From Podarcis melisellensis (Eukaryota), in assembly GCA_964234715.1 (NCBI GenBank), contig OZ174275.1: a DNA stretch of 64,000 nt, one strand, 5' to 3'. Positions 1 to 64,000 of this stretch are shown here, in pieces; within the stretch, counting starts at the first letter, position 1; each line of letters begins with the position of its first letter. Below the pieces are notes generated by a model. That model worked only from the letters and a program-made list of their open reading frames with translations, made no database searches and was not told where the DNA came from. Position numbers and translations under genes: made by a program.

Positions 1-14
1 CATAAGGAGCAAAG

Positions 15-165
15 GAATATCATTGCATTGTACAGCTGGAAGGGACCTCAAGGTTAATCTAGTCCAACCTCCTGCAATGCAGGAATCTTTTGCCTAATGT
101 GGGTGCTCGAACCCACAACCCTGCGATTTAGGGTCCCATACTCTACCGAGTGAGCTATCCCAGGC
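15..165 (-). mobile_element. tRNA-derived SINE with CR1-like 3' tail
   Basis: Reverse complement starts GGATAGCTCACTCGGTAGAG...GGTTCGAG (A/B boxes), followed by a ggttggactagat...ggtcccttcc CR1-type tail. Related degenerate copy at about 10650-10780 (+). Confidence 0.65.
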
Positions 166-480
166 AGAGAGGTATCAAAGAGAAAACCAGGACTTCCTCT
201 CTGATCAGCACAATGAATGATGTTTTCAAAGGATAAGAAGTGTGAAGCAGGAGAGGACAACTTGGGGGGGAAAGATGGGAAATTCAGTCAAGCAGAGCTT
301 GCGTTGAAGATGAGACATCCAGCAGAGGAATAATAAATGCTGGATAGGAGTTGCTTAAAGGTTAAGTGTTTTTAAATGCTTGATTTTATTATTTAATAAT
401 TTTAAGGGTGTGTGTGTGTGTACACATGCATAGATTTATATGATTTTGCTGGAAACTGCTGAAATGGGAATTTGAGGAAA

Positions 481-660
481 AGGCTGTAGCTCAGTGGTTG
501 GAGCATCCACTCTCCATACAGAAGGTCATGGGTTCTAATCCCAGCATCTCCAGGGCAAGGAGAAACCTCTGTCTGAAATCCTGGAGAGCGGCTGCCAGTG
601 CAGAGAGGATTCAGTTAGAAGGACCAATGGTCAGACTCAGTATAAAGCAACTCTCTATAA
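481..660 (+). mobile_element. tRNA(Ala-like)-derived SINE with CR1-like tail
   Basis: ggctgtagctcagtgg...ggttctaatccc head and ggaccaatggtcagactcagtataa tail; paralogs at 22059-22230 and 29368-29595. Confidence 0.65.
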
Positions 661-1189
661 TGCCATCCTGCTCCCATTTCTCAGGAGCTTAGTTCACAAG
701 CTAAAAACATTCGCTGTGAGCATATCCTCCTTGTAACATCCTATATCTCTTCTTTTCTTAATTGCAGCTCCTGTGGTTCATTATATATCTATCTATCTCT
801 ATATATTAAAATATGGCTCTTGCACAAAATATCCTCACAAGATCCACTGAGCGAGAGTCAGTTTTGCTGAAACATCAGTAATAATGTCCCGGGGAGGAAC
901 AGAGCCACTGATCTTTGTAAACAACTCATTGCATTCCAGGAGAGAAGGGAGGAAATGGAGCAAGTTCAGAATGTTATTTGAGTCCTTAAGTTGACAAAAG
1001 CTTACACAGTGAAACCCCAACGGACCATAGCTCTGCCTCTGGAGCAGAATCGTTTTGTACACATGATGTTAAAAGGGGTTTCATGGCGGAAGAAAGGCAG
1101 GGCAGAAATGTCAGAAAGCAAACAAGTTTTTTTAAAGTCCCCCCCCCCCAAGTATGCAGCTAGAAAGCATACAGAGTTTGCATATTCAA

Positions 1190-1310
1190 TGGGACAACAA
1201 CCCTGTGAGGTAGGTTTGGCTGTGAGGCACCAACTGGCCCAAGGACACCCATTGAGCTTTATGTCGAGCGGGGAGGATTCGAACCCTAACCCCCACGCTC
1301 TAACTACTGT
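1190..1310 (-). mobile_element. MIR/Ther1/Squam3-like SINE fragment
   Basis: acaacaaccctgtgaggtagg...ggcccaagg.caccca...gattcgaaccc...ctctaactact core. Confidence 0.6.
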
Positions 1311-1619
1311 CTCTCATCAGATTTCCCTCATTGGATGGTGAATGTAAATCTAGAAAAGCAGTCCAGACATTCAAAGTCAGATGTAAATGCCAGACCCTCC
1401 ATGTGTCTCTATTTTCCAGAGACAGTCCCAGATTTACAAAAACTGTCCTGGTTTCTGATTTGATCCTGGAATGTCCCTGGAATGTCCTCATGGGAGAAAT
1501 GTTGGAGGGTATGGAGTTATGTGATCCCTTCCCAGCCAAGGAGATAAGGTACCGAAGGCTGCCCTGTATAGGGAAGTTTTTTTAAAAAAAGTTTAGTGTT
1601 ATATGTATGTATGTATGTA

Positions 1620-1775
1620 CAGTGGTGTAGCGTGGGGGTGCAGGGGGGCTGGCTGCACCGGGCGCAACATCTGGGGGGGGGGGGTGCGCTCGCACTCGAG
1701 TGCTTAAATCCACGGGTTAGGGGGCACAAATTACTTGCCTTGCCCTGGGTGCTGACAACCCATGCTACGCCACTG
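1620..1775. mobile_element. hAT-type MITE inserted in a (TATG)n tract within an L2 3' end
   Basis: TIRs CAGTGGTGTAGC / GCTACGCCACTG; 8-bp flanks TGTATGTA / TGTACGTA. The L2-like tail continues on both sides (1530-1600, 1795-1870). Confidence 0.8.
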
Positions 1776-2149
1776 TGTACGTATGTATGTATGTATGAAA
1801 TCTCCCAGAGTGGCCGGGGCAAACCAGTCAGATGGACGGTGTATAAATAGTGAAATTATTATTATGATGAAATAGGGTGTCCCTATTTTCATCGGAGAAA
1901 TGTTGGAGGACCTGAAACACACACACACACCTACAGGAAGAGGGAGCGATGGAGAGAGAGATTTTGAGATTGCAGGAGGACAGAAGATCTTCTATCCGGG
2001 AAGCTCTCCTAAAGGAAACGACAGGGAGAGACAGAGAGTTGGCCACAGCCAAGGGGGATCGACACAATAGCACATAAAAGAACTTTTTCCGCCTTGCTTC
2101 AAGACAAAGCGATGATAATAAGCGGGGAATTTGCATCGAGCAACAGGTG

Positions 2150-2990
2150 GCAAAAGAAAGTCGGCTAGTTTGAAGCGCGGGCTGCGATGAGCGGCTCTGC
2201 CTGTAGGGCGAGGGGGAAAGGCGGGCAGAGGCGCTGCAACGCCAGAACAAAGGGCGGCGGCGGCGGCGGCGGCGGCACACAGCGATGCCAACAAAACACG
2301 CAGCTCCAGCCCAAACAAAAAGATACATATATATATTTGTCCCACCCGCCAGAGAGGAAGAATGGCTCCTCCTGAGCTCCCGATTTTACCTGCACCGCGA
2401 TGGCTGTCATGCTGCCTTGCGCCCCTTCCCGCGGAGCGAGGCGGCGAAGTCCGGGGAGCAACTTTGAGGTCGGCGGCTGCGCGGCGGAGGAGAGCGCGAG
2501 AAATGTCTCCCGGGCGCCCGCTTCACGCGCCCGCTCCCGGCCAGGGGCCCATGGCGGCGGAGTGGGGCGCGTCAAAGGCCGCTCTCGCCCGCGCGTCCTG
2601 CCGAGAGCGGCGGGAGGCAGGCAGGCAGGCAGGCGAACTGCCCTTTGAGTTTTCCCTGTGGCTGAGTCAGCAGCCGAGCCGAGGAGGGAAGGAGGAGGAG
2701 GAGGAGGAGGCCGCCGAAAGCGGCTGGAGCCGGCGAGCGGCTGGAGGAGGAGCAGGGGGAGGAGGGCCGAGAGAGGCGGAGGGCGCTCCGGGCAAGCCCG
2801 GCGCCAGGGAAGGGCCGCCGGGGGCACAACCGCCGCCCTCGCCGGGGCCGCGGCAGAAGTCCCCTCCTGGGTCGCCGCGGGTGGCAGGGATCCACGCAGA
2901 TCTCCACGGATCGCCTTTTCCGGGGGGATCCGCTGTTTTCTGCGCGCTTACATGCGCAGGTGACCTGGAGTGCTCCAAGCCGCCTCTTTC
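2150..2990. promoter_or_regulatory. CpG island / TMEM37 promoter and 5' UTR
   Basis: Very high GC and CpG density, (GGC)n at 2253-2275, GC boxes; surrounds the TMEM37 start codon. Confidence 0.85.
2390..2410 (-). CDS. TMEM37: TMEM37 (voltage-dependent calcium channel gamma-like subunit) first coding exon, MTAIAVQ; remainder of gene left of the window
   Basis: Minus strand reads ggcagc ATG ACA GCC ATC GCG GTG CAG|gtaaaa: Kozak-like context, phase-0 GT donor, peptide matches the mammalian TMEM37 N-terminus MTAVGVQ. It sits in a CpG island and is syntenic with DBI. Confidence 0.85.
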
Positions 2991-3114
2991 AGGGCGACTT
3001 CAGTTGTGCTGCCTTTCTTTGTGAAATAGGCATTTTATTGTGTTTTTTTTTCACAGCAGGGCAATAACCGCAAACAAAACAAGACTTGGAATACAGTTTG
3101 TCAATTTGTCAGTA

Positions 3115-3470
3115 ACAACTTATTTGCCCCTGACGGGATTCAAGGTGGTTTACAAAGGGGGGGGGGCACTAAAAACGTAGAAAAACCAAGCGTTTTTGTA
3201 ACACGTGTTTTAAAAATACCAACAATTGTGATAAAAAGCAGCAGGGCACCAGCCCTTTCATTAAAAGCAGTCACTTGGCAAAAGCCTGTTGGAACAAGGA
3301 ATGGAAGGACAACAAAGAGGCTGCAGGCTAGCTTCGGCAGGGAGGGAGTTCCAGAGTTGCTACCACCAAGAAGGCCTTTTCCCACATTCTCTCAGGTGGA
3401 GATTGGGAGAAGGGCCTCCCCCAAAGGTCTCAAAACCCAAGCAGGTTTGTATGAGGGAATCTAGGCGTTG
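3115..3470 (-). mobile_element. L2-like LINE 3' remnant
   Basis: gggagggagttccagag...ccaccaagaaggcc motif and tail-like AT-rich end typical of squamate L2 in reverse. Confidence 0.5.
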
Positions 3471-3819
3471 TGATCAAATTGTGACCAGAGGAGGAATGAC
3501 CATGGGGAGAAGCGCAGAGAAATGAAGCACCATGGTGCATCTGCAGAAGCAAAACCAGACACTTTCATCTGCCTCAGCAGCAACAAAACATGTCTCTTCC
3601 ATACAGGTATTAGTCTCTACAGCCTGCACTGCAACCTTGCAACAGTTTGACTTCACCCCCAAGGCACGCTTCTCCACTGTCTCCTGAGACAGAGAGAGGC
3701 AGACAACAGCAACAGGTTGCATTTTTGCATTTCATTATCCTCTAAGGTCACCTTTTGAAAGTCTACCAGTCAATTTGGGATAACATGTCACAAAAAAGCT
3801 TCTGAAATAATCCTAAGGA

Positions 3820-3995
3820 CATAAGAAAAGCCCTGATGGATCAGGCCAGAGGCCCATCTAATCCAGCATCCTGTTCTCACAGTGGTTAACCAGATGCCCA
3901 TAGGAAGCCTGCAAGTAGGACATGAGCCCAATAACATTCCCTTGTCCTGTGGTTTCCAGCAACTGGTATTCAGAAGTATTTTGCCACTGAGAGAA
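3820..3995 (-). mobile_element. CR1 LINE 3' end fragment
   Basis: cataagaa...ggatcaggcc...cccatcta.tccagcatcctgttctcacagtgg; same motif as the CR1 end at 47586. Confidence 0.7.
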
Positions 3996-5740
3996 GCATA
4001 TTGCCTCCATTTTGTTTGTTTTAGAGGTGTCACTAGACACTCCCCCCCCCACGCACTCTCTCTGGGAGTTCTTACTCACAGTAGGGATCTCCCAGCAATG
4101 ATTGCACAACATTTAACATAAGGAAAACACAAGAAGATAAATGCCAGTTGGGCAGCTCTGAGCAGCCTGTGAAAACTGGATCCAGTGCCAGCTTCTTGCC
4201 TGGGGTAGACTGCACATGCTTGCAGTTAAACTGGCATTGGCATGCTAGGATGATTGAAGGCTGATGCTCTAACATATTTGTACCCTCAAGTCCTTATTAT
4301 GTTCACCGCCTGCAGCTATCAAGGCATTGCTGAGCAAAATAAGGGAGGCAGGGTGGACAGGGGATCCTTCTTACTTTCTTGCTGCTCACCCTTGCAGTAA
4401 ATTGATTGTTGGAGCAGGATGGGTGGGCTTATCGATTTGTCTGCTGTCATATCCATGTAAAGTATATATCCTCAGTTTCTTCCTTGTTGTGAAATCTATA
4501 GCTCTTAACATTTAAAAAGCCATCTTCTTGTGTTTGATAATTGCCCACGCAGTATTTTCACCAGCACTGTGAAATGTTATTTCTTGCAAGCTGTTATCCA
4601 CATGCTTTCCCTGATCATTCCATATTTCTGCATTCAAAAGCCAATATTGTTTCGTACTTGGTGACTGTTTCATTGCCTAAATCAGGTTATGTGGAAGAAA
4701 AAACAAAATGGAAAGAAATCTAAGCCACTTTATTGGGATTTCATGTACTTGTAGCGCTGGTCAGCTATTTTCTTGTTTCATGCTCCCTTTGGACTATGTC
4801 ACAAATTAGGAGTCAAGTCTCTTTTCTGAGAGCAGCAGCTAGTTTTCAGGATCAACTGAAACAGCAGTTAGTAGAGTGAAATAGAGCAGATATAGTCCTC
4901 TGCAGCACACCTTAGGGGATACAGCCTTGTATAAAGTCAGGGAACGGGCTAAAGGTCTCCAATTTTACATGCCTGAGATCTGATAGTGTTATAGTTACTC
5001 CACATAAAAGTAAGGAAGCTCCTAGCCAGAATAATAAAACAGCGAACTTTTGCACTCTCTCATTATGTTTGATAAAGTCGTTACTGCTTTGAAAAGATTG
5101 CAGCATGTGAATCACAAGGAAAAACATCCAACTTTATCAGAGTCTGCTGTCAAAGTCCAAGCTTTGTCTTGAAAACATAGCAATTTAGCGTTTTAAGAGT
5201 GTGATTAGGGCAGTTCGCAACCCCACCAAGGAAATACTCCAAACCAAGTGGAAGGCTCACAGTTCAGGGTGAGACCATGTTTCAATCTTTGGCATCTCTA
5301 GTTAAAAGAATCTCAGGTAGGTGTACTGGGAAAGGCTTTGTGGAGAGGCACTGTGCGCCCAAGTAGAAAATACAAGCCTAGATAGTCCAGTGGTCTGACT
5401 CTGCATAATGAGAGATGTAAGACAACACTTTAAAACAGCTGCCTCATCTTGATTAAGCATACCTTAGCACAGTCAAAGTGTTCAGCATGATTTATGGTCA
5501 CCTCAATCATTTTTACAACAGTCTTGTAAGGTAGGCCCGTATTATAAAGTTCTATTTTAATGCTGGGGCAGAGAGAAAAGAAAGTGGTGCTTGAAAAGAG
5601 TGCCTCCAAAATACATTTGGGGCTGAGATGATATTTGCGGTCTTTAGGTGTGAAATATGGGACCAGATGATGTTGGACTACAACTCCCATAATCCCAAAT
5701 CATTGTTCCCCATCCTTTCTTTCAGATGCTGTAGAAAATA

Positions 5741-5990
5741 CAGTGGTACCTCGGTTGTCAAACGTAATCTATTCCAGAAGACCCTTTCACTTCCCAAACA
5801 TTCGAAAACCGAGGCTCAAAGGGCGGCCTGCAAATTCAATAGAGGAAATTGAAAAGAAAGAAAGAAAAAAACCCTGAGGAAGCCATTCGACTTCCAAGGT
5901 GCGTTTGAAAATTGAAGCATTTACTTCCAGGCTTTCGGCGTTCGAAAACTGAAATGTTCGACTTCCGAGACGTTTGAGGTACCACCACTG
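5741..5990. mobile_element. Tc1/mariner-pogo-type MITE
   Basis: TIRs CAGTGGTACCTC / GAGGTACCACCACTG with TA flanks. Confidence 0.85.
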
Positions 5991-6747
5991 TACAAATATT
6001 TGAATGCGCCCTTTCATAGCACACACAAATGAGATAAATACAAGGTTACAGGCTCATGTTATATCAGTGGTATATCAGTGTAGAATAGAGGCATGATAGA
6101 AAAGCTTGCTCAACTACAAGGACTGAGACCGAAAGAAGGGCTCATCATGTTGACTCACTTCAACACTGCAAGACAGTTTGGCCTTTTTCGATGCAGACCT
6201 TGTAATGAAAAACAGGATGTCCAGTGGAAAGGGTTCTGTGCAAAACAAAGCTAGTCAGCCAATGTATTGCGAAACAATATGATAATCTGAAGTTCAAAAG
6301 ATACAGGGGGTTGAAGGAGAAAGAGAAGAGAAGAGAAGAGAAGAGAAGAGTGTTTAACAGTTTTAGCTACATTCCAGGGCAAATTTGCTTTAAAGGCATC
6401 AGTACAACTATGAGAGAGCTCTAGAATTGTGTGCTCTCAACTCTTATAGAGAAGTCATGCAGTGTGCAGCTCTGAAAGTCATTCGTTACACAGCAGTCAA
6501 TTTTTCCCCAACAGCGGAGACACTTGCAGATACAAGGTGTACAGGTGAACCCATGCGTATCTCTCCGTAGTTTTGAAAACGTTTGGGACCTTTGGGTGGA
6601 GTTTGTATGTGTCCATTTATGAATAAGTGCTTCTACCTTTAACCTTACGCCCAATAATGAAGTCCACAAAACAGAGGAATAAAGGTTGGTTTCTTACATG
6701 AAATAAAAAGGTAGAGAGCGCATACGGATGCTGCTTAAGGCAGCCTG

Positions 6748-6749
<2 letters not shown>

Positions 6750-6779
<30 letters not shown>

Positions 6780-6975
6780 ACCAACCAACCAACCAACCAA
6801 CCAGTGCTTTTTTCCTAAAAAAAAGGTTAGGGGTACTCTCATTTTCCTACTCATATTGAAATACTGCCACTCAGTGAGACCAAACTTAGATTCACAAAAT
6901 GTTTAGGGGTATGCGTACCCCTGCGGCCCCCAGTATAAAGCACTAATAATAATAAAATTAATAATAATAATAATA
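6750..6975. repeat. (ACAT)n(ACCA)n and (AAT)n microsatellites flanking a small MITE (6802-6945)
   Basis: Direct reading; TIR-like CAGTGCTTT / AAAGCACTA. Confidence 0.7.
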
Positions 6976-8303
6976 GGCAGCAAATCATATAGTACATACC
7001 TTGATCATAAAGGTGAAGTGATCCCCAGGATCCTTATCTGTCTAAAAGCCTGGAGTGGATATGATTTGCTGTAGTATCCACCCTAAAAAAAGGGGGGGTC
7101 ACACGTATTTGTCTTGAAGCAATCAGAACTAAAGATCTGTGCATTGTGTGCCAAGCTCCCTCTGTTGATATTCTATAGCAGCACAACTACAGTGTCTCTC
7201 ACCTGTTTCTTGATCTGTTAGTTTATCCTTGAGATTGTGGTGTGAAAAGTGGGTCCCTGATGTTGTGAACTTCCCAGAATCCCAACCAACTTAAATATGG
7301 GGTTTAAGTATAATTTTGGACCAACATAACTGGGGAGAGGCAGGATCTTCCTGACTGTTATACTTCATTTATTCATTGTACTATTGTTTATTCCTACAAG
7401 TTACTGTCTGTTTACCAAGTCTGAAGTTGGAAGGACATGACCCTAGTGAGACATGACTTGATTGTATTGTTTCCTGAATCATTACTTTACCTTTGGAGAA
7501 AGATGGCACTGCCTATGCTGAACCCAATTATTTCTTACAGGAAATGGCAATTAACGTTTTCTGGTAACACAGGATTGTGTGTGCTGACCATTACATTACG
7601 TATTAGGTCAGGATATTTACTTACATTTTCTAGGTCACATTTAAGTTAAGGAATAGTAACAGGGTCAGAATGGGGGCCTCTTTTCATATGAAGTAGTGCC
7701 AACTGCAGTGATACTGTGATCAACAGAAATAAACCGTAGAAAAAGTTCAGATTGGCATCCTTTGTTGCAATGCATCCATAAAAACAAGAGTCTGCCCAGT
7801 TATCAGATTTTCTTCTAGGCTGAGCAGGCAAAGTGGCAGCTTAATCAACCTTCAAGAGTTGTAGCAGGAGCTCTTCAAATCCACAAATAAGGCCATTTTC
7901 AAAACATATATAGCAATGATCTAAATAGTGCAAGGGTTTGTTTTTGAATGTCTGGCAAGAGGCTGTTGTTGTGTCATGGTATAGACCCCTATACACACTC
8001 AAGAGATAAGTTTTTATTTGTTTAGGAACAAATCCTTGAGTCACATCTAGCTAGTGACTCCCCTCTCAAGGCAACACTCAGCCTCAGAAAAGTAGGTGAT
8101 AAGGGAAAAGATCCTCTCCCCTTTCCTCCCAGCAGTCTTATTTTGCTGAAAATAGCCCACCTACCCACAACTACTATTTTCCATCCCATCTCCCAAAGGA
8201 AAAATATATGGGAGCTATGTATTTTCTTCCATGGGAGAAATCTTAAACTCCCAAGATGGAGAACAGCATTTTTTAGGAAGGAAAAAAAGACTCAACCCCT
8301 GTA

Positions 8304-8542
8304 TAGTCGTACCTTGGTTCTTGAACGCCTCAAGACTCGAATGTTTTGGCTCCTGAACGCCACAAACCCAGAAGTGAGTGAAGTTTTGTGAACTTGTTTT
8401 GGAAGTCTAATGTCCGACGCGGCTTCCAATTGAGTGCAGGAAGCTCCTGCAGCCAATTGGAAGCCGCGCCTTGGTTTTTGAACATTTTCAGAAGTCGAAC
8501 AGACTTCTGGAAGCATTCCGTTTGAGAACCAAGGTATGACTG
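8304..8542. mobile_element. Tc1/mariner-pogo-type MITE
   Basis: TIRs TAGTCGTACCTTGGTTCT / AGAACCAAGGTATGACTG with TA flanks. Confidence 0.85.
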
Positions 8543-9276
8543 TACTTGTCTTCTGACTCACATAACACACACATCCATGAGGAAAACAACACATAGCCAG
8601 ACTTCATTTGTGTATGTAGCTTAGCCTTCTCACAGGATTTGTTTTTTATAGCTTTTAACTGGAAAGGCTTGGTCCAAGTGGCACACTTCTGCTCATTTTA
8701 CCTGCAGAGCTCTAAGGAGCAGGGCCTGGGAACTTCTTTTGGTCCCAGGAACTATTCAAGGAGAGTCAGCATTCAGTGTTAACAGGCATCATGGAATTCC
8801 AAGTCTACTCTGATATGATCCAGCTTAGGCCTTCTTACCTGCTCCTGTACGAAGCCTGCCAGCCTTAGTTCTTCCCTCTTGATTCCACTAAGCTTCAGGT
8901 TCTTTTGGCTACCTCCAAACAGATAAAACAAATCTGAGCTGAACCAGCAAGGTTTTTGAGCAGCACACACTAGCTTTAGGAGTGAAAAGATTCTACTTAA
9001 TCCTTCCAATTGAATATTGTAACAGATACTGCTTGAATACCCTTTAAAAAACAGTAGTTGCAGTTAAGAACTTTAGTTGCCAAGAGTAGGCAAGGGCGTC
9101 CAAATCGCCTACATTAAGAGTTATTTGGCTCCATCTGGTGACCAGGATAGGCTTTGCAGCTCATCTTTGAGTTATGACCCAATTTGCTTCTCAAAATTGC
9201 AGCGGGGAACACCTCATCGTCCTAGAAGCATCACCTAGATTGTTGGCCATAGTAGGATTTAGGAATCTTCCCTATT

Positions 9277-10117
9277 GTGCCGGATTTACGTATAAGCTAA
9301 AGAAGCTATAGCTTAGGGCCCCCCAAAAAATTAAAGGAAAAAAACAACTGGATGTACATTTCCAAAATATAAGATAAAAAACAAATAAAATAAAACCTAC
9401 ATACAGCAACAGTGTTTTGTGTTGTGTAGGCTCCTATCTGTTATGTGCAAATGGCTTTAGATACATATTGGGCCCATAAATTACCATATAGCATACATTC
9501 AACACCAAAAACAGCGACAATTTGTTGTTGACAAAGGGCAGCTGGACATATAAAGGGCCCTATTACCTTCAGTAGCTTAGGGCAGGGGTCTGCAACCCGC
9601 GGCTCTGGAGCCGCAGGTGGCTCTTTTACGCCTTTGCCATGGCTCCGGGGCGGATACTAGCAAGGGGAGGAGGCGTATTGTGCGCCCCGACACTCCCCAC
9701 TGTGGCAGGCACTGTACTGGCTGTGACGTTGCATGGGGGCGGTGCGTGCGTCAGTCACGCACCCTCCCGACGTCACCTTCCCGCCCGCCCTCTACATTGT
9801 AAGGGGCATGTACACTGGTCACTGCATTGAAAGGGGGCATGTACACTGGTCACTGTTTTGAAGGGGCGTGAAGAACACACACACACACACACACACAAAA
9901 GGTAACTTGTTAATTTAACGTTTATTTCTATGAGGAGGAGTAATTCTGAGGGGTCAAACAAAGAAATAATAAAAAAGTGACAAAAAAGTTATTTTTATAA
10001 TTACGAGTTTTGCGGCTCCCAGGTTTTTTTTCCTTCGGAAACGGGTCCAAGTGGCTCTTTTTGTCTTAAAGGTTGCAGACCCCTGGCTTAGGGCCTCATC
10101 AAACCTAAATCTGGCCT
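9277..10117. mobile_element. Non-autonomous DNA transposon (outer element) interrupted by a nested hAT MITE
   Basis: Terminal inverted GCCGGATTTA / TAAATCTGGC; internal repeated gcttagggcc motif. Confidence 0.65.
9583..10085. mobile_element. hAT MITE (nested)
   Basis: Perfect 15-bp TIRs CAGGGGTCTGCAACC / GGTTGCAGACCCCTG and perfect 8-bp TSD GCTTAGGG (9575-9582, 10086-10093). Confidence 0.92.
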
Positions 10118-10899
10118 TCCCAATACAATACAGGCTGCCATGTCTCAGGGCCATGGCTCTGCTCTGCCAAAAACCACCTTCACACCATTTCACTGCTTGT
10201 CCTGAGGTCCCTTGTGCTGGCACTTGTTTGAATGAAACCTGTGGAAGATACTAAGCCTTTAAGGTGACACACAGTCTAAGACCGCCTGTGAATAGGCAGT
10301 TTTCAAAGACTATGCCTGCATCCAAGGGATTAAGCTGGCTTGCCCCATCCTGTACTGAAGGGTCATCTTTGCTATTTGAAGCTAGATCATAGGGCAACAT
10401 CCAATGTCAAGTGCTGCTCAGAGCAGACTCCCTTGAAGCCAATGCAATCTAACAAAATCAGCCCATTTATTTCAGTGGGTCTAACTCCAGGTATGGAGCA
10501 GCTTGATATCACTTCTAGTATTTTCCAAACAACTTGAGGGGAATATGCCTAATGCATCTCATAAGCAGGACGACTGCACAAGGGCTCTCACAATATGGGT
10601 TTTCCTTCTGCTTGTCTTGAAACCAGCTATGGAGGCGTGGAGGGAGCATAGATATAGCCGAGCTAGTTAGAGAGAGGTGCTAACAACACTACGGTTGCAG
10701 GTTTGACAGCTTCATATTTCTGCATTGTAGGGAATTGGACGACATGGTCATCAGCGTCCCTTACAATTCCGTGATTCTACAAAACTCCCAGAAGAGTGCA
10801 TAGGGGAAGCTGAAATGCTCGTGCAGGTGAGTCATGTGTTGTTGAATTCCCTCCAGTGCTTTATACTACATTATTTGTACAGCTGCTATTGAAGGTTTA

Positions 10900-11252
10900 G
10901 GGATGCGGTCTTGGGCTTGCTGATCAGAAGGTCGGTGGTTCGAATTCCTGTGACGGGGTGAGCTCCTGTTGCTCAGTCCCAGCTCCTGCCAACCTAGATG
11001 TTCGAAAGCACACCAAAAAGTGCAAGTAGATAAATAGGTACTACTATGGCGGGAAGGTAAACAGCGTTTCCATGCACTGCTCTGGTTTCGGTGTTCCGTT
11101 GCGCCAGAAGCGGCTTAGTCATGCTGGCCACATGACCCGGAAAAACTGTCTGCAGACAAATGCCTGCTCCCTCAGCCTGTAAAGCGAGATGAGTGCCGCA
11201 ACCCCCGAGTCGTCTGCGACTGGACTTAACTGTCAGCGGTCCTTTACCTTTT
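10900..11252 (+). mobile_element. Sauria SINE
   Basis: cttgctgatcagaaggtcggtggttcgaat...gcaagtagataaataggtac...ttagtcatgctggccacatgacccgg...cctttacctt tail; TSD TATTGAAGGT (10887-10896, 11253-11262). Confidence 0.9.
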
Positions 11253-11764
11253 TATTGAAGGTGTGCCTTACACTGGCTGCATTGTTCAATTATAGTAAGT
11301 GCGGCATCATTCTGCTTGGCACCTACAAGTTTTAGAAGCTGCACAGAAAACAATATTTGCAATGCACTTCCAATCTTACATCAAGAACAAGGATCCTTAG
11401 CCTTCGTGAATTGAACTCGCCACTTTTCTGACCAGTGGAGTGTCACACTGTTTGTTCACACATGAGATGGGCAAGAGACTTGGAACTGTGAAGCAGTGTC
11501 TGCCCCAGCACTGGAAGCAGCTGAGCAGCTCTTAATGACTGGCCAAGGGACAAAGAGAGGAAGTGCCACGGGACTCCAGCTAAAAGCAGTCTGTGGCTGG
11601 CTTCAGATATTTCAACAGTATCCTGCCATCCTTGCTGGAGAGCCAGACAGAGGCCAGCCTCTATACTAGTGGTCCTCTATACAACCTGAGCAGGTATCAT
11701 GCACAGTAATGGACTCCTCCTGATACGAGATCCACGAGACTACCAACAAGTGAATTTGATAGTG

Positions 11765-11770
11765 TTTATT
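11765..11770 (-). terminator. DBI polyadenylation signal AATAAA
   Basis: tttatt on + strand about 140 nt past the DBI stop codon. Confidence 0.7.
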
Positions 11771-11910
11771 ATACAAACCATTAGAAGTAAATTTGCACAG
11801 CTATTAATTCTAGAAACTGGCATCAAGTCTTGGCACTGCCACACTGTGTAAAACAGTTTAAGTTAGTAGAGTAAGGCATGATTCCATTTTAAGGCATGCA
11901 GGAAAGGGGT

Positions 11911-14900
11911 TTATTGCATTCCATATTTTTCCTTCAGCTCTTCCACTTTTTTAATATATGCTTTCATTGCATCTTCTTTGGACATTCCTGAAAGAGAAAA
12001 AGGATTGTGTATGTGAGCAGAGATAAAACATGAAGTAGTGTTCAAGCCATGCTAGATCTATGGTATCAGCCTGCCTCCCTCGCCCTAGTCACCTAAGCAA
12101 GGACTCCTCTGTGCCCATTTGTTACATAACCGTATGGTAGGTTAACCTTTACTTCAGTGGCGTGTGAACACGAATAGTCAACTCAGTCTAAAAGATGGCC
12201 CAGCTGTATGTTGAAACCGGATTAAGTGGTGGAGATCATGAACCCTTAAAATGGACAAGGTGGGGAAAGGAAAGCAACAAACAACCTTGACTCCCATGTA
12301 CACCTTACAAGTTATGCGTTTTGGCCAAAGGAACCTCCTAGCTTCTCAGGTACAGAGCTGGGAATCTATAAAAGACGACTCTTGGCAATTCTGAAGGTGC
12401 TGAAACAGCCTGCTAGCAGGAGTTTCAACACAGATACCCTCCCCCCACTGCATCCATTGACACCAGCACATCTGTGCACACGTGGAAACATGAAATGGCT
12501 GCAGTACAGCCAGCTTTTGTGACACTGAAACTAAGGGCTTAAAGGAAGGCCATAAAACTGAAGGAATGAACTGCTAGAGTTAAGGCAAGTAATGTTGATC
12601 TATGGGTGAGATTAAGTTGAGTCAGCCATCCCAATGATTTGATAGCAATTGAGTTGTATTTGCTGTTGCACTTAAGGCTTACCTTTCAAGGAATTCCAGG
12701 CGTCCCACTTGGCCTTCCCTTTGAAATCAAGCATCCCAGGACGGTCTGAAACAGTGACATTTTAACATAGTAATCCAACAGCCTTGCTTTCCCCCCACAG
12801 TACAAGAGATCACTTTGGGTATACGAACAAAGGCAAACTGCATGAACTTGCAGGTGAAACTTCTTAAAAATAAAGATGATCACAATCCTGACCAGTCAGA
12901 ATCTTATTTATCTTAAGTTTCCCATTTAGATTTAAGAGGCAACAGCATGGTTGGGGTATATATTTTGGCATCCTTTTGTTACTTATTGTTTGTTTTTTTC
13001 AGCCTAGAAACAGAAGTTTAGCCCTGCTTGTTAAAAAGCTTTAAGCCTGCCAAATATTTACTTCCTGCCCGTTTTTGTTCATTGTATAGTAAGTTGTTTG
13101 TTAACTCTGAGTTTCCATTAGGATAGATCACATTTTGCTGTGTGCCGATTCTAACTGTTTTTCTAAAGTTGATATCCAATCTAGAGGTACTTCCTTGAAA
13201 GCCATGGAAGAGTTGCTAATGATAGCAAAGTTGCTGCCTCTCAACTTTTGAAGGACGGCTTTAATCCAAGGACTATTCAGTCAACATGACATGTTTGTTC
13301 CTGGATGAAGGGTATTTACTAATCATTGTTCAAAATGATTTCACATACATGGTTTAATGTGCAACCTAAAGGCCAACCTAAAGGCCACAATGGAGCCCCC
13401 TAAACCAAGATGAGCAAGTTTCCTTTGGATCATCTAACTCAACTCACTAGCACATCAACAGAAGTGCCTGCATATTTGTTCTTCCATAAGATAGGAAGCC
13501 TGTGTTGCCAAGTTAGGCAGCCTAGATTTTAAGACAAATATGCCCATACTGGCTACACCTATCAAAAACTGTGACTCATCAATTCACAACTAATTTTAAT
13601 GGTAGGCAACTTGCTCAATTTGCACCCCTCTGCACAGAATCACCCTACATTTTCATGCAAATTGCATGCCATATGTGTTGTAATATTCCATTTGGAAATA
13701 AAAAAGATACGAAAAGATAAGATTTCTCTCTATATATATCCAAGGACACTTAAGACAACCATTCACTGGGACAGAAAATGCACAGAACATCTCAGGAGCA
13801 AGCTCTGGTAGTTCCTTGGTGCTCACTTTGGGACCACTACTGCCATATTGGTTGTTCCACTTCCATCTACAAGGAGGATCCTTTTCAGCAATAAGGAAGA
13901 CAATATTCTGGCACTCTCTTCTCTGATCTACCCAACTAGCTACTCTATGGTACACAGAGATACAGGGGCAGATTCCATTGCAAAAATTTTCACCTGGAAC
14001 AGACGGCCTCTTCCTTTTGGCTCCAAGCGATTCTGTTTTTTTGGTAACCAATCACAATCTCAATCGTACCATGTTATTTTGCATTTATATAGTGAACCTC
14101 AAGCATCTGAATAAGTTCACATATATTTCCAGTAATCTTTATACAGCCACCCTGTATGAAAAGAGACAGCATCCTCCAAAGGATCGAATGAACTCTGAGC
14201 CAGCAACTTCTCATTTGGCTTCCAGTTAACCATTTGTAACAGTTAACCATTTGTGCCTTGGCCTAGTGTAGTGGCTACCGTACCAGAGGAGCCTTGGTTT
14301 CCTTGGCAATCTACTGAACACCAGCATTTGGTGTAGTAGGTTTGTCCGTATTTGACTGCTCTTTTAGAAGGACTTGCCTGAAGGCCCAGGATGGTCAAAT
14401 ATTGCCTTTTGACCTACTTTCCATGCCTGTGCTTTAGGAGTGGCTGGAGAGGGGTGGGGCATACATAAACAAATGTATTGTGCTCAAGTTCTACGATTAG
14501 CATTTCAGAATGAATTGCATGCAAACACAGCACTGTCATTTTTACACCAGGATTGGCAATGGGGCTATTCATGAAAACCAGCTGCTTGCAAGGTACTGGG
14601 TGACCTTTAGCTCTAGTTGGCACTGTCATCCCAGAGGGAAGCTAAGCTACTGCCTGACCCTTGCACTGCTGGCACTGGAAGCGGAGGCAATTAGCCAAGA
14701 GTTTCAGATCCCCCTCCTGCAGCATGTCCATCAGTAACCACACTGTTGCAAAATAAAACAGGGGTACTCATGTCAGTCTTCTGGTTGGTCCCATTATCAA
14801 GAACCAGTATGCTATCCTTTATTCATCTACCAAGCCTCTCTCCCCTCCCCATTCTCCAAAACACACACAAGCTACAGAAACAGAAGAATTATGTCTAGAC

Positions 14901-17730
14901 TTTCCATCCAGTTTTACGTACTGAAACTGGACTCCCTTTTCAGCTAACTTCCCTGCATTTGAAGTTATCCAATAGGCTGAACCACCAAGTAGGTTGGTAG
15001 ATCAGGGTACCAGCTGTGGCAACAAGAATGGCCTCCAAGAGAAACTAGTCATTCTCATGATCAGTACAAAAGTTGTGTTTGCATGACGCTCTCACACCAA
15101 TGTTTAAACAAAACCAAAGTTAAAGGAAGCAGATATACAAGGCCTTTAACTTCCCAAGCATTTTTAGGGCTCTTCCGAATAGTTGCTTGTAGCACACCCC
15201 AACCTGACTTCAGCTACTTATTGATATTCCTGCAAAGGATATCTAAATATTAAACCTCCCCCTGCCTCGAACACTGCTATCCAGTGCAATGTGCAGATTC
15301 TACAGGTGTGCTTTTAGTTGTAAGATACCAAATGGGTGCTTCTGTCCTCGACTAGTGAATCTGATAGTTTCACCTTCCTCTTGAAAGATGAAACCCAAGC
15401 GTAATACTAGGCTGTTATGTGAACCCTAGTCTAGCTGTGCAATAGTCTGCTATCTCAGCTCCAACTAAAAGTGGCCCAACCTATCCTTTTGGAATTCACT
15501 TTCTGAACACTAGTCCAAATTCTGTGTAGCCGCTATTAGGCGTAGGAAACAAGAGCTTTCCAATGTTAATATGCAGGCGAAGGCAAATACTTAATTTTAT
15601 TTATGCTGTCTAATTTTAAATTGCTGTTATGGCCTAATCTGTATTGAAATTGTCCTTTGTTTTTCCGGTGTTATGCTTCGCTGACTAGCTGTACGAGTTA
15701 ATCTGGTCTGTGACCGTTTAATAAAATTTGATTTGACTAGTCCAAAGGATACTTGGAGTGCCAACATGGCAACACATCCAAAGCAGCAGACACATTCATA
15801 TCCTGCTTAACTGTTGTACTGCAATACTGGGCAAGGGTTGTGGAGAGAGGTAAAGAGGATCTGGTTGTAGCTTCTAAAGGCAGTCACTCAAACTCATAGC
15901 AAGTTCCACTGGAACAGAGTTTACAGTTGCCATTCTCACATGCAGCAGTTTCACGAGTTCTATGCCAAGGACCCTCACAGAAAAGGCATTTTGTTTTGAG
16001 TTGTGTGCAAATCAGAGCAAGCTATCTTTCATAGCAAGTATCTTTCAGAGCTGCAAGTGCTCCTAGCCCAAAGCTCTTGAGAGTCAGTTAGACTAGGACA
16101 CCAAAAAGTTAAGCAATGCCCTGAACTACTGGATTGGGTAAATTGCTTCACTTAGAACATGGAATCTCTGCAAGGATCAGACAACTCGTCCTGACTAGGC
16201 CTCTGCAATGTAGAACATTTCTGCAGACACTATTGCAAGTTACATCCCACTTGTTTCTACTGTCTCATAAGAATCAGCTAAATCTGGCTACACTCATTGA
16301 AGTATGTGAGCTATTACATATTTCAAAGGAGCTGCTGTAGCAGAAGTTAGCCGTGATGGTCACCTCAATAGGGAGACGATGTGAAATGATGTACCTGAAA
16401 CTATGGTTATGTTTGCTGCAATATTACTTTTTAATCCACTTATTTATATGCTGTTGTATGAAATCTATGCACATCGCAGGACTCCATGCTATGTATGCAA
16501 GCAGTAGCAACTGATGCTTTTAACTATTTATGGTATGAAGCAGATTTTGAAAGAGGTTATAAGCAGCTAAGTAAATTGCTTGCTATTGCAAGTTGCTTTC
16601 AAGCAAAACGAGCAAGTCTGAAATGAAAGGCAAGTTGATCTCGTTGAAAGGCTGCCCCGGGCATTTAAGGAGCTCTGTATTGAGGAAGCACATTTACTAT
16701 CAAGTGTTACATGCAGTTAATATACCCAGATTTAACTTACGGTGCTCATTTGGACTCACAGCATATAGGATCTTTACCTATCTGGTGTGAGATACGTTAC
16801 ATTTCAGTATATAGTAGTTTATAATTCTCAATGAAATAACTCAACAGATTAGGATGAAAGAATTGCTCAATGAGCAATCCCTAAGCATGGATTTGAATGT
16901 GGTGTGAAGTTAACTCATACCTGTATTTACATCTCCAACTGTGCCCTGCTTGTAATGGCTGTAGATATCCAGCATTTCTTGATCTGTTGGTTGGGTCTTC
17001 AGCTTCTTGACTTCTTCTGCAGCTTTTTCAAACTCTGCCTATTTCAAATAAGGATTCAAATTAAGGGATTTACTGCTGTTCAATACACTTAATGTAGGCC
17101 AATAGTAATTCATCTAAATCAGAATAAATTTTAGCACCAAACTTTTTAGAGCTTCATGAACTGTGGTACAGTCCTTTACATGTTTACTTTGAAATAAGTC
17201 CCACCAGGTTAGTTGGACTTACTCCCAGACAAGCATGCATAAGATTCAAGGTGTGGAAATTTAGTTGGGCAAACAGTGTGGAGATTTGAAGCTTGATAAT
17301 TATCCTGAGGGTGGAAGGTTGCAAAATGAGTTGCTTTACTAACACTTGGCAGAAAAGCTGTTCCAGCACGACTTACAGGGGCTGCCTCCGATGTTGCCCA
17401 ATTTCTTTTCAAGTTCAAGTTCCTGCAAGCCACTTTCACCAAGACATTGCACACGCCACCAAGTGCTGCCAGATACCTTGAGCAAGCTGCTCATGCACTT
17501 GGCAGCGGAAGCCACAAGGGGCCATTATCTCCAGCTGCATTTGCATGCTTTTTCCCAGGCCCAACTTTGTAAATTCTCTTGTTGCATCCACAGTCAGCAT
17601 GCTAAGGAATCCTTTCACACAAGAGCCTCACATACCATAAAAACTGAGGTTTTATCGCCTATCCTTCAACCACTAGATCAGTTAGGCAAAAGTGCCTGTT
17701 CCAGATTATTATTTTTTTTTGGGGGGGGGG

Positions 17731-17783
<53 letters not shown>

Positions 17784-18478
17784 AAAGGCTGTCTGTACAG
17801 TATTAGCAATTCTAAACAACAAGAACTCAGCTTCAAGCTATTATGCATAAGGACTGCAGACCCACTGTGCAAAATCTTGAAAGTCTGGCTTCTGAAAAGT
17901 TTCAACCACCATGAATGAAGATACAAAGTAACAGCTTTGGAAGAATTTTTAAGAATTTACCTGGCTAGTACACGCTTCACATTTGTGGTTTTATAATGAT
18001 CACTGGCTATTTCAGAAGCAGCGACCTACTTTTAAGAGTTGGCCGCAACTTTGCAGAGGAATAAGCCCCTGGAGAACTTCGCACTGCCTACCAAGGCACA
18101 AGCGCGTGCTCTGCAATGGGAGAACAAGGGCGCTTCATTTCTCCTTCTCCTCCCCGACGAGGAAAGAAAGAGACACCCCGCCCCCTCATTCCGGGCCGCC
18201 TATATTGCGGGGTGGGGTTTGTGTGGGTGCTTGCAGGAGCAACATAAAACAAACTTATTAGGCAGCGGCCAGAGGGAGAAGTGCGGAAGACACAATTCCA
18301 GTTAGAAAGAAAGCAGGAACAAGACCTCAACAGAGGCGCGTACACCTTTCCGCCGACTATTGCAGAGAAAAGCGAAACCGACACTGAGAAAAGCCTAGCG
18401 AAAGAGAAGCAGACTTGCCGCGCCTGCAAAGGGAAGAGCACCCTTTCGTTAGGGACGGGGGGGTCTTACCTGTGTCAT
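11911..18478 (-). CDS. DBI: Acyl-CoA-binding protein / diazepam-binding inhibitor, 88 aa; coding exons 18478-18470, 17038-16921, 12745-12683, 11987-11911
   Basis: Spliced translation [88 protein letters not shown]. All introns GT-AG; exon sizes 9+118+63+77=267 nt, in frame; clear ACBP motifs. Confidence 0.97.
17733..17780. repeat. (GA)n microsatellite preceded by T and G runs, DBI intron 1
   Basis: Direct reading. Confidence 0.95.
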
Positions 18479-18790
18479 GGTTAAAGAAGCGCGCAGCGAC
18501 CTCCTCCCGATGCAACAAAAGGCTGAACTGCGCCCGTTGCAGCTTCTTGCCCCAAAGTCTCTATTTCACGAATCAGCCCAGCTCGCGCGGCCAATCAGAA
18601 GAGAGGGGGCGGGCACTCGCCGGCCTTTGTTCCCACCACGATTCGGCAAGCGGCTGGGACTGACGGGCGGAAGGCAACGCCTGACTCCGATGGTGGCCAC
18701 AGATGTATGTATAACCAAAATAGAAGACTAGCCTACCTCCCTGGTTCCTTACGTTGTTTGAAGACCCTCTTCGCGAGTGACGCAAAGGCC

Positions 18791-18943
18791 CATAGGCGTA
18801 GCCAATCCTGTATTTTTGTTGGGGAGGGGCAGGATTTTGTTAAGGGGGAAAGAACCGACGTGATTGGCCAATTAAGTAGGCATTCCTATTGTTTTACTTG
18901 ATCTGGGCAGGGGGCAGTTGCCCCTCCTTTGGCTACGCCCATG
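18791..18943. mobile_element. MITE inside the DBI/C2orf76 promoter
   Basis: TIRs CATAGGCGTAGCC / GGCTACGCCCATG; degraded direct flanks gcaaaggc / acaaaagc. Confidence 0.75.
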
Positions 18944-20229
18944 ACAAAAGCTGATAAAAATACATAAGGATTCATATTAAGGTTAAAGTAAGCAAGTATT
19001 TTGGGGGGATGGGGAAAAAGCAGCAACTACGATGACGTCTATCGAGGAAGCTGCGGGCTGCACATAAGGACTTTCGGAAGTCGTGCGCGTGCATGCATCC
19101 CGAGCTTAATTCTAACTTTAAAAAGCAGGCACCCACGATTATTAGTGGACCGTCCAGCGCCTGCTGGCTTGTTTTTTCGTTTGCAGAGGTAATGCTACGA
19201 TAGGTGGACTCTGCAAGCCGGGGTTTCTTTTTTATGTTCTTAAGCAAAACTGCATGCTCAGAATAGCTACGGTTCTTATCTGGGTTAAGAACTCTTGATT
19301 AGCAATTTCAAATCATGGAAATTGCCCTAATTGATAGATGCAGACTATGCTGAGAAAATGTCATGATTTCTATCAATGCGCGGCTTCCCCCATTCTTGAC
19401 CCGCACATGGAGTATTCGAACAGACTAGTCGACAACCGGAAGTATATCAACTTTAATGACGGCGGCCTCTGGATAATAAGCCCGAAAAGAGAAGCGCCTG
19501 CAGTCGAAAGGGAATGCCGAACGCGCAGCTTCAAGCCCTAGACCCCACCTCGCCAAAGGAGAAGATTGTTCCCGTCTCCGTAGACCGCAAATCATGCTAT
19601 TTTAATATGAAACTGAGCGGTTGATTTGGGCTGGAAGTGGGTGTCTCAAGGCAACTTCAGCGCATTAAATATTTGCTGCGACGAACGGAGCGTTTTGCAG
19701 TATTAACAGTGGGCTACACTGCAGGGTTGTCATAAGCCACTATTGGCCACAGCCTTCTCCCCAACCTGCAACAATGGGGAGAATGGACTGTACCGCAAAG
19801 CAATTTTAATACATTTTAAAATTCTGATTACACTTTTCACGCGAATGTAAACGTGAATAATAGTAATAATAATTATACCCCGCTCATCTGGCTGGGTTTC
19901 CCTAGCAACTCCGGGTAGCTCCCAACAGATTCCGCTGTACAGTGCAAATCCCAAATAAAGCAGAGAACATGAAACACGTATGTAAACCTCTGAGTTTCAA
20001 GAACGTGTATGTATATAAGATTGCAGGTTAAGCTTTCTACAAGTTCCATATCTCTATATTTCCCATATAGTGTTAACCGGCCATGGGTTTTGCTCTCTCT
20101 ATGGGCAAAGTTGCCGTCAATTATAAAGGGACCAGTGGGCGACGCAACTCCGCCAGTAGGGCGGGAGAAATGTGCTCGCGACAGCCAATCGTTAGCGAGT
20201 TCGTGGAAGGCGTTTGCAGAGGAGGCGAG

Positions 20230-20351
20230 GCTGTGTCTGGAGGCTGCCGGGGAAACGCGGCGTCTAAGTACAGTACTGTACCAGGAAGTGGAAGTCCTCT
20301 GCCTGAGATTGGGCCACGTGTTTGGAGGGAAGGCGTTTGCCTGGAGCGCCG
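20230..20351 (+). other. C2orf76: Probable non-coding first exon of C2orf76 (5' end approximate)
   Basis: Strong donor CCG|gtgagg at 20351/20352 inside the CpG-rich promoter; the next exon's acceptor (21803) precedes the ATG. Confidence 0.55.
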
Positions 20352-21470
20352 GTGAGGCAAAGTCCGGGGAGCATGAGGAGAGCGGGATTCGTCGTGCGAG
20401 TTGGTCGGGGATTCCCAGTAGCAGCAAGAATGACATTTCCTAGCCTGACATGAGAATGGTGTCAAGCGCAGAATTGCTCCACGTTCTGTTTGATACTTTG
20501 GTCGCTATAGTGGTTTTGCAGAGGATTGACGCAATTATTTATATATTGGCGCCCGCCATAAGGTGATTTCACCACTCTGAGCTAAGTGGTGGTGCTTCGT
20601 CCCTGCACCGCTACACCATTGAGCAAGAGACTAATAAAATAAAAATAGAGTTTGGAGTGATACTCAGGGAGATTTGGGTTGGATGGCTCCGACCCCAGTG
20701 CCCTGGTACATTGTGTGTAGCGAAAAATAGTATCTGGGAGAGTACAACGTTTGTATTTGTGCATTATGAGCAAATGTACAGTTCATGGTGCTAAAAACTA
20801 AGTGTCTTAATTAGACACAGCGCTGCTTGACTTTTACTAAACATTATTTATGCCACCGTGTGGTATTGGTGTAGCTTGCATGATGCTCTGAACGTGCCAG
20901 ACCAAAAGTGGGTGGGGCAAACACCCTTTTACTTAAATGGTTAAAACGACAAAATAGTATATTCTAGCAAATAAGGTACAGCAAGTAAATGAAACATCTG
21001 TTTACAAGTACAGACTGTATTACAACAAACTGGAAGTGGCACAAGAATGAACATTGTAAAAACTTTGCTAAATCACTGATTAAACAATCTGGCCTTTTGA
21101 ACAGCAGGGGTATTTTTTTGTTTGTTTGTTATTATGCTATGTATTTTTGTGTTTTATATTGTAAACCTCCCTGTGATCTCAGGATGGAGGGCAGTATAGA
21201 AATTTAATAAATATTATTCACCCAATAGTACCTGCAAGTCACCATTTTAGATTTGTTTCGCTAGGTTACTTATTGTCAACTGCTTAGAGGTTTTATTGCA
21301 GTCAAGCGGTATATAAATTTTGTTCACTTGAAAGTGAGTAGAATCCTCAATTGGTGCCGGAGGGGAATCCTTCCAGTGCAAATGCTAGATTCAAAAGAAT
21401 GATACAGTATTCCACAGGGCAGGGATGGGTTAAATTCCCCTTTGCTGTCTACTACAACCCTGCCAATTGT

Positions 21471-21627
21471 NNNNNNNNNNNNNNNNNNNNNNNNNNNNNN
21501 NNNNNNNNNNNNNNNNNNNNNNNNNNNNNNNNNNNNNNNNNNNNNNNNNNNNNNNNNNNNNNNNNNNNNNNNNNNNNNNNNNNNNNNNNNNNNNNNNNNN
21601 NNNNNNNNNNNNNNNNNNNNNNNNNNN
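21471..21627. other. Assembly gap (157 N) in C2orf76 intron 1
   Basis: Run of N. Confidence 1.
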
Positions 21628-21717
21628 GCATTTTGGGTACAATTCTTTTATGTACAACGCTGGATTACATCTTAAACAAATAAAAGAACTTGAAGTTTTT
21701 TGCTACTGAAACATTGA

Positions 21718-31120
<9,403 letters not shown>

Positions 31121-31904
31121 AGACTTTGCAACTTGGGAGAAGATTCCCCCGCTGCTTGTTTTGTGAGGCTTTGTAAATTCTTAAACCTTAAAAAGCTGTA
31201 TATTATAGGTATTATGAATTTTGTTTGCAGGAACAACAAACCCTTCTTTTCAGACAGTTGCTATCTTCAGTTCTTTTCAAACACAAGCCCCTACTCACAA
31301 ATCGTATGGGAAGTGTTTTACAGTGGAAACATACCAATCCACCATACATTTTTAAAATGTGAAATGTTGGCTGTGGACAAGATGTAAAATGTAATTAACT
31401 AACACCAGTATTTTATTAGGGCTGTGCCTTTGCCTTGGATGAGATGCAAGTCAGAGGCAAAAATCTCTTCCTTGGAGGCACTTGGACCTCCTTAGAATCC
31501 AAGGCAGCTTGAGTCCGAGGTGAAGCTGGCTGACTTCAAGACTTAGGAAATATATTGGGCTATTTTTATTATTATTATAGTCAAGGGGAAGACATCTCAG
31601 ACTTTGGGAAATATGGCAAGATGACCTCTGCTTTGGATCTGAGGCAAAATATGATGCTAATCTGAGCTACGAAGCCATAGCCAAGCCTATGAGGTGGGGT
31701 TTTTCTGTACACAACCCAAATATATACGTAAGCTAATTTTCCATTCTTTTCCATTTGTAAAAAAAATCCTTTCTGTGTCTTCTGGATAAAATGTAAATGG
31801 GTACTTGCTGCTGAATGGTTATATGTTATTGCTACAAATCTGAAAAATTTCACGGAGTGGGGGTGGGGGTGGGAAGTGTTGTGTACAAACTTGGAAACTT
31901 TTGA

Positions 31905-31910
31905 AATAAA
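31905..31910 (+). terminator. Candidate C2orf76 polyadenylation signal AATAAA
   Basis: Canonical AATAAA about 790 nt after the stop, following an AU-rich UTR-like stretch. Confidence 0.5.
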
Positions 31911-34900
31911 GGATTATTTATCGCAAGTGAGTCATTACTGCTGGGGCTGGGAATCCTGTGGGGTTTTTTCAGAATGGCTGCTGTTCAAAATCTTGTCACA
32001 CCATAGCCAGTTCCTCCCTCAGAGCTCACTCTCAAAGATCCTTTTCTGTGAGGAAAATAATAAAGGAACAGGTGTGACTGATCCATTAGCACTAACCCAT
32101 GCCAAATCTTTCATGTTCCATATTCAAATTCATTTCTTCAGCCTTGCAGACAAAATGCTTCTCTTCTTCTTATTTTTTTAAAGGGATGGCTAGAGTTCTA
32201 AGTGAAATACGTTCTTGTAAAACACAGGGGTGATGCTTGGTGGATTTGTGGGTAGCAAATGGAGAATTTTGTTTGTTCTTTTTGGAAATAGGGTGGAATT
32301 CCTTGTAGCACTGAGGAGATTGTTCCATCACCATAAGTATTTCGGCTTGCCTTACAGAACGAGCTCCTCTTTCCCCCCACCCACCATCACATGTTGTTCT
32401 GTGGGTTCTCCTGACACACTAGAGTAGATTTGGGGCAGAAGAAGAAGCTTCCTTGTAGTTGAACCTGCGCCCTATTAGCCTGTCATTTACCCTGGAGGGC
32501 ATAAAACCATTTGCAGAGTCAATAATTTTTAGCAGCCCCTTTTGTGATGGGAATTTTACACCTGCTCTCCTTCCTTGGTTTTCTGATTGGGTGTAGATAT
32601 GCAGTAAAATTCCTTGCACCATATTGGCTGGTTACTGGGGCTTCCAACAAGGTGGTGTGTTGCCATTTGGTCAGTGGCCATCCCAAGGCATGTTGGGATT
32701 ATTTTCTCTGTTAGAATAATAGAATATACTTTGGTCTTAAGGGATAGCCATTTGGAGACCAGAATGTGTATTTAAGAGGTGGATAGTAACATAAATGCCT
32801 TGCAGATTTAAAGTCTGCAGCTTCCGTTTTGTGGTGTTCTTTAAAGAAAAGAGGTACAGGTGTGGTTCAGATATTTTCAGAACCTGGCAGCGTTTCTTTC
32901 TTTTTTGATGCACTTTGTCCATTGTGCACTGGCTCTTTTTGAAGGTTATTACAGTTGTTCCACTCTGTGCCTAGTGTTCCCACATTGTCCAGTTGTATTG
33001 CGCAGTGTAAGAAATCTGGAAATATCTAAAAAAACTCTTGAGCGAAAAGTTAATGCTGCTGCTGTTTCAGGAATTCTCCAGTGCGAAAGCAGGGGCATTT
33101 CATTGTTTGAGTGAGCTTTAACAATAGGGTCTCTGTTTTATTCCTGGCAACGATGCTTCTGAATTACGACTTTCTGAAGTACTGATTATTGTGTGTTTTC
33201 ACTAGCTCTTTAAAATGACTCCCCGCCCCCAAAGGTATGGAGAAACACTAACATTGAAACATTTTAGTTTTAGATTTCTACCCCATCCTCTCCTCTACAA
33301 GCTGAGTGCCTCATTTCTGCTTACAGAAGGAGTCAGAAATACATAGTTCGAAATTGTGTAGTGATAAGCCTTGGTTGGCAGGCAGCAAAAAAAGTACTGG
33401 TGGAGCTCTGAGGTATAACGTTTTGAACTGCAATACAAGATGATGGCTGGAACATCAGAAACCCCAAGTAATTTTTGGCCTTTGGGAATGCATAAACTGT
33501 GCCTTCCAATTTTCTTTTCTGCAAAATGGTGGGTGTGAAAATGCCTAGGCTTCCTTAGAATTTAGTCCCAATTGAAATAAATGTGTTTTATAACTCATTC
33601 AGATTTTATGAGGGATTGCAGATGCACGAATAACTAACTTCTGAATATTTGATTAAGTTAATACCTGAATTGGAAACAGATGCATCTCCTTGTGTGTGCT
33701 GTGCAGTTCAGCTTGTGGCAGATACCTTACAGGGTTAGATCAATCACGATGCTTCAAGAATGTGGGGTGTTGGTGGTGATTTGGAAGCGCAAGCGATTGC
33801 AGATAAAATAATCTCTGCTACCAAAGTAACATGTGAATTGAACCTGTTTTCATGTCACTGCAAGCATTTAGATATACTGCCATGTAGAGAAGTGGATGAC
33901 TCTGCCATGGTCATAAGGGAAACATCTTTTATTGTAGGGAGAACACAAATGTGTAGCTGCTCTTGGCTTCAAGGTTAAAAAGCAAATTTATGGTTTCTAG
34001 AGTGCTGAATTGAATTGACTGTAGGAGAAATGGTCAGGAGGATAAAAAAATTAGTAGCCGGTGAGAAAACCATGCCTACAGGGGGGCCAAAACTCTTTGG
34101 ACGAAAAGTCACAAATGCAGAAAGAACGTATATCCTTCTGAACCTGGGTGAAACTGCCTTGCACTTCTGTGATGATGGATTTGAGGAGAACACAGAAGGG
34201 CTTGGAAAGAGTTTTGATTTTTATTACATAGAAGAGATAAAGCAGTGATTGGGAAGCAAAGTGAGAGATTTCTTTGGTGCCCAAGGAATGTAAGAGACAC
34301 GTTGGGGGAGTTGTGGATGAACTACGGGGTGCAGGAGGCAAGAGACAAAGTTTCTGTATACATCCTCTTCTCACCCAAAACCCTGCAGTTTTTAATCTCC
34401 CTGTCACCAGCTGCTTTGAACTGATGGATATGCACCCAGTGACAGGGTCACAGAGCAAAGAGAACATTGGGAGTCTTGTTAGGCGAGGGATTTTCAGCTC
34501 CTTGTGTTGTCTGAGCTGTGCTAGCATGCTATTTTTCTGCAAAGGTAAGGGGCAGAGACTCCTTACCCCCCCCACAATTTAGCTGCCTAGCACATCAGGA
34601 CGCTTGTCCTCTACTTGAGTTGGTGCGAGTGTCCCATTCAGTTTGGTTTACTCGTGTCGTAAGTGTCACCTTGCAGCTGTTCTCCGAGTGACAAGCACAT
34701 GGTTTGCCGACAGCCGTTTCTGGAATTTCAGCAAGCACGACTGTGGCAGACAGACACACTAGTTGCTTTTGAAGAAAGACCAATGCAATTTTACTCTGCA
34801 GGGAGAAGCGAGAAGCGGATTTGTCTGCGGCAAAAGCCACAAGGTGTCAGCACAGCCTGTGCTTTTGTTTTGCAGGTGCAAGGAAAAATAGTGATGCCTT

Positions 34901-35513
34901 TATGAATAACCATTAGTGAACTGGTTTAACCCAAGGGGCCTGTGTTCTCTATGCCCGATGAAATGCCAAAGGCTGCGCAGACAAATATTTGCTGGACTGA
35001 TGTTAAGCAAAAAGCCAGGGGAAACTCCTAGCTTGCTTCTCCTGTATGTTAATCCTCTTTATTATATGCTAACCTGAATCTATTCCCTGCAGATCATGGA
35101 TGTGGAATCTTCTTCATGCTGTTAATTTAGTTCTGTTTGTGTAAAACAGATCTGGTTTGCTGAAATAGTGTGCATTCATTGCAATTCGGTCGTTAAAGAT
35201 ATTGATCACAGAAAAAGTCATCTGCATGTTTACTTGGGAGCAACTGCCATTGTACTGTTACTTCTGAGTGTGCATGCATAGAATCAGGTGTACAGCTTCC
35301 TTAAGAATACATATGCAGAAGCAGGTGTGGCTGAAACTGATGGGGCTTCTGTAGGAATAAATATGGTCAGTACTGTGTGCTAACATCAAGGCTCCCCCCC
35401 CCCCCGCTGGAACTCACCTGAACTCAGTTCTGGCACCTCTCAGGTGGATGCCATTGCCATTATAAGAGAACAAGGGAGGCATTCACGGTGAATTCCGGCA
35501 CCTCTTTTTCCAT

Positions 35514-35750
35514 AAGAAGAAGAGTTTGGATTTGATATCCCGCCTTTCACTCCCCTTCAGGAGTCTCAAAGCGGCTAACATTCTCCTTTCCCTTCCTCCC
35601 CCACAACAAACACTCTGTGAGGTGAGTGGGGCTGAGAGACTTCAGAGAAGTGTGACTGGCCCAAGGTCACCCAGCAGCTGCATGTGGAGGAGCGGAGACG
35701 TGAACCCGGTTCCCCAGATTAGGAGACTACCGCTCTTAACCACTACACCA
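35514..35750 (-). mobile_element. Squam3-like tRNA-derived SINE nested in a MITE remnant (35390-35758)
   Basis: Reverse complement TGGTGTAGTGGTTAAGAGC...GGGTTCACGTCTCC...gggtgaccttgggccagtcac...(CTT)n tail. Confidence 0.8.
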
Positions 35751-36352
35751 TAGCACTAAGTAACATGTATTTATTAATTTACAAAACATAACCAATACTT
35801 GCCTACAATGGATGCAAATATAGCTGGGGTATTTCGTGTCTATTTCGTTGTATTAAATTACAGTTGATCTTAGGGGTGAATATAAAACATCCCACCCCAT
35901 AAATCCTGCTTCAAATTAAGTGCTTGCTAGATCCTAAGACTTTGAAAGGGAAAGCTTTGCATAATGGAAACTAGTGGAATTGAAAAAAATAAAAAAATCC
36001 AGTGCAAATACCTAGGGAGTGTTTGAAAGCTTTACCTGCAGAGGTTAAGCTTCAGTGCAAGAATTTAAATGAACTCACTTGAAGCCATGTGCCAAATAAG
36101 CTCATCAAAATTCTGCATCTCCTAAGTAGGAGATGGTGTCTTCGACATGTTGCATTCTTTTGAGGTAGTGGCTAAAAAGAAAAGTGATGAAGGCAATCGT
36201 TGCCTTTCCTCTTTTGCTTCTTCCCTTTTTCCTGCTATAGCTTTTTAAAACAGAGAATGAAGTGACTTTTGTTGCCTCGAGATATCCTAGGTCATTGTAT
36301 GGATCAGTAAAGGTTCCCTGACAGTGTTTCCTCCCTATCTTAAGCCAAGAAT

Positions 36353-36970
<618 letters not shown>

Positions 36971-39900
36971 TGGCTCTCCCCTTCCTTAGAAGAAGCTCAG
37001 AGGCTAGGTGACTAGCCTATTGAATAAAAATAATATCAAATATTAAATAAAGACAATAAATATTAGTGCAGGGGAATCTCTATTGGCCTTAGGATTCCCT
37101 CCCTCCCTAGAACTTGGTGTTTCGCAAGGGGAGAAAATGTGCCTCAAACAGCCGAATTAGGATAAAATGCAAAGGAACTTTAGAAAGAACTTTTTTTTTT
37201 TACTGCGAATAAGAAAGAAAATAAATAGCAGGGCTTCGCTAGTATCAGTGCTTCCATTTCATAGATATATATCCTGGTTACACTTTGTACAAGATAGCAA
37301 CAGGACGCATTAAAGTTCCAGTATGAGGCAGGATAGTAACTGGTTAAAACTCCCAAGGCACAATTGGGGCAGTGCAGAAAACATCAATGGTAAGCAGTAT
37401 ACATTTTCATGTCTCTCATTTTGCAGCAGTATATCCATACAGAATATAAATAGAAAAATAACATAGGTATGTATCTTCAAACAAGCGTCACGTAACCCTT
37501 CTGTCCAGTACTGATGGGTTAAAAATGCAGAAACTATTTACAAAAGATTTTTGGTTTGCAACTTTTTTTATTTATAAAGAGGCTTTATTCTGTTTAACTT
37601 CTCGTATGTTCTTGTATGTTTTATGGGTTGTAGACAAAGGAAGGTGCTGAAACCTGGCCTCCTCCATGTTTGTATGTAAAGCAGCTGGGGTTCATTTGAA
37701 GAAATGATGAATGAGAATGTAACAACTATATGGGCATCTTACAATATGAACAGGTGGCCTGTCAAGTTACAGCTGCCAGAGCTCTGTGTCTTCCTTGTGT
37801 GCACTGCATAAGGATCTGTCTGGGGCTGGAGGGTGTGTGTTTGTGTATTTCTGGATCTTGTGGTTGTGGAGGGAAGTCGGAAAATATCGGTGGTATCTGT
37901 TAAAAGCAAAGAGGCTGGATCCCCACAGGATTTCCATTGCAAGGGCACAGTCACGGAGGCTTACAGTTCTCTCACCATGACTGTCGTTATCTTCCAGGTC
38001 CCCAAACAACTGCACCCCCTCCTTCTGCTTGCCCCCCTGGGCAGCACAGTACAAGCTTAGCCCTCCCTGCTGAATTTTGCGTCTTGAAAGCAGACAAAAA
38101 TGTGGAAAGCAACCCTGTGGAAATACGTTGACATTTTTTTAGAATATCTGGAGAGGAGCTACGCTTTGCTACTCCCGAGTAGCAGCCTTGGCACAGTTTA
38201 GCAAGAGAGGGGCATGCTAGAGAACATAAGGGACCACTTGCCTATGGTTGGTGGTGCTTTTCTCTCCCAGTCCTTTTGCTTCTCCCATGGTAGTGCGGTA
38301 GCTACCCTGTTGCTTGCTAAAGAAAAGCAGGTAGCACTTAGCTGTCTGATCACTGGGAAGTTTCTCCTCTAGACCTGCATAAAATTGTGACAAGTAATAC
38401 TCCACCTCTCTGTCTCAGCTCTTCGGTCACATTGGATTTCTCGATTCTTGTCCTCACTGGGGTTTTGCTTATAAATAGGGTCAACTGGCTACTTTTCAAG
38501 GAGAGATGTTTCTTGATCTTGCAGCTGCAGGCTTGATTTTGAAAGGATAGCGTATGAATGGAGTCAGTGGTATCTGGTGCCCCATTGGGAGGTGGGGGGG
38601 GGGGAAGAGAAGGCAGAACCAGAGGCAATGACTAGGTGAGCCGACTAATTCTAGTTTTGTCCCCATCCTCCTCACTGCTGAGTTCTGCAAGGGGACCTCT
38701 GAGACTGAAGAGGAGGAAGCAGATAGGCAGGGCCACTCCCTGGACTGGATGTAAGTCAGAAGGCAGAGAGCTGGCAGCTGGCAGCCTGAGCTTGATTGTC
38801 CAATGTTCCATTGCCCCCATAGACCAGCCCCCACCGAAGCAAGCACAACTCTCTGGAAGAGACATTCAGATACATTTGCTTTCATAACACCCTGACTGGA
38901 ATGCCATTCATTCAATTTTCTTCGTATGCCGCTTTTCCACACACAAAAAGTCATGCTCACAGTGACTTACAACAAAGAAACGTGGGTGTCCTATACGATT
39001 GTGTTACATCTGGTGCCAGTGTTCACTTTTCTATATCAGATGAAGACAGCTCAGATCCATGTCAAACTCTTGCATTTCTGTCTTTCCATCCTCCATGGTA
39101 ACAATGGCTTAAGGCCAGCCCATTACTGAAATTTTTTTGCTGCCTGAGTTTGTTACCTTCGACAGAATCCTTGTTTGCCTTCTGCCTGATTCTTCCTCCC
39201 TCTGCAGCGTTTTGAAAACTTTTCAGACGATTCATGTGTTACACAACATTGTGACCCAAAGGAGTGCTCTTTGCATGCACCTGAATGTTCTTTAGTTAGC
39301 TTTTCAAAGATTGCCCTTGCAGAACTCCCAAACTGCTTTTTAAACTCCTCCCAAGATTTTGTATGACAGCAGTTAAATTATGGGAAATTGTAAATAGTGC
39401 ACGACAGTCAATACTCCCCAGGTTTCCCTGTAAATTGTTTTTTTTTTACCCAAACTTTCAAAACTGCTTTTCTGAACTCAAGCCAAGTAAGAGGAAAGGG
39501 TGGGGGGAATTATTATTAGTACAGTCCCCAAGAACATCTTCCGGTACATGTAGAGAATGTATTTATGCTTCTTATGATTGTAGGCCACAGCCTGATACTT
39601 GCCTTGATATGCCCCTTCTAAATTGTACAGGCAGAGTAGCCCAAAAGGAAGCTGCATATTGTGGTCTAAATGGTCCTGTGGTATGTATCAAGACAGTTTC
39701 CGTATCTAATATCCTAACAGTAATCAAATAATGCTACTACTTCTAAATGTCTATGCTGTATCTTCAGATTAAACGAGCACGTCTGTAGTCTCAAAACATT
39801 TTTGCACCATTTAATCCATTCAGCAGTCAGGATCTGATCTGGCCAGGGTTACAGCGTTTGTTCTCAAGATATGAGACAACACATCAGAGCTAGCAGCCCG

Positions 39901-42879
39901 AGTCCCACTCTACATACTGTATGTGTAGCAGCTGACGGTAACATGCATCCCTGGTGGCATTGAAACCACTATCGGGTCAGTTCAACGGGGTTGCTTTGCA
40001 ATGCAAGTGGGGTGTGCATGGGTGCAGCAGCCCGTTTCTAGACAAAGATTTCTGTTGCTTTAATGGAGTAATAAGCTGTCCGTGCTGTGAATCAGTAGTC
40101 TTGGGTCGTTATTTTATTTGTTTATAGTGACTTGCACTAGTGTTAACTTAGGAGACGTGGTTTTTCCGGACAATACTGAAAGCAGCTTCATCCCACTTTC
40201 TGCTCAGCTGTTTCTTTTTGTTAAGGTTGTCCCATGGCTTTTTTTAATTACAGGTGTTCCAGCTTCCTTCATTGGCTTTTCCAGGTCCTGGAACAAGTGG
40301 TTCTGAGCCGATGAATTCATTCCTCATTAGAACTTTGTATGCGTTTTTACCGTCCAGAACCTCAGGACTTATATTTGGCGTGCAGAAATGCCTTTCCATT
40401 GTACATCAACTGTGGAAGTTGCTTCATTAGATAATGCTTTGGCATCAAAGTTGTGAAAAAGGTTGGGTGGGAATACAGCAGCTCATTAAATGAAGATTGA
40501 AGATGCAGGGAGTTGAGGTGCCCTGGTGTTTGGGGGCATTTGACTGGCAGTCTTGAAGGATGTGAATTTAAAATGTCACATTAAATGCTTGCCCTCTGGT
40601 CACCTCTAAGTGGGCCAATGAGCCTCTTTCTTCCCTACAAGATGCTATAAAAATGGACGCTCTTCAGCCATGTCAGCTGGTTGTAGAAGCTCCTGGTCAG
40701 TAGTTGCGTTTGGAAGTTTTCATTGTTTTCTCAAGTGGTTGGCCAGCAACCAAATTACTGCTGCTCCCTCGTTTTTCTCCCTCCTTGCCTCACCACCCCC
40801 GATTTCCCCTGCGCGGTTTTAAAACAACTCTGCAATTCTATGATATAAAAGGGGCACACTAGATGAGGTGGTGGGAAGACTCATTTCTTCTCTTTCTATA
40901 AACTGTTGTACGTATTCCTTCCTCCATATTAAATGGGTGGGGAACCACGACTGCAGGGGCCAAATGCAGCCTTCAGACCACCCTGTTCAGCCCTTGACCA
41001 GCCCTGCTCAGAGCCCTCCTTAAGTGCTTCTGCCCGGCTGGAACATGGTCTACAATACCAAGGCACAAAGAGTTGCATCCATTGCTTGCCCCACTTTTGC
41101 CACTGTGCCACACCCACCACTGGCACACAGCCCCCAAAGGTTTCCTCCTAAGGGAGTGTAACCCTTGGACTGAAGAGATTCCTCGCCAGCCACTACAAAC
41201 TTTGTGAGCCATTCCAGGAGATCTTTCCCTGTGTGTCACCTGAAGTGGCTGGAGGGCGAGGTGGATGGGGAAGACCGACATGCTGCAGATGAGGACACAG
41301 GAGGACGTTTCAAAGGGCAACAGGCTCTGCTTAGAATCAACTGTTTCATGTTTCTGGAGAGCTACCAGCTTCTTGTTACTCCCTCTTGGAATGGAGGTTG
41401 CTTTCCAACTTTTGCACCATTTGTTTGCAAGACATCTTGAGGGAATTTGTGTTGATGGCCAGCATGTGCTCAGTTTGCAGCCTGGTTCCTCTTAAGCTCA
41501 CTTTACCTAATTTGTTGACATGCTAAAACGATCACTGGCACACCTGCCGTTTCACTTATTCAAAGCTGCCAAAGAGACTTGAGCAATTGCTGCATGGATG
41601 ACATAGTGGCCTCCTCCAGTCAATGGTCACCAGTTGTGTGGGAAGGAGAAGAGAGAGGCAAGCAGGCAAAGACAACATCATGGTTTGGTTTTCTCCAGTC
41701 GGACCTATTCCCTCCTCCCCCACCAGCTCAGTCAGGGCCAACTTTACATTTTGCATCATTTATTTGTTCAATATTTAAAAAATCATAAATTGACTTGGGC
41801 TCCTTGGCAGAAAGTTGTTATATAAATGTAATAAATACATAAGTAGTAATGTGTGAATTTGGCCCTTGCAAAGGAAAAGTGAGGCTTGAACTGCATTTAA
41901 ATGTGTGGCAGTTTCACGCTTAGTTCTTCCTCTGCAACAACCGATGACACTTTTTGGTTTTGTCCCATCAGCTTCAGACCATCACGTCGGGTGGGCAAAT
42001 GCACAGGCTGTGACATCGGGGCACAGGTAGTTTGTATACAGAAGGGGAGAAGGGATTTATAAACATGTGGTTGCTGTTTTAATGGCAGCCGTGTAATAAA
42101 CTTAACACGTACTTCCAATCTGACCTAGAGTATTATTATTTTTTACACCGTTTGTTATCGGAGAATAGGCCCTTCCAGAGTTGCCACTTTGGTTTACGGG
42201 TGGACTGATTGTGTGCTCTGTGTGATCATGCAGGAATGCTGGCTTAAAAGAAGAAGTCAGAAACCATTTGCCAGGTGCGCAGAAAATGCTGTGTCCCACC
42301 CCTTTGTTGAATGCATCAGCAGAGTGATTCTATTTTCCTATGCATCATTAAACTGTGCAACTAAAATTGTGCACTGAGGTTTTAAGGCAACCATTCTGCA
42401 CCCCCTACGTCAGGGTTAGCTAACATGGGCCCCTCTGTGTGTTGTGGACTGCAAGTCCTATCAGTAACAGGCTAGGCAATAGTCAGGACTGATGGAAGTT
42501 GTAGTCTAAAACTTCTGGGAGGGGCACCATGTTGGCCACCCCTGCCTTACATAATTACCAATATATTCCAAATACTGCGGTGTAAGCCAGATACATTGGT
42601 AACGTCTCTCCCCCGCCGCATCAAACACCCCCCAAAAGATTTAAGTTTTAAGGCAACCACTCTCCCCACCCCCAGAATTACCAGTATATTCTAAAACACT
42701 GGTAACATTCCTTCCTTAAGTGCCTGAAATAAGATGATAATTATCACCACCATTCAATAATACCAAACTTACAAGCTTCAAAAAACAAACAAAAACTATA
42801 TTAAGAAACCCCCAGAATCTTCATAGTGCTCTTTGAAAACTTGTCATGATGGAAGAGAGAGAGAGAGAGAGATGCTGGA

Positions 42880-45800
42880 TCACACAGTGCTGCTGGTTTC
42901 TCCACTCGAAAATTCCCCCGATGCTCTGGGCAAGGTGAACTTGACATACCTGCCCCTCTCCCACCCGTTCCTGATGCGCCGCAGTCTTTGGTTCATACAA
43001 GGGAGCTGGAAGAAGAGTTTGGCCAGGATCACAGCACACGGTACCAGCAGCGTGAGAGTAAAGGTGGGAGGCAGGTAGAACTTGTACTGGCTTTCATCAA
43101 AGGCCCTGGTCCAGCCGTAAGTCAGGGTGTGCAGAGTGCTGATCACCAGAGCGACAAAGCCAAGGGAGGACTGAAAAGGGGAGCAGAAGAAGAACAACAA
43201 CATTGTTTTCAGTGACGTGGCTGGAATTGGGTACTCTTGTTTCCCCAAGCGTTGCTTATCCTTTGTATGTAGCTGTATCCTACCCAATGCTACAGTCCAA
43301 TACAGTACACAATTCCTTGGCTGCAAGTCCCACTTTCCTCAGTGGGATTTACTTCTGAGTAAGCACAGGGTTGGGATGCACCTGAGCAGCAAGCAGCTTT
43401 GAAATGCACCTTATCCCCAAAGGCGGCCCTCCATCCAGGTCAAGTAAGTTTTAATTAGGTCCGAAACCAATGAAAATTATGATTAGTAGCCATGTGAATG
43501 TGCGTCAATAGAGCAAGCATGACAGGTCCCTGAATGCTAAAATAAGGGAAAGCAGATGGAGGGGGAAATGGAGGCGTACAGGCAATATGTGCTTATGTCA
43601 ATTAGGTATACTTTAGCTTTGTCACAATAAGGGACACAGACTTGGAGAATGAGGGGGGCGGGCAAATCCAAAAAGAACAAGAGATTGGAAAGAGAAAATG
43701 AATAGGAATGATAGCATGATGGGGAGGGTGGGTGGGTGGATGACCTAGTATTTGAAACAGGTGTATCTATTGGGACCTCCAACAAGGTGCATGTGGGTTC
43801 TCTGGGGCTCCTGGCATCCTGAGCAGCCAACTGGACAAAGCCACTACACCTGAATGGCCCTGATTTACCTCCTCCTAACCAAACTGCTAAGCTGTTGATT
43901 TCAATGTGATGTAGTTATAACTAATTTGAGTGGGATAGGAGCTAAAATGGGTAATGCTGACATTGTTGTTGTTGTTGTTATTATTATTAGGCCAGATTCT
44001 GTTGATGGGAATATATGAGCTTCTAGGGCATGGGTAGGCAAACTAAGGCCCAGGGGCCAGATACGGCCCAATCGCCTTCTCAATCCGTCCCGCGGACGGT
44101 CCAAGAATCAGCGTGTTTTTACATTAGTAGAATGTGCCTTTTTATTTTAAATGCATCTCTGGGTTATTTGTGGGTCATAGGAATTCATTCATTACCCCCC
44201 CCCCCCCAATATAGTCCGGCCCTCCACAAGGTCTGAGGTACAGTGAACCGGCCCCCTGCTGAAAAAGTTTGCTGACCCCTGTTCTATGGCATTTTACTTG
44301 GGCAGAATGAAGCTACTCTTTTCAAATTCCCAGACTCTCACAGCGGATTGGCCTGATCATATGAGCTGCCCTTACATTTACATTCCTGGTCAAAGGCTGG
44401 CAGAAAGTAATCAGGTCCATTTGCCAAGTAATCAGGTCAATTTTAAGTAATGATTTGTAAAAGTTTACAGCTCCCTTTATGCAACCACCACCACAGTGAA
44501 GCAGTTTTAACACAAAACACTCTAGCTATAGGTATGGAACAACTGTAACACAAGCCTTTCTTTTCTTATAAATGAGCAAAACTCAGGCAGCTAAAATTCA
44601 GCCTAAAATAGATACAATGACTGGAGCAGGATACTTTCCAGTGATTTGCTTCTGATGAGTCATTGGCATGGATCCTAAGTTCCTGAATGTGGAACTCTGC
44701 TCATGAGATCCTGCTGCTGCTGGCGGCGATGATTTTTTTGCAGGTTCCCACTGTATGTCCTCTGCAAATCCACTCCAGAGTATAGAGGGGACGCTCCAGA
44801 ACAGCTTGGGGTATGTGCTGGGGGCTGCAGGGGAATTGATGTACGTAAATGGCCTCTCCCCTCTCTCCAACCCCTAACCTCTTTCTTCTAACAGGAAGAA
44901 TTGATGATTTGGGAGTCCCTTCTGTTTATGGAAGGGCAATTCCGTATCCAGACCACTGTCTTAGTCCAATGGCTTCCTTTAAAATAAAGAGCAGCACAAT
45001 CCTATGGATATTTGGTCAGAAGTAAATGGCCATTGGATTCCGTAGGGCTTATTATTAAGCAAGTGTGCAGTGGACTGTATCCTAATACACATGCATGGAA
45101 AATAAATTATTGATGTCGTTTGACAACATGCATGTCCTAGTAGAGATCTTCTAAACTAGTTTTTACACACACAAACACAAACTTTCACCACTGGGGGGCA
45201 GAGGAACAACAAAGTCCTCTGTTAGGGTAATGCAATGTAGAGAAACAAATAGCAAATGACGAAATGAAAAGGAAAATTAAAAAAAATGGATTTGAACTAG
45301 TATTGAACGTATTTTGTGCTGATATTTTCTATATTTAATATGGGGTGGCAGCCGCAAATCAGTTCTTAAGTGTCAAATCTATGCTGCAGAATTGTCTGGG
45401 GTCCAAAGAACCTCAACACTCATCCTGTGCACCAAAGGAACTTAGGGCTTGTACTTCTCAAACAGCAGCAGCAAATGGCTTGAGAAACCAAGGGGCTGTT
45501 CAAATGCTTTAATGTAGGGCATGGCTAAAACAGCTCTTGACCCTTCTTTTCAATCTTCTGAACTACTTTCATTACTTTTACTTGTTTTATGGTGAAAACA
45601 AAAAAAGGGAAAGTTTTTCCCAGCCACCCTGCACTGGAATGAGATTAGAAAAAACATCCCTTGCTTTTTATGTGAACCACAGCCTTGTTGTGTCTGGTTT
45701 GGCCCTGAGAACTGTCTTCCTCCCTCCCTCTCTAAAAACCCTTGAATTGCAGCACTTACCTGAATGAAACTGAATTCCCTCCAGTTGAGAGAGTTGGAGA

Positions 45801-48800
45801 TGGAAGGAAGTGAGGTTATGGCAAGCAAGGACAGCAAGCCCAAGGCCATGATGCCAAAAGAGATGTACACCTCCATCCTCCAGACTTCCTCCTCTACCCA
45901 TGGATCTGTTTTCTTCTCCACCTGAAGGAACAAGAGCAAAGGTGTGTAGGAGCAACAAAAGAGGGTTTAAAAGATACACACAGTTCGCTCTGTACCCATG
46001 AAGCATTTTCATGGGGTTTCTTTTCTTTAACAGCAGCAGCAGCCTGGTGGCCCTTCTGTCAAAGGTGGCAATGATTAAATTCTTCTGCGCCAGCACATGG
46101 CTGACTCCCATTCCAGTCTAGGCATTTAATTCTGCCATTGGCCTCTATCTGCTGCTGGTGCACCCTGCCTCCACTCCTGGACAAAATGAGTTTGCACCAA
46201 TGTTGTCCATCCAGCAACCTTATATTTCATCCATCGCCGTCACCATCATTTACAAGTTATATTTTGCAACTGCCACAAAGAATACCCTCTCCTGTGCTGC
46301 CACACTACCGAGGATGGTGGAATTATCAAGAAGGTAATCCTATCTTAACACTTGAGGGGGTCTCTGAGAAAGGAGGTAGCCTTTCAGACATTTTGGGGAC
46401 CGAATTGGGTCTGGACATTAATTTTATTTATTAAACAATTAAATTAAGTTCATCCGAAGATCACAGGGCAGTTCACAACATTAAAATACAAAAGAAAAGA
46501 ACACAAAATACTTAATAAAAACACCCCCCCCCCGTCCACAACACATTTAAAAGGATATAGGGGTTTATGTGTGTTCTAAATGGAAGCCAATCCCGTAACC
46601 TGGCTGCTGCGTTTTGGTCCAGCTGAAGTTCCCTAGTTGTTTTCAAGGCCAGCCACACTTGCAGCATGTTGCAACAATTCAAGCTGGAAGTTACAGTGGC
46701 TTCGCTTCTGTTCCAAAGGGCTGTAGCTGGTCAACTAGGAAACTTCAGCTGGTCCAAAATGCAGCAGCCATGTAACTGGAAACAGGCATTCCTAGCCACT
46801 GAGGTCCTCCAGTGACTCCAGGAGTACACTGAAGCTACAGACCTGCTCCTTCCAGAAGAGTGCAGCCCTGTTCACAGCAGACTGTCTTCCCACCTCTTGG
46901 ACCAGAGAATGTCAAATACGCAACACCTCTGCTGTATCAGCCACAATTTCTCACTGACCCCTGCAGGGCTTGCCAATAACTTGGCACCTCCATGATCAGA
47001 CCATGCTTTGCCATCGAAGGCTGCAATTAATATGTGAAATCAGCTCCAGTTTCGAGCCAAGTCCACAAGTGTCGCTCTCTGAATACTTGACTGCTCAGGG
47101 CTTAATGGGATTTGGTTTAAGTGCATTTAGGAGAGAAGCGTTCAGGCTAATGGAAGAAAAGAAATGGGATTTGTACTATATTACAGAGACTGACACTTAG
47201 ACCCAGCCATTTATTCCATTAAAATCAATGCGATACATGAAGCAAGGATGTTGCTCAGGGGAAAAAAAAAGAAAGAAACAACGCAAGAAAAGAGGGAAAT
47301 GGGCATCAACGGCTTGCAAGGGATTTATTTACAAGAATCACAGAAGAGAAATAAATGCAGCTGGAATTAAGAGGCTGTTGGGGGACTGCATCCCTTGCAC
47401 CGAATACAGCAAGGTGATCGGGAAGGAGGCTCAGACAATATTAGCAGGAATAAAAAAACTGAAAAGTGCTAACTCATTGCGGCATCTTGCATTCATCAGT
47501 ATTTCTTAGGCTGTGAGTCGAAAAATGCTAATGTGGAATATATTTCCACTAGCTGCACTGAAACTCCCATGCAATGCTTTGGGGAACGTAAGAAGATCGC
47601 TGCTATTAGACAAAAGGCCCGTTTCATCCAGCATCTTGTTTTCCGGAGTGGTCCATCAGCTGCTCATGAGAAGCCCCTGTAAGTAGGACATTGGCGACAA
47701 CAGCACTCTCCAATTTGTGATCTCCAGCAACTGCTACTTAAGAGACAGACAGTCTCTGATACGGGGGGGGGGGGGTTAGTATGCAGTTAGCATGATTCAT
47801 TGTCACTGGTAGCCTTATCTTTGATCAATCTGTCTAATTCTCTTTTTAAGCCGTCCAAATTGGTGGCCATTTCTATACCTTGTGATAATGAATTCCATAG
47901 TTTGTGTGTGTGTGTCCATTTTCCTCACATCAGGTACAGTTTTATACACCTCTGCCACGTCCACCCTTTCTTGCCTTTCCCCCCCTAAAATGAAAAAGCC
48001 GCAAACATTCCAACCTTTACTCCAAAGAAGAGTCGCTCCAGGCCCTTGGTAATTTTGATTGCCCTTTTCTGTACCTTCCCCACCCCCCCAGCTGTACAAT
48101 ACAGTGGTACCTCAGGTTACATACGCTTCAGGTTACATACTCCACTAACCCAGAAATATTACCTCGGGTTAAGTACTTTGCTTCAGGATGAGAACAGAAA
48201 TTGCACGGCAGCAGGAGGCCCCATTAGCTAAAGTGCTGCTTCGGGTTAAGAACAGTTTCAGGTTAAGAAAGAACCTCTGGAAAAAATTAAGTACATATCC
48301 AGAAGTACCACTGTATCCTTTCGGAGGTTTGGAGACCAGAACTATAGACAGTATTACAAGTGCAGCCGCAGCATAGATTTGTATAACACACTATGATAAT
48401 GGCAGCTTATTTTCCTAATGAGGGAATTTGCCTTTTTCTCAGCTAGTACACACAGTGGGGTTGGCATTTTCATCAAGCTATCCATCGTGATCCCAAGATC
48501 ACGATGGTCAGGCATATCTAGCTCAGAACCCCATTAGTGTACATGTGAAGTTATGGTTTTCTCCTCCAACCTGCATCACTTTACACTTGTTTACGTTGAA
48601 TTGCATTTGCCAATTTTACTGCTCATTTACCCTGTTTGGAAATATCTTTCTGCAGCTCCTTGCAAACCTGTTTTGTTCTTACCCAGCCTAAACAATTTGG
48701 TGTCATCAGCAAACTTGGCCACCTTACTAATCACCTCTAACCAGGCAGAGGGTCTTCTCGGTAGTGGCGCCCACCCCGCGGAACGCCCTCCCATCAGATG

Positions 48801-51195
48801 TCAAGGAAATAAACAAGTATCTGACTTTTAGAAGACATCTGAAGGCAGCCCTGTTTAGGGAAGTTTTTAATGTTTGAAGTTTTATTCTGTTTTTAATGTT
48901 CTGTTGAAAGCTGCCCAGAGTGGCTGGGGAAACCCAGCCAGATGGATGGGGTAGAAACAACAACAACAACTCTAGATCATTTGTGAACAAGTTAAAAGCA
49001 CTGGTCCCAGCACTGACTACTTAAATCCCTCCACTGTCTTAACTGTCAGTTTAGTCCTACTCTCTGCTTCCTGTTCTTTAGCCAGTTACTGATCCATAAA
49101 AGGACCATAAAGTGACTTTGGTGAGGGGGCAGAATGAAAAGCTGATTGAAAGTTCAAGTACACAGTGTCTGCTGGATTACCCTTATCCATATACTTATTT
49201 GACACACTCGAGACAAGACTTAACTTTGCAGAAACTATGCAAGACTATGTGCTTGGTAATTTTAGCTTTAATAATGCTTTCCACCCCTTTTCCTGGTTCA
49301 GATATTAAGCTACCTGCCCTGTAATTTCCCCAAATCTTCTCTGACCCAAATTGCTTTTTTATTTATTTAAATGGTGCTAAATTGACCACTTTCCAGTCCT
49401 CAGGTATGGAGGCTGATCTTAGGGACGAGCGACGATCACCAGCATTTTTTTTACACCCACATCATTTGCAGACAGAACAGACCACGTACCAGCATTCCAA
49501 AGAATCAGAAGTACAGTACCTGACTGACAGCATCTCTGAGCAACGAGTAACGATGGGACCGCCGCATGGGTAGGCACAAGCTGTACACAGCGTGTAGAGC
49601 TGCACAGAAAAAACTTAGCAGCCCTATCTGCTTCCTGTGCTGCAGCCACTGGTCAAGCCAGTCAGGGAACCGCCTATACTTGGTGCAGCGGTAGAGCTGG
49701 AAAATGGCCGCCAGCACTCCAGGCAGGTAGACGAGGGATAGCATGACGTAGGCAACGCAAGGCAACGTGGTGTTGACGACCTCCACAGGGATCTTGTAAA
49801 ACTTGTTCTTTTGCTCCCGGATGTAAGGGTGCAAAACTTGCCGGATGAAGTTGTATGTGTAGAAGCAGAGAAAGAGACCCAGGGCCAAGAAGACAGGGAT
49901 CTTCCAGGCAGGGAGAAGCCGCAGCGGAATATTCTCAATCTCACGAGCTGAGCACAAGGAGCCCATGTCCACCGGGGTGAACCCCAGCATGTTAGCAATT
50001 TCAGCAATGGCACGCTTGGCTTCTTGGTTGTTGGAGCATATGAAGACCTGCAGGAAACAGAGGACATGTGATGGCAGCGACTGGCAAGCAGAGACCAGGA
50101 ACACTGGTACGGGGTTCAAGGGAAGGACGACAAGCGATGGCATGGCGAGTGCCATACAAAGCAATAATACGGACACACCTGAGCATTTCATGTGTGCACC
50201 TTTGTCTCTGTTGACTCCTATGTACTTCCTTTTCCCAAGTTTCTTGAATTTTGAGGGAAGTTGTAGGCTATGACCTAGACTCATAGAGAACCTGAACACC
50301 AGAGAGGGTGGCTTTTTTTGGTTTTTGTTTTGCAAGGGCTGTCACTAGATTATAAAGACAGCTTAATTGATTGTTTGAATTAATTCTGTTTGACTCAATC
50401 AGATAATCAATCCATTTGCATAAAAATCATGGCTCTCGCAACTCTGAGGCCCAGAATTTAGTGTTTTACTTTAAAGGAAGCTGAGAGTTTGGGGGTTTTG
50501 CTGAGGTGTATACAAGGCAGCAGGCTGTGTGCTGTTTGTACAAGATATCTCCAAACTGCAAAGAGCCCTCATCACAGGTATGAGAAAAAATGTATTGTAA
50601 CTGCATTTTTAGCCATGTTTTTTCCCTCCCTCTCTCCCACCATAATTTCTTTCTCTCCAAGTGTGACAGGTCTGGATGCATACACACAACCAATATATCA
50701 GAACAGTACCTGCTTATTCCCGTCCCTTGGGCCTGACTGTAACGTCCACGCTGAGATGACGTTAAATCCTTTGACAACAGTGCATGATGGGAAAAGTGAT
50801 GCCAAATACTCAGCATTTGATTCTTTGTGATGGTTGATTTCATCGTTGTTGCTGACATCCACCAGGATTTTGCCAGACAGCTCATCGCTGAGGTCGCAGA
50901 GTGTGGTGTAATGTTCTCTGAAAACCGCCACAAAGATAATATCTGTCTTCTTTATAGCATCTGCCTGGAAAGTTACTTCAGCTGCTGATGGAAAGAGGGT
51001 GGCATTGCGCTTTGGGTTCCGGCTTCCAATCACCACTTTGAAACCTGAGCACACCAGGCGCATAGACAAGGAGCGTGCAAAGTCACCACTGCCCAGGATC
51101 CCCACCGTCGTGTTACCAGTGGCTGCGATGAGGCTTGCATTACTTTCCACATTTTGTCGGCCGAGGAGTGGCTTGGCCATGTCACCCTCCGGCAT
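42880..51195 (-). CDS. STEAP3: Metalloreductase STEAP3, 488 aa; coding exons 51195-50710, 50047-49520, 45921-45760, 43170-42880
   Basis: Rossmann motif [18 protein letters not shown] and SNAEYLA motifs of the F420-oxidoreductase-like domain, heme histidines in LHAVYS and LHTLTY, and RIRNGWE C-terminal motif. Phase-0 GT-AG introns; 486+528+162+291=1467 nt. Acceptor at 51204 lies 9 nt before the ATG. Confidence 0.96.
44029..44281. mobile_element. hAT MITE in STEAP3 last intron
   Basis: TIRs CATGGGTAGGCAAACT / AGTTTGCTGACCCCTG; 8-bp TSD TTCTAGGG / TTCTATGG. Confidence 0.85.
46420..46940 (-). mobile_element. L2 LINE remnant with internal inverted duplication
   Basis: Reverse strand encodes a KLQL(D/V)QNAAA L2-ORF2 motif; tail-like (TTTA) end at 46420. 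Confidence 0.65.
48102..48313. mobile_element. Tc1/mariner-pogo-type MITE nested in CR1
   Basis: TIR CAGTGGTACCTC / AAGTACCACTG with TA flanks; same body as the 22362 copy. Confidence 0.88.
48742..48970 (+). mobile_element. L2 LINE 3' end nested in CR1
   Basis: gccctcccatcagatgtcaagg...agaagacatctgaaggcagccctgtttaggg...ctgcccagagtggctgggg...(CAA)n; homologous to 61840-62200 and 1530-1870. Confidence 0.75.
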
Positions 51196-53736
51196 CACGA
51201 TAAGCTAAAGCAAACAAAACACAAAGTCGCATCAGATACCCGGCTGAAAATGGTGCCTTCCTTTCACCCCACTTTGTATGAAAGTTGTGGAATTTCTTCT
51301 GGGACCAGTTGCAGAATCTCTTTCCCCCCTGAGGTCCAGCTGGCACCACCATTGGCCATCTTTTGGGGCCAGCTGGAAGTCCACCCTTTTCTCCAGACCT
51401 TCTGATTTAGGAGCCATGGTCTATCTAGTAGTATGCTGACAGATGGAATGATTTATGTAGCGAATTGCATGTTTCAATGTTTATTGATTGGTTTCATGCC
51501 GTTTGGTTTGACAGCGAAGGGTGGGATATAATTTTGCAAACAAACAAAACAAATAACATTTTAGAGCTTAACAGGAAATCTGTAAACGGGTGGTCTCTTA
51601 TTCCTAACTAGTAAGTGAATGTATGTCTATATTTCAGGACTCAAGATAAACAGCTGGGGTTAGAATTGCAGCCTTATGCCATATTATCATAATTGCTTCG
51701 AGTAGATTAGCTTAGCCTGAATTAATTTTAACCACCTTTTTTTCACATATTCAGGCTTGGGAAGAATCTCTTCCATCCTCCAACACATTGTTTTCTTGGC
51801 ATCTTTAGGCTTCACTCAGCCCTACCTTAATCTATGTGTTTTACTCTGGAATAAATATTTAGGAAAGTTCTCACACTCAAGAACATATGGATAAGATGGG
51901 CCAGTGCCTTTTGCTGCTCTGATGCAAATAAGCCTTGAGGTAGCAGTCACAAGAGTGAGGTAGCTACCATAAGAGGGTTGATTGACATATTTTCTACTGC
52001 TCTGCCCAACATACGGGTGAGAATAGTGCAGTTGCAGATACATGTTAAGTTTTTGCCTTTGAAGGAACACAGGAGTAGACAAAGCTTGAGTCAGGCTATG
52101 AAAGGTCACTTGGGTTATTTATTCGTTTGAGCTGCATTGTAAGTAAGAAGTAGTCTTAAAGCAAAGGTGAAGAATTTGAGATCCTCCAGATGTTGATGTA
52201 CCCCATCGAGCATGGCCAATGGTCTGGGACGGTGACAGAAGCCATAGTCCTACAACATCTGGAGGGCCCACAAGTTCTTCATACCTGTATCAAAACAAAG
52301 AGAAATGCATTTCTGAGCCAGTGAAATAAAGATATATTAATATTCAACACGTCAAGGTAGGTTTTTTTTCCTGGCGACTTCTCTCACAATGGGCCCACAG
52401 CACTTCAAAAGCACAGTTACGTTCTCCCTAAGGAGCAGCAAACTGCTCTGCTCTCTTTCATAGCTTGGCATTTATATTCTGTAATTAAGTGCCATTCAGA
52501 AACGGAAGAAAGATGTGTTTGCAAAGTTTTGAGAAAAGCAGGATTTTGTTTTGTTTTTCACGGGGCAAATTGATGGATGATGTGGCTTGCGCAAACACTG
52601 ACAATTCAATGGTTGAAAAATGTAAGCCAAGCCAAGGTGCTTTAAAGGAGATGAACAGGCATGGCCTCTGTAATTAAAGGTGGATTAAACAAACTCCCTT
52701 GTTTTAAATACTGTGCTATCATGAGCTCAAGGCGATTAAGCCAAGTTGTAAGATGATTGTTTAAGAAACAGTGTGGTCTAGCAGAATGGCTGGTAAGAGC
52801 TAAAGTATGCATCATTGGTGGTCCAAAACCTTATTCTGCTGATTCACATGTAATGTTTATCTGGGATTGGTCATACATACGTACTCTGCTCTTGTTTCTC
52901 CTTCCCATAATTGGCACTTATTCTTAAGAGCGGTGGAAATAACTTCAACCTCAATGCAACCAGGAACAGCTCTCATCCAATGTTGCCAGTTTGAGAGACA
53001 GCCGTACTGCTGGTTGAAAAGTATGCTGAATTCCTAACCCATATCCCAAGGACAGCAATTTCTACTCCTCTTCAAGTCAAAGAGGTGGCGAAATTGATTT
53101 ACCAGTTTGCAAGCAGCCCTACTTAATTCTACTCCTGACCGAGAGTTCCTTTAATGTCAGGGCACTGGTCAGAAAGAAATAAAATGTGCACTGCTTTATT
53201 ATTCTTTTTAAAAGGCTGCAGATAAGTGGATAGGCTCTCATTTAATCATGTCATTTTAAAATTAATTACTCAGTTCTATACATATTTATTTGGTCTCAGG
53301 ACTGTGCAATTAGTCATCATTAAAGGAAGATAGGAAAATAAGGAGAACATCGGCACCTGAAATAAACGTCAGTTTTAACCAATTTTTCTTTTAAAAAAGT
53401 GGGCCCCCCCCCAAACTTCCTGCAGCTGCTTCATTATGAGGGAAACAAAGTCATTTAATTCCTTCCTCAGATCTGGAGAGGCTTCTCTCAGAAGAACTGA
53501 GTAGGTGCCACATCCCTGCTGTGAAGTGAACAGATTTTGGTAAGAAAGAGACCTTTTAATCAAAGACTTTTTTTGTCTCCAGCTGCACAAGATATCCCAA
53601 GAGCCTCTCCATCCAGAAAGAAAGTTAATAAACCTGACCCATCTGCGTACAATTTGCAGTTACCGCAGCAAAGATGCTAAGCAGAAATCATATATATTTC
53701 AGCACCACCACCGGCGTAGAGGAAAAGTAGAGCCAC

Positions 53737-53936
53737 TGTGTTGTCATGTCTAGAGCATTGGACTAGGATGTGAGAGGCCAGGGTTCAAATCCCCACACAG
53801 CCATGAACCTCAGTGGGTGACCTTGGGCCACTTACCATCTCTCAGTCTATGCTACTTCACAGTATTGCTGTGAGCATAAAATAGGGAAGGGGAAAAACAA
53901 GGATGCCACACTGAGCTCCTTGTAAGAAAGCTGGGA

Positions 53937-53990
<54 letters not shown>
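53737..53990 (+). mobile_element. MIR/Squam3-like SINE ending in (ATT)n
   Basis: cagggttcaaatcccc...gggtgaccttgggcc core; (ATT)n at 53938-53988. Confidence 0.7.
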
Positions 53991-55300
53991 AATGTAGAGA
54001 CCATTTCATGGCACAAACCCATCAAAGTGGAGCACACTGTTAAACAGAATTAAAACACAGGAACACGAACTTGTAAGAACAAAATCAATTCTAGACCAAT
54101 AAAGCCACCCATGCAAACGCTTAAAAAAACACGAAACATTTCCTCAAATATAAAATTGATCTTCCATAAACGACTGAGTTGCACCTCAGGGAAAGCCTTC
54201 CCAAACAGAAATGTCTTTAGCTGGTGTCTACACAACACCACACTCAGTGCCTGTCTGATTTCAGCTGGTAACGGATTCATGAGTGCTGGAGAGGCAACAC
54301 TAACTTCCAGGACAGGTTAAGCACACCTCTGATATAGCAGTAGCAGCAGCAGCAGCAGTAATATCTAGCAAGATGAATTTACGAAGGTGAGTGTCAGTCA
54401 TGGTACCTTTTACTGGCATCACAACCAGCAGTATGTGAGGCAAAATTAACAGTAAGGCAAAGGCTCCTGTCAACCTCTTTTGAAAGTTAGGAAACTGACA
54501 GTATGATCCTTTGCATGTATCTTTGGAAGTAAGTCCCTCTGTGCTCAGTAGGGTGTACTCCCAGGCAAGTGTACTCTACATAATATTGCAACATGAGAGT
54601 GGGAGGGAGGCAGCCATGTCTTGAGAGTGCCAAAAATTGGGAATGTGATTTGCCCGATACGTCTTTTGTGCTTCAGGGCAAGAAAATGTGCTGTTCCGAT
54701 TTCTCTTTCTGGGACATCAGGGGCTTCCAAAGCTAGGCTACAACATCTAGAAGGAAGTCCAACGCAATTGCCACACATGATACATTGTGCATAGCTACCT
54801 CCCTTGCCCCCATAGCTACAGGAGAGATATTTAAAAATAATACATGATTGCGAAGAGCCTGTACCTTAAACATCTCTGTTTGCCCAGCTTGAGAACTGGA
54901 AGAAGTCAGCATGTGAGTTAATATGATGCCTTTATTTGCTATAATAAAAAACGCAGTTTGCAGGATTTTCTGAATGCAGTTACTACTCCAGTGCAATAAT
55001 GGAATGACCTGCATGAATCCATTTCGTAATAAAGAATATAATTACATTAGAATTTGATAGTGTAACTTTAAGCCTACATTCTTGTACGGCTGTGTTGTAT
55101 TTAGTGAAGGGCTTTCCCACTCTTCTAAAAGTCCATGTTGATTGTGTTATATCCTATAGTGCAGCTCTCCGGTCTGGAAGAGGCTTGTGTGTCCTGTTCT
55201 TGCCTAATAAAACCAGCATGGAGCAAATCCATGGGGAAATACTGTACATGGGCTTTAACTGAGCAGAGTCAATTGCTGCCACCATGGCACCATTGCCATA

Positions 55301-55683
55301 GGGGTGCGAGTGGTGCAGTGGTATAAACCACTGAGCCTCTTGGCTTGCCGATTGGAAGGTCGGCAGTTCAAATCTGTGGGATGGGATGAACTTCTGTTGC
55401 TCTGTCCCAGCTTCTGCCAACCTAGCAGTTCAAAAGCACGCCAGTGCAAGTAGATAAATTGGTACTACTGCGGCGGGAAGGTAAACGGCGTTTCCATGTG
55501 CTCTGGCTTCCATCACGGTGTTCCATTGCACCAGAAGCGGTTTAGTCATGCTGGCCACATGACCCGGAAAGCTGTCTAGACAAATGCTGGCTCCCTCGAC
55601 CTGGAAAGCGAAATGAGAGCTGCACCCCATAGTTGCCTTTGACTGGATTTAACCATCCAGGGGTCCTTTGCCTACCTTTACCT
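55301..55683 (+). mobile_element. Sauria SINE, full length
   Basis: Head ggggtgcgagtggtgcagtggtataaaccactgagcc through ACCTTTACCT tail; colinear with the 10900 copy. Confidence 0.9.
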
Positions 55684-58417
55684 AATGCAGGAGACAGAAC
55701 CAGTTCTTGGTGTCTAAGCAAAAGGACAAACAACCCTATTGCTCCAACACTGAAACCCTAGTATAGATCATATGTTCTGTTGCTGGAGCACAGCATCCAG
55801 CCCAGAAGGCATATTACATAACCAACTGTGTATAAATATAGTTATTTTTGTAGAGCAGATAAAAGTCAAGGAGTTTGACTCAGCATTCTACTTAAGCATG
55901 TATTTAACACTAAGACACTAAGAGCATAACTGAATCCCCTTGGGATTGAATCGCAAGGGCTTAGCTGAATCAGGTTCTTAAGACTATAGACGCTATAAAG
56001 TAGGCAGAGTAACATCATGGCCATCTGCAAGATTCCCAATATCCTAATAGATACCACAAATAGCAACAGCCTTTTTTGACCGCAGTGCAGGAAGCCCTGG
56101 CTCCTCACTCACAACTGAACAATGAAAAGCTAATGGCTGAATATCTAAGGGCTCTTTAAGACCTTTTTTCACATATTTGTCTTTTATTTGTAGCAAACAG
56201 TTTCCATATAGACTGCTTCAAGGAAGTCTCATTTTTCCAAGCAATCAAAAGACTTTATTTTCCAGTTCAGAAAATGTGATGCTTCTCCCAGACAGCACAA
56301 TAATTGCTGTTGCAGTTTAATTGTGGAATATGGCTGTGTAAGGGTCATAAGCATTTCTTGTGTGCATTTAAATATGCATTTACTGACCAGCAAAATACCT
56401 CTCAAATTCCATTAACTACTCAAATACCTGGCGATAATAGTTTTTTTTAAAGAACTCTTTCTTTGGAAAGTCTGAAAATGTTAAAGGTTGTTTTGATAAT
56501 AATTGCCAGAGATTTGTTTGCTTGTCTATGCATAACAGGTGTTCACATTTGATACCATCACTGCCAATGGGCCAGATTCAACTTTGTTGTTGCGCTAGCA
56601 GAAGCCAGCACACTAAGTCCTGCTAGCGCAAGAGGGCACTGTGGTCAATGAGCATACAGGAAAGGTCTTAAAAGAGGCTCTTGTTGACTTGCAGACCCAC
56701 CACAATGGCTTCCGCCATCATGCCAAGAATGTTACGATTCCACAAAGATTTGCCACAGAAGAACCTAGCATAGCAATCAGGGCCAATTATGAGATTAACT
56801 ATGCCATGAAATATATCCATTAATCTTTTAAACCATTGCCGTTGTTGCTGCTCTCTGATTTTATTTTGTTTCTGCATTCCTTTTAGCCCAGCTGGTGACC
56901 TCTAAATGCTTTTGACCACAACTCTCATCAACACCACAGCCGACATAACTGTGCTGGCTTTGGCTGATGGAAGTTATAGTCAAAAACATCTGGAGGGCGC
57001 CAGGTTGGCAAAGACTCATGTAATCTACGTGATCCTCCCCAGCATTTGAGATGCACTAATGATGAGGACCGGCTACAAATTATATCCTTCACTGAGGTAG
57101 TTTATCTTCCTATTTCTCTGCAAGAGGTGTGTGCAGCCTCTTTCCTCTGTTGTCCTTTCAAAGATGAATGGCAAGTTAAAAGATACCTGTTTGAAGAAAA
57201 AAAAATTGCTTGCTGATTGTCTTTCTTTTTAAAAAACAATATTGATTTTATTGGGACCAGTTGCTTTAAATACTGCCAATTTTATTCATTTAAAGCATTA
57301 CAATAAATAAAACTAATAGCAAATTAAAAAACCCTAAAAATCAGAGCCATCAATAAAAAGCAGCAGAATAAGAGATTACAATTAAAAACCTCCACTGATT
57401 TAAAAGAGAAAGCAGGTAATATATATTACTACAATTTTAATTTTTTGAATTGTTCACCTATTTGAAACTTCACAGGGTTGTTGTGATGATCAAGAAAACC
57501 TAGAAATTGTACTCTGTCCCTTGGAGTCTTTGTTTGTAAAGGTAACTAAGGCAGGCTAGGAATCAATATGGGCCCACTCAACAATCAATAGTTTTTTGGG
57601 GGGGGCTAGAAGCCTCTTTGGTCAGATAGCACTTATTAGGTAGAGCCAGAGATTTGTGGAAATGGACCTCACCATTCTAGATGCATGACATAACATGACC
57701 AGTGGATGGTTGATTGAATTTAGCATGCCAGCCCTACTCATGATAGACAATCAAGTAACCGAGGCTTAATTAACCTTAAATCCTACCTGTCAGGCCTCTG
57801 GAAACTTGCCCAGCGCCTATGCCAAACAACCGCCAGTAAACAAAGTTAATTCTTTCCCATTAATAAGAGGTGACATTTACTACTCACATCTCCTGTTGCT
57901 TTTTGCTACCATTACCCAATCCCTAAGCACTTTTGATGATCAACCATGATTTTAGCCTAACAAATAATGCAAATTTACAGTTTTTGTGGCAAGGGAGTCA
58001 AGCACTTCCTTCCCTCCCCCCACCATGTGAATATATATTTACACACAAACACAAGTTCGCAGAAACGGGATTGGAAGTCTAATTGTTTCCAGAAATTTGC
58101 ATTGCGAATTATTTTCTGAAGCTGTGTTTCACAAGAGGCAATGCTAAAGATAAATATCCAAAGTCAAGCCTATCGTTATCACTATGATAATTAAGCACAC
58201 TTGCACTCACTATGCCTTATTTAGTCTACTTTGGAAACAAAGACTTTGCAATAATTTTAGAATCTCTCTCCAAAGACACACAAGGCTGCAGGCCATGAAG
58301 GAGGTGAACGGAATTAGAGAAGAGAATGTGAGATGAATTTAGGTGGAGAATGGGGACAGGAAACAGCATAGAGGGTTGCGGAGCTAGCTGTAAGGGAAGT
58401 TTTAAATGTTTTATTGC

Positions 58418-58425
58418 TTTCTTTC

Positions 58426-58488
<63 letters not shown>

Positions 58489-58568
58489 CTTCTTCTTCTT
58501 ATTACTCTGGGAAACCACCCAGATAGGCAGAGTATAAATAATAAATTATTATTATTATTATTATTATT

Positions 58569-58606
<38 letters not shown>
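58418..58606. repeat. (TTTC)n and (ATT)n(GTT)n microsatellites in an L2-like tail
   Basis: Direct reading. Confidence 0.9.
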
Positions 58607-58616
58607 CATTGAGCAG

Positions 58617-58760
58617 GTGTGGTGTAGTAATCAGTGTATTGGACTTGAACTGGGGATGCCGGGTTCAAATCTCCACTCAGATGTGAAGCTCACTGGGTGA
58701 CTTTGAGCCAGTCACTATCTTTTAACCAAACCTACTTCCTTGTGCTGCTGTCATGATACA
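58617..58760 (+). mobile_element. MIR/Squam3-like SINE fragment
   Basis: tggtgtagt...gggttcaaatctcc...ctgggtgactttgagccagtcac. Confidence 0.65.
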
Positions 58761-58918
58761 ATGGAAGAAACAATGCATGTGCACTGAGCTCCCACTGACA
58801 ACAGCCAGTTGGGCCATGTTCAGGATGTTTTGTTTTTGGATCTATACGGGTTTGCTGACTGCAGTGGTCACATTGTTGCTGAAGGTTTTTATTATTATTA
58901 TTATTCATTACAAATATA

Positions 58919-59290
58919 AGGTAAAGTACCCCTGGACGATTAAGTGCAGTCGAAGGAGACTCTGGGGTTGTGGCGCTCATCTTGCTTCCAGGCCGAGGGA
59001 GCCGGCATTTGTCCACAGACAGCTTTCAGGGTCATGTGGCCAGCAAGGGATGTGGGTGGCTCTAAACCACTGAGCCTCTTGGGCTTGCCAGATCAGGTGG
59101 TCAGCGGTTCAAATCCCTGTGACGGGGGAAGCTTCTGTTGCTCTGTCCCAGCTCCTGCTTACCTAGCAGTTCGAAAGCATGCCAGTGCCAGTAGATAAAT
59201 AGATATCACTGCGGCGGGAAGGTAAATGGCGTTTCCGTGCTCCCTGGCTTCTGTCACGGTGTTCCTTTGTGTCAGAAGCGGTTTAGTCAT
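58919..59290 (-). mobile_element. Sauria SINE with inverted 5' portion
   Basis: 3' third on - strand (58919-59045) joined to the 5' two-thirds on + strand (59047-59290); TSD TCATTACAAATATA at 58905-58918 and 59287-59300. Confidence 0.9.
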
Positions 59291-59499
59291 TACAAATATA
59301 GCATAGAGCTGCATATGAAAATGTTCTTTAATGAAATGACTACCAAACCACAACACTAATAAAATGCTGAAAGTTAAATAAATAGAAATGAAATAGAAAT
59401 GAAACCAGGCTGGGCAAGTGGCAGAATTAATTATTGCACAAAATCACCAAGTTTATACTGGAACGGATGTATTTTTATTTTAAACTATTATTGTTTAAA

Positions 59500-59705
59500 T
59501 GCACCCTTCTGCAAATGAGCTTAGGATGACATGTGTGTATACAGCCCTGCATTTTGCCTCACAAGAACCCTGCAAAGTAGGCTAGGCTGAGAGATAGGGG
59601 CTGGTCCAAGGTTACCCAATGAGCTTCATGGCAGTGGGGTGGGGGGATTTGAACCCACGTCTTCCTGAATCTTAGTCCAATTTTCTAACCATTACTCCAA
59701 CCCTG
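59500..59705 (-). mobile_element. MIR/Squam3-like SINE
   Basis: cctcacaagaaccctg...ggtccaaggttaccca.tgagcttcatgg...gatttgaaccc...tctaaccattac. Confidence 0.65.
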
Positions 59706-60538
59706 GTTCTCTGCACATTTGCTGCCCTACTTTTCTAGAAAGGTGGTTGTGGTTAGCAGTACTCTCTCATGACTCCTTTTGCACCAACTTTCCTACATGC
59801 ACTCTGAGTGACATGCAAGGGCTGCCTGCCCCCTTTTGGCATTAACAGTCACTTCTGAGAACATCAGGAGCCTCTATTTTCTAGTAGAGTTTATTGGTAG
59901 TTCCAGAAAATGGGTATTTTCAACTTTTTAACTTTCCTGTCTGGTACTTAGTTACTACTATGAATACTTTGAAATGGTCCCCTGCCTTCTTTTTATTTAT
60001 TTTTTAAAACTTCTTTCTACAGTCTTGTTTAGAACTCACTTGCAACACTGTGTTGTTTGCTTAGATACAAAGCAAGGAGGCCAGAAAGGTTGTTACAGGT
60101 TTACAAAAGAGATTTCCCTCAGCTCTTAAAGGGCCACATGTTTGAATGTTGCCTTGCACACATGAAATGAAGCAAAAGCTCCATGAGAAAGAATTCAGGT
60201 TGAAACAGGCTTCTCCCACTGGGAAAAAACATCACAGAAGATTGTTTCTTCATTAGATTACTGACTCTGCAATCCTATATATGCTTACTCAGGGAGTAAG
60301 GCCCATGGCACTCAGTGCAGTTTTCTCCCAAGTAAGTGTCTATGGAACTGCAGCCTTAATAGGACTTACGCCTAGATAGACTTAACTGAATTTCAAACTA
60401 TTATATTTGTAATTTTTGGCTTTTAAAATATGCTTCTTTTATTTTTATCTGTAAGTTTCCTCCCATATAATGTTTTGATACTATTCTATTGCATGCAATT
60501 TTTGATGTGGCTGAAATATATCATGTTTATTTACTGCA

Positions 60539-60795
60539 CCCGTTGCTCCTGCCAACCTAGCAGTTCAAAAGCACGTCAAGTGCAAGTAGATAAATAGGTA
60601 CCGCTTCAGCGGGAAGGTAAAAGGCATTTCCGTGCGCTGCTCTGGTTCGCCAGAAGCTGCTTAGTAATGCTGGCCACATGACCTGGAAGCTGTCTGCGGA
60701 TAAACACTGGCTCCCTCAGCCTATAGAGCGAGATGAGCGTGCAACCCCAGAGTCACCTGCAACTGGACCTAATGGTCAGGGGTACCTTTACCTTA
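60539..60795 (+). mobile_element. Sauria SINE, 5'-truncated
   Basis: cccgttgctcctgccaacctagcagttc...ggtcaggggtacctttacctt; flanking direct repeat TACTGCA. Confidence 0.88.
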
Positions 60796-61839
60796 AATAC
60801 TGCATAGTATTTCTGGCTACAGTGTGTTTTGTTCATTCTCCTGTTTGTTTTCCATAATCTGCCTACCCTACTGCCAGACCTGAAAAGATAATGACCATTG
60901 CACATCTGTTGGATTCTATTTCCTCGTAATTATATTTTTGGAGATGTGATTTTTTAAATATAAAAATGCTTAGCAGATGCTGGCACGACACGCTTTGAGA
61001 ACCTTTGATCAAGATTATTTCCATTTAGTCTCTTACTGGAGATGTTCAAGGGCAAAGTCAAGGCATTCTTGAATGCTAGACTAAACAACTGGCATCTATA
61101 ATGCATATTTTCCTACGTTTTTGTTGTTGCATAATTCACTCAATCTTGGGGGTTTTTCCCCCTTCAGTTTTTGTTGTATGCAATTATGGCATATAAAACT
61201 GCACCATCAAATTGGTATCTGCTACAACAAGCAGCACAAAGAGTCTTAGTGTCATTCTTAAATCTTTTTTTTTAAAGGAGGAGGAAAAAAAAGCTTTGCA
61301 GGAATTTTGATACTATAAGCTACACCTTTCCCAGCATGTTTGGCCATGCCAGGAAGTGGAATATTTCAATGCATACATTGTATTCTGAAAGCAATTTAAA
61401 TGTTCTTAGGAGAAGGGCTCATATTCCTGTAATAAATGTGTGTGCACCAGCAAGGACAAAAGGTGTGTGTGGGGGGGGGTCTTGTACAAACAGATGCCAT
61501 ATTTGATGCATTCATTAACTTTCTGTCACCTAACAGCTTGCTGCATTCAGGATTTGATCTTACCTGACCTTATATACTCACACAAGCACCAAAATCAATA
61601 TTTGATATTGCTTCCAATCCCCTTTCTCAATTTCCGGAACATCATTACATTTTGGAAGATTACGACCCTGACTGACTCCAACCACAAACAGCCAAGCACT
61701 AGGTCCACAGTCCACTGGCAAGTTCTCCTGCACAAACACCACCACAACCAGTGAAGAGATGCACGTTTTCTTTTATTTAATTGGGCAAGAAAACTTCTCA
61801 GCTGCCCTAAAGTAATTTGAAGGCTCCCCTACATGCAGG

Positions 61840-61872
<33 letters not shown>

Positions 61873-62200
61873 TGTACCCCACCCATCTGACTGGGTTGCC
61901 CCAGCCACTTTGAGCAGCTTCCAGCATATACAGAAACATAATAAAACACCCAGCAATAAAATGTTCCCTGTACAGGGCTGCCTTCAGATGTCTTCTAAAG
62001 GTTGTGTATCTCCTTGACATCTGATGGGAGGGTGTGTGCCACTACCGAAAAAGCCCTCTGCCTGGTTCCCTGTAACCTCACTTCTCGCCGTGAGGGAACT
62101 GCCAGAAGCCCTCAGAACTAGATCTTAGTGTCTGGGCTGAATGATGGGGGTGGAGATGCTCCTTCGGGTCTACAGGGCTGAGATCAGCACCAACACTTTG
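61840..62200 (-). mobile_element. L2 LINE 3' end with (AAT)n tail
   Basis: Reverse complement of the 48742-48970 element, extending further 5'. Confidence 0.75.
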
Positions 62201-64000
62201 GAGGATGCTATGGAATCAGATGTAGGTTGCCTCTAGTTTAGCCTATAAGAACTTTTGCAAGATGGATTCACTCACATACTGGAAATTTATGTCTGAGCAA
62301 TTAAAGTGAAGTGAAGTACTTTGTCACAACATATCCACTTAAAAGAAAACACAGTGGGCCTTTTGCAGTTAGGAAGGTGACATGGAAATGCACAGGCAAC
62401 ATGGGATGAATGACCAATTGACAGGAAGATGTATATACTCCATGCAGGCAAATCAGGACGAACATCTACTTTTGTACAACCTCCCCACAAACAAATCTGA
62501 ACAACTGCTCAACGAAGAGTGAACACTGTTGAACCTCTGTGTGAGCTTTGTACAAGCAAATCAGGACGAGTGCTATAGATAACTCTAGGTATAATGAAGA
62601 TCCTGGGGCCCAGCTGCTTCACTCACTGCTGGGGTATCAAAACTGTTCAGGTACTTCCATAAAATACCAAAACCTTGAATTGGTACATGCAGAAGAACCC
62701 TTCTGATATACCCTAACAACTAAGAAAACCTAAAGGCTTCTCTCTCCCTTTCTCCGCTCTGAAACTCAAAGCGTGAAGCCCTTCCTCAATCAGAGTGGCC
62801 ACTTTTTCTTTAGTCAAGTTTCTTCTTCTTTAGTTATGTTAATACTTTCAAAGCAGCAAAAGCAAACCTGGGAAGAAAAGGGATGAAAACTCAAGCGCCG
62901 TCTTCATTTTTAACATTCATTTAGCATTCTGCTATGTGAAACCACACCAAACCCTTAATGTCCCATTCTTCATTATTACCTGGGTGAAGGGAAGCATCTT
63001 AAACCCCAGTAATTCAAGTTCAGCAGAAACATCATCTGCAAAGTGAAACATCACTGGCTTCTCCCCCTCCCCCACATGCACATGCACACACACAATGTGA
63101 GCTAAAGGCCCTTTCCAGAGAGTCGCTACTTTTGGGGTGGGACCTAGCCACATACTGGCAAATTCAGCACACGGATTATAATTGATTGGGAGGCTGTGCA
63201 CAACATATCTACTTCCCACCCCCAAGCTGGACTTTTGTGATAAGAAAAGTGATGAGGAAATGCACTGGAAATTTGGCACAATGGCACCTAGCTTTCCCAC
63301 AAATGTGGTGCAAAATCAGGATGAATGCTCGACAAACAGGTCATCTGGAAGTGTCCTTAACTCTGATCATGGGAGAGAAGTGCTGATAACATTACAGCAT
63401 TTCCACAACACCTCCAGAAAAATTAAGAGGCATTAAGAATTGGCAATAGAGAATGGCACAATTATCAACCGATATCAACAGTCTCATGGCACCTTAAAGA
63501 CAAACTGATTTATTGTGGCATAAGCCCTCTGTGGACACCTTGCAGCCCCTCTGTATTACCCCACCTCAATGTTGTTCCAGAGGGTCCCCTCCCCAGGTTT
63601 CCGGAGCAGATTTCCAGGGAGCACAGGAAGCTACAGGGCAAGTTGCTGAAAACTGCTTCTGTGAGAGCAGGATCTTAGCCTTAGTCTTTCAAGGTGCTAC
63701 AAGATTCTGTTGTTGTTTCTACTGCAGCAGATTAACACAGTTGGCTCTCTAGAAATTCGAAACCAGAAACACACTGACCGAGAATAGCGACCATATGCAA
63801 GGTCAGAGCTTTTTTTTTTTTTACGCAGAGCTGGAATTAGCATGGAAGACCTCTATGCCCACAGGTTGCAATCCTAAGTGTTGGGAGTTGGTCTCACTGG
63901 ATCCTGTAGGGCTTACTTCTGAGCAAATGGGATTCAGTAAAGTGCATCAGAACCAACCCCAATGCATGACCCGATAACTCTTACTAAAATGCATTCACAT

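Follow-up and report, generated by a model that had tools for sequence, protein, structure and literature searches.

Twin priming, in which both ends of a cut DNA prime the copying of one RNA, is well known for mammalian L1 elements. Inversions of the 5' part are present in ~18-31% of L1 insertions (PMC2912911, PMC12016303), and ~70% of the 5'-inverted L1 copies exhibit a microhomology of 2-5 bp at the outer end of the inverted piece (PMC2912911). The target-site duplications (TSDs) of inverted L1 inserts are 10-20 bp long, and a long overhang is thought to be necessary for the second priming (PMC4245944). For Alu, 5'-inverted insertions have been counted as 1/5,554 (PMC2912911) and, in the germline, as 1/5,936 (PMC12016303), and the cause of the large differences in inversion rate between the types of elements is still called unclear (PMC12016303). 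When human L1, zebrafish ZfL2-1 and Nimb-2_DR were assayed in human and chicken cells, inversions were restricted to L1 in human cells, apart from a single Nimb-2_DR insert in the chicken line DT40; the authors tied the inversions to long (10-20 bp) overhangs and found inversion to be dependent on both the LINE and the host (PMC4245944).

Sauria SINEs have been described as having a TSD that starts with T, a 3' end shared with Bov-B LINEs and a signature in the form of a T-run ~10 nt upstream of the TSD (PMC6007223, PMC13295347), while their tail in Podarcis muralis is (ACCTTT)1-2 (PMC13295347). The TSDs of RTE elements range from 7 to 15 bp and are mostly <=13 bp long (PMC6007223). Inversions are not discussed in these two papers on the insertion signatures of Sauria SINEs and Bov-B (PMC6007223, PMC13295347), and the literature that we searched, which leaves out most subscription journals, contains no report of twin priming by RTE/Bov-B elements or by their SINEs.

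In the 64-kb stretch of lizard DNA analyzed here (hereafter: the window) there are four copies of one tRNA-type SINE, one of which, at 58919-59290, is a composite, with the front two-thirds in flipped orientation relative to the tail. We propose, with a probability of about 0.8, that this composite is the product of a single retrotransposition of one Sauria-type tRNA-SINE RNA (~375 nt), completed by twin priming. The features on which the following analysis is based are:

~10899-11249, plus strand: SINE copy with a head deletion (copy 10909); ~28 nt of the head (A-box region) are absent; 10-12-nt TSD TATTGAAGGT
55300-55684, plus strand: full SINE copy (copy 55300); no TSD of at least 6 nt was found
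58905-58918, no strand: left copy of the TSD of the composite, TCATTACAAATATA, an exact 14-nt direct repeat, directly left of the SINE tail
58919-59045, minus strand: 3' part of the composite, non-inverted, canonical SINE positions 250-374, with the tail ...GGGGTACTTTACCT adjoining the TSD
59045..59046, no strand: inversion junction, ...CCAGCA/AGGGATG..., where the 5' ends of both pieces meet
59046-59290, plus strand: inverted 5' part of the composite, canonical SINE positions 1-250, from AGGGATG... to ...GGTTTAGTCAT
59287-59290, no strand: microhomology TCAT; the first 4 nt of the right TSD are the same as SINE positions 247-250
59287-59300, no strand: right copy of the TSD, TCATTACAAATATA, an exact 14-nt direct repeat that overlaps the end of the plus-strand piece
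60545-60793, plus strand: 5'-truncated SINE copy (copy 60545); truncation near position 105-111; 7-nt TSD TACTGCA

We take the element to be a Sauria SINE (Squam1 / Sauria_POM type; reference Repbase Sauria_POM / GenBank FJ158974). A pol III B box, GGTTCAAATCC, is located at 59106-59116 in the plus-strand piece, and an A-box-like motif, TGGTGCAGTGG, is present in copy 55300; neither ARAGORN nor Rfam called a tRNA in the head of the SINE, where the B box is seen. In the plus-strand piece, ~7 nt of the A-box region (59060-59068) are absent compared to copy 55300 (GGGTGGC---TCTAAACC). The tail of the composite reads ...TACTTTACCT(T), copies 10909 and 60545 both have CCTTTACCTT, and copy 55300 has CCTACCTTTACCT. 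Copy 10909 has the sense-strand TSD TATTGAAGGT, copy 60545 has TACTGCA and the composite has TATATTTGTAATGA, so that TA stands at the start of the TSD in all three SINE copies that have one. A T-run was not found at the distance of ~10 nt upstream of the 5' TSD; the composite has TTTT at -18 to -21, and copy 10909 has TTT at -11 to -13. This signature is a statistical one and is not demanded of every copy. P. muralis DNA in the supplement of PMC13295347 contains the body sequence of this SINE, with ...TTAGTCATGCTGGCCACATG... included, as unlabelled copies in the flanks of Bov-B records. Judged from the sequence, the element agrees with the published description of Sauria SINEs in its body and B box, in its (ACCTTT)-type tail and in having TSDs that start with TA.

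The sequence-only reading of this stretch had proposed that the two oppositely oriented SINE pieces are complementary parts of one element, that the minus-strand piece starts at the continuation of the plus-strand piece and ends in an ACCTT tail, and that the inverted copy extends to the very 5' end of the SINE. All three proposals were borne out by blastn searches and by the alignment. With 55300-55690 as the query, positions 19-250 matched 59056-59290 on the plus strand with 83.9% identity, and positions 250-374 matched 59045-58919 on the minus strand with 82.0% identity, while the MAFFT alignment A1 carries the match of the plus-strand piece back to the head AGGGATG. Copy 10909, used as another comparison, gave an identical split, with subject position 11122 common to both matches, and is 83.1% identical to the minus-strand piece. 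The plus-strand piece ends with ...GGTTTAGTCAT and the reverse complement of the minus-strand piece starts with TGCTGGCCACATGAC; the normal copies read ...GGTTTAGTCATGCTGGCCACATGAC. Measured against two independent normal copies, the pieces overlap by 1 nt (T250) and otherwise nothing is missing or duplicated; as they share only this nucleotide, they are complementary parts of one element. Fold-back (snap-back) copying was ruled out, the pieces being complementary parts of the element rather than duplicates.

The two pieces have diverged to the same extent from the normal copies, with identities of 80-84% and 82-83%. The head at the inner junction (AGGGATGTGGG...) has the same first nucleotide as in both normal copies compared (55300 and 10909), the former reading CCAT/AGGGGTG at its 5' end and the latter having TATTGAAGGT (the 10-12-nt TSD) followed by AGGGATG. 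The inversion junction itself (59045/59046) displays a microhomology of 0 or 1 nt and <=1 extra nucleotide. A self-comparison of the whole 64-kb window revealed the composite pattern at no other place.

The perfect 14-bp TSD that had been said to bracket the unit is indeed an exact repeat (58905-58918 and 59287-59300), which matches in 17/18 nt when extended, and its first 4 nt (TCAT) are, as also stated earlier, SINE sequence at the break point (positions 247-250). An anchored exact repeat of at least 14 nt at such spacing occurs at 1.5e-5 of random window positions. Depending on how the microhomology is assigned, the length of the TSD is 10-14 bp, and the predicted empty site reads ...TTATTATTATT CATTACAAATATA GCATAGAGC... 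No TSD is present between the two pieces; a single one surrounds the whole composite. The possibility that a 5'-truncated copy was inserted beside a 3'-truncated one in two independent events is ruled out by this single 14-bp TSD spanning both pieces, by the absence of an internal TSD and by the coinciding break points; besides, it would involve a 3'-truncated SINE without the tail required for target-primed insertion. Together with an assembly artefact, which will be considered below along with the contigs of other organisms, we regard this explanation as extremely unlikely.

When read on the minus strand, the locus comprises the right flank, TATATTTGTAATGA, the reverse complement of SINE 1-250, SINE 250-374 with the tail, TATATTTGTAATGA again, and the left flank. 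The inverted part starts on this strand at SINE position 250 or 246; its break-point end touches the 5' TSD, and the 5'-most end of the element is located at the inner junction. The 3' part with the tail is in the sense orientation and adjoins the 3' TSD. The same arrangement is given for the twin-priming layout of 5'-inverted L1 in PMC2912911 and PMC4245944. The sequence of this locus itself displays the layout, a TSD with its microhomology, break points that abut, and an inverted piece reaching the canonical 5' end; the earlier claim of a twin-priming signature holds in that the geometry, the single TSD, the 4-nt microhomology, the abutting breaks and the 5' end match the model.

According to this model, the target site would have been ...TTATTATT CATTACAAATATA^GCATAGAGC..., and the LINE endonuclease would nick its plus strand after ...AAATATA, with the resulting 3' end priming cDNA 1 on the ACCT(T) tail; the left TSD on the plus strand, with its 3' end ...ATATA-3', is the presumed primer of this first cDNA. 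A nick in the minus strand 14 bp away would leave two 14-nt 3' overhangs. The minus-strand overhang, ...GTAATGA-3', could pair by 4 nt with UCAU (247-250) in the same RNA and, annealed in this way, could prime cDNA 2 (the complement of SINE 246 down to 1), which would run to the 5' end of the RNA. cDNA 1, extended from the tail, would be halted at position 250 upon meeting the duplex of primer 2 and the RNA; position 250, where cDNA 1 ends, is exactly where such a duplex would begin. Both cDNAs together would cover the whole RNA and overlap by 1 nt, their 3' ends would be joined almost bluntly (CCAGCA/AGGGATG), and the second strands would be filled in, which would turn the overhangs into the 14-bp TSD. 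In these terms, 58919-59045 would derive from the tail-primed cDNA 1, and 59046-59290 from cDNA 2, for which the other DNA end would have served as primer.

The composite could be also envisaged as a normal SINE insertion, with the sense strand on the minus strand, in which exactly the first 250 nt were later inverted at the level of DNA, through the rejoining of broken ends or through a replicative template switch aided by the ATGA/TCAT microhomology and a palindrome. One of the break points does lie inside a palindrome with a 6-bp stem, a 4-nt microhomology is also typical for replication-based rearrangements, and there is no ortholog that dates the inversion relative to the insertion. However, the second break would need to hit precisely the boundary of the TSD with the SINE's first nucleotide, and no nucleotide has been lost or gained at either junction, save for the 1-nt overlap. 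An RNA-templated event is favored because a reverse transcriptase running out of RNA template would naturally stop at the 5' end of the element, whereas a DNA rearrangement has no such reason to end there; for a later inversion, this end point would be a coincidence of ~1 in several hundred, on top of junctions without any loss. In our opinion, a later inversion is very unlikely, and twin priming during the insertion provides the better account of the locus.

The break point (59287-59290) is located within the 5' arm of the SINE palindrome GTCATG-N7-CATGAC, which is kept in 2/3 normal copies, while copy 60545 reads GTAATG in the 5' arm. The corresponding 6-bp hairpin is found in short local folds of those two normal copies and is absent from the global fold; folding of the whole SINE RNA was not better than that of shuffled sequences (z = -1.18). 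The target overhang ATGA has the same letters as the 3' arm of the hairpin, and would therefore compete with it for the 5' arm. It is tempting to speculate that the hairpin favored priming at this site, and the palindrome may possibly be a preferred site of internal priming in this SINE.

As to the enzyme, the reverse transcriptase most likely came from Bov-B, a LINE of the RTE clade; we make this assignment because the literature names Bov-B as the partner of Sauria SINEs (PMC6007223, PMC13295347). No Bov-B 3' end that could serve for comparison is present within the 64-kb window. The TSD of the composite (10-14 bp) falls inside the range known for RTE elements (7-15 bp).

Twin priming could have also occurred on two SINE RNAs, or could have been carried out by another LINE (e.g. 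a lizard L1 or L2), which would make the locus uninformative with respect to RTE. Twin priming on two RNAs has been proposed for inverted U5/L1 chimeras (PMC4476161), but in the composite the break points coincide to the nucleotide, as expected with one template, the odds with two being ~1 in several hundred. With regard to another LINE, several LINE clades are active in lizard genomes, one paper assigns an L2 partner to AnolisSINE2, and the T-run signature is not at its usual distance. Conversely, the tail consists of ACCT(T) instead of poly(A), the TSD, which has TA at its start, falls with its 10-14 bp within the RTE range of 7-15 bp, and two papers state that the 3' end of Sauria SINEs is shared with Bov-B (PMC6007223, PMC13295347). 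We consider both of these variants unlikely and prefer twin priming on a single SINE RNA by a Bov-B enzyme.

For comparison with other organisms, Logan contigs from four runs, labelled as four different organisms (A, E, G and I), were aligned on the region 58200-60000. The contigs that cover the junctions between the element and its flanks are:

59233-59813, record 7: right junction
59261-59632, record 15: right junction
59259-59630, record 23: right junction
records 29 and 30: right junction
58687-58987, record 27 of organism I, 321 nt with 2 mismatches: left junction, comprising the flank, the left TSD and 68 nt of the tail piece

The right junction, i.e. SINE position 250 of the plus-strand piece followed by the TSD and the right flank, was found in contigs of all four organisms (A, E, G and I), and the flanks of the contigs listed above diverge from the window by ~0.6-2.7%. 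As both flank junctions are found in independent contigs, they are genuine, and the insertion is old, having taken place before these organisms diverged. The sequence-only reading had suggested a search for the empty site in relatives. The search was carried out and no such site was found, nor was there an element-skipping joint among the listed joints of the four runs, since the insertion is already present in each of the four relatives examined, as shown by the right junction. Scans of metagenome contigs for the exact patterns of the empty site and of the inner junction likewise gave no match, and these blanks carry no weight.

Concerning an assembly artefact, SINE repeats are difficult to assemble, and the inner junction (59045/59046) is not seen among the listed independent contigs: none of those from the short-read runs of the four organisms bridges it, since short-read contigs break inside the repeat. 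On the other hand, both unusual flank junctions (the tail with the left TSD, and position 250 of the plus-strand piece with the right TSD) occur in contigs of other organisms, by which misassembly of the flanks is ruled out. Thousands of contigs from other SINE copies have been also aligned to the region, and in several of them, from the four organisms, 59290 and 59042-59045 are connected with opposite strand orientation, which shows independently that normal SINE copies have these positions side by side.

The contigs also revealed small differences outside the element. At 59376-59390, the window differs from the contigs of the relatives by a deletion of 11-15 nt in a AAATAGAAATGAAATAGAAATGAA tandem stretch. 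All four relatives have 7 extra nucleotides (CACATCC) behind 59501, which were therefore probably lost in the lineage of the window, and organism I alone has 22 extra nucleotides behind 58811.

The composite is flanked by inverted copies of another tRNA-SINE-like family, at 58620-58748 on the plus strand and at 59560-59690 on the minus strand, with the B-box-like motifs GGGTTCAAATCTCC and GGTTCAAATCC. The arms 58684-58737 and 59575-59628 of these flanking repeats are 78% complementary. A larger inversion, considered on account of the joints 58714/59593 on opposite strands, was rejected, as these joints are an alignment effect of the two inverted flanking copies. Farther upstream, a hairpin-like stretch of ~100 nt (56897-57000) matches unrelated microRNA models on both strands with 27-31 bits, against thresholds of 75-90; rather than a microRNA, it is probably a MITE-like element with inverted repeats.

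The mechanism proposed here is a known one, and what would be new is its occurrence on an RTE-partnered SINE in the germ line of a reptile, which is apparently unreported. As a natural case from a lizard, with a 14-bp TSD and a published partner of the RTE clade, the locus fits the view that a long 3' overhang, and not L1 itself, permits the second priming. We are inclined to believe, with slightly more confidence than an even chance would warrant, that 5' inversion by twin priming is not specific to L1 or to mammals, and that it is a regular low-frequency outcome of Bov-B/RTE retrotransposition in the squamate germ line, both for the LINE and for its 375-nt SINE. If this is true, squamates, in which several LINE clades are active in one host, would allow for testing whether the inversion rate is set by the LINE (i.e. 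by the length of the TSD and overhang) or by the host. The composite alone is one anecdote; it is valuable as a starting point for surveying whole squamate genomes, in which L1, L2, CR1, RTE and Penelope elements occur side by side.

In comparison with the known systems, the composite resembles twin-primed L1 copies in its order of parts (TSD, inverted upstream segment, non-inverted 3' segment with the tail, TSD), as well as in the 10-20 bp class of its TSD, the outer microhomology of the 2-5 nt class and the cDNA ends that are adjacent on the template. It differs from them in that a pol III SINE of 375 nt, bearing an (ACCTTT)-type tail, takes the place of the 6-kb element with poly(A) as the template, in that the presumed enzyme is that of the RTE-clade Bov-B and not L1 ORF2p, in that the host tissue is the germ line of a lizard, and in that the inverted cDNA reaches the very 5' end, with nothing deleted. 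With the very rare 5'-inverted Alu copies it shares the nature of a short non-autonomous SINE, the 5' part of which was inverted during insertion in trans. However, Alu is mobilized by L1 via its poly(A) tail, whereas the SINE described here presumably has a LINE-derived tail and a "stringent" RTE-type partner. The Nimb-2_DR insert from DT40 cells (PMC4245944) is likewise a case in which a LINE other than L1 produced a 5' inversion in a cell that is not mammalian, with a TSD of the ~12 bp class, but it comes from another LINE clade and from a cell-culture assay, and concerns the LINE rather than its SINE. Finally, in the U5 snRNA/L1 chimeras (PMC4476161) the second cDNA is also primed internally on the RNA from the top-strand overhang, with a microhomology; two different RNAs are involved there, whereas the two pieces of the composite sum to one RNA.
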